Origin: a virus
DNA: 64,000 nucleotides
Direction: 5' to 3' (one strand)
Virus record (IMG/VR): IMGVR_UViG_3300023174_005350
Coordinates: 11,006-75,005 of that record
The position numbers and the translations under genes were made by a program. The notes under the pieces are model-generated. The model was not told where the DNA came from. It was given only the letters and a program-made list of their open reading frames with translations, and searched no databases. Of the stretch, positions 1 through 64,000 are shown piece after piece. Each line of letters begins with the position of its first letter. Positions within the stretch are counted from its first letter, which is position 1.

Positions 1-1
1 A

Positions 2-1009
2 TTAAAGGGCTTCGATCAAGAAATAGATTTATCTAAAACTAGCAGCGATCCTGCCTATGCTACAAATGATCCAGTATTAAGAAAAATGGAAAAAGAAGCA
101 TTTTTAGAGGGTAATATGTTGTTTCGTGACTGGACTGATATGAAAAAATTGGAGATGAAAAAAATGTTAAATGAAAAAAAAGAATCTACGTTTAAAGAAA
201 AAGAAGCTGCTATTAAAAAAAGTTTAATAGATCAAGGAAAAACCGCTAAACAAGCTAAAAAAATAGCTCCTAAAATTGCAGGTGCAGAAGCTGCTGGTAG
301 AACTTACCAAGGTCCGGGTAAACCCATGAAAGAAGTATCATACGAAAAATCTGGTCTTAATAATCCTACTAAGGCAGATCTTGATAAAAACCAAGATATT
401 AGCGGTTATGAAAAAGCTCGCGGTAAAGCTATAGAAAAATCTATGAAAGAGGAAAATAATATGAAAGTAAAAGTAAACGAAGTAGAAAAAGAAGACACAG
501 AAGAATTGTCCGGTACACCAGAAGATGTTGCTGGCTTAAAGGCAGGTTCTCGTAATCTAGGTGACGAACCAGAAGGCGTTGAACCAGAAGAAGAAATGGA
601 ATTAGATGTATCTGATGAAGAAGAAAAATTAGGTGGTGGTTTGCCAATGAAGTCGGCAGAACAAATGGCATTTGAAAAAAGATTTGGTGATATGGATCCA
701 GAAATGCAAGGAAGATTTTTAGCTCGCTTAGCTCAACAGGCTAAAGATAAAAAAGCTGCAAAAATAGCTTTAAGTGCAGAATTAAATAGAGAAGAAAGAG
801 CCGCACAAAAAGAAAAAGAAAGGGCTGGCTTTGCTAGTCTTCCCGGCGCTAAACCACCAATGGAAGAAGCATCGGCAACTTTAGCAGAAACAAAACAAAA
901 TCCATATCCTGTTTTATTTGAAAAAAAGGATCGTTTATTAAAAGAAACATTTAACACAAGAGAAGAAAGAATTTATAACGAATTAGTTAAACGTTTTCTT
1001 AAAAAATAA
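2..1009 (+). CDS. Hypothetical phage protein, 5'-partial; acidic/low-complexity, with an EF-hand-like loop
   Basis: Frame is open from base 2 (LKGFDQEIDL...DPVLRK) into the listed ORF at 86, so the true start lies upstream of the window; contains DLDKNQDISGYE. Confidence 0.75.
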   Translation, partial: LKGFDQEIDLSKTSSDPAYATNDPVLRKMEKEAFLEGNMLFRDWTDMKKLEMKKMLNEKKESTFKEKEAAIKKSLIDQGKTAKQAKKIAPKIAGAEAAGRTYQGPGKPMKEVSYEKSGLNNPTKADLDKNQDISGYEKARGKAIEKSMKEENNMKVKVNEVEKEDTEELSGTPEDVAGLKAGSRNLGDEPEGVEPEEEMELDVSDEEEKLGGGLPMKSAEQMAFEKRFGDMDPEMQGRFLARLAQQAKDKKAAKIALSAELNREERAAQKEKERAGFASLPGAKPPMEEASATLAETKQNPYPVLFEKKDRLLKETFNTREERIYNELVKRFLKK

Positions 1010-1281
1010 TGTCTAGAAGCTTCATAATACCTTATGATTTGTCAAGAGTAAGTGCCAGCGTTGCTAGCGCAACTAGTTACGTTGGCACGGCTCAAGATAT
1101 AACAGGAGGTGTTTATTTATCTACTGTAGTTTTTGATTCTACGTCTTCTTATTTAGCAACTATACCACAAACAACCGCTACCGGTACTTATTACTATCCA
1201 ATAGTTGAGCAGCAAAATGCTGTTATAACAATTAAAAATAGTTTTTTACCTTATACATTAACGATTGGGAAAAAAGATTAA
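1009..1281 (+). CDS. Small Ser/Thr-rich hypothetical protein (possible virion protein)
   Basis: ATG overlaps the upstream TAA; beta-strand-like S/T-rich composition. Confidence 0.65.
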   Translation: MSRSFIIPYDLSRVSASVASATSYVGTAQDITGGVYLSTVVFDSTSSYLATIPQTTATGTYYYPIVEQQNAVITIKNSFLPYTLTIGKKD

Positions 1282-1285
1282 TAAC

Positions 1286-2773
1286 ATGAAAGAATTATTA
1301 TTTGAAAAAACAATAAATACTCTGCATGAAAATGGAAAATTAACTTTTAAGCAATTAAAAGAAATGATTTCAACTTGCTCATCTTTTGTTTTGGAAAATA
1401 AAAATATAGATAAAAAGAAGCAAGTTTTATTATCTTATTCATGTAATGAAGGAAAAGTAATCGTTGCAGATAATAAAACTGATATTAAAGAGGGTGGAAA
1501 AAAAATAAATGAATATGTAAAGACCTGTGAAGATATGAAGGAAGAGGTCATGTATTCATTAACTAATTTAGAAAATAATATTAATAGCATGAACCATGCT
1601 GATCAAGAGGAAATTTTCGGTCCAGCAGCTTCGATATATTATAAAATTAATATTTTAAAAAACCCAGAAGATGCTTTAAATTATAATACAAAAGATGTAA
1701 ATATTTTTCCAGAAGGTCATGGAGAATATAATAATGAAGGAAAATTATTAATTAATGAAGTAACCAATCAATACAATAAATTTAATTCTTTATTAACTGA
1801 ATGGCAGGCAAAAAATTTACAAGAAAAGTATAGTTCTGAATGTAACGCTATTGGAAAATTAAAAGAATTACATAATAAACAATATGTAAATTTAGCTAAT
1901 AGCAAAATGAATAATTGTCTTTCATCTGTAAATTCATATATAAAAAATGATCGTTTTGCTTTAAACGATAATTCATCTATTAATGATTATATGTTGTCAC
2001 GTATTTATATATTGCTAAACACTATTCTAGATCGATCAAAGACTGGCGAATATGGTGCTATAGCAAAGATGAATATGGCTAAACGCATTCTTGGAATTGG
2101 TGGAATAAGTTATCAAGATATTAATAAAGTATTAGAACCAGAACAAATTTCTTATATTAAAGAAAATATATTAAATAATCAAAGCAAAAACCAACTTCTT
2201 GAAACAGCGATTAGGCCAATAGAACAAGTAATAGTAGAATATTCAAGTAATATTTTAAAATCAACACAGTCTCTTTTATCTCTTAATGAAGATGCTTCTT
2301 CTAGAAGAGCTTATAAGCAAATTAATAATACTTTAAAATTTATAAATATGAGTAGCGGTTTAAGAACATTAAAAAATGAATTAAAAAATTTAAGACATGT
2401 AGATAGAAATATAAATAATTATAACAAATCTTTTATTTATGAAGGTCAAATATACAAACCAAATTATTCTTATAAGCCAATAAACGAATTATTAAAATTA
2501 TTTAAACCTTTAAATGAACAAGTTATACAAACAAAAATTGTAAATGAAAATAATATTTATGATATAATTAATGAAACAATAAAAAAACGTGGTAATAAAT
2601 ATTGTTTAATTTCTAAACAAAATAAACGTAATTTGGGTTGTTATAACACAAAAGCTGGTGCGGAAAAAATAGAAAAACAAGTACAATATTTTAAAAATGT
2701 AAAAGAAGAAACTTCTATGTCGGGTGGTAGTGTTGCTATTGGTGCTGTTCCGAAAGAACAAACGGAGTCATAA
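1286..2773 (+). CDS. Hypothetical protein with a small basic C-terminal domain (KKRGNKYCLISK...NLGCYNTKAGAEK)
   Basis: Long ORF; ATG at 1286 preferred over TTG at 1265. Confidence 0.75.
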   Translation: MKELLFEKTINTLHENGKLTFKQLKEMISTCSSFVLENKNIDKKKQVLLSYSCNEGKVIVADNKTDIKEGGKKINEYVKTCEDMKEEVMYSLTNLENNINSMNHADQEEIFGPAASIYYKINILKNPEDALNYNTKDVNIFPEGHGEYNNEGKLLINEVTNQYNKFNSLLTEWQAKNLQEKYSSECNAIGKLKELHNKQYVNLANSKMNNCLSSVNSYIKNDRFALNDNSSINDYMLSRIYILLNTILDRSKTGEYGAIAKMNMAKRILGIGGISYQDINKVLEPEQISYIKENILNNQSKNQLLETAIRPIEQVIVEYSSNILKSTQSLLSLNEDASSRRAYKQINNTLKFINMSSGLRTLKNELKNLRHVDRNINNYNKSFIYEGQIYKPNYSYKPINELLKLFKPLNEQVIQTKIVNENNIYDIINETIKKRGNKYCLISKQNKRNLGCYNTKAGAEKIEKQVQYFKNVKEETSMSGGSVAIGAVPKEQTES

Positions 2774-2776
2774 TTT

Positions 2777-3583
2777 ATGGATCAAATTAATGAATTAAGA
2801 AGTTATATAAGAAGCGTATTGTTAAAGATACGCAATGAACAAAAACAAAATTTAAAACAAGAACTCCGTGAAGAACGCGCCTTGAGAAAATTAGTTCGTA
2901 AGATGCTATTTGAAGTAAAAGAAACATCTCCACATGAATTAACAGGAATTAACGTTTTAGAAAAACTTCTTGGAAATATCATGCCTGTAATTGAAACAGG
3001 ATATAAAAGCTTAACCACTGATCCACAGCAACGCAAGTCATACGGAGCGCACATTCTAAGAGCCGTACAGAATCTTCTAACTATTCCATCAATGTATTTC
3101 AGTCTAGATAAAAAAACAGATATGAAGACTGGTGCTGGTGATGAAGAACAAAGCTTGGAAGAGAAAGAAGATGTTAAAGTAAAAATAGGTAAAAACGTTC
3201 CAGATGAAGAAAAGTTTATTGATATAAATAAACAAAATAAAGAAGATACAGAACAAACTAACAAAGATCCCATGTTAGCCTTTCAAGAAATTAAAGGTGA
3301 AGATCATACTGGAAGGTCTTTCGCATTAGAAACTTTTAAAAAGGTACAAAAACAAATTCTTGAATCTTACTCAACTCTTTCTAACGAAACAGACAGAGAA
3401 GTTTTTGAAGAATATTTATTAACAAATATTAAGTTGTATCTAAAGAACTTTGAAGAAGAACTTTCCGATACTCCACCAGTTCCAACAACTCCATCTTATG
3501 AAGCTGCCGCATCAAAGGTTGATGCCGGTACGGTAGGAAGTGAAGCGCCGCCAGCGGAAGAGCCACCACCAGTAGAGGCTTAA
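2777..3583 (+). CDS. Hypothetical acidic protein with Pro-rich C-terminus
   Basis: 268-aa ORF, GGAG upstream, tight operon spacing. Confidence 0.75.
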   Translation: MDQINELRSYIRSVLLKIRNEQKQNLKQELREERALRKLVRKMLFEVKETSPHELTGINVLEKLLGNIMPVIETGYKSLTTDPQQRKSYGAHILRAVQNLLTIPSMYFSLDKKTDMKTGAGDEEQSLEEKEDVKVKIGKNVPDEEKFIDINKQNKEDTEQTNKDPMLAFQEIKGEDHTGRSFALETFKKVQKQILESYSTLSNETDREVFEEYLLTNIKLYLKNFEEELSDTPPVPTTPSYEAAASKVDAGTVGSEAPPAEEPPPVEA

Positions 3584-3670
3584 TAAGAAATAGGATAATG
3601 TTGACGGCCAGCATTCAAACAGCATAAGACGCAAAAATTTGTTTGTTAACCCATCAAAAAAGGAAAATTT

Positions 3671-3943
3671 ATGAATCCAGCAAAACGTAAAAAGCTTTTA
3701 AGATTTAAATTAGATCAAGAAAAATTAGCTAAAAAAATAGAAGTAAAACCAGCTGAAGTATTAGTACAAGAAACTGTATTAGTAATTAAAGAAGAAATAA
3801 AAGAAGAAATCAGCGTTACTCAGGAACAACAAACTACTTTGGAAGTTTCAAATGTAGAGTTAGCTTTAAAACCAATTGAAACTGTAGAAGTTAGTGAGAC
3901 TAAGAAAGAAAAGAAAAAGAAATGGTCTTCACAAGATGCATAG
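3671..3943 (+). CDS. Hypothetical Glu/Lys-rich protein
   Basis: AAGGA RBS upstream of ATG. Confidence 0.65.
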   Translation: MNPAKRKKLLRFKLDQEKLAKKIEVKPAEVLVQETVLVIKEEIKEEISVTQEQQTTLEVSNVELALKPIETVEVSETKKEKKKKWSSQDA

Positions 3944-3961
3944 TTGTGTTATAGTAGGATA

Positions 3962-4255
3962 ATGATAACTAAAACATATAAACAAATTGGTGAAGAAATT
4001 GGTAGTTTAGTAGATGAAAAAAATGCAGCATATGGTAGTTCATTTGCTGAGTCTTATAAAATTTTGAGCGTCCTGTATCCTAATGGAATTAATCCAGAGC
4101 AATATACGGACGCTCTTGCTATTATAAGAGTAATAGATAAATTATTTAGAATAGCTAATAAAAAAGATGCTTTTGGTGAATCACCTTGGAATGATATTGC
4201 CGGATATGCAATATTAGGGGTCGCTAATGACAGTTCTAAAAACTCATCTAAGTAA
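3962..4255 (+). CDS. DUF1599/nucleotide-modification-associated domain 1 (Nmad1)-like helical protein
   Basis: KNAAYGSSF...IRVIDKLFRI...DIAGYAIL pattern; AGGA RBS before ATG 3962. Confidence 0.6.
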   Translation: MITKTYKQIGEEIGSLVDEKNAAYGSSFAESYKILSVLYPNGINPEQYTDALAIIRVIDKLFRIANKKDAFGESPWNDIAGYAILGVANDSSKNSSK

Positions 4256-4628
4256 AATAAAACAATATAAAGATAATACATGTAAAGATTATTCTATCTC
4301 TAAATTATTAAGAGAGCAAAAAAAAAGTAATGATCTTTTTGAAACAATGCTTTGTAATATAAGTCTTGAAGATATAATAGCATTAAGACTAGAGTTGGCT
4401 TATAAATCAATTGGCGTAAGATTATATGGCTTTCCAATATGGAGAAGCACTAATTATATTGTTCAAGAAGCTTTATTAAAGTATGCAGTATCTATAAGTA
4501 CTTCTAAAGGTGAAGCGGCTAGATATCTTGGATTAAATGTTGATAAATTTATTAAATTTCTAAAAAAATATAAAATAGATACTTATTTTAAGAGGAAAGT
4601 AAATGCTGATCACCGAAACACAACTTAA
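4227..4628 (+). CDS. Protein with C-terminal Fis-type helix-turn-helix
   Basis: EALLKYA...SKGEAARYLGLNVDKFIKFLKKYKI resembles the Fis/NtrC HTH. Confidence 0.55.
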   Translation: MTVLKTHLSKIKQYKDNTCKDYSISKLLREQKKSNDLFETMLCNISLEDIIALRLELAYKSIGVRLYGFPIWRSTNYIVQEALLKYAVSISTSKGEAARYLGLNVDKFIKFLKKYKIDTYFKRKVNADHRNTT

Positions 4629-5178
4629 AAAGATTTATCCTAATATAAAAAAAGATAAACTAGAATTATATGTTAAAGCTTTTAATAATGTTTTTCCTTC
4701 CTATGGCATCAATACCTCTAGACGGATTGCTGCTTTTCTTGGACAAGTTGGGGTCGAAAGCGGAGAACTCAAATACGACAAAGAACTAGCATCAAAATAT
4801 AATAAAAAAGATCCTAGTAATCGATTTGAATCCGTTGGAACTTTATACGAAGGAAGAAAGAATTTAGGTAATACACAAGTTGGTGACGGTCCTAAATTTA
4901 TTGGTCGTGGCATTCTCCAATTAACTGGAAGAGCTAACTATGAAAGCATGTCTAAAATACTAGGAATTGATTTAGTTAATAATCCTGAATTAGCATGTGA
5001 TCCAGAAATAAGTACTAAAATTGCTTGTGAATATTTTAAAAAACGTGGATTATTAGAATTAGCTGACGAATGGAATCTTGATGAAATTACTCGTAGAGTT
5101 AATGGTAATGCAAAATTACATCACGATATAAGAGTTAAATATAGTGAGGCTGCTTTGAAAGTTTTAGATATTAAATAG
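4603..5178 (+). CDS. Glycoside hydrolase family 19 endolysin
   Basis: RIAAFLGQVGVESG, NLGNTQVGDGPKFIGRGILQLTGRANY, ITRRVNG motifs; GAGG RBS. Confidence 0.92.
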   Translation: MLITETQLKKIYPNIKKDKLELYVKAFNNVFPSYGINTSRRIAAFLGQVGVESGELKYDKELASKYNKKDPSNRFESVGTLYEGRKNLGNTQVGDGPKFIGRGILQLTGRANYESMSKILGIDLVNNPELACDPEISTKIACEYFKKRGLLELADEWNLDEITRRVNGNAKLHHDIRVKYSEAALKVLDIK

Positions 5179-5492
5179 TTAATATTAGGTAGTTGGCTTA
5201 AAAGTAGCAATCTTTAATGAGTGAGACAAAATCCTTGGCTAGTAGATATATGTCCGTTAACAGCGGGGAGTTAAGTGTAGTTTGCCCGAAGAAAGCGCAA
5301 CAAAACCCGAAGATAGTTGCGTAGACAACAAGCTGATAGGTAAGCTCCAATATATCATAAATCTTGGGGGTTGGGTAATAGGAAAGTCAGATTCGTTTGA
5401 TGGGACAGAAATAAACTTAAGATATAATCATTGAAAAGATTGTATTGTTTACTTCCTCCCTCTCTTTGGTGTAGTAACACGCCTAATATTGA
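5179..5492 (+). ncRNA. Structured ncRNA resembling the 23S rRNA H43-H44 GTPase-associated centre, with a large internal insertion
   Basis: ORF-free and GC-richer than flanks; closing stem AATATTAGG(5181-5189)/CCTAATATT(5482-5490); 5' AGGTAGTTGGCTTAAAAGTAGCAATCTTTAA resembles H43; 3' GTGTAGTAAC resembles H44; several internal hairpins. Confidence 0.75.
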
Positions 5493-5507
5493 TGTTGTTA
5501 AAAAAAT

Positions 5508-5777
5508 ATGAAAAAAATTAAAATTGGCAAATGGAATTATAGAGTTTTTAAAACTATTAAATCTAATGGCTTAGAAGAATATGGAATAGTCGAAGTATAT
5601 TATGATACTAAAGACAATCCAGCCAGTTATACTGATTATCAGATTCCTTGGGGAGAATCTTTAAAAGATTTGAAATGGGAACTTTCTTCTATGTTAAAAT
5701 CCTGTAGACAAGATGTATTAACAGAAGAAGATTTTAAACCGAGAAAAAAGAATGCAAGAAAAAAAATGGAAAGATGA
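5508..5777 (+). CDS. Hypothetical phage protein (WNYRV...YGIVEVYY type)
   Basis: 89-aa ORF in operon context. Confidence 0.65.
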   Translation: MKKIKIGKWNYRVFKTIKSNGLEEYGIVEVYYDTKDNPASYTDYQIPWGESLKDLKWELSSMLKSCRQDVLTEEDFKPRKKNARKKMER

Positions 5778-5973
5778 AAAAATCTTCTCTTGTTTTGAAG
5801 AAGCAGAACAATATAAAAATACCTTACAAAACTCCCCAGAAGGTGCTACAATGGAGTATAAAATAAAACACAAAGATGGCGTTTTTATTATTAGAAGCAG
5901 AATACATCCAGAACTTATAGAAGCTGTTAAAGAAATAGATGAAAAGCTTTCAAAAAAGAAAGGTAAAATATGA
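5752..5973 (+). CDS. Hypothetical protein
   Basis: Overlaps both neighbours, ATGA coupling to the next gene. Confidence 0.6.
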   Translation: MQEKKWKDEKIFSCFEEAEQYKNTLQNSPEGATMEYKIKHKDGVFIIRSRIHPELIEAVKEIDEKLSKKKGKI

Positions 5974-6587
5974 GATTCATTAAACGATTAGAGGAAGCAG
6001 TAGAGCAAGAAACAAAAAAGCGTAAGACTAGTGAACGCGATGATCGTGATCTTGACGTTGAAGTAGATGATAACCATATTTATTTTTATACTGATGTAAC
6101 TAAAGAAAGCGTTCTTAATCTAAATAAAAATTTAGCTAAAATCGAAACAGATATGATGCATACTGGAAATGTTTTAGGTATTCCAACACCAGAAATTAAA
6201 TTACATATCAATAGTCCCGGTGGTAGCTTGTTCGACGGATTAGCAGCAGTAGATTATGTTCGTAGAAGCCGCGCACCAGTTCATTCTGTCATTGAAGGAA
6301 TGGCAGCTTCTGCGGCAACACTTATATCAGTTATGGCTCATAAGCGCTCTATTAATAAACATTCATACATGTTGATTCATCAGCTTTCTTCTGGTGCTAT
6401 TGGAAAGTTTGAAGAACTAATGGACGATATGGAAAATAATAAAGCTTTGATGAAAGCTATAAAGCAAATTTATCTGGAGCGCACAAAGATTCCAGAAAAC
6501 TTGTTGAAAGATATCCTTAAAAAAGATATCTATTTTGACGCAAAGCAGTGCCTGAAGTATGGTTTAGTAGATCAAATTCTAGAATAA
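5970..6587 (+). CDS. clpP: ClpP-like (S14) protease subunit
   Basis: LHINSPGGS, GMAASAAT (catalytic Ser), MLIHQ (His), AKQCLKYGLVDQI. Confidence 0.88.
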   Translation: MRFIKRLEEAVEQETKKRKTSERDDRDLDVEVDDNHIYFYTDVTKESVLNLNKNLAKIETDMMHTGNVLGIPTPEIKLHINSPGGSLFDGLAAVDYVRRSRAPVHSVIEGMAASAATLISVMAHKRSINKHSYMLIHQLSSGAIGKFEELMDDMENNKALMKAIKQIYLERTKIPENLLKDILKKDIYFDAKQCLKYGLVDQILE

Positions 6588-6598
6588 AGGAAAATAAA

Positions 6599-6913
6599 AT
6601 GAAGACACTCGTAATGACCGCAGTAGTAGCAGCAATGTTCGTAGGTTGCACTAGCAAGACCTCTGCACCAGCAGCAGGTTCTACTTCCACAACCGCTCCA
6701 GTAGTAGAAGTTTCAGCACCAGCAATCACCACACAAACTTCCCCTTCTGTAGCCGCTCCAGTTGCCCCACAAAGCGCTGTAGTGGCCCCATCAGCAGGTG
6801 GCGCAGCCTCTGCCGCAGCAGCATCTGGTAGTGCCTCTGGAAGCTCCACAGCAGTTTCTACTGGCGCAGCAGGCGCAGTTGCAGCACCAGCAGTAGCAGC
6901 AGATAAGAAGTAA
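6599..6913 (+). CDS. Ala/Ser/Thr/Pro-rich lipoprotein
   Basis: MKTLVMTAVVAAMFVG-C signal peptide II/lipobox; AAGGA RBS; disordered mature part. Confidence 0.75.
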   Translation: MKTLVMTAVVAAMFVGCTSKTSAPAAGSTSTTAPVVEVSAPAITTQTSPSVAAPVAPQSAVVAPSAGGAASAAAASGSASGSSTAVSTGAAGAVAAPAVAADKK

Positions 6914-6932
6914 TTTTTATTAATCCCGCAGG

Positions 6933-6978
6933 TGACGGCATGGGGAGTCTGTTTTTTAATAGACAAATAGATGTCGTC
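6933..6978. terminator. Hairpin between convergent genes, possible bidirectional terminator
   Basis: GACGGCAT/ATGTCGTC outer stem and GTCTGTT/AATAGAC inner stem. Confidence 0.35.
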
Positions 6979-6979
6979 T

Positions 6980-7501
6980 TTATTGTTTCCATCTACCATC
7001 TTTGTTTAAGAAGTGGTTTTCCATATGACAAGTAGGACATAATACTTCTAAATTTTCTATAGTATTATTTTCTCTGTTTCTATCTTTATGATGAACTTCT
7101 AATACTTCTGGTATTTTAGAATAATCGCATTTTTCACATTTTACTGCTTTACTTCTAAAAGCTACATCTCTGTATGCCCTGCCAGCGTTTGTATAATGCG
7201 GCGGTTGAATTTCTTTTATTCCACCAATTCTTTGAGCGATATCTTTGTGTTCCCTACAGCAAAAATATAAACCGCTTCTTGATATTTTCTTTTTTGATGG
7301 TGCTTTGTAAAACATCTTCTTACAGTAAGCACATTCAACGTTTGGTTGATTAATTAAAGCAAATTTTTCTATTTTTTGTTTTTTTATAGCTTCATATGTA
7401 CATTTTTTGGTACAATACTTCCCGTTGCCTCTATTTACTTCTGATGAACGTGCTTGAAATTCTTTGTTACAGTTTAAGCATATTTTTAAATATGTAGTCA
7501 T
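6980..7501 (-). CDS. Free-standing HNH homing endonuclease with N-terminal Cys zinc-finger repeats
   Basis: CxxC repeats; CEKC...LEVHHKDRNRENNTIENLEVLCPTCHMENH. Confidence 0.9.
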   Translation of the reverse strand: MTTYLKICLNCNKEFQARSSEVNRGNGKYCTKKCTYEAIKKQKIEKFALINQPNVECAYCKKMFYKAPSKKKISRSGLYFCCREHKDIAQRIGGIKEIQPPHYTNAGRAYRDVAFRSKAVKCEKCDYSKIPEVLEVHHKDRNRENNTIENLEVLCPTCHMENHFLNKDGRWKQ

Positions 7502-7512
7502 ATATATCCTTT

Positions 7513-7584
7513 GGGCTGATAGTTAAATTGGTATAACATTTCCCTTGCACGGAAAAATCTGGAGTTCGACTCTCCATCGGTCCA
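7513..7584 (+). tRNA. tRNA-Ala (anticodon UGC)
   Basis: Acceptor GGGCTGA/TCGGTCC with the G3:U70 Ala determinant; anticodon arm TTTCC-CT-TGC-AC-GGAAA; T loop TTCGACT; CCA not encoded. Confidence 0.93.
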
Positions 7585-7588
7585 CTTA

Positions 7589-7596
7589 TAATTAGT
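7589..7596 (-). promoter_or_regulatory. Putative late promoter (ACTAATTA) for the minus-strand HNH gene
   Basis: TAATTAGT on + strand is the reverse complement of the recurrent motif. Confidence 0.45.
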
Positions 7597-7636
7597 GTAG
7601 ATTAACTGTTTTGCACCAAAAAAAGGTATCTCCAAA

Positions 7637-7906
7637 ATGAAAATTACAAAAGAATCTTTAAAAAAATTTATTAAAGAAGAATTAGAAAAAGTTACTGAAG
7701 AATTAAACCCTTTAGAAAAAGAAAAAGAATTAAAAAATAATATAGAATCTTATCTTTCCTCAATTGAAGAAAAAAAGAAAGACTTTGCAATAGATGCTCT
7801 TATTTCTTTTTTAAATTACCAACGTCAAAGCACTAAAGATAAAATGGCTTTAGCAAAAGCTAGACAAACTAAAAAAAATCTACCATTTAGGTCATATACG
7901 CCATAA
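7637..7906 (+). CDS. Hypothetical protein with MKITKESLKKFIKEEL N-terminal motif
   Basis: AAGG RBS; N-terminal amphipathic motif typical of large-phage proteins. Confidence 0.65.
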   Translation: MKITKESLKKFIKEELEKVTEELNPLEKEKELKNNIESYLSSIEEKKKDFAIDALISFLNYQRQSTKDKMALAKARQTKKNLPFRSYTP

Positions 7907-7912
7907 AATTTT

Positions 7913-8104
7913 ATGAAACAAAATAAATCTAGCAATACAATGTGGCTAAGAATAATGGTAGTACTTAATACTATTGCTGTTGCTAGTTATATTTTTTACG
8001 GTGAGTGGGAAAAAAAACAACCACGGATGGTAAAACATGTTTGCCAAACCGTGGCTACTGACCAAGATAAAGGTTTGGTCGCCCTTACTTGCTTAGAAGA
8101 CTAG
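7913..8104 (+). CDS. Small membrane-anchored protein
   Basis: One hydrophobic segment (WLRIMVVLNTIAVASYIFY) and a C-terminal Cys pair. Confidence 0.55.
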   Translation: MKQNKSSNTMWLRIMVVLNTIAVASYIFYGEWEKKQPRMVKHVCQTVATDQDKGLVALTCLED

Positions 8105-8919
8105 ACATTCTCTAGTTGCCACAATCCCTCTGCAAGTGCCAATAATGTTTTAGCATTCTCTAAACTAACACATATTGATATATGTTCATAATGAACTGTA
8201 CGCTTGCTTAATAAACCAATAACTTTGCCTTTATAAAAGATTCCAGAACCACTATGACCGGGAGCAGAAGGAAGAGTAATAATTTCTTCATTGTTTTCGT
8301 CTAATCCCATAAATCTACCATCTGTTACGATGAATATATTTTTTGGATGATATCCCAAAGCAGCACCAGAAATCATTACGCTAGCACCAACTGGTGGTAA
8401 TTCATCAGCTAATTCTCTTGCTTCTCCTGCAATACAAGAGCTTTTAATAACTGATAAATCTTGTTTTTCGTTTCCTGCCATTGGAAATGCAACGCATTTT
8501 TCACCATCTAATCTTTCAACCATCATTTCAATTTTATCTATTTGGAAGAAATAGAATCCGCTTTCGTCTATCTCTAAAGTTGTTTTTTGTGGATGTGTCA
8601 CATGAGCAACGCTCAATATTAAACTTTCTTTTTTATTAAAGTTATTTCTGACTACAACGCCGGAACCCGTCCAGCTTTTTTCTTCACTCTTTTCTTTAGT
8701 TTCTTCTGGCATGCTTGCATTTATACCTAAAACGCTAGCTAAATTGGTCCTATGACCAGAAATTTTTGTATAAATCTTAACTGTGCTGCTCATTGCTTCT
8801 CTTGCATCGTATCCTTCTTGTGCAAATAGACCGCAACGTTTAAAACAACCGCTCATCATTACCAACATCATCGTTAAAACTATTAATTTGTGTTTAATCC
8901 ATGCTTTATTCCCTTTCAT
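8101..8919 (-). CDS. Trypsin-like (S1) serine protease, exported or lipoprotein
   Basis: TGSGVVV, SVAHV (His), DLSVI (Asp), PGHSGSGIF (Ser); hydrophobic N-terminus ending MSGC; GGAGG RBS. Confidence 0.85.
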   Translation of the reverse strand: MKGNKAWIKHKLIVLTMMLVMMSGCFKRCGLFAQEGYDAREAMSSTVKIYTKISGHRTNLASVLGINASMPEETKEKSEEKSWTGSGVVVRNNFNKKESLILSVAHVTHPQKTTLEIDESGFYFFQIDKIEMMVERLDGEKCVAFPMAGNEKQDLSVIKSSCIAGEARELADELPPVGASVMISGAALGYHPKNIFIVTDGRFMGLDENNEEIITLPSAPGHSGSGIFYKGKVIGLLSKRTVHYEHISICVSLENAKTLLALAEGLWQLENV

Positions 8920-9031
8920 TAGATACTCTCCTCCCTATAAAAGTAGGGGCTGATCTATTATTAACTAGTAACGAAAAAAATGTTCGGCATTTTCACTAAG
9001 TTTATACTATTTACTTCTTGGTCTTTTTTTA

Positions 9032-9060
9032 TTTACAAACTTATAGAATTATGCAATAAT
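9032..9060 (+). promoter_or_regulatory. Sigma70-like promoter upstream of tRNA-Ser
   Basis: TTTACA-17 bp-AATAAT with an extended -10 TG. Confidence 0.45.
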
Positions 9061-9071
9061 ATTAATATATT

Positions 9072-9158
9072 GGAGTGATGGCCGAGTGGCTGAAGGCACA
9101 GGTTTGCTAAACCTGCGTATTCGAAAGGATACCGATGGTTCGAATCCATCTCACTCCG
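9072..9158 (+). tRNA. tRNA-Ser (anticodon GCU)
   Basis: Acceptor GGAGTGA/TCACTCC with G discriminator; CAGGT-TT-GCT-AA-ACCTG; long variable arm; GGTTCGAATCC. Confidence 0.95.
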
Positions 9159-9185
9159 TTAACTATTTTAGTTACTAGTTAGTAT

Positions 9186-9395
9186 ATGATCATTCAGTTG
9201 AATCCAATGATTCCTGTTTATAGTCTAAAGCACAACATGAAAGGATATGCTTTTTTAGTTATAGACTATTCTCAAGAACATGATTTATTATTTACTGTTG
9301 CGCTTGAAAATGGAGAAATATGGACTTTAAAAAATCAAGAACTAAGATTTTGTAAAAATATTTCTTTAGATAGGGAAAAAATGGAGAAAATTTAA
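9186..9395 (+). CDS. Hypothetical phage protein (IDYSQEHDLLF...GEIW type)
   Basis: 69-aa ORF directly after an ACTAGTTA motif. Confidence 0.65.
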   Translation: MIIQLNPMIPVYSLKHNMKGYAFLVIDYSQEHDLLFTVALENGEIWTLKNQELRFCKNISLDREKMEKI

Positions 9396-9616
9396 TGAGC
9401 GATATTAAAAATGTAGGCACTCTTAAAGTTTTAGAAATAGTAGACAATCCTGACGGTACAGCAACAATACATTTTGATATTAGTGAAGATTTTCAAGCAA
9501 ATTTAGTACGTGAGATGGGTTGGCCTGAATGGTCACAAGAGAGATTTGAAAAATTAGTTTTAGAAGCATTAGAAAAAGCAGTAGCTACAAAGCTTGTTGA
9601 CCGCGTAGAAGATTAG
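9395..9616 (+). CDS. Hypothetical protein
   Basis: GGAG RBS, TAATG coupling. Confidence 0.65.
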   Translation: MSDIKNVGTLKVLEIVDNPDGTATIHFDISEDFQANLVREMGWPEWSQERFEKLVLEALEKAVATKLVDRVED

Positions 9617-9625
9617 TAGTATAGT
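9597..9625 (+). promoter_or_regulatory. Sigma70-like promoter for the RNA methyltransferase gene
   Basis: TTGACC-17 bp-TATAGT; ATG 9 nt downstream with no RBS (probably leaderless or short leader). Confidence 0.55.
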
Positions 9626-9634
9626 GTTATCACT

Positions 9635-10225
9635 ATGCAAACCACCACCACTACCAACGAAACACTTAATACTCCTGATACTCGTAATATTGTTGATAAA
9701 TATAAATTCGATAGGCTTACTAAATGGACTACAGAATTGATTAAAAAAGACCTTCAACAAAAGTCTTTTCCATTTGCAGTTATGATGGAAAATCTTGTTG
9801 GTGATTTTAATTTGTCTTCTGTTCTGCGTTCTTGTAATGCAATGAATGGTCGTGAAATGTTCTATCTTGGTCGTAAACAATACGATAGACGTGGAACCGT
9901 TGGGACTCATCACTATACCGATATAATCAATCTAAAGGACCGCGAGGAGCTTCTAAAGTTAAAGGAGCGTTATACTTTTGTTGCACTTGAGAACAGTGTC
10001 CCACAGGCAGAAAGTATTTACGATTTCCAATGGCCTGAGAATCCTCTTATTATCATCGGGGAAGAAGGTGTTGGAATTACTCAAGAGACTCTTGCATTGT
10101 GTGATAGATTTGTTTATATCAATCAATATGGTAGCGTAAGAAGCATGAATGCAGCAGTAGCTGGAAGTATTGCTATGAATGATTTTGTAATGAAATATGT
10201 AAAAAATAACAACAACATGCGTTAG
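9635..10225 (+). CDS. SpoU/TrmH-family (SPOUT) RNA 2'-O-methyltransferase
   Basis: ENLVGDFNLSSVLRS, IIIGEEGVGI, YINQYGSVRSMNAAVAGSI (SPOUT motifs 1-3). Confidence 0.9.
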   Translation: MQTTTTTNETLNTPDTRNIVDKYKFDRLTKWTTELIKKDLQQKSFPFAVMMENLVGDFNLSSVLRSCNAMNGREMFYLGRKQYDRRGTVGTHHYTDIINLKDREELLKLKERYTFVALENSVPQAESIYDFQWPENPLIIIGEEGVGITQETLALCDRFVYINQYGSVRSMNAAVAGSIAMNDFVMKYVKNNNNMR

Positions 10226-10228
10226 AAT

Positions 10229-10236
10229 ACTATTTA
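10229..10236 (+). promoter_or_regulatory. Putative late promoter ACTATTTA followed by a TCGTGC/GCACGA hairpin and RBS
   Basis: Recurrent motif in an intergenic position upstream of phoH. Confidence 0.5.
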
Positions 10237-10269
10237 TATCGTGCTAATAGCCGCACGAAGGAATACATA

Positions 10270-11583
10270 ATGTCTAAAAAATATTACGTGTTGGACACAA
10301 ACGTATATCTAAGCGATTGTGACGCAGTATTCGCGTATAAGAATAATAACGTAGCAATTCCATTAAAAGTATTAGAGGAAGTTGATAAACATAAAAAGCG
10401 TCAAGATGGTGTTGGAGCTAATGCAAGACAGTTTATTCGTACTCTTGATGAATTACGTGAAAAAGGTAGCCTTGACGAAGGTGCAAAGCTCGGCAAAGGA
10501 AAAGGAACCATCTCAGTAATTCCTTGTGACTTATCTCTATTACCAACTGGTTTCGAAAGGGATAATGCTGACAATCAAATTATTGCCGCCACTTTAACAC
10601 TTATAAAAGAATTAGGCGATAACAAAAATGTATTCTTAGTATCTCAAGATATTAATATGAGAGTTAAGTGCGACTCTCTTGGTATCAATACCGCTGATTA
10701 TATTCCAAATCAAATCGTAGAACGAGCAGAAGAAGTATTTACTGGCTTTACACAATACCTTGTAGATGATGCTTTTATTGATCGTTTCTATGCTGGCGAA
10801 AAGATTTTATTAGAAGAAAAAGATATTAAGCTCCATCCTAATCAATTCTTGATGCTTGTATCTAATGCTAACGATAAAAAAACAGCACTAGCTAGATTTA
10901 GAGCATATAACTTACCTCTTACTAAAGTAAAAGAATATAAAAATGGTATTTGGGGTATACATGCAAAGAACAAAGAGCAACAGTTTGCTCTAGAGTTGTT
11001 GATGGACCCAGAAGTTAAGATTGTTTCTATTATTGGTCGTGCTGGTGGCGGTAAAACTCTTAACGCATTGGCGGCTGGCCTTCAGCAAATCCTTGATGAT
11101 AAGGTTTATAAAAAGCTAATCGTATCACGCCCAGTTCAACCAATGGGTAAAGATATTGGTTATTTGCCGGGAACACTAGAAGAAAAAATGTCACCTTGGT
11201 TAGCACCTGTTCAAGACAACCTTGAATTCTTAATGGGCGATGATAAAGCGCATCTACAGATGTTGATGGAAGCTGGAACAATTGAAATGGAAGCATTGAC
11301 TTATATTCGCGGTCGTTCTATTGCTAATGCGTTCATTATTATTGATGAAAGCCAAAACTTAACATCTCACGAATTAAAAACTATAATTACTCGCGTAGGT
11401 GAAGGTACAAAAATTGTATTAACTGGAGATATTGAGCAAATCGATAATGCATACGTAGACGCTACAACAAATGGTCTTACATATGCTGTAGAAAAATTAA
11501 AACCATTTGAAATCTCTGGTCATATAACATTAAAGAAAGGTGAGCGCTCTGCTGTTGCAAGTTTGGCAGCTCAAGTATTATAA
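10270..11583 (+). CDS. phoH: PIN-PhoH (PhoH2/YlaK-type) ATPase
   Basis: N-terminal PIN (YVLDTNV, ADNQII, VSQDINMRVK); GRAGGGKT, IGYLPGTLEEK, YIRGRS, IIDESQN, TGDIEQID. Confidence 0.93.
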   Translation: MSKKYYVLDTNVYLSDCDAVFAYKNNNVAIPLKVLEEVDKHKKRQDGVGANARQFIRTLDELREKGSLDEGAKLGKGKGTISVIPCDLSLLPTGFERDNADNQIIAATLTLIKELGDNKNVFLVSQDINMRVKCDSLGINTADYIPNQIVERAEEVFTGFTQYLVDDAFIDRFYAGEKILLEEKDIKLHPNQFLMLVSNANDKKTALARFRAYNLPLTKVKEYKNGIWGIHAKNKEQQFALELLMDPEVKIVSIIGRAGGGKTLNALAAGLQQILDDKVYKKLIVSRPVQPMGKDIGYLPGTLEEKMSPWLAPVQDNLEFLMGDDKAHLQMLMEAGTIEMEALTYIRGRSIANAFIIIDESQNLTSHELKTIITRVGEGTKIVLTGDIEQIDNAYVDATTNGLTYAVEKLKPFEISGHITLKKGERSAVASLAAQVL

Positions 11584-11831
11584 TGGAAAATCCTCAATTA
11601 GATGAAGTAGTTCAAAAAGTCAACCCAATGAAAGAATGGCTTGTTGATTACGTTGGAAACAAACTCCAGCCACAAAACAACGAAGTTACTGTAGCCATGC
11701 TCGTTGAAGCAATGGCTGATGAGTTCCCAGAGTTTGTTCTAGCAGTAGCAGAAGAGAATTTTATTAGAGGATATCAACAAGCCTTCGCAGATCTTGAATC
11801 AAAAGGTGAAATAAAAGAAACAAATGAGTAG
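11583..11831 (+). CDS. Hypothetical phage protein
   Basis: Translationally coupled; EFPEFVLAVAEENFIRGYQQA. Confidence 0.7.
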   Translation: MENPQLDEVVQKVNPMKEWLVDYVGNKLQPQNNEVTVAMLVEAMADEFPEFVLAVAEENFIRGYQQAFADLESKGEIKETNE

Positions 11832-12507
11832 TATTAATTATGTCAAAAATTCTGCTAAAAAAAATCAAGCAGATTTTAAACAATTAAATTTGTTTAAAGA
11901 CATAATGGTTGTCATTAAAGATCCACTACCAGAAGAATATAATCTAAAAACTATTCTAAAAAAAATAGAAAATAATATTCCAAGACATTTATTTAATGAT
12001 TTAGATATTGTTTATGTTGGTGCTTTTAAAGAATTAAAAGCTAGACAAGTAGAATCAGCCTATATGGATGGAGCGATATACTTAAGCAACGAACAACCTA
12101 GTGAAGAAAATATATATAATTCAATAATACATGAATTAGCTCATAACGTAGAAAAAGTATTTGAATATGAAGTTTATGGAGATGATAAAATTCTAGAAGA
12201 ATTTCTCTCTAAAAGAAAACAATTAAGAAGCATATTAGAATCAAACAATCTATATTGTGACTCAATCCTATACCTTAGACCGGAATTGACTAGAGATTTT
12301 GATAATTTCTTATTTAAGACAGTAGGATATGATAGACTATCGTTGTTGTCAGCAAATCTTTTTATATCTCCCTATTCTGCAACTTCTTTAAAAGAATATT
12401 TTGCATCTGGATTTGAGCATTATTTTGCAGATGAAAATCCTGAATACATTAAAAAGATATCTCCAAAATTATATAATAAAATTATTGCCTTGACAAAGAT
12501 ATATTAA
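11824..12507 (+). CDS. Putative zincin metallopeptidase (HExxH)
   Basis: IIHELAH plus downstream SPYSATSLKEYFASGF third-ligand-like motif. Confidence 0.6.
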   Translation: MSSINYVKNSAKKNQADFKQLNLFKDIMVVIKDPLPEEYNLKTILKKIENNIPRHLFNDLDIVYVGAFKELKARQVESAYMDGAIYLSNEQPSEENIYNSIIHELAHNVEKVFEYEVYGDDKILEEFLSKRKQLRSILESNNLYCDSILYLRPELTRDFDNFLFKTVGYDRLSLLSANLFISPYSATSLKEYFASGFEHYFADENPEYIKKISPKLYNKIIALTKIY

Positions 12508-12518
12508 TTAGATATAAT
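12490..12518 (+). promoter_or_regulatory. Perfect consensus sigma70 promoter
   Basis: TTGACA(12490-12495)-17 bp-TATAAT(12513-12518). Confidence 0.85.
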
Positions 12519-12542
12519 GTACCTAGAAAGTGTAGGTACAAA

Positions 12543-13316
12543 ATGTCTAATCATATATCTTTTTCTGCTTTAAAAATTTGGAATGATTGTCCTTTTAAGT
12601 ATAAGTTAATTTATGTAGATAACGTTCAGAAATTTCGTGGTAGTGAACACACGGCTTTTGGAACTGCTCTCCATGAAGCTTGTGAAAAAAAACTGTTAGA
12701 TAATAACATAAATGAAGTTGAATGTTTTAGCTCTAAGTTTGAAGAAGAACTAAATAAAATTCCTTCTGATATAACAGTAGATAATAAACTAATAACTGAG
12801 ATGAAAGAGCAGGGAAAACTGCTATCTACGATGGCGCTGCCCGCTCTTAAGGAAAAGTTTGGTAACTTTAAAGTATTATCTGCCGAAGAAGATATTCTTG
12901 AAGCAATCAATAAGATCCCAGAACTAAGTTATAATTTTAAAGGATACATCGATTTAATTCTTCAAACTGAAGATGGGAAAATCCATATTCTAGATTGGAA
13001 AACGTGTGCATGGGGTTGGGATGCAAAAAAGAAAAGCGATCCAATGATTACATATCAGCTTACCTTTTATAAGTATTTCTATGCTCAAAAGCATAAGATA
13101 GATCCAAAAAATATTGAAACATATTTTGCTCTCCTTAAGCGTACAGTAAAAAAAGACAATGTAGAAATATTTCGTGTAACTAGCGGAGATAAAAAAACAG
13201 AAAATGCATTTAACTTATTAACAAAAGCACTTTATAGTATTAATAAGAATTTTTTTCCAAAGAATCGCTTAAGTTGTAAATATTGCGAATTCAATAATAC
13301 AAAGGAATGCCCATGA
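12543..13316 (+). CDS. PD-(D/E)XK Cas4/AddB-like exonuclease
   Basis: ISFS...CP, FGTALHE, GYIDL, ILDWKT, QLTFY, CKYC...CP (four Cys). Confidence 0.85.
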   Translation: MSNHISFSALKIWNDCPFKYKLIYVDNVQKFRGSEHTAFGTALHEACEKKLLDNNINEVECFSSKFEEELNKIPSDITVDNKLITEMKEQGKLLSTMALPALKEKFGNFKVLSAEEDILEAINKIPELSYNFKGYIDLILQTEDGKIHILDWKTCAWGWDAKKKSDPMITYQLTFYKYFYAQKHKIDPKNIETYFALLKRTVKKDNVEIFRVTSGDKKTENAFNLLTKALYSINKNFFPKNRLSCKYCEFNNTKECP

Positions 13317-14293
13317 AAACAGCAGTCGTAACAGGAGTTACAGGACAAGATGGAAGTTATCTTGCTGAATTATTATTAGAAAAAGATTATAAGGTAATTG
13401 GTTTAGTTCGCAGAAGTGCAATGGAAGATAAAAAGTTTTATAACATAAGCCATCTTCTACAGAATCCTAATCTAATTTTAGAAAATGGAGATTTGACCGA
13501 CTCACCATCTTTATGGAGAGTCATAAAACAGTACAAGCCAGATGAATTTTATAATCTTGCTGCACAAAGTCACGTAGGCGCTTCTTTTACATCCCCCGAA
13601 AGCACTTTAGAAATAAATGCTACCGGGGTTTTAAATTGTCTAGAAGCGATTCGTAATCTAAAGCCAGATACAAAGTTTTATCAAGCGTCTACTAGCGAGA
13701 TGTTTGGAGATAATATGAACGCACCACAGAACGAAGAAACAGTTTTATCTCCTGTTTCTCCTTATGCTTGTGCAAAAGTTTATGCACATAATTTGGTTAT
13801 TAACTATCGCAAAGCTTATGACTTGTTTGCGTGTTCTGGTATTCTTTTCAATCATGAATCTCCCCGGCGTGGAGAACAGTTTGTAACACGGAAAATTACC
13901 AAAGCAGCTGCTAGAATTAAGCTTGGTCTTCAAAATGAACTAAGGCTTGGTAATTTAGAAGCCAAACGCGATTGGGGATATGCAAAAGAATATGTAGAAG
14001 GAATGTGGATGATGATGCAATATCACACCCCGGATGATTACGTTCTGGGCACAGGCGTAACACATACAATAAGTGAATTTATTACTTGCATATCTGATAT
14101 TGCTGGTTATAATTTATTTAATCATGTAGTTATTGATGATAAATTCAAACGTCCTAGTGAAGTTCCTTTATTGCTAGCAAATCCTTCAAAAGCAAAAAGA
14201 GTATTAGGATGGCAACCAAAAACAGATTTAAAACAACTAGCAGAATTAATGTATAATTCTGATCTAGAAAAGGAAAAAAATAATGTCAAATAA
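13313..14293 (+). CDS. gmd: GDP-mannose 4,6-dehydratase
   Basis: GVTGQDGSYLAE, NLAAQSHV, QASTSEMFG, SPYACAK, FNHESPRRG, GNLEAKRDWG. Confidence 0.97.
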   Translation: MKTAVVTGVTGQDGSYLAELLLEKDYKVIGLVRRSAMEDKKFYNISHLLQNPNLILENGDLTDSPSLWRVIKQYKPDEFYNLAAQSHVGASFTSPESTLEINATGVLNCLEAIRNLKPDTKFYQASTSEMFGDNMNAPQNEETVLSPVSPYACAKVYAHNLVINYRKAYDLFACSGILFNHESPRRGEQFVTRKITKAAARIKLGLQNELRLGNLEAKRDWGYAKEYVEGMWMMMQYHTPDDYVLGTGVTHTISEFITCISDIAGYNLFNHVVIDDKFKRPSEVPLLLANPSKAKRVLGWQPKTDLKQLAELMYNSDLEKEKNNVK

Positions 14294-14304
14294 AGTAGTT
14301 TGAG

Positions 14305-14335
14305 TTCCCACGCTGCTAATTATAAGCGTAGGAGG
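14305..14335 (+). promoter_or_regulatory. RBS-sequestering hairpin with the late-promoter motif in its loop
   Basis: TCC-C-ACGCT / AGCGT-A-GGA stem overlaps AGGAGG; loop GCTAATTATA. Confidence 0.6.
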
Positions 14336-14343
14336 ACAAACAA

Positions 14344-14982
14344 ATGATTAAAAATTGCATTATTTGTGAAAAACAATTTGAAGCAGCAAGCTGGGCAACA
14401 AAAAGTTGCTCCAAACAATGTAGATTAAAGCATAATAATAGTCGTAGAAAGAAAACAAATCTAAATCATTTAGATACATTTAACTGTAAAGAATGCGGTA
14501 TAGAAGTTACAAGATATAGAATACGTAGCGGTTTTTGTTCTCGTTCTTGTGCATCAAAAAAATATATAGCTGATGGTACTTTTAATCAATGGAAAAAGTA
14601 TATTCCTAAGAAAAGAACAGCAGAAGAAGAAGTAAATCTTAAATTAAGAAAAGGTGTTTCTAAGCTAATAAGGTTTTATTTATTTAAACAATTAATACCA
14701 AAAACTTCTTCTACTTGGAAAAACCTACCGTATACGCCAAAAGATTTAAAAGAGCATCTAGAAAAACAATTTGATGATAATATGTCTTGGAATAATTATG
14801 GAAAATATTGGACTATAGATCACATAATTCCGCAATCAAAGCTTTTGTTTAAAGATTTTAACGATGAAAACTTTTTAAAATGTTGGCGTTTAGAAAATTT
14901 AAGACCATTAGAAAAAATTGCTAATATAAAGAAAAGTAACAAAATTATAGGAGAAACAAATGGAACAGAAAAAGAAAATTAA
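14344..14982 (+). CDS. HNH homing endonuclease with N-terminal zinc fingers
   Basis: CxxC...CSxxC repeats; HLEKQFDDNMSWNNYGKYWTIDHIIP...NLRPLEKIANIKKSNK. Confidence 0.88.
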   Translation: MIKNCIICEKQFEAASWATKSCSKQCRLKHNNSRRKKTNLNHLDTFNCKECGIEVTRYRIRSGFCSRSCASKKYIADGTFNQWKKYIPKKRTAEEEVNLKLRKGVSKLIRFYLFKQLIPKTSSTWKNLPYTPKDLKEHLEKQFDDNMSWNNYGKYWTIDHIIPQSKLLFKDFNDENFLKCWRLENLRPLEKIANIKKSNKIIGETNGTEKEN

Positions 14983-16204
14983 GATTTTGACTCTAGGGGA
15001 TCATCCTCTCTCACCATCTGGCGTAGGTAGTCAATGCAACTACATTTTCCAAGGGCTGTTAAAGACAGGAAAATATCAAATTATTTCTCTTGGTGGAGCT
15101 ATCAAGCATCAAGATTATCGTCCAACTAAATTCCATGAATATGGAGATGATTTTGTTATTATTCCAGTTGATGGCTATGGAACTCCAGAACTAATACGTA
15201 ATCTTTTAATGAAAGAAAAGCCAGATATCCTTTGGATGATGACCGATCCACGCTTCTACACTTGGCTTTGGAATATTGAACAAGAAATTCGTCCAAATAT
15301 TCCAATTGTGTATTATCACGTATGGGACAACTATCCATATCCAAAGTTTAATCGTTCGTACTATTTATCAAATGATAAAATTGCTACTATTTCCAAGCTT
15401 ACGAGCGATATAGTACGTGTAGTAGCACCAGAAGTAGAAGAAGAGTATGTTCCTCACGCAGTAAGTCCTGAATTGTTTAAAATTCTTGATGAAAAGGAAT
15501 TTGCTCATTTACGCATTAAAGATAAAACTCTATTCTTCTGGACTAATCGCAATGCTCGTAGAAAGATGAGTGGAAGTGTTGTTTGGTGGTATAAAGAATT
15601 CCTAGATAAAGTAGGACACGATAAAGCATTTCTTTTGATGCATACTGATCCTAAAGATGTGCATGGTCAAGACTTGATTGCCATTGCAGAAGAATTAGGT
15701 CTTACAAAAGATAATTTTGCCATTTCTCCCGGTAAAGTACCAGCAGCGGATATGGCAAAGTTTTATAATGCCGCAGATTGTACTATTAATATTAGTGATG
15801 CAGAAGGCTTCGGGCTTTCATGCTTAGAAAGCCTATCCTGTGGAACACCAGTTATAGCAAATAAAACTGGCGGCATGCAAGATCAATTAACTGATGGCGT
15901 AGATACATTCGGCGTATTGATTGAACCAGCAAGCCGCGCAGTAATCGGTTCACAAGAAGTGCCATATATTTATGAAGATCGCGTTAGCAATACAGACGTT
16001 GTGAATGCGATGATAAAGATTCATAATATGACCCGCGAAGAACGTAAGGCGCTTGGTAAAAAAGGTTATGATAATGTCCAAAAGAACTTTAACTTTCAAA
16101 CATTCCAAGAGACTTGGGATAAACTATTCAGTGGCGTTCATGAAAAATTTGGTTCTTGGGAAACACGTAAAGGCTACAAATCTTGGAGCGTAAAGGAATT
16201 CTAA
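14960..16204 (+). CDS. Glycosyltransferase family 4 (GT-B)
   Basis: NRNARRK, EGFGLSCLESLSCGTPVI. Confidence 0.9.
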   Translation: MEQKKKIKILTLGDHPLSPSGVGSQCNYIFQGLLKTGKYQIISLGGAIKHQDYRPTKFHEYGDDFVIIPVDGYGTPELIRNLLMKEKPDILWMMTDPRFYTWLWNIEQEIRPNIPIVYYHVWDNYPYPKFNRSYYLSNDKIATISKLTSDIVRVVAPEVEEEYVPHAVSPELFKILDEKEFAHLRIKDKTLFFWTNRNARRKMSGSVVWWYKEFLDKVGHDKAFLLMHTDPKDVHGQDLIAIAEELGLTKDNFAISPGKVPAADMAKFYNAADCTINISDAEGFGLSCLESLSCGTPVIANKTGGMQDQLTDGVDTFGVLIEPASRAVIGSQEVPYIYEDRVSNTDVVNAMIKIHNMTREERKALGKKGYDNVQKNFNFQTFQETWDKLFSGVHEKFGSWETRKGYKSWSVKEF

Positions 16205-16205
16205 A

Positions 16206-17432
16206 ATGAAAAAAATATTAATCAGCGGTCCAGTATTGAGCAGAAGCGGCTATGGTGAAATGGCACGTTTCGCATTACGCTCATTATCAAAACAAAATGT
16301 AGATTTATATGTATTACCTACTGCTTGGGGAAATACTGGATGGCTTCATGAATACAATGATGAAAGAAAATATATCGATTCTTTAATTTCTAAAACACAA
16401 ATTTATATTCAACAAAACAATGGACAACCTAAATTTGATGTTTCTGTGCAAGTGAGCCTGCCAACAGAATGGAAAAAAATGGCACTAATCAATATTGGGT
16501 ATACAGCCGGAATCGAAACTAATATTATTTCTCCAGCTTGGCTTGAACCATCACAACTAATGGACAAAATAATTGTCATAAGCAATCACGCTAAAGCAGG
16601 TTTTATAAATACAGTTTTTGGTGATCAAACAGGTCAGCAATATAGAGTAAAAACACCCGTAGAAGTAGTACATCTTCCTTATAGAAACGTAGAAAAGAAA
16701 GATTTAGATTTGCAATTAAAGTATGATTTTAACTTTTTATCTGTATGTCAATGGGGTCCAAGAAAGAATCTTGATCAAACAATCATTGGATTTCTAGAAG
16801 AATTTCGTAATGAAGAAGTTGGTTTAGTATTAAAAATTAATACTTCTAATGATTCTACTATGGATAGAAGTCTAACTCAAAAAAGATTAGAAAATCTTTT
16901 AAGTAACTATCCAAATAGAAAATGCTCTATAACACTTCTACACGGTCATTTAAGCGATGGAGAGGTGGAATCACTATACACGCATCCAAAAATCAAGGCA
17001 ATCGTTTCTACAACCCACGGTGAGGGCTTTGGGCTGCCATTACTAGAAGCAGCTGTTAATGTATTACCCGTAATAGCTACAGATTGGAGCGGACATACAG
17101 ATTTCCTATATCTACCAGAAAATGAAGAAAAAAAGCGTATGTTTGGTAAAATTGATTATGATTTAAAGCCAATTGAAGCTATTCATGTTTGGAAGGGTGT
17201 TTTGGAAGAAGGAACACAATGGGCTTATCCAAAGATGGTTAGTTATAAGGATAGATTACGTGATTGTTACAAAGATTGGGGACGTTATAAATCACAAGCC
17301 AAAAAGCTATCACCTTGGATAAAAGAAAATTTTTCACAAGAAAAATTATTTTCTAAATTTACCGATAATTGTATTTTAAAAAATGAATATGATGATATTA
17401 TAAATAAATATGAAAATATGGATAAGATATAA
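16206..17432 (+). CDS. Glycosyltransferase family 4 (GT-B)
   Basis: SRSGYG, PRKN, HGEGFGLPLLEA, DWSGHTDF. Confidence 0.9.
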   Translation: MKKILISGPVLSRSGYGEMARFALRSLSKQNVDLYVLPTAWGNTGWLHEYNDERKYIDSLISKTQIYIQQNNGQPKFDVSVQVSLPTEWKKMALINIGYTAGIETNIISPAWLEPSQLMDKIIVISNHAKAGFINTVFGDQTGQQYRVKTPVEVVHLPYRNVEKKDLDLQLKYDFNFLSVCQWGPRKNLDQTIIGFLEEFRNEEVGLVLKINTSNDSTMDRSLTQKRLENLLSNYPNRKCSITLLHGHLSDGEVESLYTHPKIKAIVSTTHGEGFGLPLLEAAVNVLPVIATDWSGHTDFLYLPENEEKKRMFGKIDYDLKPIEAIHVWKGVLEEGTQWAYPKMVSYKDRLRDCYKDWGRYKSQAKKLSPWIKENFSQEKLFSKFTDNCILKNEYDDIINKYENMDKI

Positions 17433-18607
17433 TGAAAATAGTATATATTGGACAATTTAATGATGCATGCGGTTATGCAAATGCGGCAAGAAAATATTTA
17501 AAGATTTTTGATAAAGACAAATATTTTAAAGAAAATCTCATTCTTGTAAGTGTTAATGCAGAAAAGAAAAATTATGCTTCTAAAGAAGAAACGGATTTAA
17601 TAAATAAATATCTTGTCAAAGATCCAGCATTGTTTAATGAATTAATTAATTCTGGGGAATACATTGTTTTAGTTCATTTTTTGCCTAATATAGCAACAGA
17701 CCCAGTAGTAAAACAAATTATAGAAAAGTCTAAAAAGAGCTTTAATATTGTTTATTGGGAAACAGATGCGCTTCCTAAACAATGGATAGAATTATATAAA
17801 TCTAAAATATATGATGAAATAATTGTTAATTCAAAATGGAATCAAGAAATATTTAGCAGAGATGCCGGATTAAAAACTAATTTAACATATCTGCCATATA
17901 CGAAAAAAGAATTACAATTTAGTCACGGAGACAAATTTACTATCTTTGCCATGTCTCAATGGGTATTTAGAAAAGGCTTTGATATCCTTATAAAAGCATA
18001 TACACAAGAATTTTTCCATAACACAGATACGCAGCTTTTAATTAAAACATATCGCTTTGAAACTACCTCAAGAGACTCAGAGGAAAATGAAAGGGCAATT
18101 ATTTTAAAAGAAGCATCAGAATATAAAAAAAGTATTTATGATTATGGTAAAAATTCTGATACATCAATTTATATTATCACTGGTCATATAAGTGACGAGA
18201 GAATACAAGATTTATATTCTAAATCAAATATATTTTGTTCTACAGCCAGATCAGAAGGGTTTGGAATGACTTTGGCCGATGCTTGTTCATATGGTATTCC
18301 AATAGTCGCACTAAATACAACTGGTCATATAGATTTTATAGATCCAAAAAATTCTTTTCTTTATAATGGGCATCTAGTTCCAATCAGCAATCAAGGTTTT
18401 CATTTAAATTCTTTAAATATGAATTTTTATGAACCGGATATTTTATCTGTTAGAAAACAACTTAGAATATGTTATAATATTTGGAAAGAAGATAGAAATA
18501 AATTACTAGAAATTGGAAAAAACAATAGACATTATTCACTTTCTATTTTAAATGAAACAAATATTATAAATGATTTTATAAATATTTTAGGATTAAAAAA
18601 TGAATAA
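17432..18607 (+). CDS. Glycosyltransferase family 4 (GT-B)
   Basis: CGYANAAR, WETD, RKGFDILIKAY, RSEGFGMTLADA. Confidence 0.88.
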   Translation: MKIVYIGQFNDACGYANAARKYLKIFDKDKYFKENLILVSVNAEKKNYASKEETDLINKYLVKDPALFNELINSGEYIVLVHFLPNIATDPVVKQIIEKSKKSFNIVYWETDALPKQWIELYKSKIYDEIIVNSKWNQEIFSRDAGLKTNLTYLPYTKKELQFSHGDKFTIFAMSQWVFRKGFDILIKAYTQEFFHNTDTQLLIKTYRFETTSRDSEENERAIILKEASEYKKSIYDYGKNSDTSIYIITGHISDERIQDLYSKSNIFCSTARSEGFGMTLADACSYGIPIVALNTTGHIDFIDPKNSFLYNGHLVPISNQGFHLNSLNMNFYEPDILSVRKQLRICYNIWKEDRNKLLEIGKNNRHYSLSILNETNIINDFINILGLKNE

Positions 18608-19367
18608 AAAGATTACTTTCTGCACGTATGTATCAGATGATAAAATAACTTATTTTGGACTTTTAAAAATGTTAGCATCTTTTAAAAAATTCCATCCAGA
18701 TATTCCTATATATGTTTTAACTAATAAACATATCAATGCAGAACTTAAAAAATTACCAATGTTTAATAATTTTTATTATTTAAATCCAGTAATGTCCAAT
18801 CTGTTAACCTCAAAATATGAAACAGTAGTTCATATTGATGCTGACTGTATAGTTACAGATAGATTAGACGAAATATTACAATGCGATTACGACGTTGCAG
18901 TTGTCAGAAATAATAGCGATAAACAAACTGCTGGAATGGGTCGGCCAGAAACTGCCGATGGAAAAGTAGACGTGTATAAATATATTAATTGCGGTTTAAT
19001 AGCGTCAACAAAAAAACAATTTTGGGAAGAATGGATTTATAGAAACATAAAATTACAAAATAAATATAGACAGCACGAACAAGATATTGTAAATTTAATG
19101 CTAGCTGAAGGAAGATATAAAGTAAAAATATTAGATTCTATAAATACTAATCTTTATTATGGTGTTGCTAATGCTTACGGGACAAAATCTCATTGGGATA
19201 GTTGGAAAGAAATAACACTTGAAAAAGATAATAAACTTTATTTAAATAATAAATTAATTAAAGTTTTACATCATGCCGGTGGATTTGTCCAAGAAAAATT
19301 AAATATTGAAGAATTATTTTCACCTGAAGTGTCGGCACATTTAAAAGAATTGTGTGAGGATTTATAA
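18600..19367 (+). CDS. GT-A glycosyltransferase (GT8-like)
   Basis: HIDAD DxD motif, INCGL, EQDIVN, VLHHAG. Confidence 0.75.
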   Translation: MNKKITFCTYVSDDKITYFGLLKMLASFKKFHPDIPIYVLTNKHINAELKKLPMFNNFYYLNPVMSNLLTSKYETVVHIDADCIVTDRLDEILQCDYDVAVVRNNSDKQTAGMGRPETADGKVDVYKYINCGLIASTKKQFWEEWIYRNIKLQNKYRQHEQDIVNLMLAEGRYKVKILDSINTNLYYGVANAYGTKSHWDSWKEITLEKDNKLYLNNKLIKVLHHAGGFVQEKLNIEELFSPEVSAHLKELCEDL

Positions 19368-19368
19368 A

Positions 19369-20061
19369 ATGTCAAAAAATATTAATTTTTATTCTTGGGA
19401 AAAACAAGATGAATTTGCTTATAACTTAATAGGCGAAAACGGATTTTTTTTAGATTTAGGATGTAGCAGTCCAACGGATGGTAGTAATACGTATGGTTTA
19501 GAAAAGCTTGGTTGGAGAGGTATTTGTTTTGATATAAGAAATTGCGAAGCTGAATATGGCTGGAGCAATATCCGAAAAGAAAAATTTGTTCAAGCGGATG
19601 TAACATCAGATTATTTTTTAAATTTTATCGCTAATATAAAAAATGAAATTCCTGTTGTAGATTATATATCCTTAGATATGGATACAGCAGGACAGAATTT
19701 CGCTTTATTTGGTCTTAACAATATTCTTAAATCTGATATTAAATTTAAATGCTTAACTTTTGAGCACGAATTTCATTATTATGGAGAAAGAAATAAACTA
19801 GAAGGAAAAAGAATGCTTGAAAAAGCAGGATATTTTTGTCTTTTTGATGATGTAGTACTGGTTCAAGATGCTATTCCGCCTTCAAATTATCCCGGTAAAT
19901 ATTTTGAAGATTGGTATATAAATCCAGAGTTTTTTGATAAATCGATTATTGATTTGGCAACTTCTAAAAAAGATTATAATCTTTGTATTGATTTATTAAA
20001 AAATTATTTTAATAGGAGTTATACTGCAAATTATATAAATTGCAAAGGCGTACAAAGATGA
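19369..20061 (+). CDS. FkbM-like SAM-dependent methyltransferase
   Basis: QD...FFLDLG...SNTYGLEKLGWRGICFD, DYISLDMD, TFEH, FEDWY. Confidence 0.75.
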   Translation: MSKNINFYSWEKQDEFAYNLIGENGFFLDLGCSSPTDGSNTYGLEKLGWRGICFDIRNCEAEYGWSNIRKEKFVQADVTSDYFLNFIANIKNEIPVVDYISLDMDTAGQNFALFGLNNILKSDIKFKCLTFEHEFHYYGERNKLEGKRMLEKAGYFCLFDDVVLVQDAIPPSNYPGKYFEDWYINPEFFDKSIIDLATSKKDYNLCIDLLKNYFNRSYTANYINCKGVQR

Positions 20062-21014
20062 AAAAAATTGTTTATATAACTGGATGTTTGGGATTTATTG
20101 GCTCACATCTTACAAGAAAATGTTTGGATCTTGGTTGGTTTGTTAAAGGCATTGATAAAGTTACCTATGCGGCTAATTTACATGCTTTAGAAGAGTTTAA
20201 AAAATATAAAAACTTTTCTTTTGAGCAAAAAGATATTAATGATTTACATTTTTTGTATGATTGTGATTATGTTATCAATACTGCCGCTGAAACACACGTT
20301 GATAATTCCATAGTTGACAATAAGGATTTTCTAAAAAGCAACATCGATGGCGTACACAATCTATTAGAATTAATAAAAAATAATAGAAATAATAATAAGC
20401 CAATTTTTTTACACTTTAGTACTGACGAAGTATATGGCGATATTGATTTTGGATCACATAATGAACTTTCACTTTTAAAGCCAAGCAATCCTTATTCAGC
20501 TACAAAAGCAGCAGCTGATATGATGATTCTTGCTTGGGCAAGAACATATGATATTAAATATGTAATCGTAAGGCCATCTAATAATTATGGCATTGGTCAA
20601 TATGTAGAAAAACTAATTCCTAAAACTTGTAAATATCTTTTCTTAGGTAGAAAAATTCCTTTACATAATAACGGTACTCCAATAAGAACTTGGCTTCATG
20701 CCGATGATACAGCAGAAGCTTGCATTAAAATAATTAATAGTGGCAAAACAAACGAAATATATAATATATGCGGCTCAGAAGAAAAAACTAATATTGATAC
20801 TATAAAATCTATAATCAAAGAATATTTTAATTTTAAAGATAAAGAATATGATATCAACAATTATGTTGATATGTCTTATACCAGAAAAGGGCAAGATGTT
20901 AGATATTCTGTTGAAGATAAAAAATTAAGACAATTAGGTTGGAAAAATACTAAAAAATTTGATGAAGAAATAAAGTCAATAGTAGAGTACTATAAGGATA
21001 ATTTTATATGGTAG
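20058..21014 (+). CDS. rmlB: dTDP-glucose 4,6-dehydratase
   Basis: GCLGFIGS, DKVTYAAN, AAETHVDNSI, STDEVYG, PYSATKAA, NNYG. Confidence 0.9.
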   Translation: MKKIVYITGCLGFIGSHLTRKCLDLGWFVKGIDKVTYAANLHALEEFKKYKNFSFEQKDINDLHFLYDCDYVINTAAETHVDNSIVDNKDFLKSNIDGVHNLLELIKNNRNNNKPIFLHFSTDEVYGDIDFGSHNELSLLKPSNPYSATKAAADMMILAWARTYDIKYVIVRPSNNYGIGQYVEKLIPKTCKYLFLGRKIPLHNNGTPIRTWLHADDTAEACIKIINSGKTNEIYNICGSEEKTNIDTIKSIIKEYFNFKDKEYDINNYVDMSYTRKGQDVRYSVEDKKLRQLGWKNTKKFDEEIKSIVEYYKDNFIW

Positions 21015-21643
21015 ATAAAAAACTAAAGAAAAGACTTTTAGAAATTTGCTACAATCATAAACTTCATCACTTGGGTAGTTATTTTTCTTCATTAAATATT
21101 ATTGATGAAATTTATTCTGAAATGAAAAAAGATGATATTTTCATTCTTTCTTCTGGTCATGCTGTTGTGGCACTATTTGTAGTTTTAGAAAAATATTATG
21201 GATTCAATGCAGAAGAATTATTGAAAAAACACGGCGAGCATCCTAAATTAGATGAAGAGCATAAAATCTTTTGTTCTACTGGAAGCCTTGGTTTAGGATT
21301 ACTAGTGGCAGTTGGTCGTGCGGTCGCAAATAAAAATAGAAACGTTTATTGTTTGATTTCTGATGGTGAGACAGCCGAAGGAAGTATATGGGAAGCTTTA
21401 AGATATGCCAAAGAATCCAAATTAGATAATTTAAAAGTTTTCGTGAACGCGAATGGCATTTGTGGTTATGATACCGTAAATGTTGATTATTTAGAAAAAA
21501 GAATTAAAGCATTTGATGAAAAAATAAATTTTGTTATTACTACTGTAGAACAAATTCCCGCTCTTAAAGGCATAGAATCTCATTATTGCACATTGAGCGA
21601 AAAAGATTATTTACACGGGTTAGAATATATAAATAGAGAATAA
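21008..21643 (+). CDS. Transketolase N-terminal (ThDP-binding) subunit
   Basis: HLGS, FILSSGH, STGSLGLG, SDGETAEGSIWEA...N. Confidence 0.9.
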   Translation: MVDKKLKKRLLEICYNHKLHHLGSYFSSLNIIDEIYSEMKKDDIFILSSGHAVVALFVVLEKYYGFNAEELLKKHGEHPKLDEEHKIFCSTGSLGLGLLVAVGRAVANKNRNVYCLISDGETAEGSIWEALRYAKESKLDNLKVFVNANGICGYDTVNVDYLEKRIKAFDEKINFVITTVEQIPALKGIESHYCTLSEKDYLHGLEYINRE

Positions 21644-21646
21644 AAA

Positions 21647-22123
21647 ATGAGAAAAACTTTTGCTACTTTATTACATGAAGAAATGAAAGAAAATAAAGAT
21701 ATTTATTTGCTTACCGGCGATTTAGGATTTAGACTTTGGGATAATATTAAAAATGATTTTCCTAATAACTATATTAATCCCGGTTCCGCTGAACAACTAT
21801 TGATTGGTATGGCAACTGGATTAGCGTTAGAAGGTAAAATACCTGTTGTGTATTCTATAACTCCTTTTCTTATCTATAGACCGTTTGAAATTATAAGAAA
21901 TTATATGCATTACGAAAAGATACCTGTAAAGTTAATTGGCGGTGGCCGTGGAAGAGATTATGGCGTTTTAGGATACACTCATTGGGCCGAAGAAGATGAA
22001 AAAATTATTGATATATTAAATAACATAAAGCAATATAGACCAGAAAAAAATGAAGATGTAAATTCTTCTTTTAAAGACTTTCTATATTCTAAACAACCAT
22101 GCTATATGAATTTAAAAAAATAA
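21647..22123 (+). CDS. Transketolase pyrimidine-binding subunit (no C-terminal domain)
   Basis: LTGDLG, AEQLLIGMATGLA, RPFEIIRN, GYTH. Confidence 0.88.
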   Translation: MRKTFATLLHEEMKENKDIYLLTGDLGFRLWDNIKNDFPNNYINPGSAEQLLIGMATGLALEGKIPVVYSITPFLIYRPFEIIRNYMHYEKIPVKLIGGGRGRDYGVLGYTHWAEEDEKIIDILNNIKQYRPEKNEDVNSSFKDFLYSKQPCYMNLKK

Positions 22124-22124
22124 C

Positions 22125-22982
22125 ATGTTAAATATAATGGTTACTGGCGGCAATGGATTTCTAGGTAAAGAAATCTTATCGTCTTATTTAAAAGATAAAT
22201 ATAAATTATTTAATATTAATAGATCTTTATTAGATATTACAGATTTTAATAAAGTAAAAAGTTTTATTTTACAAAAAAATATAGATGTTATTATACATTG
22301 TGCAGTAAAAGGCGGCAGAAGAAATAGAATAGATACTGCACAAGATTATTATGATAATATTCTAATGTTTGAAAACTTAATTAATAGTTTATCTAACATA
22401 TCTCTTTTTATAAATTTTGATAGCGGCGCAGCATTTGACAGAAGACAAAACATACATCGTTTTAAAGAAGAGCAATTAGGTGATTCTGTACCAGACGATT
22501 TTTATGGTTCTTCTAAATATACTATATCTAAAAGAATTCTTAATTTAGAAAAAAGTATCAATTTAAGAATATTCGGTTGCTTTTCAGCTAATGAAGACGA
22601 AACAAGATTAATTAAATCAAATATAAAAAAATATATATCTAATGAAGACTTAGTACTTCATCAAAATAGAGAAATGGATTTTATATATTCCAAAGACGTT
22701 ATCTCAGTTGTAGATTTTTATCTAAACAATAGAATAATTTTAAATAAATTACCTAAAGATATTAATCTTTGTTATGAAGAAAAAGCTTCTCTTTTGCATA
22801 TATTAAATATAATAAATAATTTGTCAGATAAAAAAAGTAATATTGTTACAAATAATAATAACGATGGTTTATCATATTCAGGTGATGGAAAAAAATTAAG
22901 TTCTTTAAATATAAAGTTACTTGGTTTAGAATACGGTATAAATGAAGTATACAATACCTTAAGGAAACAAAATGACCAATAA
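22125..22982 (+). CDS. NAD-dependent sugar epimerase/reductase (extended SDR)
   Basis: TGGNGFLG, IIHCA, SGA, YGSSK (YxxxK). Confidence 0.85.
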   Translation: MLNIMVTGGNGFLGKEILSSYLKDKYKLFNINRSLLDITDFNKVKSFILQKNIDVIIHCAVKGGRRNRIDTAQDYYDNILMFENLINSLSNISLFINFDSGAAFDRRQNIHRFKEEQLGDSVPDDFYGSSKYTISKRILNLEKSINLRIFGCFSANEDETRLIKSNIKKYISNEDLVLHQNREMDFIYSKDVISVVDFYLNNRIILNKLPKDINLCYEEKASLLHILNIINNLSDKKSNIVTNNNNDGLSYSGDGKKLSSLNIKLLGLEYGINEVYNTLRKQNDQ

Positions 22983-24267
22983 AACAGATATCGAAAAATT
23001 TGTTGAAGATATTTATAAAGAAGAAAAAAGCTTTCCATATCTAATAGGTTCTAAAATAAAACCTAAAAACTCTATTCCATATTCTGGCCCATTCTGGGAT
23101 CAAGAAGAATTAAAAGCAGTTTTCTCCAGTTTAATTATGGGTAAATGGTTTCCTAGTGGTGGAGAAGTGGCAAAATTTGAATCCAAATTTTCTAAGATGT
23201 TTAATTTGGGCTTTTCTTTAATGGTTAATTCTGGTAGCTCTGCCGATCTTTTAATGATTGCTGCTATTAAAAAGGTATTATCTTGGCAAGATAATGATGA
23301 AGTAATTTTATCTGTTGTAGGATTTCCCACCACCTTATCCTCACTAGTTTTAAATAAATTGAAACCAGTATTCTGCGATATTGAAATGGAAACATTAAAC
23401 TTTGATATTAGCAAAATAGAAGAATTGATAACTTCTAAAACAAGAGCTATATATATTTCTCCTGTACTCGGAAATTCTCCTGATATGGATGAATTATTAA
23501 AAATTAAAAATAAGTACAATATTGAGCTTATTTTAGATAACTGCGATTCTTTAGGAAGTAAATGGAAAGGTAAATTTTTAAGCGATTATGCTATAGCTTC
23601 TTCATGTTCATTTTATATGGCACATCATATAGCTACCGGAGAAGGTGGGATGGTTTCTTCTAATAATGAAAAAATTGTGGAAGAAGCTAGAAAAATGTGC
23701 TGGTGGGGTAGGGATTGTTATTGTGTCGGCAAAAACAATACTTTACCATGCGGAACTTGTGGGCAAAGATTTTCTAAATGGATTAAAGAATATAATTATG
23801 AGATTGATCATAGATATTTCTTTACATCAATGGGATATAACTTAAAACCATTAGATTTTCAAGGTGCTATAGGATTAGTGCAATTAGATAAATTTCCTAA
23901 AATTGAACAATTAAGAAAAAAGCATAAAAAGGCTATTGAACAATATTTTGTAGATAATGTATCCAACGTCAGATCAATTAAAGAATTGTATCATTCAGAT
24001 ACATCTTGGTTCGGTGTACCAGTAATTTGTAATACGCCAGAAGACAAAAGAAAGTTAGTTAAGTATTTAGAAGATAACGGTGTTCAAACAAGAAACTATT
24101 TTGCTGGAAATATTTTATTACAGCCAGCTTATAAAGATTTGGGCGATTGGAAACAATATCCTAATGCTAATAAGGTATTAGATTTAGTATTTTTTGTTGG
24201 CTGTGCGCCATTTTATGATGACAATGATTTAAATTATTTTGAAAATATACTAAAATTATATAAATAG
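22972..24267 (+). CDS. rfbH: RfbH/DdhC (E1)-type NDP-4-keto-6-deoxyhexose 3-dehydratase (DegT family)
   Basis: VNSGSSA, SFYMAHHIATGEGG (His instead of Schiff-base Lys), WGRDCYC...TCGQRF Fe-S Cys motif, GYNLKP, TRNYFAGNI. Confidence 0.85.
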   Translation: MTNKTDIEKFVEDIYKEEKSFPYLIGSKIKPKNSIPYSGPFWDQEELKAVFSSLIMGKWFPSGGEVAKFESKFSKMFNLGFSLMVNSGSSADLLMIAAIKKVLSWQDNDEVILSVVGFPTTLSSLVLNKLKPVFCDIEMETLNFDISKIEELITSKTRAIYISPVLGNSPDMDELLKIKNKYNIELILDNCDSLGSKWKGKFLSDYAIASSCSFYMAHHIATGEGGMVSSNNEKIVEEARKMCWWGRDCYCVGKNNTLPCGTCGQRFSKWIKEYNYEIDHRYFFTSMGYNLKPLDFQGAIGLVQLDKFPKIEQLRKKHKKAIEQYFVDNVSNVRSIKELYHSDTSWFGVPVICNTPEDKRKLVKYLEDNGVQTRNYFAGNILLQPAYKDLGDWKQYPNANKVLDLVFFVGCAPFYDDNDLNYFENILKLYK

Positions 24268-24275
24268 GAGATAAT

Positions 24276-24458
24276 ATGAAACTTTCAAATCAAGCATTAA
24301 CTTGTGTAATGGTCGCCCTTCAAAAGAGTCTTATGGAACAAACAGATATTGTTCCACTTTTAAAGGGATTCGATATGGTATTAGAAGGTGAAGAATTGAT
24401 TGTAGCCAATCCTCCAACTACTATTGCCGCAAAACCAATCACTACAGAAGAAAAGTAA
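24276..24458 (+). CDS. Small hypothetical phage protein
   Basis: AGGAG RBS; MKLSNQALTCVMVALQKSLMEQTDIV. Confidence 0.7.
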   Translation: MKLSNQALTCVMVALQKSLMEQTDIVPLLKGFDMVLEGEELIVANPPTTIAAKPITTEEK

Positions 24459-24459
24459 T

Positions 24460-24714
24460 ATGCCAACCTATATCTATAAATGTGATAAGTGTAATAACAC
24501 ATTTAAAGCTTTTCATGGAATGAATGATACTCTTACTGAGTGTTTAGATTGTCATGAAGTAGGACACACACATAAAATACCAACGTTACTAACGTCTCTA
24601 CCAGAACGAGATAAGCAACAAACGGCGGCTGGCACTCGGGTTAAAGAAGCTATAGAAGATAATCGACAGCTATTATTAGATAGCAAACAGGAACACCTTA
24701 GCAAAAAACTATAA
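24460..24714 (+). CDS. FmdB-type zinc-ribbon protein
   Basis: MPTYIYKCDKC...F...CLDC; ATG at 24460. Confidence 0.8.
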   Translation: MPTYIYKCDKCNNTFKAFHGMNDTLTECLDCHEVGHTHKIPTLLTSLPERDKQQTAAGTRVKEAIEDNRQLLLDSKQEHLSKKL

Positions 24715-24715
24715 T

Positions 24716-25093
24716 ATGACTATATTACTATCTATTTTATTGGTATTATCTTTAGTTGGAAACGGTATATTGATTTGGTATACCCGTAAATTAGTACAAA
24801 ATCTATATTATGGTGTAAATAATGCTGATGAAATGCAGAAGTTGCTAAACGAATACTATGATTTGCTAGAGCCATTAGCAACTCTTGAAAACTATTATGG
24901 TGAACCAGCTATAACATCTGCTATCGCCAATACAAAGTTGGTTATGGAAGCTTGCAAGACATATAAAAACTCAATTATAGAAAGCGACAATGAAGAAAAT
25001 CAAGAAGCAGAATCCACCAAAGAAAGTCAAGAAACAAAAGCCAATCAAAGTACCCAGCAAAAAGACGTTAAAACAGCCTCAGTTGGCGCTTAA
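24716..25093 (+). CDS. Membrane-anchored hypothetical protein
   Basis: N-terminal TM segment ILLSILLVLSLVGNGILIWY. Confidence 0.7.
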   Translation: MTILLSILLVLSLVGNGILIWYTRKLVQNLYYGVNNADEMQKLLNEYYDLLEPLATLENYYGEPAITSAIANTKLVMEACKTYKNSIIESDNEENQEAESTKESQETKANQSTQQKDVKTASVGA

Positions 25094-25874
25094 AAAGCGT
25101 AAATCGAGAAAGTCAAAGACGGGTATAGTGATTAAGCCAAACCTTTCTATAGAGCCTCCAAAGCCATTAGAAAGCAAAAATCAATATTTCACGAAAGAGC
25201 ATGAAAATGCCATCTTGGAATATGCTTCTATATTAGATAATAATAGAAAAACAATATTATATATTAATCTTATACAACCTGCATTTAATGAAATGGTTGA
25301 AAAGATAGTTTATACCTATAAATTCAATAGTTTACCTAATATAGATGATTTAAAAAGTGAATGCAAGATATTTCTTACCACAATATTAGATAAATATGAT
25401 ACTTCTAGAGGCTCTAAAGCCTTTTCTTATTTTAGTGTAATCACCAAAAACTGGTTTATACACAAAGTAAAGAAAAATAATAATAAAAAAGAAGTATACA
25501 TAGAAGATATTAAAGACACTTCGCAGGAAGAAGAACTTGTCTATGAAGAATCATATGTTCATAATCGAGAAAAAGAAGAGTTTTGGGCAGCTTTAGAGAG
25601 TGAAATGCATGGTTGGTTTGATAAACGCTTAAAGGAAAATGAAATAAAAGTCTATAAAGCCATAGTTATGCTTTTTAAAGAAAGCGATTCAATAGAAATT
25701 TTTAATAAAAAGGCTATTTATTTATATATGAGAGAAATAACGGGATTAAATACAAAACAGGTTGTAAATAATCTTAAGAAGTTTCGTTATAAATATGAAG
25801 AATTTAGAGAAAATTGGTCTAATGGAAACATATCACATATAAGAACTAAGGTCTATGTAGATGAGCAATCATAA
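24990..25874 (+). CDS. Phage RNA polymerase sigma factor, T4 gp55-like (late transcription)
   Basis: QYFT...AILEY, MVEKI...YKF, DDLKSEC...KYDTSRGSKAFSYFSVITKNW region-2-like pattern; start uncertain. Confidence 0.7.
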   Translation: MKKIKKQNPPKKVKKQKPIKVPSKKTLKQPQLALKKRKSRKSKTGIVIKPNLSIEPPKPLESKNQYFTKEHENAILEYASILDNNRKTILYINLIQPAFNEMVEKIVYTYKFNSLPNIDDLKSECKIFLTTILDKYDTSRGSKAFSYFSVITKNWFIHKVKKNNNKKEVYIEDIKDTSQEEELVYEESYVHNREKEEFWAALESEMHGWFDKRLKENEIKVYKAIVMLFKESDSIEIFNKKAIYLYMREITGLNTKQVVNNLKKFRYKYEEFRENWSNGNISHIRTKVYVDEQS

Positions 25875-26163
25875 AAAAAATCTTGAAGAATATATAGCCG
25901 AAACGACAAACAATATCGAAAATGATAGAGCTTTGGCAACAAAGCTTTTAGTAGATTTAATGTCATATATGGAAAAAAATAAAGACGATAAATATGTACA
26001 TAAAAACTACGGTGAAACAGCGGCAATGTATTTAGAAACATTGCAGAGATCAAACGAACAATTAGTTAAATTAACAACCATCGTTCAAAGACAAGAAGGT
26101 GGAAAAGAGGGCATGTCAAAGAAAGAGAGGGATGATTTATTTGACATGATCAAGGAAAACTAA
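25861..26163 (+). CDS. Hypothetical helical protein
   Basis: 100-aa ORF overlapping the end of the sigma gene. Confidence 0.7.
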   Translation: MSNHKKNLEEYIAETTNNIENDRALATKLLVDLMSYMEKNKDDKYVHKNYGETAAMYLETLQRSNEQLVKLTTIVQRQEGGKEGMSKKERDDLFDMIKEN

Positions 26164-26166
26164 AAC

Positions 26167-27516
26167 ATGTCAGGTCAAACTCCAAATAACTCTTATATAT
26201 CTTCGCTTCTTAATGGGGTAGCTAGGCAAGTATTAGATTTAAAAAATACTTCCGTCGAATCAGCATTACGCTTAATGATGACGGAATTTTTTAAAAACGA
26301 CACATTAAAAAATGTACAAGAATTTCAAGGAGAAATAGTTAGAATTGTAGAAGATAAAAAAGAATTTAATTTTTCTCCATTTAATATAATTAATAATTTA
26401 TCTAATACAAATAATTTTAGATATAAAGTTTGGATACCAGATCTTGGAAGTCTTTTAATTAATAAAACCCCATCTGATAATAATCCAAAAGAATCAATAA
26501 TAATTGATTTATTGCCAGATTTTGTTATTGCTGATTCATCTATTACAAACTTGGCTGTTAAGGATATAGTTACGGTATCTTTTTTAGACCCAGTTAATTT
26601 TAAAAATGGCGTTATAAAGTCTAAAGCTAATAAAAGCTCTACTGGAGAAGCTGGATCAAATAATAATGGCAATAAGCCATCAAATCCATCTGGCGCTTTT
26701 CCAACACCATCACCAACTCCACCAGAAAAACAAGCCACAGGACAAAATGGCGATACGCAACCACGCCCTGATGATATAGATTTAATAATCTACAAATGGG
26801 ATATACCAGCACCTAGCGCCACAGCCACCCCACCAGACGCTAACGCTTCATCGGATAAGAAAAAGAAACCTAAAAAACCAGTAGGAGAAAATCAGGGAAA
26901 TGGAAACGTAGTGCCATCTGGAAAAACAATAAAAGGTAGAAAAATACCAAAAACTCCAAGCGAAGAAGATGAAAAATATGTGGTTATTGAAGCTGCTGAA
27001 GCATTTAAAGAAATGGCTAAAGCGCTTAAAGATCAAAAAGGTTTAACTCTTACAGCTAATTCAGGCTATAGAGGCGCAGAAAAACAGATAAAATTGTTTA
27101 ATGAAAGATGGGATATAAAATATGAAGCTAATAGACCAAAAAGATTAAGTAAAAAATCATATAGTAAAATTGGTGGAGAAAACGCACTTAATGAAAGAGG
27201 ATTAGCAGAAGGTGTAGCCTGCGAACCTAGCCCAACTGGTCCGCATTTAAAAGGTAAGGCTATTGATATCTATGTTGGAAGTGTTTCATATCCCAAGGGA
27301 CAAGAACCTAAAACATCAAAACAAAAACTTTTAGGAAAATTTAAATCAGATATATATTTATGGCTTAAGGATAATGCTTATAAATATGGGTTTTTTAATA
27401 CTGGTGCCAATATAGAAACCACACCAGAAGCTTGGCATTGGTCTTATATAAAAGAGTGGAAAGGTAAAAAAGAACAGATAATACTTCCTCCAAATAGCTT
27501 AGAGCAGGACAAATAA
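26167..27516 (+). CDS. Baseplate hub (gp5 N-terminal OB-fold-like) fused to an M15/VanY-type zinc peptidoglycan peptidase
   Basis: RYKVWIP...DIVTVSF N-terminal part; Pro-rich linker; SGYR..Q, H-LKGKAID, EAWHW. Confidence 0.7.
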   Translation: MSGQTPNNSYISSLLNGVARQVLDLKNTSVESALRLMMTEFFKNDTLKNVQEFQGEIVRIVEDKKEFNFSPFNIINNLSNTNNFRYKVWIPDLGSLLINKTPSDNNPKESIIIDLLPDFVIADSSITNLAVKDIVTVSFLDPVNFKNGVIKSKANKSSTGEAGSNNNGNKPSNPSGAFPTPSPTPPEKQATGQNGDTQPRPDDIDLIIYKWDIPAPSATATPPDANASSDKKKKPKKPVGENQGNGNVVPSGKTIKGRKIPKTPSEEDEKYVVIEAAEAFKEMAKALKDQKGLTLTANSGYRGAEKQIKLFNERWDIKYEANRPKRLSKKSYSKIGGENALNERGLAEGVACEPSPTGPHLKGKAIDIYVGSVSYPKGQEPKTSKQKLLGKFKSDIYLWLKDNAYKYGFFNTGANIETTPEAWHWSYIKEWKGKKEQIILPPNSLEQDK

Positions 27517-27560
27517 AATATTTCTATTAATTTTGTATTAAAATTAAAAACTTAAAAATT

Positions 27561-28454
27561 ATGAATAATGTTTACGAAACATCATCTTCAATTGATATAA
27601 ATAAAAAAAACGCAGAACATGGTTTTTTTAATAAACCATTATATGAGCCATCTAACCAAGTGGTTTTTAATAGCTCTATTGCGGAAAAAGTTATATATGG
27701 AGAAAATAATACATATATTGTGCTTGGACGCGATAGGCCAAGCACATTAACTTCTGGATATGGCGGACTTGGACATAGTAAAGCGGGAGCAATAGATATC
27801 GTAGTAGGGAGAGTATCTGCGGTCAATGGTAATGAGATAAAAGAAAACAAAGTAAATCCATCATTCTCAGCCGATGCTGCAAGAATTTATTTAAGTCAAA
27901 AATCTAATATAGATGAATATTTTCAAATCGGCTCAAATCCAATAAAAAATGGTTCTAAAGCTTTATCTGCTATTGGAATAAAAGCTGATGATATAAGAAT
28001 TATAGCTAGAAATAGTTTAAAAATAGTTACTAGAACTGATCCATTGCTATCTAATAAAAATGTTCCGTATGACACGATGGGAATACAATTAATAGCAAAT
28101 AACGATGAAGAAAGTTTACAGCCAATAGTATTAGGAAAAAATTTAGAAACAGCATTAAAGTCTTTACATAATCATTTACAAGATATTGTTTCACATATAA
28201 AAAATTATGTTATTATACAGAACAAATTTAATGAACAAATATCGGATCATACACACTTTTCTCCGTTTTATGCTCAAAAAACTTCCATTGATCCAAAGGT
28301 GATGATGGAAGCTAAAAAGGCGGCTATAAAGACTTTTACTAATGTAGAAGATCAATTAATGAAAGATTGTAATAATTTAACCAGTTGGTTATCTACTTAT
28401 CTAGTAAACAATAAAAATAACTATATAAATAGTAAATATAATTTTTCAAATTAA
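27561..28454 (+). CDS. Probable baseplate spike/hub protein (gp5 C-terminal-like)
   Basis: Beta-repeat segments (YIVLGRDRP, ARIYLSQK, IGIKADDIRIIAR), HTH His motif; lies between the hub and gp25 genes. Confidence 0.5.
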   Translation: MNNVYETSSSIDINKKNAEHGFFNKPLYEPSNQVVFNSSIAEKVIYGENNTYIVLGRDRPSTLTSGYGGLGHSKAGAIDIVVGRVSAVNGNEIKENKVNPSFSADAARIYLSQKSNIDEYFQIGSNPIKNGSKALSAIGIKADDIRIIARNSLKIVTRTDPLLSNKNVPYDTMGIQLIANNDEESLQPIVLGKNLETALKSLHNHLQDIVSHIKNYVIIQNKFNEQISDHTHFSPFYAQKTSIDPKVMMEAKKAAIKTFTNVEDQLMKDCNNLTSWLSTYLVNNKNNYINSKYNFSN

Positions 28455-28461
28455 GGCTTAT

Positions 28462-31400
28462 ATGAATAATTTTGATGATGTTAAGTATCCAAATAATACA
28501 GGGCCAACGCATTTCTTAAATAAAGAAGAAGCTATCGTTGTAACCACTAGAGAAAAAATATTAACTTCTGGAGTTGTTGCTCTTGTTGGAAATAGACGCT
28601 TGCCTAAAGATACAAAAGTTATTGTTTTGGAAGAATGTCTAGGATTAAGTTCAATATGGAGTTATGTAAAACTTCTAGATGATACATATGGATACATTAT
28701 CAATAATAGCTTAAGTCCATTACCAAGTACTAAACAGTCATTTTCATGCTCAACAGACAATCAGCATCAGCCGGATCCACTTACACCAGCTATTGACTGG
28801 AGAGAGCAAAAGCCAAATATCGTTTATATTGATAAAAATTCTGGTAAGGCATGTGTACATTTAGAACTTGAATATCAAACTGTAAACGGCAAAGAAGATT
28901 TAAAAGAAAAAATTAAAGAAGGTTATTATTTAGGTACTTCTCTAATATTACATGAAAATAATAAAAGATACGATAGACAATATGTGGAATATTTAACAAA
29001 TAATTTTTTCTTATTTGCTCAAGCAGAAGAATATTATTTTCCATTAAGAAACTGTTCTACATTAAGAGTTTATGTAACAATACCTATTAGATATTTATAT
29101 AGCAATTCAATACCACCATCAGAAGTTCCAGCAGATAACACAGAAGCAGATTTAGAACAATTATTTGGTCAAGCTGCTGTAAACTTCGATGATACGCTTT
29201 TTTCCGAAAAAGATATAGAACAAACTAATACAACAAACGCCACTGAACAACCGAAATATACTGAAAGAATATTTAAAGATTATTCACAATTTGATAATTT
29301 TATTAAAGCACTAAGCTATGACTTAGGACAATATCAATTATTATATGCATCTGGCGAATGGGATATTTTACCAGAAGGAATAAACATAAATTTTGTTGCT
29401 GAAATAGCTAATTTAAATATATTTTTTAAAAAAATAAATACTTTTATATATGATAATATATCTAATGCGGGCACCGCAAATGCTTTAACCCCATATGTTA
29501 ATTTATTTACCTTTCAAGACAATAAATGGAAAGGAAAATTAAAGTTTTATATTGACACAGAAGATCTAAAAATAGTTGATATAGTTTTATTTGATGAACT
29601 AACTGATAAAAAGATTCCATTAAATGCAGGCTATTATTCCACTTTAAATGATGAAATAATAAAAAATAAAACTATAGTAAATTATTTATTAAAAATACAA
29701 AAAAGCAGTATATTAGAAAATATAGTTGGCGATATTGGTGAAAAAGTTGGTGAAGCGGTTAATACAGTAGCGCAAACAGCGAATGCAACTGGTAATAATA
29801 TTTCTGCTGGTATTAATCAAGCTATAAGTTCTGGTTCTGCTACCATAGGCTCTGTAAGCCAAGATGGTGCTATACAGAATATAGCTGGAAGCATATCAGA
29901 ACAAGCAGCCAATGCGGCTAATAGTTCTTTAGATGCGGCACAGAATGCATTAAATAACGCCAATGTAACCCTTAAGATGTTAAATCCAGATGAAGGCATG
30001 AGAGTTTTTCTCTTAGAAAAACATGAGCCAGTAGTTACTTCGATAAACAGGCGTTCTATGGATTTAGCGAAATGTATACAATCAAATTATGAATTACTAA
30101 CTGATGTAACTAAAAATTATAATAATCCAGCCTTAATAAAACAATATAATGATGCCAGAAAGACAACCGCAGCAAAGCAAAGAGAATTAGAAGGAGATTT
30201 TTTTCAAAAAGCACTATCAAATGATATTAGTAAAATATCTGATAGAAGACTTAGAAAGTTATTTGGTCTTGATCCATTAGTGTCCAAGCCAAATGATCCT
30301 ATTGGTCAATTAAATGAGATATTAGAGATAATAAACTTATTTGATATTCAAAGATTTCTTTTAGAATATTTAAAATGCCAAACGATAGATTTTAATCCGC
30401 AGCAATTTAATGAACTAATAAGCAAATATCAAAATGTAAAAAAAATGCTAGACGAATTAGCAATTACAACTGTTTGCAATCCATATTTTAAAAATACATT
30501 AAAAACTTACTCAACCTTTACTATACCCGTTTTACCAACGCAAAATTCAAATCAATCTTTAATTGAACAATTATTAAAATTAGTATTCAAAGTAACTAAT
30601 GATTTAATAGTATTAGGTATAAGACAACTTTTAACACAATCATTTAAAAATTGTATTGATGATAAAACAAGAAATAATACGCCAAATGGATTTACTAATA
30701 ATCTAGATCCAGCTGCTGGCGTCAATGATCCTGCCATAAATGATTTACTAGATGATTTATATGGTGGGATATATGACGAAAATGGCGATATTGATCCTAA
30801 AGCACAAGAAGCGGCAAAAGAAAAATTAAAAAATCTATTAGATGAATTGAGTAATTGTTTATCTACTAGAGAATTATGTGCATTGTTAACTGGTAAAGCT
30901 ATTAATGATTCTGTTATTGATGCAATAATATCTTTTATAAAAATAAAATATCCTGATCTTGCGGGTAAATTTAATAACAAAGATTATATAGTAAATTTCT
31001 TCCTTATCTTAGGTAGCAATATTGGCGAAGAAGTAAAAGTTTGCGATGATTTGACTTTTGACTCTACTTTTAACAAGAATCCTCTTTGCGACGATGGAAC
31101 AATACAAAATCTTAGAGATGCTTTATTATCTGGAAAAGGCTTAACTCCTGATCTAGTAAATGATTTATTAAATGATATAAATGATAAGAAAGCAAAAAAC
31201 TTAGATGATTTATTAAAGTTCCTAGATTCAGACGAGCCATTTGATTTTAATAATATTCCATCTATCCTATGCCAAAACGGCGTACCGCCAGCTATAAAAA
31301 TTTCACCATCCATGGATAGCTTCAAGACATTATTAAATACATTATTAAAAGATGTATATAATACTTTTGATGCTGAAGCAAAAAATTGGTATAAAACAAC

Positions 31401-34068
31401 TTATTCAATTAGTAGTTCAAGTCCAAATTCATTAAAATTTGATGATAACGGACGAATAGTGACTAATGTATCAAGTGATTCTCTTGGAAATAATGATGGA
31501 GCACAAAGTGGATCTCAAGAGTTTTTACCAAGTTATTTATTCAATAAAAACATAAACAATATTTCTTCGTTAACAACAGGAACTGAAGATTACAAATATA
31601 TTTCCTATAATATATTCTTGAATGGAATATCACAACAAGAATTAGACATTAATTTAATAGAAATAGGTACAAGAGAAAATATAAAAAACGCAGAAGATAT
31701 TCTAAGAAAATTCTTAGGTAAATATAATAATTTATATAATCAATATTTAACTTTTGTCATAGCAGCCGGTGGTTTAGAGGGCATTAGAACTTTAACTACT
31801 TCTACACAACAGACAAACCAGAGAAATAATACTGGAAATGCTGTTTCTAATACTCTTGATGCATTTGGTAAATTTGTCGGTGGTTTATACGGCTCACAAT
31901 TTGGATCTGAAATATCTAAATTTATAAGAGCGCAAGATATGTTTTTAATGAATAATCTTGTAGATATAAAAGATCAAAATAAAGAAAGCATTGCTGCAAA
32001 TGCTTTATTGATGGCAGATTCTGGAATACCAGTATATTTGACGATTATGGATTTTTTGTCTAAATCACAAAGCCAGATGAAAAGTTTGATACAATTAATG
32101 GCTAATAAACTTAGACCTTCTTCACAAAGTACATTTTTAGATAATGGAGTTGTCGGAAGCTATTCAGACATTAGTATTTTATTGGATGATGCAATAAGAA
32201 GTTATAATTCTGTTAAAGAAAGTTATGATGTAATATTAAATTCAACAATTAAATATCCAAGTTTTGATATAAATTATGATAATGGTATAAAAGAATATTT
32301 TAGTTTAAAAAATTACGATGAAACAAATCTATATGATATTAGTAGAATATTAGTAAAGAAAAATTCTAATAATTATTTAAGAATCGGCACAAGAACGAAA
32401 TTAAATGAAGAAACTACTAAGTTTATTTTTAATGATTTAAAAATAAATAAAAAAGATTTTAATAAAATTAAAGTTCTTGATTCATATATTGCATATAAAA
32501 AAGATTTGTATAATAATGAAATAATTGAAGACATTACAGAAGAAGCTAATTTTGATTCCGCAAGTCTATATTCTTCTTTAGATAATTTATCTTTTAATAA
32601 TTTAAAGAAAAAAATTGATAATAAAGATAATTTATTTAATAATTTACACATCCTTCCAATTACTAGCGGTTCTTCACCTAAACAGCCATATACATATTAT
32701 TTTGGTGATAAACTGGTTATTAAACAAACCCAAGAACAAAAAGCATGTGGCGTTAGACCACATTATTTAGATATAGATAGTATTAAAGAAGATATAATAA
32801 ATGAAAAAGAAAAGAGTTTATGTTCTATAGAAGAAGTAAAAGATGAAAGATTATTAGCTAATCAACCAATAAATACTTCACAATTAGAAAATGTAGAAAC
32901 ATCCGAAACTCAAAATATAATCCTAAATGGCACATTTAGATTAGCAATCAGAACATATTTACACGACATATTACTTCGTAGCATTAATTTATTTTCCTAT
33001 TTTGATCCACAAAGCTTAAGAAAAGAACAAAATTTTATTGATTTTATGGCATATCTAGTAGAATCGGAAATGCGCGGAACAGATAATACTTTCTTCAATT
33101 TAATGATTAACCATTTTAATAAAATGGCTAATTTAACTAATACTAAAACGCAAGAAGAAATACAATTTTTACAAAGGGATATGTTCCGCGACACAGTTGA
33201 AAAAGAACTGCAAAATTATGTATTGCCAAAATTAACAAAAAGAATTTGGGAAGATACAAATGCATATTTAATAAATCAAAAAGTAATAAAACCAGAACAA
33301 AAAATAAAATTAAATAATGTGCTAGATGAATATATAAAAGCTAATAATATTTTAATAGCAAAAAATAAATCAGTATATTTAAGAATTGATAAAGCAAAAG
33401 CAATAAAAGTATTTGATGGTGAATTACAAGCCTTTAGAAGTACAACAGATTATGATCTTTTATTTAATTATCTTTTCCCGCAAACTAAACAATTAAATTT
33501 CTTGTTTATGATGAGCGCTTTGTCAACTTCAACAAGACGCTCAGTAATAGAAGCCTTTAAAGATACTAAATCGTCTATTAGAAATTTGGCAATTATAACG
33601 CAAACAAACGGTGCAGATGTCGTGCCTGATTTGACAAATGCTCAAGATATTGTCAATACAGATGACGAAGAAATGATAAAAAAATTCCTTTTTGAAGCTT
33701 TAATAAAGACTCCTTACTTAATTTTCAAAGGATATGCTGAGTCATCAGAACCAAACTTATTAATTTCTTCTGGTGTTTACAGAATATTAAGCGCGATAAT
33801 ACCAGAAACTCCTTCTCTTATGATACCTGCAAATTCTGGTCTATTAGCTTTAGCAGGTCTATTGCCAATAAATCCAATAGTATATGGAATATATTTAGCT
33901 GGTTTATTCTGGTATGAAGATAAGTCCAGTAATAAAGACGCTGCCACTAAGTCCATGTTGTTAAACATGTTAGAAAAGTCAACTTCTGATATGAATTGCG
34001 AAACTGTAACTAATAATAATCCAGATAAAATCGTATTAAATCAAGAAGGTATATACGAAACTAAATAA
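28462..34068 (+). CDS. Very large virion protein (1868 aa) with N-terminal SH3b-like segment and hydrophobic C-terminus
   Basis: LPKDTKVIVLEE...WSYVKL...YGYI; context within the baseplate module. Confidence 0.6.
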   Translation: MNNFDDVKYPNNTGPTHFLNKEEAIVVTTREKILTSGVVALVGNRRLPKDTKVIVLEECLGLSSIWSYVKLLDDTYGYIINNSLSPLPSTKQSFSCSTDNQHQPDPLTPAIDWREQKPNIVYIDKNSGKACVHLELEYQTVNGKEDLKEKIKEGYYLGTSLILHENNKRYDRQYVEYLTNNFFLFAQAEEYYFPLRNCSTLRVYVTIPIRYLYSNSIPPSEVPADNTEADLEQLFGQAAVNFDDTLFSEKDIEQTNTTNATEQPKYTERIFKDYSQFDNFIKALSYDLGQYQLLYASGEWDILPEGININFVAEIANLNIFFKKINTFIYDNISNAGTANALTPYVNLFTFQDNKWKGKLKFYIDTEDLKIVDIVLFDELTDKKIPLNAGYYSTLNDEIIKNKTIVNYLLKIQKSSILENIVGDIGEKVGEAVNTVAQTANATGNNISAGINQAISSGSATIGSVSQDGAIQNIAGSISEQAANAANSSLDAAQNALNNANVTLKMLNPDEGMRVFLLEKHEPVVTSINRRSMDLAKCIQSNYELLTDVTKNYNNPALIKQYNDARKTTAAKQRELEGDFFQKALSNDISKISDRRLRKLFGLDPLVSKPNDPIGQLNEILEIINLFDIQRFLLEYLKCQTIDFNPQQFNELISKYQNVKKMLDELAITTVCNPYFKNTLKTYSTFTIPVLPTQNSNQSLIEQLLKLVFKVTNDLIVLGIRQLLTQSFKNCIDDKTRNNTPNGFTNNLDPAAGVNDPAINDLLDDLYGGIYDENGDIDPKAQEAAKEKLKNLLDELSNCLSTRELCALLTGKAINDSVIDAIISFIKIKYPDLAGKFNNKDYIVNFFLILGSNIGEEVKVCDDLTFDSTFNKNPLCDDGTIQNLRDALLSGKGLTPDLVNDLLNDINDKKAKNLDDLLKFLDSDEPFDFNNIPSILCQNGVPPAIKISPSMDSFKTLLNTLLKDVYNTFDAEAKNWYKTTYSISSSSPNSLKFDDNGRIVTNVSSDSLGNNDGAQSGSQEFLPSYLFNKNINNISSLTTGTEDYKYISYNIFLNGISQQELDINLIEIGTRENIKNAEDILRKFLGKYNNLYNQYLTFVIAAGGLEGIRTLTTSTQQTNQRNNTGNAVSNTLDAFGKFVGGLYGSQFGSEISKFIRAQDMFLMNNLVDIKDQNKESIAANALLMADSGIPVYLTIMDFLSKSQSQMKSLIQLMANKLRPSSQSTFLDNGVVGSYSDISILLDDAIRSYNSVKESYDVILNSTIKYPSFDINYDNGIKEYFSLKNYDETNLYDISRILVKKNSNNYLRIGTRTKLNEETTKFIFNDLKINKKDFNKIKVLDSYIAYKKDLYNNEIIEDITEEANFDSASLYSSLDNLSFNNLKKKIDNKDNLFNNLHILPITSGSSPKQPYTYYFGDKLVIKQTQEQKACGVRPHYLDIDSIKEDIINEKEKSLCSIEEVKDERLLANQPINTSQLENVETSETQNIILNGTFRLAIRTYLHDILLRSINLFSYFDPQSLRKEQNFIDFMAYLVESEMRGTDNTFFNLMINHFNKMANLTNTKTQEEIQFLQRDMFRDTVEKELQNYVLPKLTKRIWEDTNAYLINQKVIKPEQKIKLNNVLDEYIKANNILIAKNKSVYLRIDKAKAIKVFDGELQAFRSTTDYDLLFNYLFPQTKQLNFLFMMSALSTSTRRSVIEAFKDTKSSIRNLAIITQTNGADVVPDLTNAQDIVNTDDEEMIKKFLFEALIKTPYLIFKGYAESSEPNLLISSGVYRILSAIIPETPSLMIPANSGLLALAGLLPINPIVYGIYLAGLFWYEDKSSNKDAATKSMLLNMLEKSTSDMNCETVTNNNPDKIVLNQEGIYETK

Positions 34069-34072
34069 AAAC

Positions 34073-34080
34073 ACTAATTA
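34073..34080 (+). promoter_or_regulatory. Putative late promoter ACTAATTA
   Basis: Recurrent motif, intergenic, upstream of the gp25-like gene. Confidence 0.5.
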
Positions 34081-34098
34081 TTTGCAGGGAATCAAAAA

Positions 34099-34473
34099 AT
34101 GATCGGATATTCACCAAAGTTACCTCTTGCATATGATAGATCAGATGGTCCTTATCTATTAACAAAAGATATTAAAGAATTAACAAAGCAAAATTTAAAG
34201 ATGCTTTTACTCACAGCACCGGGTGAAAGAGTAATGATTCCTAACTTTGGCGTTGGGTTAAAGAATTATCTTTTTTCGCAAGATAATGGAGAATTAAGAC
34301 AAAAGCTAAATCAAGAAATTTATAAACAAGCTGATCAATATATACCTTATATAACCATCACTGAATTAGTATTTTCTCCTGTAGATTCTAATGATTATAA
34401 TACGCTTTATATATCAATAAGATATTCTATTGATGGTTTATCTATTAATGATGAATTAAATATCCAAATATAA
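34099..34473 (+). CDS. Baseplate wedge subunit, gp25-like
   Basis: KQNLKMLLLTAPGERVMIPNFGVGLKNYLF. Confidence 0.92.
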   Translation: MIGYSPKLPLAYDRSDGPYLLTKDIKELTKQNLKMLLLTAPGERVMIPNFGVGLKNYLFSQDNGELRQKLNQEIYKQADQYIPYITITELVFSPVDSNDYNTLYISIRYSIDGLSINDELNIQI

Positions 34474-34502
34474 TCTATTTATTTATATTTGAGGCTAAAT
34501 AA

Positions 34503-36308
34503 ATGGCAAAAAAAATCGTACCTATTAAATATACCAGCAGAGACTATGAAAGTATTAGAAATGATCTAATACAGCACGCTAAAAGATACTATCCAGAAAC
34601 TTATAAAGACTTCAGCGAAGCATCTTTTGGTTCTCTAATGGTTGATACGGTAGCTTATGTAGGAGATATTTTATCTTTTTATTTAGATTATCAAGCAAAT
34701 GAATCTTTTTTAGATACTGCATCTGAATTTAATAATATATTAAAGCTAGGCAGACAAACTGGCTATAAATTTTCTAATTCTAATTCATCTACCGGTATAG
34801 CTTCGTTTTATATATCTATTCCTGCAAATTCATCTGGTTTAGGGCCAAATATGGATTATGCCCCAATTCTTAAAAAAGGTAGCACTTTTAGTACCAATAC
34901 AGCCGTCAGCTTTATATTAAATGAAGATGTGCGTTTTGATGATCCAAGAAATGAAATAAGAGTATTAAAAGTGGACGTTGATACAGGCACTCCAATATTT
35001 TATGCTATAAAAGCAAAGGGTTCCGTTATATCTGGTGTTATAGGGGTAGAAAAAATACAAATTGGAGCTTATGAAAGATTTAAAAAAATAGCCTTGCAGC
35101 AATTAGATATTATAGAAATATTATCCGTATTTGATAACGAAGGTAATGAATATTACGAAGTGGATTATCTATCACAAAACATAATTTATAAATCTATACC
35201 AAATAACAATATTCAAGAGTCTGGAATGGCAAAAGAAATTTTGAAACCATATTTAGTCCCAAGACGTTTCGTAGTAGATAATACGTTAAGAGAAACCAGT
35301 TTGCAATTCGGCGCTAGCTCAGATCAGATTGTTCAAGATGATATGTCCATGATTGCAGAGCCAACTAATGTGGTATTAAATTTATTTGGTAAAGAATATA
35401 TTTCTAGTGATTCATTCGATCCAACAAGATTATTAAATAGTGATAAGTTTGGTGTTGGTCCTTCTGATACTACTTTAACTATTACTTATAGATATAAAGA
35501 TAGTAATACTCAAGTAAACTTTGCTGCTAATTCATTAACTAGAGTCAATAAAGCAGATTTATTATTTACCGATGAACAAAGTTTAAATGCAACATTAAAA
35601 AATTCTATCATTAACAGTGTTGAAATCAATAATGATTCTCCGCTGTTAGGCGACAATACAGTTATAGACTCGGATGAGTTAAAAAGAAGAATAGAGAATG
35701 CTTTTGCATCACAAAATAGAGCAGTTACAGAAGCAGATTATAAGTCATTAACATACTTAATGCCACAAAAATTTGGTGCAATTAAAAGAGTAGCAGTAAA
35801 AAAAGATATTAATTCTCCAAGAAGAAATTTGAATCTTTATCTACTATGCGAAGGCTCAGACGGTTATCTAACTTCACCAAATCAATCAGTAAAAAATAAT
35901 TTAAAGACTTGGTTAGATAAAAATAGAATGATTAATGATACAATTGATATATTAGATGGTAAAGTGGTTAATTATGCTATAAATTTCGCGGCTGTTGGTT
36001 CTAGCAATAGGTCTAAATATGACATTTTAACTGATGCGATAAATCAAATAAAAATTGATTTTGCAACATTACCTGATTTTGGCGAACAATTTACGATAAC
36101 TAATGTTTACGATAGTTTAAAAAAAGTAGATGGCTTAATTGATGTAACATCCGTAACAATCGAAGAAAGAGTCGGCGGTCTATATTCAGACGCACAATTT
36201 AATTTTAAAGCTTATACATCGCCAGATAATAGATATATTAAAGTACCTGATAACGTAATAATGGAATTAAAATATCCTAATAGTAATATTAAAGGAACTA
36301 TTTTGTAA
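34503..36308 (+). CDS. Baseplate wedge protein, gp6/baseplate-J-like
   Basis: YTSRDYESIRNDL, DFSEAS, AYVGDILSFYLD, ESFLDTA, QNRAVTEADY. Confidence 0.9.
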   Translation: MAKKIVPIKYTSRDYESIRNDLIQHAKRYYPETYKDFSEASFGSLMVDTVAYVGDILSFYLDYQANESFLDTASEFNNILKLGRQTGYKFSNSNSSTGIASFYISIPANSSGLGPNMDYAPILKKGSTFSTNTAVSFILNEDVRFDDPRNEIRVLKVDVDTGTPIFYAIKAKGSVISGVIGVEKIQIGAYERFKKIALQQLDIIEILSVFDNEGNEYYEVDYLSQNIIYKSIPNNNIQESGMAKEILKPYLVPRRFVVDNTLRETSLQFGASSDQIVQDDMSMIAEPTNVVLNLFGKEYISSDSFDPTRLLNSDKFGVGPSDTTLTITYRYKDSNTQVNFAANSLTRVNKADLLFTDEQSLNATLKNSIINSVEINNDSPLLGDNTVIDSDELKRRIENAFASQNRAVTEADYKSLTYLMPQKFGAIKRVAVKKDINSPRRNLNLYLLCEGSDGYLTSPNQSVKNNLKTWLDKNRMINDTIDILDGKVVNYAINFAAVGSSNRSKYDILTDAINQIKIDFATLPDFGEQFTITNVYDSLKKVDGLIDVTSVTIEERVGGLYSDAQFNFKAYTSPDNRYIKVPDNVIMELKYPNSNIKGTIL

Positions 36309-37738
36309 TGTCAATAAAGAGATATGTAGCAGATAAAGATACAACTATTACAGACGCCTTTAAGGAAAATCTAATTACTCGCGCCAAAGAATCAAATATG
36401 GGCGCAGCTGATTCCTTAGAAGTATTTACTATTTATGGTCAAGCAGCTACTTCTTCTCTAGAAAAAAGCAGAATATTGGTTCAATTCCCAATAAATGATA
36501 TATCATCAAGCAGAGACAGTGGCTCATTGCCTGCAAGCGGAAGTGTAAAGTTCTTTTTAAGAATATTTAACGTTGAGCATCCATTTTCTGTACCTAGAGA
36601 TTTTACATTATCTATCAATCCTGTATCTCAATCATGGGAAGAAGGCTATGGCCTTGATATGGAAACATATTCCGATAAGGGCTTTGTATCTGGATCTGGC
36701 GGTTTTGGTGCTACATGGCTAGCAGCAGGAAGCGGTTCTGATTGGTTTAGTGAAGGCTCTGATTATCTAACTGGTTCTGGAAACGATTATACGTATTATT
36801 TCTCTAGCGGTTTAGAGGATATAGAGTTAGATATTACAGAACTAACAGAACGTTGGATTGATGGTTCTTTAGCAAATAATGGTCTATTAATAAAATTATC
36901 ATCTTCTCTAGAGAATGGATCTACGCTAACAAGTTATTATACAAAGAAATTCTCTGCAAGAGGATCTGAGTTTTACATGCGCAGACCCTGCATTGAAGCG
37001 CGTTGGGATCCATCCGTCACAGACGATAGAAATAACTTTTATGCATATAGCAACTTGTTATCACCTGACGATAATAAAATGAATTTATATTTCTATAATA
37101 AAGTCAATGGTGCATTAAAGAATATCTATAATAATCCCACATTAGATATAGAGTTTTATACAGATTCTGGTTTTACTAACCAAATAAGCGCTAGTTACGT
37201 TAATGTTACTAATCCGCTTCCCGGTATTTATAGAGCACAAGTTAGCATAGACACAACTTCTAGCGTTCTTTATGATAAATGGGTAAATTCTTTAACTTCC
37301 TCAACTAAATATTTTTCTGGTTCTTTAGACGTATACCAAAGAGAAGCCGATTCCGTTAGCGATCTCCCTCAGTATATTGTCAATATAACAAATTTAAAAA
37401 CTGCTTATTATCAAAATGAAAACGCTAGATTTAATATTTTTGTTCGTGAACGTGATTGGCAACCTAATATTTACACAGTTGCATATAATAATGTAGAAAA
37501 TACTGCAATTCCTAATTTATATTATAAAATTTTCCGATATAATGATAATTATACAATAGTAGATTATTCAACAGGATCCCTAGCATATACTAAGACATCA
37601 TATGATTCAAATGGAAATTATTTTGAATTAGACATGAATATTCTTGAAAAAGATTATGGATATGGTATAAAATTAGCAACTTGGGATGGTTCTGTTTTAC
37701 GAGAATTTAAAGATACATATAAATTTAGGATTCAGTAA
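36308..37738 (+). CDS. Virion structural protein (beta-sandwich, baseplate-associated)
   Basis: ADKDTTI, SRILVQF, SWEEG.G, NNGLLIK pattern; SGS-rich. Confidence 0.6.
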   Translation: MSIKRYVADKDTTITDAFKENLITRAKESNMGAADSLEVFTIYGQAATSSLEKSRILVQFPINDISSSRDSGSLPASGSVKFFLRIFNVEHPFSVPRDFTLSINPVSQSWEEGYGLDMETYSDKGFVSGSGGFGATWLAAGSGSDWFSEGSDYLTGSGNDYTYYFSSGLEDIELDITELTERWIDGSLANNGLLIKLSSSLENGSTLTSYYTKKFSARGSEFYMRRPCIEARWDPSVTDDRNNFYAYSNLLSPDDNKMNLYFYNKVNGALKNIYNNPTLDIEFYTDSGFTNQISASYVNVTNPLPGIYRAQVSIDTTSSVLYDKWVNSLTSSTKYFSGSLDVYQREADSVSDLPQYIVNITNLKTAYYQNENARFNIFVRERDWQPNIYTVAYNNVENTAIPNLYYKIFRYNDNYTIVDYSTGSLAYTKTSYDSNGNYFELDMNILEKDYGYGIKLATWDGSVLREFKDTYKFRIQ

Positions 37739-37740
37739 AT

Positions 37741-40700
37741 ATGTCATTAAAAGATCTTTTTGGTAATGCCTCTGATAAAGTAATTTCTAATAAACAGCTA
37801 CAAGATTTATACGATCAAGCTGAATCTGAAGGATATTTAGAAGAATTACTAGAGGATAAGGAACGATACCAACCAGCAATTGATTTCTCAGATCCTGCCA
37901 ATTTTGCTGTTTATGGTTCTGCTGAAAGATATTACGTTGACGGTATTACAAACATATATCAAAATTATCCATATGATGGTTCTAAAAAAGAAAAACAGGA
38001 ATGGAGAAACTTATCTTCTCAATTAGATAATTATATTTTTGATAATATATACCCAAAAACTACTGGATATGTAACTTTTTCTGGTTCTACTCCATCAGTA
38101 CTTTCTACTTATCGCTCTTCTTCTAATGCTCAATACGTTATAGTAAAAGGCGGACCAAACCCTTCTCCAACTGGTAAATTTGAAACAGCAAACATATATG
38201 ATTTAAATACCAATAGAGAAAGCAATCTTCGAATTTCAGAACATGGTAACACGGTAGAGTTTTGGTTTAAAGATAATACAGTTTCTGGCAGTGCATTTTC
38301 TCAAGCGAGATATGCTTTGTTTGATTTGTGGAATGGCGTAAGTAACGTAGCAAATAACTATACAAGATTATTAATTGCGAAAAAAGAAAGCGCAACAGAA
38401 AATAAATTTATTGTTACATATGCATCCGGTTCTAATGGTATAGATGAACATGAATTATCATACAACTTTGATCCCTTCAACTGGCATCATTATGCGTTTA
38501 CGTTTGGCAACACAGGTCCAAATCTAAACGATTTGGAAGTATGTTTATACGTCGATGGCGCTTTAGTATCAAGAGATGTAGTAACTAATGGCGGCGGCAT
38601 CTCGCTTGCAGATAACGCCAATCTAATAGCCTTCTTGGGCGCTTATAGGTCAGATCCAAACGGTTCTGCTACTAATCTTGCGGGGCTAGGAGCTAGCTTT
38701 GGTTCTTATGATGAATTTAGATTCTGGAAGGCCACAAGAACATCTAGACAAATTTATAGAAATTGGTTTACACAAGTCGGCGGTGGAACAAACACTGACG
38801 ATTCCAATACAAGTTTAGGTGTATATTTTAAATTTAACGAAGGCATAATTGATACCGGTTCTATCAATTCTTTGGATGCTGTTTGTGTAGATTATAGCGG
38901 AAGAGTATCTAACGGAACTATAAATAATTATAGCTTGAACTGCAAATCTACTTCTTCTGCTATCGATATATATTTCGATAAGACTGTAGAGGGAATGGAG
39001 CCAAAAGATCCAATTATTTTTTCTTCTAATCCTCTAGTTCAAAACGTATTAACACAATATGCAGAAACTGGATTCCAGTACGATGTGACTAGTACTTCTG
39101 GGATTTATAAAAAAATCCCTTCATGGATAACGGAAGATGCTGAGAAGGAAAATTATCCAGACTTACAAAGATTAGTCCAGATTATATCAAGCTATTTTGA
39201 TACTCTACAATTGCAGATAAGTAAGCTTTCTTCTATTAAAGATATTGAATATAGCGCACAAACCGACAAACCAAAACCATTCTATTCTAATATTTTAAAT
39301 TCTCATGGATTTGATAATATTGAAATTTTCAATGATACAACATTCTTAGAAGATGTTTTGTCCAGAAACGAATCTAGCCAATTTGAAGAAAAAGTAAATA
39401 ACATAAAAAATATTATTTACCAAAATATATATAACAATCTTTCCTATATTTACAAGAGCAAAGGTACTGAAAAAGCCTTTAGAAATCTTATTAGGTCTTT
39501 TGGTATAGATAATGAATTAGTAAAAATTAATCTTTATGCTAATAATGCCGAATATGACTTCAGCAATAAATACAACTACACATCGGTATCAAAAAAGTTT
39601 GTTGATTTCAATAGTCCAGATAGAAATAGTGGTGCAATAATACAAAAAAACAAGTCTGGTGATTCTAATACCAGAGGATATATTGCTGGCGTTGCTTCTG
39701 GTAAATTAGATTATGCACCAATTACTGTACAAGCAGAAGTAATATTTCCCAAAAAATCTGATGGCGAATTTGATAGTTATTACACCACTAATTTTACTGA
39801 TGTTTCTTTGTTTGGATGTCATACGGCTGACAGCAACGACTCTATATTAACTTGGCATAATAATGATAACTTTAACTTCCAAGTATATGCCATAAAGAGC
39901 GACATAAACAGTCCAGACGTATATTTTAAATTAACCGGCTCTTTATCTGGTTCAGGTTTTAATATAACTTCCAGTGTCTATAAACACGTATATGATAATC
40001 AAAAATGGAATTTAGCTGTAAGAATTAAGCCAGAGAAACTTGGTTTTATATCATATTCTTCTGGTAGTTATGAAACAGATTATGTAGTAGAATTTGTTGG
40101 CTTTAATAGCTTATTAGACACAGCCGTAAATGATACATTCATCTTAACGGCATCTATTCCTAAAGACGATGCGCAATCAGCCTTACGAGAAAATAAAAGA
40201 TTATACGTAGGTGCTCATTATGACAACTTTAATCCTTCCAATTTATTATCTCAAACAGACGTAAAGATTTCTTCTGTTAGATATTGGTTAGATTACTTAA
40301 CAAATGAAGAATTACAAGTTCATTCGTTTGATGCATCAAACTATGGTACAGTCCATCCTAACTGGAAACCAGAGTTTATAACTGACAGCTTAATAATAAC
40401 AAAAGCTGATATGTTATTGCTTAATTGGACTTTTGATAATGTAACTTCTTCAAATATTAGCGGAGAATTTACTGTAGATGATATATCATCTGGTTCTCTT
40501 GCATTAACAAATAGATATGGAATTGGATGGCTTGGAGATGTTGTTGGATATCAACAATCAGGCTATGGCTTTGGCTTCGATGCATCAGACGCCCAAGTAA
40601 CAAACAAAGAATATATCTATTCAGCCAAAGTAGCTACGCCGGAAATATTTAATGGCTCTGACATGATTCAAGTGCCAGATACTGATGATTTTATCAGAGA

Positions 40701-43700
40701 AAAAACCCCAAAGCCACTTTCTTTCTATTTCTCAATAGAAAAGAGCATGGCACAAGTTATTAACGATGAAATATTAAATTGGTTTGCTACAATTAAAAAT
40801 TTCAATAATTTAATCGGTCAGCCAAATCAACGCTATAAGAAAGAATATTCAGATCTCGTTCATTTAAGAAAACTTTTCTTTGAAAAAGTAAACAATGAAC
40901 CAGATTATGAAAAGTTCTTAGAATTCTATAAGTGGATTGACTCATCTATATCTATGATGATCGGCCAATTAGCACCAGCATCTTCTAATGTAAGTGATAA
41001 AGTAAGAAACATTATAGAAAACACTGTATTAGATCGTAATAAGTATGAAAATAAAGTAGCTACAATAGAATATAAGGACACTATTGTTCCGCTAGTTAGC
41101 ACAGCACAATCATTTAGCTATCCCTTACAAAACGCCCCACATAGCCCAGCCGGTGTTTTATGGTATAAACAAAGAGCCATACGTACTCAAGAAGTAAGTG
41201 GTGGAACAGAAACAATTACTACTCCATTAGAACCACAAAACGACATAGATAGAGAAATTATTAGACAAGTAATAAACTATTCTTCATACGGCAAGGGAGT
41301 ACAATTCTACGATACTGGTAGTGACTCCTTCTATGAAGGAAATAAAGATTTAAATAGAAGTTTCTCAAGGCATTATAAATTAGTAGCAGATAAGCTTCTA
41401 ATTATAGATGGAACAATTGTTGGCAATGAAATAAGCAATGTTTCTTCTAGCAATGTTTTCCAATTTGCTGGAGATATAGCTGCTTCTTCCAATCAAACAC
41501 AAGTAATAGATCCATTTAATTCTAGATTCTCTATTAATTCTAGGCCACAATTATTTGACATAGCTACTTCTGCATCCTATGAAGGTGTTAGAAAAAGCTC
41601 TAAGAGTGTATATAAGTTCAAAAATCCATATGAATATTTCCAAACATCTGGACGTAGCACAAACAATAAATCATTTGTAGATTTAGAAGGAAATGTATTC
41701 TTAGAATATTCTATTAATCCTTTAAATATCGTTGAAAGAGCATTACCAAACAGAGCAATGGAAAATGGTGGGGCTCGCAAGACAATTTTTGTTGAGCGCT
41801 TTAGTGCCCCCGGAGGCTCAGAAGTAAATGCCCGTGGTATGTTGGATCCAGTAGCCGAAGAATTTTCAGTATACAATGGCTTGAACAATAGAAATCTTCG
41901 CGTAAGGAAATTCTTAGATAGTTGGATGAGAGAATCTGGCAGTATTGATTCTAGCTATCCCTCTTATCATAAGATTATTAAAAACGTTGTTCGTTATCCC
42001 GGTGATGAAACTGGCACAACAGTAAACGAACAAACGGATAACGGATTTATCAGCCACGCCATACCACGCAGCGATTCACAATATGCTTGGATTAGTGCAT
42101 CAATGTCAGGAAATAGCATATTTAGCGGATATGATAGTGAATATGATAACTTAAATAAAGGTTATCAATTCTTGAGCGGAGCTAAAATATCAACATATAT
42201 TTTACCATTTATAAATTATAGATTTTTTGGTAATAATTCATTAGATCAGTATATATCAGATAAAAATATCTATACTTCTTCTAATCTTATTTCAACTGGC
42301 ACTTTACAACCTTTAACCGCACTTAATGCTGCAAATCAATTAAGGTCTTATATATTAAATTTAAATGGTCCTTATCAATATCCTTCTTGGAAACAAATAA
42401 GAAATAGCGAAAATTCGCTAACTATTTTATCAAGAAAGAATAACAATATTACTGTTCAAGATACGCCAACAGTTTTAGATAACCGTTCAGATACTTTTAA
42501 AACATTTAGAGAACCACCAGTAGAATATAACACTCCCATGAAACACACGGTAGATGTTAGTGGATCTACTGGTTCTTTTGATGTGATTAGTTCTTATGAT
42601 AACAACAAGGATAAGTTTGCTAATCCCGCTTTAATGAGCGCTACGGGCCAGTCTAAGCGTGATGAGAAGCAGGCTCATGAAGTACTAATATCTTTAGCGA
42701 ACGGCGAATATAAGCCAGAACCAAGAATATTAAACGCTTCTTACACAAGCATGATATTACCAACTAAACAACACGTTGGGTTAAAAGAAACAAGAACACG
42801 CCCTAGCTACACAGAAGAAGCAGGCACTGGCTCTAATGGATATGATAGAAATGTTGCTGAAATTAGAACTTTCTGGCGTGATTCACTAGCAAATAGAAAG
42901 CGTACAAATGCATTCTATTCTTCTAGCAAAACTGGTTCATTGAACAGTTTAAATATTGCACAATTAAGTGCATCAGCTACATCGTCTGCATACACGGGTT
43001 ATATTCGTTATAGTGGTACATTATTATATGTCCCACAAATTACAGCTAGTAAAAATTATCAAGAATATTACGATGCAGTTAATTCTTTAGAAAATAATAA
43101 TTCTTATTCTATTAATTTAGTTAGCGGCACTGATTATACCCAAAATCAACTATCTATTGATTCTTCTATAATGGGCGATTTAGCTGGATTTGACGAAATA
43201 GAGGCTAGAAACTTTTTAGCTGCTCAAAGTGGCACATATTACTTACAAAATGTTACTAAATCAGATAATGTTGAACAGGTAGAATATTTTAAATATGATC
43301 CAAGTTATAATTTTGTAAGACCAAAACCATCATATACTTATAAAATTCATTATCCAAGTTGTACATCTGTATATGGTTTTCTAACACCAATATCTCCGGG
43401 TGTAACTTCTTCATATACGGGTTTTAAATATAGACAATTTATAAATGAAGGAATGACTTATAATACTAATATTATAGCAGGGAAGAATCCTTGGTATAAT
43501 ACTTATGAACAATTTTTTGAAGATTTAAGACCCTATTCAGCCAATAAAACTATATTACCAGAATATAATTTTAGCGAACACGGCGATTATTATATAAAAG
43601 AAAAGAATGGCGATTATACATCACAGCCGCCAGAAAATTATATTTCATTTGACGGAAGCGATGTGTCCGTTAATTCTATAGATGGCGCTTATAATATCAC

Positions 43701-46320
43701 CGATAAATTAGATAATTTTATATTAAATGATTTAGAAGGTGAAAAGAAGATAAAATTACAAATAGATGGTATTAAAAAATTATTACCATATAAAGGATTT
43801 TATCCACAAGAAAGAACTGTTCAAATAGTTGATTTATTTCAAAAGTCTTTCTTTGATATATCAATGAGTGATATAACTGGGGGATATCCAACATTAGTCG
43901 GTAATAAAGATAGAGTTAGGGCTGGTTACCAAGAAACATCAGGTTCACCATTAATACAACAAATGCAAACTTTATTGCAACCTTATTTTGCTCCGGGTAT
44001 ATTATTTAATACTATAAAATCTGGAATAGCCGTTGATTGGCCAACAATGTATTCAGGAGCTTTTAATTATTATAATAACAAACAATGGGTTTTACCGGGC
44101 GGTCCTCCTCCGTATGCTGTTCCGTTCCCAATGCGTAAACATGTTACGTCTTCATTTGCAAATTCTTCTACAGATAGCAACATTGTAGTGCTAAGTGGGA
44201 ATTTTGATATAAGAGTTCCATTTGAATCTTTATTAGATTTACGAGGATATGATGAAGATATCAATAAATATTTAAATTATTTAGATCCTACTCGATATTC
44301 TAAAGAAACAAATTTTTTGTATTCAAGTGATTTAAGAAAAAATCCTTTATTTTCTTTTAATAACAAGTATTCAAAAAATAATCAAGGAAAAAAGTTTATT
44401 GATGACAGATATACATTAGCTATAAACAATTTCCTAGCAGAAACACCTAGATTCTTTTTAAAAGATCAACAACTAACAAGTTTTGATAGCGGAAAACAAT
44501 CAAAAGATTTAAATTTCAAAGCTGGCGTGTCATATGAAATGTATGTAAAAATTGAAGCAACCCCAGATTTTAAAATGGTATTAGATACTACTAGCGAATA
44601 TAATTACAATTTTGATGTTTACACGGGACTAGTGCCAACTTTTAATACAGTTAAAATTCCAGCTGCTTCTACTTTTGGTCCTCCGACACAATTCTTCAAT
44701 TCTTCAACAGGCTCAGAGATTATATATGGCCATAAAGCATATGATGCAGCGGCGTATGCGCCATATGTTCCACCTTATTATTATGGCCCACAATATATAA
44801 AATTACAATTTGTTCCTACATCAAGTGGAAATTATAAATACGAAGATATTATTTATCAATTAACAGTATCATGCGAACCGGCAACTAGAGATTTAAATTA
44901 TTATTTTAGCTCATCAATAAATTCTCTTGGCGGTGATGCATCAACTGGAGATTTTACCGGCTCTACCGCTTATGCTAATAGAATGCCTTTAAGTTCAAGT
45001 ATTTTATATAATGTATTAGTTGATGATAAACAAGTTGCTTATAAGTTATCTGGAGAAGTTCAAACTGCAACACAAACTACTGATACATCATTAAGTCGTT
45101 GGAGAATACAAACAAAATTTGAAACCCCAGTATTAAATTTTAATACTGATTTAAATAAATCTATAAGCGTTCTTTATGAAACCGGCTCTCAATTTTCTAC
45201 TACTACGCCTAAAGTTGGTGGCGGATTTACTACTATAAATCACAGTTCATCAATAACAAAGTTTGGTTTCACGGGTATGTGGGGCGGATATGCTCAAACA
45301 GGCTCTAATTCTGGCGTAAAATTATCTATTGAACCCGGAAAAGTAGCACCATATAACGAAATAGCGCCAACTGACGACTTAGCTTCTGCTTGCGGATTTG
45401 ATACAAGCGCACAATCAAAGAAATATATTGGTCAAATAGCTCAAAAGAAACAAATCGGTGAAGCAATAGTCATGATTCCATTTACAAAGACTAGAAATCA
45501 CATAGGAACTGATGAAAAGAAGGTAGACATAAATAAAGCCATCACAATTCCAGAAATTATTGGAGAAAACGGAAAGACATCCAATAACGTTACTAATGGA
45601 CCATATTATTTTAATGTAGATAAAAATGTAATTAATGATGTTTTCAAAGATAATAATATATCTATTGATTTTAGAGATACAAAAATAACATACCAAGATA
45701 TTAAAAATTTGCTTTCAAATACACAAAATATATCTAATAATTCAATTCTAAACTCAATGAAATTAATGACGCAATACGTCGTTCCTCCACATTTAGATTG
45801 GATTTTCGATAGAACAATTAAGCCTTTTGCAATGTATATTTTTGAATTCACACATGATTTAGACGGCGGCGAGTTAGCAGATATATGGCAAGGCGTTATG
45901 CCCACGTCAGCAATGGCTGCGACAAAAGATTCTGTCAGTATCGAACATGCATTTACAGAAAAAGAATTCTTCCACGGTAAAAAACTGCCAGATGATATTC
46001 AGTGGAAAGTATTTAAGGTAAAGAAACGTGCAAATTATCTATATGATAGCTTGATTAACGGCAAAGAAGAACGCTTTGTGTTTAATCCGGGAACATCAGA
46101 AGAATTAGTATATTCTTATAATTGGCCTTATGATTATTTCTCACTAGTTGAACTAGTTAATATTAAAGCTTCTTTAGAAGTTGATAACACTAATTTACAA
46201 ACACAAGAAACAATAATAAACCCTTCAGAAATAGTTAAGGCTTTACAACAACCAGATTCTCAAAAAAGAATTGCAGAATTAGGAAAAAATACAAATAAAA
46301 AATTAAAAGGTGTTAAATAG
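37741..46320 (+). CDS. Giant baseplate/tail protein (2859 aa) with LamG/concanavalin-A-like domains and a gp7-like segment
   Basis: TVEFW, WHHYAFT, LYVDG, DEFRFW (LamG); IYKSKGTEKAFRNLIRSFG (gp7/P2 gpI-like). Confidence 0.75.
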   Translation: MSLKDLFGNASDKVISNKQLQDLYDQAESEGYLEELLEDKERYQPAIDFSDPANFAVYGSAERYYVDGITNIYQNYPYDGSKKEKQEWRNLSSQLDNYIFDNIYPKTTGYVTFSGSTPSVLSTYRSSSNAQYVIVKGGPNPSPTGKFETANIYDLNTNRESNLRISEHGNTVEFWFKDNTVSGSAFSQARYALFDLWNGVSNVANNYTRLLIAKKESATENKFIVTYASGSNGIDEHELSYNFDPFNWHHYAFTFGNTGPNLNDLEVCLYVDGALVSRDVVTNGGGISLADNANLIAFLGAYRSDPNGSATNLAGLGASFGSYDEFRFWKATRTSRQIYRNWFTQVGGGTNTDDSNTSLGVYFKFNEGIIDTGSINSLDAVCVDYSGRVSNGTINNYSLNCKSTSSAIDIYFDKTVEGMEPKDPIIFSSNPLVQNVLTQYAETGFQYDVTSTSGIYKKIPSWITEDAEKENYPDLQRLVQIISSYFDTLQLQISKLSSIKDIEYSAQTDKPKPFYSNILNSHGFDNIEIFNDTTFLEDVLSRNESSQFEEKVNNIKNIIYQNIYNNLSYIYKSKGTEKAFRNLIRSFGIDNELVKINLYANNAEYDFSNKYNYTSVSKKFVDFNSPDRNSGAIIQKNKSGDSNTRGYIAGVASGKLDYAPITVQAEVIFPKKSDGEFDSYYTTNFTDVSLFGCHTADSNDSILTWHNNDNFNFQVYAIKSDINSPDVYFKLTGSLSGSGFNITSSVYKHVYDNQKWNLAVRIKPEKLGFISYSSGSYETDYVVEFVGFNSLLDTAVNDTFILTASIPKDDAQSALRENKRLYVGAHYDNFNPSNLLSQTDVKISSVRYWLDYLTNEELQVHSFDASNYGTVHPNWKPEFITDSLIITKADMLLLNWTFDNVTSSNISGEFTVDDISSGSLALTNRYGIGWLGDVVGYQQSGYGFGFDASDAQVTNKEYIYSAKVATPEIFNGSDMIQVPDTDDFIREKTPKPLSFYFSIEKSMAQVINDEILNWFATIKNFNNLIGQPNQRYKKEYSDLVHLRKLFFEKVNNEPDYEKFLEFYKWIDSSISMMIGQLAPASSNVSDKVRNIIENTVLDRNKYENKVATIEYKDTIVPLVSTAQSFSYPLQNAPHSPAGVLWYKQRAIRTQEVSGGTETITTPLEPQNDIDREIIRQVINYSSYGKGVQFYDTGSDSFYEGNKDLNRSFSRHYKLVADKLLIIDGTIVGNEISNVSSSNVFQFAGDIAASSNQTQVIDPFNSRFSINSRPQLFDIATSASYEGVRKSSKSVYKFKNPYEYFQTSGRSTNNKSFVDLEGNVFLEYSINPLNIVERALPNRAMENGGARKTIFVERFSAPGGSEVNARGMLDPVAEEFSVYNGLNNRNLRVRKFLDSWMRESGSIDSSYPSYHKIIKNVVRYPGDETGTTVNEQTDNGFISHAIPRSDSQYAWISASMSGNSIFSGYDSEYDNLNKGYQFLSGAKISTYILPFINYRFFGNNSLDQYISDKNIYTSSNLISTGTLQPLTALNAANQLRSYILNLNGPYQYPSWKQIRNSENSLTILSRKNNNITVQDTPTVLDNRSDTFKTFREPPVEYNTPMKHTVDVSGSTGSFDVISSYDNNKDKFANPALMSATGQSKRDEKQAHEVLISLANGEYKPEPRILNASYTSMILPTKQHVGLKETRTRPSYTEEAGTGSNGYDRNVAEIRTFWRDSLANRKRTNAFYSSSKTGSLNSLNIAQLSASATSSAYTGYIRYSGTLLYVPQITASKNYQEYYDAVNSLENNNSYSINLVSGTDYTQNQLSIDSSIMGDLAGFDEIEARNFLAAQSGTYYLQNVTKSDNVEQVEYFKYDPSYNFVRPKPSYTYKIHYPSCTSVYGFLTPISPGVTSSYTGFKYRQFINEGMTYNTNIIAGKNPWYNTYEQFFEDLRPYSANKTILPEYNFSEHGDYYIKEKNGDYTSQPPENYISFDGSDVSVNSIDGAYNITDKLDNFILNDLEGEKKIKLQIDGIKKLLPYKGFYPQERTVQIVDLFQKSFFDISMSDITGGYPTLVGNKDRVRAGYQETSGSPLIQQMQTLLQPYFAPGILFNTIKSGIAVDWPTMYSGAFNYYNNKQWVLPGGPPPYAVPFPMRKHVTSSFANSSTDSNIVVLSGNFDIRVPFESLLDLRGYDEDINKYLNYLDPTRYSKETNFLYSSDLRKNPLFSFNNKYSKNNQGKKFIDDRYTLAINNFLAETPRFFLKDQQLTSFDSGKQSKDLNFKAGVSYEMYVKIEATPDFKMVLDTTSEYNYNFDVYTGLVPTFNTVKIPAASTFGPPTQFFNSSTGSEIIYGHKAYDAAAYAPYVPPYYYGPQYIKLQFVPTSSGNYKYEDIIYQLTVSCEPATRDLNYYFSSSINSLGGDASTGDFTGSTAYANRMPLSSSILYNVLVDDKQVAYKLSGEVQTATQTTDTSLSRWRIQTKFETPVLNFNTDLNKSISVLYETGSQFSTTTPKVGGGFTTINHSSSITKFGFTGMWGGYAQTGSNSGVKLSIEPGKVAPYNEIAPTDDLASACGFDTSAQSKKYIGQIAQKKQIGEAIVMIPFTKTRNHIGTDEKKVDINKAITIPEIIGENGKTSNNVTNGPYYFNVDKNVINDVFKDNNISIDFRDTKITYQDIKNLLSNTQNISNNSILNSMKLMTQYVVPPHLDWIFDRTIKPFAMYIFEFTHDLDGGELADIWQGVMPTSAMAATKDSVSIEHAFTEKEFFHGKKLPDDIQWKVFKVKKRANYLYDSLINGKEERFVFNPGTSEELVYSYNWPYDYFSLVELVNIKASLEVDNTNLQTQETIINPSEIVKALQQPDSQKRIAELGKNTNKKLKGVK

Positions 46321-46329
46321 GTAAATAAA

Positions 46330-47316
46330 ATGTCTTTTTTTGATAGCAAACAAGAAACCATCAATATAGAGCTTACATCTTATGGCAAACTTTTGCTATC
46401 AAAAGGTAAATTTAAACCTGTTTATTATGCATTTTTTGATGATGATGTTGTGTATGATTCTTCTTATATTCAGATAAGCGAATCACAAAACGATATACAA
46501 CAGCGTATAATGAATGAAACACCCATAAATAAACCGCAAACTATATTTACTGGTGCAGATAAAACAGTTAAACAAAATACAGAATTATACACAGAATACC
46601 AAAAAATATATAATAATATTTTGCAAGAAAACGAAATATTAAAATTAGTCGAGCAACAGGTAGAATCAGAAAAGAACTATGCTCTTTGTTTTCCAATAGG
46701 TAAGTCTTCATTTAATAGCGAATACCATCCCGCGTGGAACATCAATTTTATAAGCGGTGCATTATCTTCATCTGCTCCATATGTTGATAATTCAAATGGT
46801 AAAAGCGGTTCATTGCAACCATATCTAAAAATACCACAATTAAATTTAAAAGACAGCGTTCAAGATGTTTTATTAATAAAAGAAGATGGATTCGTATTAC
46901 CCCCAGAAGAATATGAAAATGTTGGTTTTTTAATAGACGAAGAGGGAAATACTACTACCATTAATATAAAACTAGATCAATATTTATTAGAAGTTTTAGA
47001 AAAAAATGTTGATGACGCAAAAGAAAATTTTGATATGGAAGTGTTTATCGAAGAACCAAATGTATTAGATCCAAATTCTAATTACTGGAGGCAGCTTAAT
47101 TTTATAAAAAAACCAGTTATAATTAAAGATAATATTCTTTTAGATAAACCAGAAATACCAGAGAATATTGAAAATTTATATAAAAATCCAAACTTTGTCG
47201 AACACTACTTAAATATATTAATAGACGATGAAATCATTTTACCAGCTAAACAACAAATTAAGGTTGGAACATATGATTCTAATATTACGCCAAGTTCTAT
47301 CGGAGAAGATTGTTAA
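46330..47316 (+). CDS. Virion structural protein; N-terminus paralogous to 52713
   Basis: MSFFDSKQETINIELTSYGKLLLSKGKFKPVYYAFFDDDVVYD. Confidence 0.65.
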   Translation: MSFFDSKQETINIELTSYGKLLLSKGKFKPVYYAFFDDDVVYDSSYIQISESQNDIQQRIMNETPINKPQTIFTGADKTVKQNTELYTEYQKIYNNILQENEILKLVEQQVESEKNYALCFPIGKSSFNSEYHPAWNINFISGALSSSAPYVDNSNGKSGSLQPYLKIPQLNLKDSVQDVLLIKEDGFVLPPEEYENVGFLIDEEGNTTTINIKLDQYLLEVLEKNVDDAKENFDMEVFIEEPNVLDPNSNYWRQLNFIKKPVIIKDNILLDKPEIPENIENLYKNPNFVEHYLNILIDDEIILPAKQQIKVGTYDSNITPSSIGEDC

Positions 47317-50300
47317 TGTTTTTTGCATTTAATAAAGAACAAATAAAAGCTGCAAAAGATACAGTTTTTCCAAGCGCTGGATATATTAACTTATCATCGG
47401 CTATTATCGATAATTATGGTCCTAATTATACATCTATAAAATTGTCGTATATTTTGCAAGACGTTTTAGGAGATTTAAAAGTTTTTAATGTTTTGACAGC
47501 AAAAAAAATGATGAATCTCAGAATTTTTGAAATTTCCAGTCAACAAATGCAGGATGAATTAGCAAACATAAAAAATATTAAAGACTTAAATTCACTCTTA
47601 AAAAGTTATGGAGTTTATTATAAGGACGTTAATGCTGCTGTATCATTCGTAGGCGATCCATATAAGCTAGAAGAGCATTATGTACAAAATAATAATGTAT
47701 TTTTAAATTATAATTTTGATTTCTTATTAGCAAAAAAAGATCCAGAATATTTGTCATTTGGCTGCGTATTTTATTATGATGTAAGTGAATATTGTTTAGA
47801 AAATGAAGTATTACAAGACAACGTAACTTACGAAGCTATTTTTGGTGAAATAAAAACTTTTAATTTAATTAACGCTAAAAAACCAGCTTCCGCATCATTA
47901 AAAGATTTAAGAATAGTAAAAGATATATTTGCGATAGATAGACTTTATGAACAAACGAGTCTTAAAACTACTGGTGTAAAAATACAGAGCGTAGATAATA
48001 AAAAAATACCTAATAAACAATTTTTTTCTAATATATATTACACAAAAAAAAGCAGCACAGAATTATCAGCTTTATTTAATTTAGACTTTTTTAAATTAGT
48101 ATATGATAATTCTCCTTTAAGAGAAGTAATATATAAAAGCGATTCTGTTGAAAAATTATTGAATCAATCGACAATAAGCCATTTCAAGTTTAAGAGAAGA
48201 TTAGTTAAAGAACAATTTAAAAATTACGTTCCAGTAGAACAAGAAAGTTCAGATGTAATTCAAACATATGAAAATACATCAACTGGTTTATTGACAAGCG
48301 TTGATGATAGTTTCGGTTCTGTAAAAGAATCAGCCATATATACTAATGAAGATTTAAAAATCAGGACTTTTCAACTTCTAGATAAGAAAGTATATTCTAC
48401 TAAAAAAGGTATATATCAATATGGTGTTGAGCTAAAGGTAGTAGATGGCTTAATAGAATATCTATACAACTTAACAGATCAACTTTTGCTTGATAGCAGT
48501 TTATTAAAAAAATATTTATCTGAAACAGATAAGTTTGTAACGATACCAAAAGATTCAAGAAATATAAATCCACATTTATTGCTTAGTTCAGCAATAAAGA
48601 CTGGCTATTATGATCCTTTAAGTGCTCGATTCACGCCAGCATTTTTATATAACGTATTTCCACAACAATATCAAAGCGATATATTAAAGGTAATTGCGAG
48701 ATATGTCGAGTCTTTAAGTATATTGGGCATGTTAAAAACATCTGTAGAGGATACAACTTCAGTATTTACTTCTCTTTTAAATCCTTCTTTTGCAACAGCT
48801 CAAACTATTTCTTATTTTATAAAAGCACATTCTAAGTTAATATCAGAAATTAACAAGATATTAAAAGAAACAAAAAACAACTATTATAAATTAGAATATT
48901 GGTTTGAAAATGATTACGTAGATGCTTCATATGATTCTTCACTTGGTTATGAATTTATAGAATATGATTCTAATACTGTTATGCAAACAGCAACAGATGA
49001 TTATATCAAGATTAGAACCGATGAAGAAATAAAGAAATATTCTAATAATGGTTCAATAAGCGCCGAGCAACAAAAAAATAAATATGCATTTTTATCACCA
49101 ATAAAAGTAACCGCTAGAACTAAAACATTAGAATTAGATAAATTGCTTGAAGAAAAAAATACTTTTGCTTTGCAAGAATATAAAGATACAGAATTAGATA
49201 TAAAAAGATATAATTTATTAAAAGATGCCGATAAAGAAGTAATAGTAAGCGATTTAACCAAAGGCTTGAGTGCAGAACAGCAAAAACAAATATTAAAGAG
49301 CAACAGAATATTTAATAATAAATCTGTGTCTCTTGAGATAGTTCAAGATAAAAATGCATTAGTTAGCGGCAGTGAATATAAGGTTATTGATTATGTCGAT
49401 CCAACTATGTTGCAATTAGGCTTATCAAAATATATTAATTACTCTAATAATAGTTTTATAAACAAAGCCACTAGTTTATCGCAATCTTATAGCTTACAAG
49501 CTGACTTGCTAAAGCAAAATAACAGTAGATATTTTGATAATACAAGTGATTATTTAAATGATTTAGATATTAATTCTAAATATCTGTTCTTATATTCTTC
49601 AATTCATCAAATAGAATATTTAACTTATAAACAAAATTTGAAAGATGAAGTATGGAAATTGTTTGATGAAGAAGCATACCGCAATCTATCAAATACTAAA
49701 ACATTGTTTTGTCGTTTAAAGTTAGTAGATAATCCATTATTTGATCAAATAAAATTACCAGTATTTAATAGTTATTTCTTATTAAATTATATAGAAGGTG
49801 AAAAAACAAGTTCTAGAATGCCATTAGATAAGATACCAGAGGAACCACCAAGAGCACAATTTTTGCCATCGCTTCCTCCATATGTTCCACCAAAAAAACC
49901 TTTTGGTTTATCTAAAAAAGATATTAACCCGTCCGTGATGAACATTTTTAAAGCACCAGAAGATGATATTTATGATTTAGGAACACGTACTGGTACAGGA
50001 GTTAATGCAGAACAGGATGCTGCATATGAGGCTTATTTAAATAGTTTAGCTTCAGGTCCAGAGTTGCCACAAGAAATATCTCTTCCAACAGATGGTGCAA
50101 CACCCAATGTTCCCGGCGATACATATGATAGTGACTCTGCTATGAGTATATTGGCACCAGATACAAGATATTCAATGTATGAAAATCAAGAAATAAGATT
50201 TGGTAACAATAATGATACTATTTTATTGAGATCACAAAATAAAAAGTATCGTTTAGTAGGAAGAAAATATGGGTTATTTTTGCAAGAAGTAGTAATTGAT

Positions 50301-50687
50301 TCTATTGACTCTACAGAATCTGGCATAACATTGTGGGAAATTAGTGATGCGGAAGGTGCCCCAGATGGATTGAAAGATTTCGTAAAAGATAATGTTTGGG
50401 AAATATATGAAAATGGAACCGGAATAAGTAAGCTTGCTATCTTTGCTGGTACTTTATATGTTAGTAGCAATAAAAAATTAATAGCAAGATTATATGATAG
50501 TAGTTCTATAAATGGAGATTATACAAATAAATTAATTTTACAAGATGATGGTAATTTAGTATTTTATACTAGCGATTATCAAAAACTTTGGGCTACTAAT
50601 ACTGATGGTGGTAAAAAATCTTATGCGCCCCAAAATTATAAAGGTCGCGCCGCAAAAGCATATGGGGATAATATAAAAGTTTATTAA
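47316..50687 (+). CDS. Virion protein with C-terminal bulb-type (B-) lectin domain
   Basis: LILQDDGNLVFY...LWATNT (QxDxNxVxY) after a Pro-rich linker. Confidence 0.7.
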   Translation: MFFAFNKEQIKAAKDTVFPSAGYINLSSAIIDNYGPNYTSIKLSYILQDVLGDLKVFNVLTAKKMMNLRIFEISSQQMQDELANIKNIKDLNSLLKSYGVYYKDVNAAVSFVGDPYKLEEHYVQNNNVFLNYNFDFLLAKKDPEYLSFGCVFYYDVSEYCLENEVLQDNVTYEAIFGEIKTFNLINAKKPASASLKDLRIVKDIFAIDRLYEQTSLKTTGVKIQSVDNKKIPNKQFFSNIYYTKKSSTELSALFNLDFFKLVYDNSPLREVIYKSDSVEKLLNQSTISHFKFKRRLVKEQFKNYVPVEQESSDVIQTYENTSTGLLTSVDDSFGSVKESAIYTNEDLKIRTFQLLDKKVYSTKKGIYQYGVELKVVDGLIEYLYNLTDQLLLDSSLLKKYLSETDKFVTIPKDSRNINPHLLLSSAIKTGYYDPLSARFTPAFLYNVFPQQYQSDILKVIARYVESLSILGMLKTSVEDTTSVFTSLLNPSFATAQTISYFIKAHSKLISEINKILKETKNNYYKLEYWFENDYVDASYDSSLGYEFIEYDSNTVMQTATDDYIKIRTDEEIKKYSNNGSISAEQQKNKYAFLSPIKVTARTKTLELDKLLEEKNTFALQEYKDTELDIKRYNLLKDADKEVIVSDLTKGLSAEQQKQILKSNRIFNNKSVSLEIVQDKNALVSGSEYKVIDYVDPTMLQLGLSKYINYSNNSFINKATSLSQSYSLQADLLKQNNSRYFDNTSDYLNDLDINSKYLFLYSSIHQIEYLTYKQNLKDEVWKLFDEEAYRNLSNTKTLFCRLKLVDNPLFDQIKLPVFNSYFLLNYIEGEKTSSRMPLDKIPEEPPRAQFLPSLPPYVPPKKPFGLSKKDINPSVMNIFKAPEDDIYDLGTRTGTGVNAEQDAAYEAYLNSLASGPELPQEISLPTDGATPNVPGDTYDSDSAMSILAPDTRYSMYENQEIRFGNNNDTILLRSQNKKYRLVGRKYGLFLQEVVIDSIDSTESGITLWEISDAEGAPDGLKDFVKDNVWEIYENGTGISKLAIFAGTLYVSSNKKLIARLYDSSSINGDYTNKLILQDDGNLVFYTSDYQKLWATNTDGGKKSYAPQNYKGRAAKAYGDNIKVY

Positions 50688-50693
50688 AAATTT

Positions 50694-52658
50694 ATGTCAA
50701 AAATAGATAAAAAAGTAAGAATCTTGTCCAACGATATTTATGAATTTTCTAAAGATCCATTTAGAAAGCTTGTGAGCGATTTGGATCCAAATACATTAGA
50801 AATAAAACTAAAGCCAGAATTTAACATATTTAATTATAATGAAGGATATGACAAAAATAATCAGATTCATTTTGGATTTTTTGAAATGAATTGTGCTAAT
50901 GGTGCCGCATCTGCATTAGTTAATAGCATTAATAGTATCAAAGATCAAGAAATATATAATACTAATTTATTGTGCTATAACCATAAAGAAATAAATGAAG
51001 AAGTTAAGAAACAAGGCGAAGAAAATCTATCATTTACGTTAAAATTTGATACTAAATTTATCTATAGCTATCTTTCTAAAAATTATGAAACGTTCTTGAA
51101 TGATAACAAAAATATTTCTGAATTAAAGCAGCCAAATTTTTATCAATTCTTAGGCGACAAATATATTAACAACACATTAAAGAAATTTATCGGTCAAGAA
51201 TATTTTGTAGAACCACAAAATGTTATAGATTTAAATAACACCAGACCAGAGTTAAAAAATCTTACATTTGATTCAAAATTAGCTTTCAATAATACTCTAG
51301 CTAATTATAATGGCGTTCTTGGACTTTTTAATACTTTTGCTCCTCAGTTTCCATTTTATTCAGATATTAAAATAGATTATCATTATAAACCAGAAAATAA
51401 TATCAGTGATTTATTTCATGATAAAAATTTATATCGTTTGTTATTAGAATATGCTAGCAAATATAACACAACAGATAAAGTCGCTGTATCAAATAGCGGA
51501 TTGTTTACGGGAATTCAGCAGATAAATAAAACATATATTCAAAATAATTCCACATTACAACAAACATTAATTAATAAAAATGTCGGTAGTGGCTTTTTTG
51601 ACAAATTATTAGAATCTACCAAAATAAATACTAGAAGACTCCCTGAAATAATTGATGGCGCAGAAACATATTCAGAAGTAATAGGTTATGTTTTAAATAA
51701 GTATGATACATTTGGTCCTAAATCTACTCCAATACAACAAATAATATTTCCAAATTTGGGTAATAACTCGTATGTAAATTACATCGATACCCAAATAAAA
51801 TATAATAAAAGATATAAATATACAGTAGATTTATTAGTTTTGTCTGTAGGTGTTTTGTATAAGTATAAGTCCGCAGCAGCTACTTCTAATACAACAATCT
51901 ATGTAGATTACTCTTATCAACCAAGAACTTCATTTTATTTAATTAAAAACAACGTAGAATATACAAATAAATTGTTAAGCTATCCGCCTGTTAAACCTTA
52001 TGTAGAATTTTTACCATATGTTGATACGGATAATAAATTTAAATTAACATTATACAGAAATAGCGTACAAAAAACAATAGAAAAACCAATAAGTATTAAC
52101 GCCTCTGATGAGACTATATTTGAAGATCTAAAAGAAGTACAAAATTCTTTGGATAATACAATTACTTTTACATATGATGATGGAAATGCGACAAAATTTG
52201 AAATATATAGAACTGTCGATAAACCTTCGGCGTATACAGATTTTAATGGTAAATTGTTAACAATAATAGAAGCTAATGATTTAGATAATATTAGTTATCA
52301 AGATACAATAGCACCAAATAAATATTACTATTATATCTTTAAGGCTATAGATTACCACAATCAATTTTCAAATCCAACAGAGATATATGAAGTTATATAT
52401 TCAAACGGTTCTTTAAATATCAAAACTTTAGATATAAAAATTCCGGAACAAGAATCAGCCCTAACATTTAGAAGATTCTTACAAGTTTCACCATCAATTG
52501 CTCAATTAGAAGCACAAGAAGGAACAAATGATGTAGTTTTGGGTATCATTAAAGATTCATTGTGGGACAAAAAGTTTAAGATTAGATTAACTTCTCGCTC
52601 AACTGGTAAAAAAATCGATTTTAATTTAACTTTTAAATATAATAAGAGATATAATTAA
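50694..52658 (+). CDS. Virion structural protein with Ig/FN3-like segments
   Basis: YIDTQIKYNKRYKY, FEIYR, YQDTIAPNKYYYYIFKAID. Confidence 0.6.
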   Translation: MSKIDKKVRILSNDIYEFSKDPFRKLVSDLDPNTLEIKLKPEFNIFNYNEGYDKNNQIHFGFFEMNCANGAASALVNSINSIKDQEIYNTNLLCYNHKEINEEVKKQGEENLSFTLKFDTKFIYSYLSKNYETFLNDNKNISELKQPNFYQFLGDKYINNTLKKFIGQEYFVEPQNVIDLNNTRPELKNLTFDSKLAFNNTLANYNGVLGLFNTFAPQFPFYSDIKIDYHYKPENNISDLFHDKNLYRLLLEYASKYNTTDKVAVSNSGLFTGIQQINKTYIQNNSTLQQTLINKNVGSGFFDKLLESTKINTRRLPEIIDGAETYSEVIGYVLNKYDTFGPKSTPIQQIIFPNLGNNSYVNYIDTQIKYNKRYKYTVDLLVLSVGVLYKYKSAAATSNTTIYVDYSYQPRTSFYLIKNNVEYTNKLLSYPPVKPYVEFLPYVDTDNKFKLTLYRNSVQKTIEKPISINASDETIFEDLKEVQNSLDNTITFTYDDGNATKFEIYRTVDKPSAYTDFNGKLLTIIEANDLDNISYQDTIAPNKYYYYIFKAIDYHNQFSNPTEIYEVIYSNGSLNIKTLDIKIPEQESALTFRRFLQVSPSIAQLEAQEGTNDVVLGIIKDSLWDKKFKIRLTSRSTGKKIDFNLTFKYNKRYN

Positions 52659-52677
52659 ATAAATATCTATTTTTCAT

Positions 52678-52685
52678 ACTAGTTA
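52678..52685 (+). promoter_or_regulatory. Putative late promoter ACTAGTTA
   Basis: Recurrent motif, intergenic. Confidence 0.5.
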
Positions 52686-52712
52686 TAGGAAAAGAATCAA
52701 GAGGAAATAAAT

Positions 52713-53678
52713 ATGGCATTTTTGGACAATTCTGGTGATATCATTTTAGACGCTGTTTTAACTGATACTGGTCGCATGAGATTAGCCAAGGGAGATGGTT
52801 CATTTAGAATAGTAAAATTCGCATTAGCAGATGATGAAATTGATTATACTACATATAATCGTAACACAGGCTCTGCTTTTAGTGATTTAGAAATATTACA
52901 AACACCCGTTTTAGAAGCATTTACAAATAATTCCGCAACAATGAAAAGCAAATTGATATCTATCAATCGCAATAATTTGCTATTCCTCCCAGTAATTAAA
53001 GTAAATAATCTAACAAGCAACGGTAATGAATTTGCTATTTCTAATTTAGTGTCTAATGGTTATATTTTAGCTGTTGATCAAGATACACAAAAATATCTTA
53101 CACAAGACGGCTTAACATATGATTCAGTGCCAGTAGGCAAAAAAGGTATATTATTAGGTAAGGATTATACTGGTGGAGCGGGCATAAAGCTAGACCAAGG
53201 CATTGATAACGCTCAAATACCAGCTTCTTCAGTATTAGATCCAGATTTGAAAGAAACACAATATTTGCTTGAAATAGATAATAGATTAGCCAGTATAGTT
53301 GATATGAATGGAACTAAATTAGCTACTCCATCTTATATTGATGATGACAATATTGCTACTTATTCTTTTTCATTCGGCGTAGACACAGAATTCGTAGATA
53401 ATATCCCACCAGATCCAACAAATCTAAGCGCTGGTCAAGTTATCGCTGGTGCGAGAGGAACATACTTAAAGTTTAAATTATCTTCTGCATTAGAAGTATC
53501 CACAAGCAATAGCTTGTTTGATAAACTTGGCAATTCTATGACAGTTGGTGCAGGCGGATTCCAAAACGGATCTATTACAGCAACATCTGTTAATTCAATT
53601 TTAACAAGCGTCAGAATCTCAGGTGTTACCACCGGCAATTACATTGACATCCCATTATTGGTTGTCAGAAAAACATAA
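52713..53678 (+). CDS. Tail/baseplate structural protein
   Basis: MAFLDNSGDIILDAVLTDTGRMRLAKG...FALADDEIDY; GAGG RBS. Confidence 0.7.
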   Translation: MAFLDNSGDIILDAVLTDTGRMRLAKGDGSFRIVKFALADDEIDYTTYNRNTGSAFSDLEILQTPVLEAFTNNSATMKSKLISINRNNLLFLPVIKVNNLTSNGNEFAISNLVSNGYILAVDQDTQKYLTQDGLTYDSVPVGKKGILLGKDYTGGAGIKLDQGIDNAQIPASSVLDPDLKETQYLLEIDNRLASIVDMNGTKLATPSYIDDDNIATYSFSFGVDTEFVDNIPPDPTNLSAGQVIAGARGTYLKFKLSSALEVSTSNSLFDKLGNSMTVGAGGFQNGSITATSVNSILTSVRISGVTTGNYIDIPLLVVRKT

Positions 53679-53696
53679 TATAAAAGGAATTAAATA

Positions 53697-54800
53697 ATGT
53701 CTACAACCTTTAAGACTTTATTAGAAGACGATATCGTATCTACTAGAACTTTATTACATGAAAATATCCCAGTAACTGGAACAATTGTATCTAGTTCTGT
53801 TTACGGTACATCAAGTATCAAATCTTTTAATCATGGCATGTTCCAAACAGTCTATGATTACCCTTATTTAAGTTCTTCTGCTAACCAACTATTTGACATG
53901 ACTATTGGACAAACATCCGATTCTATCGGTAGTAGTTCCTCAGATACATATGCCAAAAAGAAGATTAACATATATAATCAAATGGCGCAAGTACTTGTAG
54001 GACATGATACAACTGGTTCTATATTACGTTTCGACCGCGATGGCGATGCTGCAACAGCCGGTGATAAATTCACATCTATGTTCTTCTTGAACTTCTCACG
54101 CTTGTTAGTAAAAGACGAAGTTCAAAAAGGTAGTTTTGAACTAACATTAGGAATTGCTTCTTCAAGCTTATTACCTTTTGCTAGCACATGTTCAATTAGT
54201 GATTCTGACGGTGTTAACAATTATAAGATTAACTCCCCAACAGGAGAATATGGTATATTATATGCAACAGGAGCTAACTTAAGCTCTAACCCAAATAATG
54301 CTGTTGGATTTATATTTTATCAAGCTGGTGTTGCTGCTATATCAACTGCAATTTTTGCACAATCTGGTACGAATAGTCCTTCAACAAACATGGCCAACAA
54401 CACTTATGGTCAATTAACCGGTACTCTTAATGCATCTGCTAATAACTCACAAGCTTGGAATATTCAAGATCTATTTACTTCTGGTACAATCGATCAAGCA
54501 AATGCGGCTTTAAGAAGCCGTGTCAAGAATGTCACTTTCAATAACACTACAGAATTAAACTCAACAATTCATTTCTGTCGTGTAAATCATAATGAATTTA
54601 ATTATAGCTCTAATCCAACTTACTTGTCTTCAAGCCAAATAAGAGTGAAAGAAAAAACATCCGATGCGCCAATTTCATATATTACAAGCGTCGGACTTTA
54701 TTCACCAGACAATGAATTATTAGCTGTAGCTAAGTTATCTGAGCCTATCAAAAAAGATCCAACACAAGAAATGATTCTTCGTGTTAGATTAGATTACTAA
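53697..54800 (+). CDS. Tail/baseplate structural protein with tail-collar-like C-terminus
   Basis: NEFNYSSNPT...YITSVGLY...LLAVAKLSEPIKK. Confidence 0.7.
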   Translation: MSTTFKTLLEDDIVSTRTLLHENIPVTGTIVSSSVYGTSSIKSFNHGMFQTVYDYPYLSSSANQLFDMTIGQTSDSIGSSSSDTYAKKKINIYNQMAQVLVGHDTTGSILRFDRDGDAATAGDKFTSMFFLNFSRLLVKDEVQKGSFELTLGIASSSLLPFASTCSISDSDGVNNYKINSPTGEYGILYATGANLSSNPNNAVGFIFYQAGVAAISTAIFAQSGTNSPSTNMANNTYGQLTGTLNASANNSQAWNIQDLFTSGTIDQANAALRSRVKNVTFNNTTELNSTIHFCRVNHNEFNYSSNPTYLSSSQIRVKEKTSDAPISYITSVGLYSPDNELLAVAKLSEPIKKDPTQEMILRVRLDY

Positions 54801-54801
54801 A

Positions 54802-55038
54802 ATGTCTTACAAAAAGTTCCAACCCGGAGATATATTATTTAATACAATAAAAACTAAACCTAAATATAAGTTTAAGTTTTATAACGGAAATACTTATTTT
54901 AACAATGGAACAGAAAGTAATATATACTTACAGAAATTAAATGAAGAAATAGTAGTTATACCGCCATCAGGATGTTTGTTCAATAATGCATACGATTTTA
55001 GTTGTGCGGATAATTCACAGTATATTGCAACAATTTAA
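54802..55038 (+). CDS. Small hypothetical virion protein
   Basis: 78-aa ORF in tight operon spacing. Confidence 0.6.
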   Translation: MSYKKFQPGDILFNTIKTKPKYKFKFYNGNTYFNNGTESNIYLQKLNEEIVVIPPSGCLFNNAYDFSCADNSQYIATI

Positions 55039-55048
55039 GGTATAGAAT

Positions 55049-55579
55049 ATGTCACTAAATATTAAAGACGGAAATGGATCGTCGCAAACATTAAAAACTA
55101 GCTTAGATGCTGGCGATCTAGTTCCACACCATATAGTAGATGGTACTGTAACAGTTTCCGCCTCTTTATCAAATCCAATCCCAATAACTGGTACTATAGC
55201 AGTAACTTCTTCAATCGCTTCCCCATTGTATGTTACTGCTGTCCCAGTTACAACAGTAATAAAAACCGCCACTACATCTTTTACTTGGTCTACAGCTGCT
55301 AGCGGAACATTTAATTTAGTAAGCGAAAGTGTAAGTCGTAAGGGATTAACTATTTTTAATCCCGGTCCTAACAATTTATATATTGCTTTTTCAACTGCCG
55401 GTGGCACAACTCACGGGTTTACCTTAACCAATACCTCCAGCGCTCCTTCAAATTATTCATTCATTCTATATCCGTCTGGGACTTACGTATCAGAGCCAAC
55501 GACAGTTGGAGTATATCATGGCGGATATTTCGTAAGCGGCTCTTCATCTATTGGTGTTTTTGCAACAAGTATATCGTAA
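55049..55579 (+). CDS. Ser/Thr-rich beta-structured virion protein
   Basis: AAGG RBS; RKGLTIFNPG..LYI motif. Confidence 0.65.
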   Translation: MSLNIKDGNGSSQTLKTSLDAGDLVPHHIVDGTVTVSASLSNPIPITGTIAVTSSIASPLYVTAVPVTTVIKTATTSFTWSTAASGTFNLVSESVSRKGLTIFNPGPNNLYIAFSTAGGTTHGFTLTNTSSAPSNYSFILYPSGTYVSEPTTVGVYHGGYFVSGSSSIGVFATSIS

Positions 55580-55618
55580 AAAACAAGATATTTTGTTTTT
55601 ATGGTATAATTATATATT

Positions 55619-56605
55619 ATGCCGCCTATAGATAAAACAAAGAATTACCGTTTTATGCCCAAAAACGGTGGTTCCAATTCATTCAAATCTACTCCACCAA
55701 CAGATTATAAGAAATCTGCCTATGGAACTATATTAACAAGCTCGTCACCGAATTCAGCTTCTATAAAGATTGAATGCCTTCCATATTCTACTTCTAGAAT
55801 AGCAGATAGAAAACATATATATGCACTAAAGAATGTTTTAAATAGCTATTCTACTATTAGCTCCCACTATGAATATAGTTCTAGCCAAGGTTTATGGAAT
55901 AAAGAAACACAAAGAATAAATCTTATAAATATTCCAAGTATTTTTTATGGCTCCTCAATTAATAGAGGGACCGTAGAACTATCTTTTGAAGTTTCTGGTA
56001 CGGTAATAGCACAATTAAACGATGTTAATAAAAATGGCGAATTAATACAAGTTTCCGGAAATTATGGCTCTGGGAGTGTAGCTGGAGTTGTTCTTTATAA
56101 TGAAGGATTTATAATATTAACTGGTAGCTGGCCTTTAGACTCTGTACATCAAGAAACATACGATTCTGGTTCCAGTCCGGATTATCCACGTTGGATTTTC
56201 TGGGGCTCTGGGAATAGTTCTTGTACTGTTGTTGCACCAAGTTCTAGTTATGATTTAGATTTTGAAGGTATCAACTATGTTAATACCATAACCATGTTTG
56301 CTCATGCCGAAAAGAATGATTTAAATCACTCTAATAATCCAACATATATAGATTATTCTAATTCTAGCAATTTTAATGCAGTTGCCACTTCAACAACATA
56401 TAGTGAAAACGAATTTTTAAATATCAAAAACACTACCAAATATCTATATGACAATTATACGGGTAGCTTAGAAAAGCAAACTTTTATAACTAAAATTGGT
56501 ATTTACGATGAAAATAAGAATTTAATAGCAGTCGCTAAAGTATCTAAACCTGTTAGAAAAACAGAAAATAGAGATTTTACCTTTAAACTAAAGTTGGATA
56601 TATAA
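55619..56605 (+). CDS. Tail/baseplate structural protein, paralog of 53697
   Basis: IPSIFYGSSI.RG, NHSNNPT, FITKIGIYDENKNLIAVAKVSKPVRK. Confidence 0.7.
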   Translation: MPPIDKTKNYRFMPKNGGSNSFKSTPPTDYKKSAYGTILTSSSPNSASIKIECLPYSTSRIADRKHIYALKNVLNSYSTISSHYEYSSSQGLWNKETQRINLINIPSIFYGSSINRGTVELSFEVSGTVIAQLNDVNKNGELIQVSGNYGSGSVAGVVLYNEGFIILTGSWPLDSVHQETYDSGSSPDYPRWIFWGSGNSSCTVVAPSSSYDLDFEGINYVNTITMFAHAEKNDLNHSNNPTYIDYSNSSNFNAVATSTTYSENEFLNIKNTTKYLYDNYTGSLEKQTFITKIGIYDENKNLIAVAKVSKPVRKTENRDFTFKLKLDI

Positions 56606-56606
56606 A

Positions 56607-57692
56607 ATGTCCGAAACATTAATATCAGAACAAACAAAGAATGTTATTTTAGCTCAAAGCTCCATTGAGACAATGGATGCAGCTTTTCTTGAATATGTAG
56701 AAAAATTAAATATCCATTGTGATTCTATCAACGATAGAATTAAAGTACCAGTTATATGGTCTTCAGCAGAAAGATCATTCCAGATAAAAAATAATAAAGC
56801 TCTTAGAGATAAAAATGGCTCTTTAATACCTCCAATTATTTCTTTAGAAAGAGTAAATATTACTAAAGATCCTAATAAAAAAGGTAATTTTCAAGCTAAT
56901 TTATCACCAAAGCAAGACAGATATTATGTTACCAAGGTTTTAAATCAAGATAAAACTTCTAACTTTGCTAATGCTGATACATTACGAAAAGAAAAACAGG
57001 TTAATTTTGTAACTTCAAAGAAAAATAAAAAATTAGTTTATCAACATATGGAAGTTCGTATTCCAGTGTATGTTACTGTGGAATACAAAATTAATATTTT
57101 AACCAATTATCAGTCACAAATGAATGAAATTATTCAACCATTCATAGCTAAAACAGCACAAAATTACTTTATAATTTCTAAAGATGATTATCGTTTTGAA
57201 TGTTTCATGGATCCGTCATTCAACCAAGATAGTATAAGTGATCTTGGCGAAGAAGAAAGAAAATATAAATCTTCAATTACCGTTAAAGTATTGGGTCAAT
57301 TAATAGGCGAAGGTAGCAATACAGAAGATAAAATTGTCAAGACTGCCGAAAATGCTGTGGAGTTAAAGATACCCAGAGAAAATGTAATTTTTGATGTCTC
57401 TAAGAAGAAAAAAAAGAAAAAAGAATTAGCTAATCCAGCGTTTAACGAAGGAACCTTGATGGGTTCTGGATTGGCATTCAAGAAAACATTTTTAATCGGC
57501 AATAATGTTGATACTCAATATATTATAAATCACAATTACGGAACACAAGATTTATTTATAACAATGAGAGAAAACTTTGGAGAATTTCAAAAAGTAGAAT
57601 TTTTCTGTTTATTCCAAGATGCGAATACTTTAATTATTGATACTGGTGATGCCATACCCACCGATTCGTATGTTATTATTCTTGTTGGATAA
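56607..57692 (+). CDS. Tail terminator/sheath stabilizer, gp15-like
   Basis: KVPVIWSSAER, LIPPIISLER, PVYVTVEYKINI...QMNEIIQ pattern. Confidence 0.55.
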   Translation: MSETLISEQTKNVILAQSSIETMDAAFLEYVEKLNIHCDSINDRIKVPVIWSSAERSFQIKNNKALRDKNGSLIPPIISLERVNITKDPNKKGNFQANLSPKQDRYYVTKVLNQDKTSNFANADTLRKEKQVNFVTSKKNKKLVYQHMEVRIPVYVTVEYKINILTNYQSQMNEIIQPFIAKTAQNYFIISKDDYRFECFMDPSFNQDSISDLGEEERKYKSSITVKVLGQLIGEGSNTEDKIVKTAENAVELKIPRENVIFDVSKKKKKKKELANPAFNEGTLMGSGLAFKKTFLIGNNVDTQYIINHNYGTQDLFITMRENFGEFQKVEFFCLFQDANTLIIDTGDAIPTDSYVIILVG

Positions 57693-57744
57693 TTTTCTTT
57701 TTGGCTGATCAAAAAAATCAATAAATACTTTTTCTAAATTTAAA

Positions 57745-57830
57745 ACTATTTATTATACAGCGGTTTTAATCGGTTGTTTAGGTTAAAACGCTATTTTTTA
57801 TTCGCCCAATGGGCAAGGAAAAGTATTACA
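57745..57830 (+). promoter_or_regulatory. Late-promoter motif plus structured leader (hairpin, U-tract, small hairpin, RBS)
   Basis: ACTATTTA; AGCGGTTTTAA/TTAAAACGCT; ATTTTTTATT; GCCC-AAT-GGGC; AAGGA. Confidence 0.55.
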
Positions 57831-59657
57831 ATGGCAAATCCATTAAAGATTTTAACAGTTTTGACAGCATCCCAAGCTGCAAAATTTGAACAAGGTTTAG
57901 ATGTAAACGGCCAAAAGCTCACTAGCGTAGCCGATGGTACAGTAAATTCTGATGGCGTTAACTACGGACAATTAACAGCAGCTTCAGGCGCTATTAAATC
58001 CTACGTTGATGCAGCAGACCAACATTTACAAAGCAATCTTGATGCAGCTTCTGGTGCATTAAAGAGCTTTATTGATGGCGTAGATACTGCACAAACCGCA
58101 GCTAACGCTTCATTAAGCAGCAGCATGAAAACATACGTAGACGCACGTGATACAGCAATTTCTGGTGCATACAACACACGTCTTAACGTATTAAGCGGTG
58201 CAGTATCAACAGCAATCACTGCCGAAGCAACAGCACGCGCTGCTGCCGATGCAGCATTGTCAAGCTCTATGAAGAGCTACGTTGATGCAGCAGATGGCGT
58301 ATTAGACGCAAGAATCACTAGCGTTTCCGGTGCTATTAAGTCTTACGTAGATGCAGCAGACACAGCACTTTCAAGCTCAATGAAGGGTTATGTAGACGCA
58401 GAAACAACCCGTGCATTAGCAGCAGAAGCAGCCATTTCTGGTGCATTGGCACAAGAAATTGTTGACCGTGGCACAGCAGTAACTGGCCTTTCTTCTTCTA
58501 TGGCAGCATACGTAGATGCAGAAAAAGCCCGCGCATTAGCAGCAGAAGGCGTACTCTCTGCCGCTATTGCACAAGAAGTTAGTGACCGTGCAGCAGCCGA
58601 CACAGCATTATCAGGTGCTTATAACACCCGCGTCAATGCATTAAGCGGTGCAGTAGCAACTGCAATTCTTGCAGAAGCAACAGCCCGTGCAAGCGCTGAT
58701 ACAGCATTATCAACAAGCATGAAGTCATACGTTGATAGTACAGAAGCAGCTCTTTCCGGCGCATTTGATACACGCATCAACAACTTATCTGGTGCAGTAA
58801 AATCATACGTTGACGCTCAAGACAATGCTCTTTCTTCTTCATTGAAGACATACGTTGACGCACAAGACACCGCTGAAGCACAAGCACGCGCAGCAGAAGA
58901 TTTAACCTTCTTGAAATTAGATGGTAGCCGTGCAATGAGCGGCGCTCTTAACATGGGCGGTCAAAATATCGTTTCTGCTAAGAGCGGTAGCTTCTCAGGC
59001 GACGTAACAGTTGGCGGTAACTTACAAGTTAACGGTCAATTAACATACATCAACAGCGTAAATCTTGAAGTAACTGATAAGCTCGTAACTATCGCAAAAG
59101 GTGCAGCTAACGGTGCAGCAGCAGACGGCGCAGGTATCGAAGTAGACGGCGCAGGCGTAAGCTTCAAATATGACAACGCAGCAGGCAAATGGGTATCTGA
59201 CATTGGCTTAGGCGTTGCAGGCGAAGCAAGTTTCGGCGGTGCAATGAAGCTTTCTGGTTCTGCATTCTCAAACATCACCACTCCAGTAGTAGGTGGCAAG
59301 TTTGACGTAAGCGATGCAATCCACGCATTAGACGTTAAGGTTGGCTCAAACGCTAATGCATTAAGCAACGCATACGATGCATTACGCTTAGTAGTAACAG
59401 GCACCATGAGCGGTGGTCAAGTTATTGTTAACTTGTCAACCGAAGGCGGCGCTCAATTCGCTGTTGCACAAATTGCAAACATCGCATTGGACGTAATGGT
59501 TGATGCAGACGGCACTGGTTACACCAACGACTTGGTAGCAATCAAGATGTATGTAGATGGCGCATCATTGAAGGTACAAATCGATGCACCAGCTACACCA
59601 AGCGCAGCATTCCGCTTAATCGCAGTTAACGAAAAAGATGGCGGTTTAGCAGTATAA
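57831..59657 (+). CDS. Ala-rich coiled-coil fibre protein (collar/whisker/tail fibre)
   Basis: Repeats of (M/I)KSYVDAxDxALS(G/S)(A/S); FLKLDGSRAMSGALNMGG; strong codon bias; ATG 57831 has the RBS. Confidence 0.8.
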   Translation: MANPLKILTVLTASQAAKFEQGLDVNGQKLTSVADGTVNSDGVNYGQLTAASGAIKSYVDAADQHLQSNLDAASGALKSFIDGVDTAQTAANASLSSSMKTYVDARDTAISGAYNTRLNVLSGAVSTAITAEATARAAADAALSSSMKSYVDAADGVLDARITSVSGAIKSYVDAADTALSSSMKGYVDAETTRALAAEAAISGALAQEIVDRGTAVTGLSSSMAAYVDAEKARALAAEGVLSAAIAQEVSDRAAADTALSGAYNTRVNALSGAVATAILAEATARASADTALSTSMKSYVDSTEAALSGAFDTRINNLSGAVKSYVDAQDNALSSSLKTYVDAQDTAEAQARAAEDLTFLKLDGSRAMSGALNMGGQNIVSAKSGSFSGDVTVGGNLQVNGQLTYINSVNLEVTDKLVTIAKGAANGAAADGAGIEVDGAGVSFKYDNAAGKWVSDIGLGVAGEASFGGAMKLSGSAFSNITTPVVGGKFDVSDAIHALDVKVGSNANALSNAYDALRLVVTGTMSGGQVIVNLSTEGGAQFAVAQIANIALDVMVDADGTGYTNDLVAIKMYVDGASLKVQIDAPATPSAAFRLIAVNEKDGGLAV

Positions 59658-59683
59658 TATAATCTAATGTAGTTTAGATTAGG

Positions 59684-59710
59684 GGGGAAGCAGAGATGCT
59701 TCCCCTTTTT
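59684..59710 (+). terminator. Intrinsic terminator
   Basis: GGGGAAGCA-GAGA-TGCTTCCCC followed by TTTTT. Confidence 0.92.
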
Positions 59711-59828
59711 ATTTGGCTTATTTATAAATAAAATGGCCGAATTAATTAAAAATTAATATTTTTTAATTCTATATAATGGCTGTAATAATCTATATTTGGC
59801 TGATGGTTGCTATTTTAATAAAATAAAA

Positions 59829-59905
59829 ACTAATTAGTATATATGCGCCATTAAGCTTACGGCGCTATTTTTTTATTTGCCCTTTGTGGCAGGAGATTTA
59901 TTACG
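59829..59905 (+). promoter_or_regulatory. Late-promoter motif plus structured leader, paralogous to 57745-57830
   Basis: ACTAATTA; GCGCC/GGCGC; TATTTTTTTATT; TGCC/GGCA; GGAG. Confidence 0.55.
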
Positions 59906-62638
59906 ATGGCCGACATAAGAAATATTAAAATTCTAGGCACCGTCGAAGCTTCAACAAATTCTAGTATTATTTTAACTGGTTCTAATACATTAATTAAAAA
60001 AGTATTGGACGATGGAAAGGTATTATTTGAAGTAAATGACAGTCAAGTAGTGGTTAGCGGTAATATAATGTTATCAGGTTCAGGAGAGTTCAATAACGTC
60101 TCTAGAACTAATAACGGCATGTATAGCATTGATACAGCCTTACATGCAATAGACCAAGCAATAGAAGATAAAGGAGCGGAAATAAGAAGTGCCTATGAAG
60201 CAGTACGCTTTAGACATTTTGGCACTCTTGGTCCTTATGGTTTAACAAGACTTAATTTAACACAATTAGCAACATCTGGTTCACAATATTTTGCTTCTGG
60301 AAATTTAAAAGATATCACAATCGATTTATTGATAGATTCAAATGGAGATGGCGTTTATAGAAATGATATGGCAAGTATTATTTTATTTGTCAGCGGCAGT
60401 AATCTATATGCCGACATAGATGCTCCAAGTGCTGCTGGTAATGCATTTAGATTTATTGCCGTAAACGAAACATTATTAGATGTTATAAACACAAGCGCTT
60501 CATACAATACCCCATCAAGTGGTGGCGGCGTAACAGCACAAGAAATCTCATCTTCGTTCGTACAAATTAGCAATATTAATGATTCTTTAGCAGGATATGC
60601 AACTTTATCTGGAGTTTCTGCGTCATTTGCAACCCCAGCGCAAGTTACCAGTTCATTAACTTCTTCTAAAATAGCTAATTTTACCAATGATGTTAGATCA
60701 AAGTTTACTGCCGGTACAAATATTACAATTACAAATGGAGTAATTGATGCTGCTAGTACAGGTATCACTTCCACACAAGTAACAAGTGCTTTAACGCCAT
60801 ATGCTACTTTATCTGGAGTTTCTGGAACCTTCTTAAAAACTTCAGATGCAAGTTCAACGTATGCTACAAATGCACAAGTTTCTACTACAGTCGCTAGTGC
60901 TTTAACTCCATATGCAACTTTATCAGGTGTTTCTAGCTCATTTGTTAATGCAAATTCTGCTCAGACAATTGTTGGCGCTAAAACATTTAACGGAGGTGCA
61001 AGCTTTGGTACTTCTATAAGTATGGCAGGTTTTACTTCTACGGCTAATTCAAACGTTCAAGGTGCATTAAGCATTAATGGTAATACTACATTAGGTTCAA
61101 CTGGTGATTCTCAAGTAACATTTTATGGAGATCAAGTAAACATTCAAAGCAATACATTAAATTTTGCCAATAATTCTCTTCTTATTAATAAAACAACTGG
61201 TGTTGTTAGTTCGTCTGGTGGTTTTAATGGAATTTTTTTTGGTACTTATAATGGAAATGGTTCTAATCTATCGTCTGTTACTGCTTCATATGTTGCCACT
61301 TCATCTGCTATACCAACATTTACAAATGATGTTCGTAACCAATTTAGCGCAGGAACAAATGTATCTATAACTAATGGTGTTATTTCTGCAAATGGATTAG
61401 TAACTCCAACGCAAGTTACAAGCGCTTTAGCTCCTTATGCGACATCAACTGGAGTGTCTGGCGCTTTTACCACTCCAGCGCAAATTACAAGTTCTTTAAC
61501 AAATTATGCAACATTATCTGGCGTTTCAGGAACATATGCTTCTTTGTCTGGTGTTAGTGGAACATTTGCTCCAAAAAGCAATCCAACATTTACCGGTGCT
61601 GTAACTGCAAGTTATTTTGTTGGCGATGGTAGTAATTTAACTAATTTACCAAGTGGTGTTTCGGCAGCACAAGTTTCTGCTTCATTCGCAACATTAACAG
61701 GAGTTTCTAGTTCTTTTGCTACTCCATCTGCTGTATCTGGCACTTTTGCTCCTAAAAATAACCCAACATTTACAGGAACAACAGTAACTGCCACTTCTAG
61801 TTCAGTTTCTATTGCAGATATTAGCGGCAGCAATAATTATTCTTATCTTGGCAGGATGCTGTTCTCCACCCCATATGATGTTAGTAATACATATATTGTC
61901 TCTAACGGCAATTACAATAATTATTCTGGTGGCGGTGGGGGCGCTAATAACACGGTTATTGGAAGCAAAATGATAAATAACTCTGGAAACGGAATAACCG
62001 CTTTGGGAGCTTCTGCCATTTTTGTTACTAACGGGTCGGGTGATACAGCCATAGGAGCGTTCGCAATGACCAGTTGCTCTTTGGGTTCATATAACACAGC
62101 CGTTGGTTTAAGTAGCTCATTTAAGCTTTTAAATAGTAATAATAACGTTTCCGTAGGATATAATAGCTTATATAGTGCCGTTACTAGTAATGGTAATACT
62201 GCTATTGGCGATTCAAGTTTAAAATCGCACATTAAACCAACAAGCGGCAATAATGGTTATAACGTTGCTGTTGGATATCTTGCTGGTCAAAATATGGTTT
62301 CTGGTTCTTCTAATATTTTTATTGGAACTTCTGCTGGAACGAGTATTACAAATATGCATCAAGGAGTAATCATTGGCAGTAACAATGGTTCAACTGTTGA
62401 TAATACAACTGGTTCAATAATCATTAGTGATGGCGGTGGAAATATTCGTATTAAATCAGATAGTACTGGTTTAGTCACTATACCCGGTGCTCTTACAGTG
62501 ACAGGAACAGTTAGTATGTCTAGCGTATTAACATTATCTGCACAAGCAACATTGCCAGCTGGCGCTGTAGGAATGATGGCAGTCTCCGGTACACATCTAT
62601 ATTTCCACAACGGCACTGCTTGGACAATGGTAGTATAA
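59906..62638 (+). CDS. Tail fibre/adhesin with internal repeats and C-terminal YadA-head-like N(T/V)A(V/I)G repeats
   Basis: QVTSALTPYATLSGVSGTF repeats; FTNDVR..F.AGTN..ITNGVI twice; NTAVG/NTAIG/NVAVG repeats. Confidence 0.8.
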   Translation: MADIRNIKILGTVEASTNSSIILTGSNTLIKKVLDDGKVLFEVNDSQVVVSGNIMLSGSGEFNNVSRTNNGMYSIDTALHAIDQAIEDKGAEIRSAYEAVRFRHFGTLGPYGLTRLNLTQLATSGSQYFASGNLKDITIDLLIDSNGDGVYRNDMASIILFVSGSNLYADIDAPSAAGNAFRFIAVNETLLDVINTSASYNTPSSGGGVTAQEISSSFVQISNINDSLAGYATLSGVSASFATPAQVTSSLTSSKIANFTNDVRSKFTAGTNITITNGVIDAASTGITSTQVTSALTPYATLSGVSGTFLKTSDASSTYATNAQVSTTVASALTPYATLSGVSSSFVNANSAQTIVGAKTFNGGASFGTSISMAGFTSTANSNVQGALSINGNTTLGSTGDSQVTFYGDQVNIQSNTLNFANNSLLINKTTGVVSSSGGFNGIFFGTYNGNGSNLSSVTASYVATSSAIPTFTNDVRNQFSAGTNVSITNGVISANGLVTPTQVTSALAPYATSTGVSGAFTTPAQITSSLTNYATLSGVSGTYASLSGVSGTFAPKSNPTFTGAVTASYFVGDGSNLTNLPSGVSAAQVSASFATLTGVSSSFATPSAVSGTFAPKNNPTFTGTTVTATSSSVSIADISGSNNYSYLGRMLFSTPYDVSNTYIVSNGNYNNYSGGGGGANNTVIGSKMINNSGNGITALGASAIFVTNGSGDTAIGAFAMTSCSLGSYNTAVGLSSSFKLLNSNNNVSVGYNSLYSAVTSNGNTAIGDSSLKSHIKPTSGNNGYNVAVGYLAGQNMVSGSSNIFIGTSAGTSITNMHQGVIIGSNNGSTVDNTTGSIIISDGGGNIRIKSDSTGLVTIPGALTVTGTVSMSSVLTLSAQATLPAGAVGMMAVSGTHLYFHNGTAWTMVV

Positions 62639-62665
62639 TAATTTAATAAATATGTACGTTTGATT

Positions 62666-62697
62666 GGGTGACAGAAGTTTTGTCACCCTTTCTTTTT
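62666..62697 (+). terminator. Intrinsic terminator
   Basis: GGGTGACAGA-AGT-TTTGTCACCC followed by TTTCTTTTT. Confidence 0.88.
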
Positions 62698-62716
62698 AAT
62701 AAAACTATTTATTACT

Positions 62717-62920
62717 GTGAAACGTAAAATAACCTATCTTATTAAAGATTTTGACAAGATAATGAGAGAAATATTGCCACATACAGGTGATTTTCGCAAA
62801 GAAATAACATTATTAAGTAAAAAAGGCGAGTTTGAAGAATTAATAGATAAAATGGCAGAAAAGTACGATAAAATAATAGAATTAATAGAACAGGAAAAGG
62901 AATTACCAGATGAAATATAA
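62717..62920 (+). CDS. Hypothetical protein
   Basis: GTG start 5 nt after ACTATTTA (62704-62711). Confidence 0.5.
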   Translation: MKRKITYLIKDFDKIMREILPHTGDFRKEITLLSKKGEFEELIDKMAEKYDKIIELIEQEKELPDEI

Positions 62921-63170
62921 GTTTTCTTTCCTACAAGTGACTAATTGGTTAATGATTTGTCGTAATAATCTTAAAAAAATTCGTGAAGAAGCTAATGAAG
63001 GATTTGAAAATAAAGAAGAAGTTATAAAAAAACTAAAAAAACAAAAAGCAGATTTACTCTTGGTAAAAGATATATTAAATAGAAAAGTAAAATTACACGG
63101 TATTAGTCCAGATTTTTTAAAAAATTTAAAGGCCATTAAAGCAGAATATGGCATTGAAGAAGGAAAATAA
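62910..63170 (+). CDS. Hypothetical protein
   Basis: AAGGA RBS; overlaps the upstream ORF. Confidence 0.6.
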   Translation: MKYKFSFLQVTNWLMICRNNLKKIREEANEGFENKEEVIKKLKKQKADLLLVKDILNRKVKLHGISPDFLKNLKAIKAEYGIEEGK

Positions 63171-63172
63171 AA

Positions 63173-63847
63173 ATGGCAGTTCGTCCAGTTAAGTTTATAT
63201 CCGACGTTTTAACAAAAAAACAAATTTTTAAAACTGACATCGATGATAATATTTTATTTAATGTTTCCGGTTCCTTATTGGAAGGTGGTCATGTAAGTTC
63301 TTCTTTTCCAGTTACTGCTAGTGGTTTATATATTGACGGTAATGCTTATATAACTGATACCATACATGCAAAACGTATGCACGTTACAGAAGTTACTACT
63401 TCTGTTTATTACGAAGATTCCCTTTCGGCTTCAATAAATGCCTTACAGGATGTTTCTGCATCTGATGCTGTCATCGGTCAATATTTAAAATGGGATGGAG
63501 TGAATTGGGTACCTTATACTTTAGATGTTACTGGCGCAATACAAACAGCCCTAGATAATGTAAATAATGTTTTTCTATCATCTAGTAATATAGCTGTAGA
63601 TTATTTTGATTTTGATGGAACAAAATTATTAACATTTAATCAATATGGTCCCTCAGATATAGAGTATATCAGCCTTGATGTAATGATTATGCAAGAAGGA
63701 AGTAGCAATTACACAAATGATTTAGTATCTGTTTCTATGTTTATTAATATTTCCGGTTCATTATCAGTTCAATTAGATGCACCAGCATTATCTGATAAGG
63801 ACAAATTTAAATTATTATTAAACAAACAGATAAATAGTATATTATAA
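63173..63847 (+). CDS. Fibre-related virion protein sharing a domain with the two upstream fibres
   Basis: LQDV...GQYLKWDGVNWVP fibre motif; ISLDVMI...YTNDLVSV...QLDAPA. Confidence 0.7.
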   Translation: MAVRPVKFISDVLTKKQIFKTDIDDNILFNVSGSLLEGGHVSSSFPVTASGLYIDGNAYITDTIHAKRMHVTEVTTSVYYEDSLSASINALQDVSASDAVIGQYLKWDGVNWVPYTLDVTGAIQTALDNVNNVFLSSSNIAVDYFDFDGTKLLTFNQYGPSDIEYISLDVMIMQEGSSNYTNDLVSVSMFINISGSLSVQLDAPALSDKDKFKLLLNKQINSIL

Positions 63848-63853
63848 TAAGGC

Positions 63854-64000
63854 ATGATTCTTGGTTTAGACATTTCAACATCAATAACTGGTATGACTGT
63901 TTTAGATGATAACGGAAACGTTGTACTTATAGATATTGTTGATATGCGTTCTAAAAAATTTACTAGCTTCTTCCTTAAAGCCGATGCTGTAGAACGGCGG
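63854..64000 (+). CDS. RuvC-like Holliday junction resolvase, 3'-partial
   Basis: Translated by hand: MILGLDISTSITGMTVLDDNG (RNase H-fold strands 1-2); not in the ORF track. Confidence 0.75.
   Translation, partial: MILGLDISTSITGMTVLDDNGNVVLIDIVDMRSKKFTSFFLKADAVERR

Follow-up and report, generated by a model that had tools for sequence, protein, structure and literature searches.

The closest described counterpart of the element reported here is the GTPase-associated centre (GAC) of 23S rRNA, the 58-nt uL11/thiostrepton domain at E. coli positions 1051-1108. The isolated 58-nt rRNA domain binds thiostrepton. L11 (C-terminal domain) reportedly binds the isolated 58-nt 1051-1108 rRNA fragment in vitro, as Conn and Wimberly are said to have found in 1999, and Munishkin and Wool are said to have found in 1997 that oligonucleotides mimicking the thiostrepton and sarcin-ricin domains are bound by EF-G. 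Genes for tRNAs, tmRNA and a handful of ribosomal proteins are known from viruses, and in the literature no report was found of a viral copy of an rRNA functional centre. Imitation of an rRNA protein site away from the ribosome is seen in the mRNA leaders of ribosomal protein genes (L10_leader; the L1 site of the L11 operon), which are cis-acting, cellular and located upstream of ribosomal protein genes, and which are partial mimics with little sequence identity. Phage RNA decoys (phiTE pseudo-ToxI, PMC3475682; anti-CRISPR RNA repeats) imitate a host RNA and thereby capture its protein partner, the mechanism proposed below for the present element. Phage tRNAs and tmRNA are likewise copies of host translation RNAs, and GOLLD and ROOL are large, pseudoknotted RNAs found near tRNAs. 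The GAC itself is a target of other molecules: the toxin Tre23 targets the H44 loop, and thiopeptides bind H43/H44 (PMC8661411).

The phage element differs from each of these systems. Unlike the ribosomal protein leaders, it reproduces an entire rRNA domain almost exactly, its family lies among tRNA genes and no ribosomal protein gene is near. The decoys imitate antitoxin or CRISPR RNAs with known targets, whereas the element imitates ribosomal RNA. It shares the genomic niche, and probably the processing, of phage tRNAs and tmRNA, but it copies a piece of rRNA that is unable to act alone as a part of the ribosome. GOLLD and ROOL are without an rRNA-like module and gave no sequence or model match; in L109, GOLLD is found in the same island as a member of the family.

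The window analyzed in this study is a stretch of 64,000 nucleotides (positions 11,006 to 75,005) from the 75-kb IMG/VR record IMGVR_UViG_3300023174_005350, which is 41% complete. The element was located at 5178-5493 on the plus strand (about 316 nt) of this freshwater phage DNA, in the gap between a GH19 endolysin ORF and the ORF at 5508-5777. It had been described as free of ORFs, and the ORFs that overlap it are all mechanical and at most 50 aa long. The genes around it are:

4603-5178: GH19 endolysin gene, with Pfam and PHROG matches; its stop codon abuts the element
5508-5777: small ORF, 3' of the element
5752-5973: further small ORF, 3' of the element
5970-6587: ClpP-type prohead protease, 3' of the element
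9635-10225: SpoU-family 2'-O-methyltransferase (SpoU domain, 85 bits)

Genes for uL11, uL10, bL12 or an EF-Tu-type GTPase were not found in the 75-kb record, at its 41% completeness. In a promoter/terminator scan, promoter-like sites were not above shuffle level and a terminator was absent.

Window positions 5178-5493 (+) are a conserved, covarying structured RNA. Relatives were fetched by way of the flanking endolysin and protease proteins, and then by nhmmer and by scanning viral and metagenome contigs for a conserved motif. Fifteen distinct homologues (271-361 nt) resulted, all on freshwater phage contigs with identical gene order. Searching metagenomes with the motif CTTTAAWGAGTGNNNCRAAATCC resulted in six new members together with chance matches, and the same motif gave only chance matches in 185,579 species genomes, none of them in the context of the element. 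An exact 17-mer from H43 gave chance matches only in IMG/VR, inside a coding gene, and GenBank phages contained no match to the element or to the surrounding 12 kb. The structure, 56 pairs in 12 helices, was counted on a MAFFT alignment (A2) of the 15 homologues. Paired cells amounted to 88.8% in the derived structure, compared to 39-49% in controls with the 3' partners slid by 1-3 columns, and 26 pairs were changed on both sides, compared to 6-13 in the slid controls. The covariation score was 0.379, a value reached by none of 500 shuffles, against about 0.1 in the controls. The RNA was assigned to the plus strand because many of its pairs are G-U. The closing stem was reported in the earlier note as 9 bp; it is in fact 12 bp long, 5178-5189 with 5482-5493, and six of its 12 pairs show both-side changes among the 15 homologues. 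Collection of homologues thus confirmed covariation of the closing stem, and also of the base triple, the latter in the wider family described below. The parts of the RNA are:

5178-5189 (+): 5' strand of P1, the 12-bp closing stem and top of H42; 5187-5189 correspond to 23S 1054-1056
5190-5213 (+): copy of H43 (23S 1057-1080/81), by alignment with the E. coli 23S sequence itself and with the consensus of the Rfam LSU models
A5191-U5213 and G5192-C5212: lower pairs of H43, followed by an internal loop, U5193, U5194 / A5210, U5211
5195-5197 with 5207-5209 (+): upper stem of H43
5198-5206 (+): nine-base loop of H43, UUAAAAGUA (E. coli UUAGAAGCA); A5200 corresponds to A1067, G5204 to G1071
5214-5222 (+): UUAAU turn (1082-1086) and GAGU (1087-1090), 5' strand of the H44 base
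5223-5468 (+): insert of 246 nt, leaving H44 between the 1090 and 1091 equivalents; its internal helices covary
5223-5226 (GAGA) with 5461-5464 (UCUC) (+): Px, the helix that closes the insert
5233-5236 with 5367-5370 (+): P2; the invariant joiner CAAAAU lies just 5' of its 5' strand
5245-5251 with 5350-5356 (region 5245-5356) (+): P3, enclosing P3a, P4 and P5
5253-5267 (+): hairpin P3a, UCCGUUAACAGCGGG
5268-5270 with 5345-5347 (+): P4, GAG/CUC, ACG/CGU or GAGAA/UUCUC
5295-5322 (+): hairpin P5, all seven pairs of which change on both sides
5305-5310 (+): P5 loop, ACCCGA, candidate pseudoknot partner of UUGGGU at 5371-5376
5369-5385 (+): block GGUUGGGKAAUNGGARA, invariant in both alignments (A1 and A2) and made up of the P2 3' strand, the pseudoknot strand and an unpaired conserved run
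5386-5459 (+): variable hairpins P6 (5386-5401) and P7 (5402-5459), shortened or absent in smaller homologues
5465-5468 (+): UUUG linker between Px and H44, UUUG or UUUA family-wide
5469-5481 (+): copy of H44; G5469-C5478 corresponds to 1091-1100 and U5470-A5477 to 1092-1099
5482-5493 (+): 3' strand of P1, pairing with 5178-5189

The two ends of the element copy 23S rRNA 1054-1104, comprising the top of H42, H43 and H44, and are near-identical to the bacterial GAC over 1054-1090 and 1091-1104. Helices, nine- and six-base loops, U1060 and A1088, the 1082-1086 turn, G1071 and a covarying 1072:(1092-1099) triple are common to both. Unlike the GAC, which is embedded in the 2.9-kb rRNA, the element is a free-standing phage gene with a closing stem of its own; it further differs by the helix-closed insert between 1090 and 1091, by A in place of U1101 and by a score of 13.9 bits against a gathering threshold of 50. 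The E. coli sequence used for the original comparison proved to be correct, 1051-1108 of MG1655 rrlB (L091) being GCCAGGAUGUUGGCUUAGAAGCAGCCAUCAUUUAAAGAAAGCGUAAUAGCUCACUGGU, with A1067, G1071, C1072, G1091, C1092, A1095, G1099 and C1100 in the positions named. Two divergent homologues were compared by cmscan with 4227 Rfam families, the query in each case being the 5'-terminal 69-75 nt. The top match was the bacterial LSU model for one (13.9 bits, E 0.006) and the archaeal LSU model for the other (16.2 bits, E 0.002), in both cases exactly at H42-H44. The bacterial LSU rRNA model (RF02541) gave no match to the window at gathering (50 bits), and the homologues gave only these local matches of 13.9-16.2 bits. 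A family HMM run against a 4-kb E. coli rrnB locus returned one match, 23S 1053-1088 (E 8e-5), and the E. coli GAC as a query against 723 kb of DNA matched these elements alone. Judged from these alignments, the likeness to the 23S GAC exceeds chance. Other motifs of the insert had no convincing 23S counterpart.

The equivalents of A1067 and A1095, stated to be kept, are present as A5200 and A5473, and are A in 14 and 13, respectively, of the 15 members of the subfamily. U5205 stands where 23S has C1072, and the 1064-1074 equivalent is C-G, A-U or U-G. The mismatch pointed out at the 1062-1076 equivalent (G5195/A5209) is real and specific to the window, the other 14 homologues having G-C. The pairs G5219-C5480 and U5222-A5479 lie at the base of H44, and UUUAAWGAGU forms an invariant block in the subfamily alignment. 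The H44 sequence of the window is GUGUAGUAAC-ACG at 5469-5481, in which the loop GUAGUA corresponds to 1093-1098, A5473 to A1095, and A5479, C5480 and G5481 to 1101-1103. Within the subfamily alone, the assignment of H44 to 5469-5478 was indistinguishable from a rival register, in which the insert stands in place of the H44 loop and an extra GUGU-NNNN-ACAC tetraloop hairpin is formed by 5469-5480. The original assignment is the right one, because the 3' consensus of the wider family, G-Y-GUAAYA-R-C-ACAC, is that of the rRNA H44 hairpin (23S GCGUAAUAGC); the rival register is contradicted by GYGUAAYARC and by covariation of the triple.

Two exact scans of IMG/VR with AAG(T or C)AGCCATC-N(0-1)-TTTAAWGA gave 133 motif matches. 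Both GAC halves around an insert were present in 120 loci, the 5' half only was present in seven (locus end or divergent 3' half), five were chance matches, and L217 was a single complete copy without insert. The insertion point is identical in the 120 loci, and the insert measures 79-359 nt in 58 measured distinct members. The window shares the features of this family: a closing stem that continues the top of H42 (12 bp, covarying); an insert at 1090/1091 followed by UUUG; the H43 pattern GGC-YYRNAAGYR-GCC with the 1058-1080 pair and UUUAAWGAGU (5190-5222, with G-A at 1062-1076 and UUAAAAGUA as the loop); and the H44 pattern G-Y-GUAAYA-R-C followed by ACAC or ACACG, with the triple in a matched state. 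The H44 loop was GUAACA in 27 and GUAAUA in 17 of 58 members, while 1087-1102 is G-C and 1090-1101 is U-A in 69 of 69. The compensatory change that had been claimed at 1058-1080 was borne out, this pair covarying family-wide in four Watson-Crick forms (U-A 22, G-C 18, A-U 11, C-G 2).

The 1072:(1092-1099) triple was counted in the 58 distinct members whose closing stem had been identified. C:(C-G) was found in 31 members, U:(U-A), the state of the window and the second commonest, in 18, and U:(U-G) in seven. The mixed state C:(U-A) occurred in two members and U:(C-G) in none. Both C and U states were present in four separate insert-similarity clusters, so the switch of the triple has been repeated and is not one inherited event. 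The coordinated change of the triple put forward in the earlier note thus covaries strongly in the wider family. That part of the claim does not extend to the subfamily, where the triple is without covariation because U5205:(U5470-A5477) is invariant apart from U-G in L063. With the triple and the 1058-1080 pair covarying across at least 120 phage loci, the original suggestion of selection on the three-dimensional fold, as opposed to rRNA debris, is upheld, and the covariation shows that the GAC core, including the triple that holds H43 to H44, is under selection in these loci. In one sister lineage (L092 type, L096) the insert contains a hairpin with UAGUACGAGAGGA, a copy of the sarcin-ricin loop (SRL). 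The copy in L092 was confirmed by direct comparison, being too short for a cmscan report. The insert of the window has no SRL-like string, the best match having mismatches at 6 of 14 positions.

The helices of the subfamily insert are found in several paired forms. Px occurs as GAGA/UCUC, GAAA/UUUC, GAGC/GCUC and GCGG/CCGC, with both-side changes in three of its four pairs. P2 occurs as CCUU/AAGG, CCAA/UUGG, CCAC/GUGG and CCUAUG/CAUAGG, and P3 as AUUGUA/UACAAU, UUGCAA/UUGCAA and GGCAAU/AUUGCC. In the P6/P7 region, UCAG/CUGA changes to UCGG/CCGA, and a hairpin at 5420-5448 shows compensatory changes. The P5 loop probably forms a pseudoknot with the invariant UUGGGK. The U5376-A5305 position of this predicted pairing is U-A in eight sequences and G-C in four in the alignment and, read by eye, in the three of clade G, and the sisters L028 and L065 differ at it. 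An alternative partner, without covariation, is another CCCGA motif, at 5285-5289.

The earlier note knew of no named family for this RNA, and none was found in Rfam 15 or in the literature. A cmscan search of Rfam, covering LSU rRNA, the L10/L11 leaders and GOLLD/ROOL, gave no full-length match to a described family. In Rfam 15 no family matched the window at gathering, and on 5000-5700 matches at E <=10 were noise only; nor was a named family matched at the element in 12 family loci. GOLLD, ROOL, raiA, HEARO, OLE and other large RNAs of Rfam 15 gave no match at the element. Ribosomal protein leaders (L10_leader etc.) had no Rfam match at E <=10, and L10, L11 and L12 genes are absent from the 75-kb record. 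Group I and II intron models gave none at E <=10 on 5000-5700, and a P7-like string, AAGAUAUAAUC, lies within a local hairpin that covaries. A group I intron had been considered for its Q/R/S-like strings, and RNase P for AGGAAAGUC and ACAGAA. Both were rejected: no intron model matched at E <=10 and no RNase P model matched, and each string either falls within a covarying local hairpin or is unconserved in smaller homologues. The phage GAC-copy RNA family is thus undescribed in Rfam 15 and in the literature found. The window contributes to it a subfamily whose 246-nt insert is pseudoknotted, together with the tRNA-Gly/tmRNA junctions, the triple counts and the SRL-bearing sister lineage. With its insertions, A1067G and switched triples, the family is also a source of natural variants for a classic model of RNA folding.

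The genomic surroundings of the relatives resemble those of an RNA gene. A tRNA-Gly(GCC), part of a Thr-Ile-Leu-Gly cluster, precedes the element by 1-3 nt in five relatives. A phage tmRNA gene precedes it directly (1-3 nt) in two relatives and by 60 nt in a third. Most members of the family sit in tRNA/tmRNA islands, a setting that points towards translation; a tRNA or tmRNA is at most 600 nt away in 66 of 101 distinct family loci. Because the copies of the relatives begin just after tRNA-Gly or tmRNA, a processed stable RNA is the most likely identity of the element. The window, L015 and L018 lack the tRNA/tmRNA cluster, and there the element directly adjoins the stop codon of the endolysin gene. 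The copy of the window is not beside a tRNA, and tRNA/tmRNA trimming does not account for it. A river metatranscriptome contained a 255-nt contig wholly within the element (173 nt, four differences), and nothing for the flanking genes except a single 35-nt piece at 5772-5806. This contig fits a stable RNA and is a weak hint of one; it does not prove transcription. Matches in DNA sequencing runs came from relatives and from the source sample alone. No common protein neighbour was found, the best cluster being present in 8 of 106 family loci, so that a partner, if there is one, probably comes from the host.

The most likely mechanism, to which we give a little better than an even chance, is that of a trans-acting stable RNA, a free-standing GAC copy acting as an imitation or decoy away from the ribosome. 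The RNA would be co-transcribed with the adjacent genes and then cut down to a discrete species, in the relatives by the 3' processing of tRNA-Gly or tmRNA. It would fold into the tertiary structure of the GAC and be bound by proteins that recognise this fold, first of all host uL11. The RNA, or an RNA-uL11 particle, would then imitate the stalk base away from the ribosome, and the captured or diverted factor could be a translational GTPase, RelA, or a toxin or antibiotic directed against the GAC. The structural reading of the earlier note, a stand-alone copy of the GAC, is supported, and more strongly than the sequence by itself could show; its functional proposals, titration of uL11/uL10, GTPases or RelA or a decoy for toxins or thiopeptides, are candidate roles. 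Titration is argued against by the abundance of uL11, EF-G and EF-Tu, which would demand very high RNA levels. A more elaborate version is offered tentatively and with clearly less confidence: phages of 40 kb-380 kb might make a portable trans factor-binding site, in which a stalk-base copy recruits host uL11, joined in one lineage by the SRL copy, and binds GTPases, RelA or defence toxins off the ribosome, while the 246-nt insert adds a second partner. If true, this would be a new viral RNA class that manipulates or shields translation through imitation of rRNA. A widespread and strongly selected phage copy of the uL11/thiostrepton/GTPase docking domain, faithful even in the tertiary base triple, suggests an unrecognised way to interfere with or protect host translation, and the family gives a testable handle on the binders of the stalk base off the ribosome.

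A different explanation for the conserved core could be architectural reuse, the rRNA-derived three-way junction being a rigid, self-folding scaffold and the function residing in the variable insert, as ligand binding, catalysis or multimerisation. The subfamily insert is indeed large and pseudoknotted, with invariant unpaired blocks at 5227-5232 and 5377-5385, the core is variable at its factor-facing loops within the subfamily, and ornate RNAs such as GOLLD occupy the same tRNA islands. However, the core is constant whereas different subfamilies have unrelated inserts, of anything from 0 to 359 nt, and a scaffold has no need for the rRNA loops GUAAYA and UUAGAAGYA, which most members keep. 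The SRL copy in one lineage points to ribosome imitation; because the SRL and the GAC are the two halves of the GTPase docking site, it speaks for a copied factor site more than for a reused scaffold, which we regard as unlikely. The 15 nt between the end of the element and the start codon at 5508, and the fact that an identical module of small ORF and protease follows it in 15 of 15 homologues, would suit a cis-acting leader that controls the downstream head-morphogenesis genes, e.g. via ribosomal protein binding. Such a leader is quite improbable, given that the 89-aa gene is missing in clade G, that the wider family lies among tRNA genes without a common downstream gene, that the copies of the relatives abut tRNA-Gly or tmRNA like an RNA gene, and that no ribosomal protein gene lies downstream and the Rfam leader models are unmatched.

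By analogy with Tsr, which methylates A1067, the RNA might be a substrate or guide of the phage SpoU methyltransferase. The SpoU domain is confirmed, and the gene lies about 4 kb from the element in all six subfamily contigs tested. Only two of 44 other mimic-bearing contigs carry any SpoU gene, and one of 17 near-complete ones; the link is therefore synteny within the lineage and not family-wide, and the idea has very little probability in our view. Least credible of all is that the element is rRNA debris without function, or what is left of a mobile intron that was captured along with rRNA exon stubs. The high 23S identity, interrupted at a single site by the insert, would be expected of either. 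Compensatory changes in core and insert across 15 and 120 loci nevertheless show selection on the fold, the intron models remain unmatched even at E <=10, and the element motif occurs in context in the cellular genomes of none of the 185,579 species. An off-ribosome GAC copy is thus the reading preferred here.

Some details argue against a perfect functional copy of the GAC. At the equivalent of A1067, 16 of 58 family members (about 28%) have G, the 1057-1081 pair is lost in the clade of the window, and three subfamily members have a two-hairpin insertion in H43. The clade of the window is without one base (1081, after C1079), and because of this U5190 is partnerless and the H42 register is shifted by one. 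G5189 pairs with C5482, one step off the rRNA register, whereas clade G (L030, L079, L049) keeps the rRNA form. The one-base-shorter variant was also observed in L133, L139, L143, L179, L209 and L211. In the subfamily the equivalents of G1071 and 1072 are invariant, while those of 1065-1070 and 1096-1098 are variable, the factor-facing loops being relaxed. The insertion in L017, L028 and L065 consists of 29-36 nt with two GNRA hairpins and is placed in H43 between 1078 and 1079, a site that lies in the groove seating the uL11 C-terminal domain.

A copy of a second 23S rRNA site was found within the family of RNAs that copy the GTPase-associated centre (GAC). The approximately 358-nt inserts of the L092-type phage lineage contain a hairpin with UAGUACGAGAGGA, an exact match to the sarcin-ricin loop (SRL) of 23S rRNA (E. 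coli 2653-2665). The SRL-bearing RNA was located at L092:6903-7320 and the same RNA was present in the loci L093, L094, L097, L098, L102, L119, L124 and L136. In L096 the SRL sequence was retained on a different stem, and the stem changes were compensated. Since the hairpin occurs in the inserts of both the L092 lineage and L096, copies of the GAC and the SRL are united in these RNAs. The insert of the window's element holds GGUUGGGUAA (window 5369-5378), which is identical to E. coli 23S 707-716. Chance probably explains the identity, because seven motifs were tested.

One family member (L217:1613-1680, sequence GGGAAGUAGGCUUAAAAGCAGCCAUCUUUUAAAGAACGCGUAAUAGCGCAC), encoded in AT-rich phage DNA, lacks any insert and thus represents the GAC copy in its minimal free-standing form. 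In three subfamily members the H43 copy is enlarged between the equivalents of 1078 and 1079 by two inserted hairpins with GNRA caps, 29-36 nt in all (approximate positions L017:4300-4335, L028:4630-4672 and L065:1465-1500).

The RNA-gene cluster between the endolysin and head genes was variably present among relatives. Two kinds of RNA gene preceded the element, and further RNAs were identified in loci of the family:

L022:3563-3908, L063:1163-1508 and L049:2311-2600, phage tmRNA gene directly upstream of the element
L016:4324-4836, L017:3761-4267, L020:3769-4083, L031:4390-4879 and L072:7181-8504, tRNA cluster before the element
L109:1359-1772, GOLLD RNA (237 bits)
L113:9765-10142, tmRNA

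The tags of the three upstream tmRNAs were ANDNVELSDYALAA and VNDDVEFESYALAA; the window phage had no tmRNA gene at the corresponding place upstream of the element. The tRNA cluster of the five relatives listed above comprises Thr, Ile, Leu and Gly genes, in L031 also Pro and Val, and ends 1-3 nt 5' of the element. The GOLLD RNA sits in an island of about 35 tRNAs, together with a GAC-copy RNA (L109:7192).

Three protein genes of the window were also noted:

5508-5777, 89-aa ORF 3' of the element (phrog_21321, function unknown)
6980-7501 (-), HNH endonuclease
9635-10225, SpoU-family methyltransferase (Pfam PF00588, 85 bits)

The methyltransferase gene was kept in all six subfamily contigs tested, but in only 2 of 44 other contigs bearing the RNA family. 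The 89-aa ORF is tandemly duplicated in several relatives (e.g. L015:3903-4461 and L016:5158-5755) and absent from clade G (L030, L079, L049). The HNH endonuclease gene adjoins a tRNA-Ala(UGC) (window 7513-7585), and a homologue at L030:5351-5905 lies beside tRNA-Gly.
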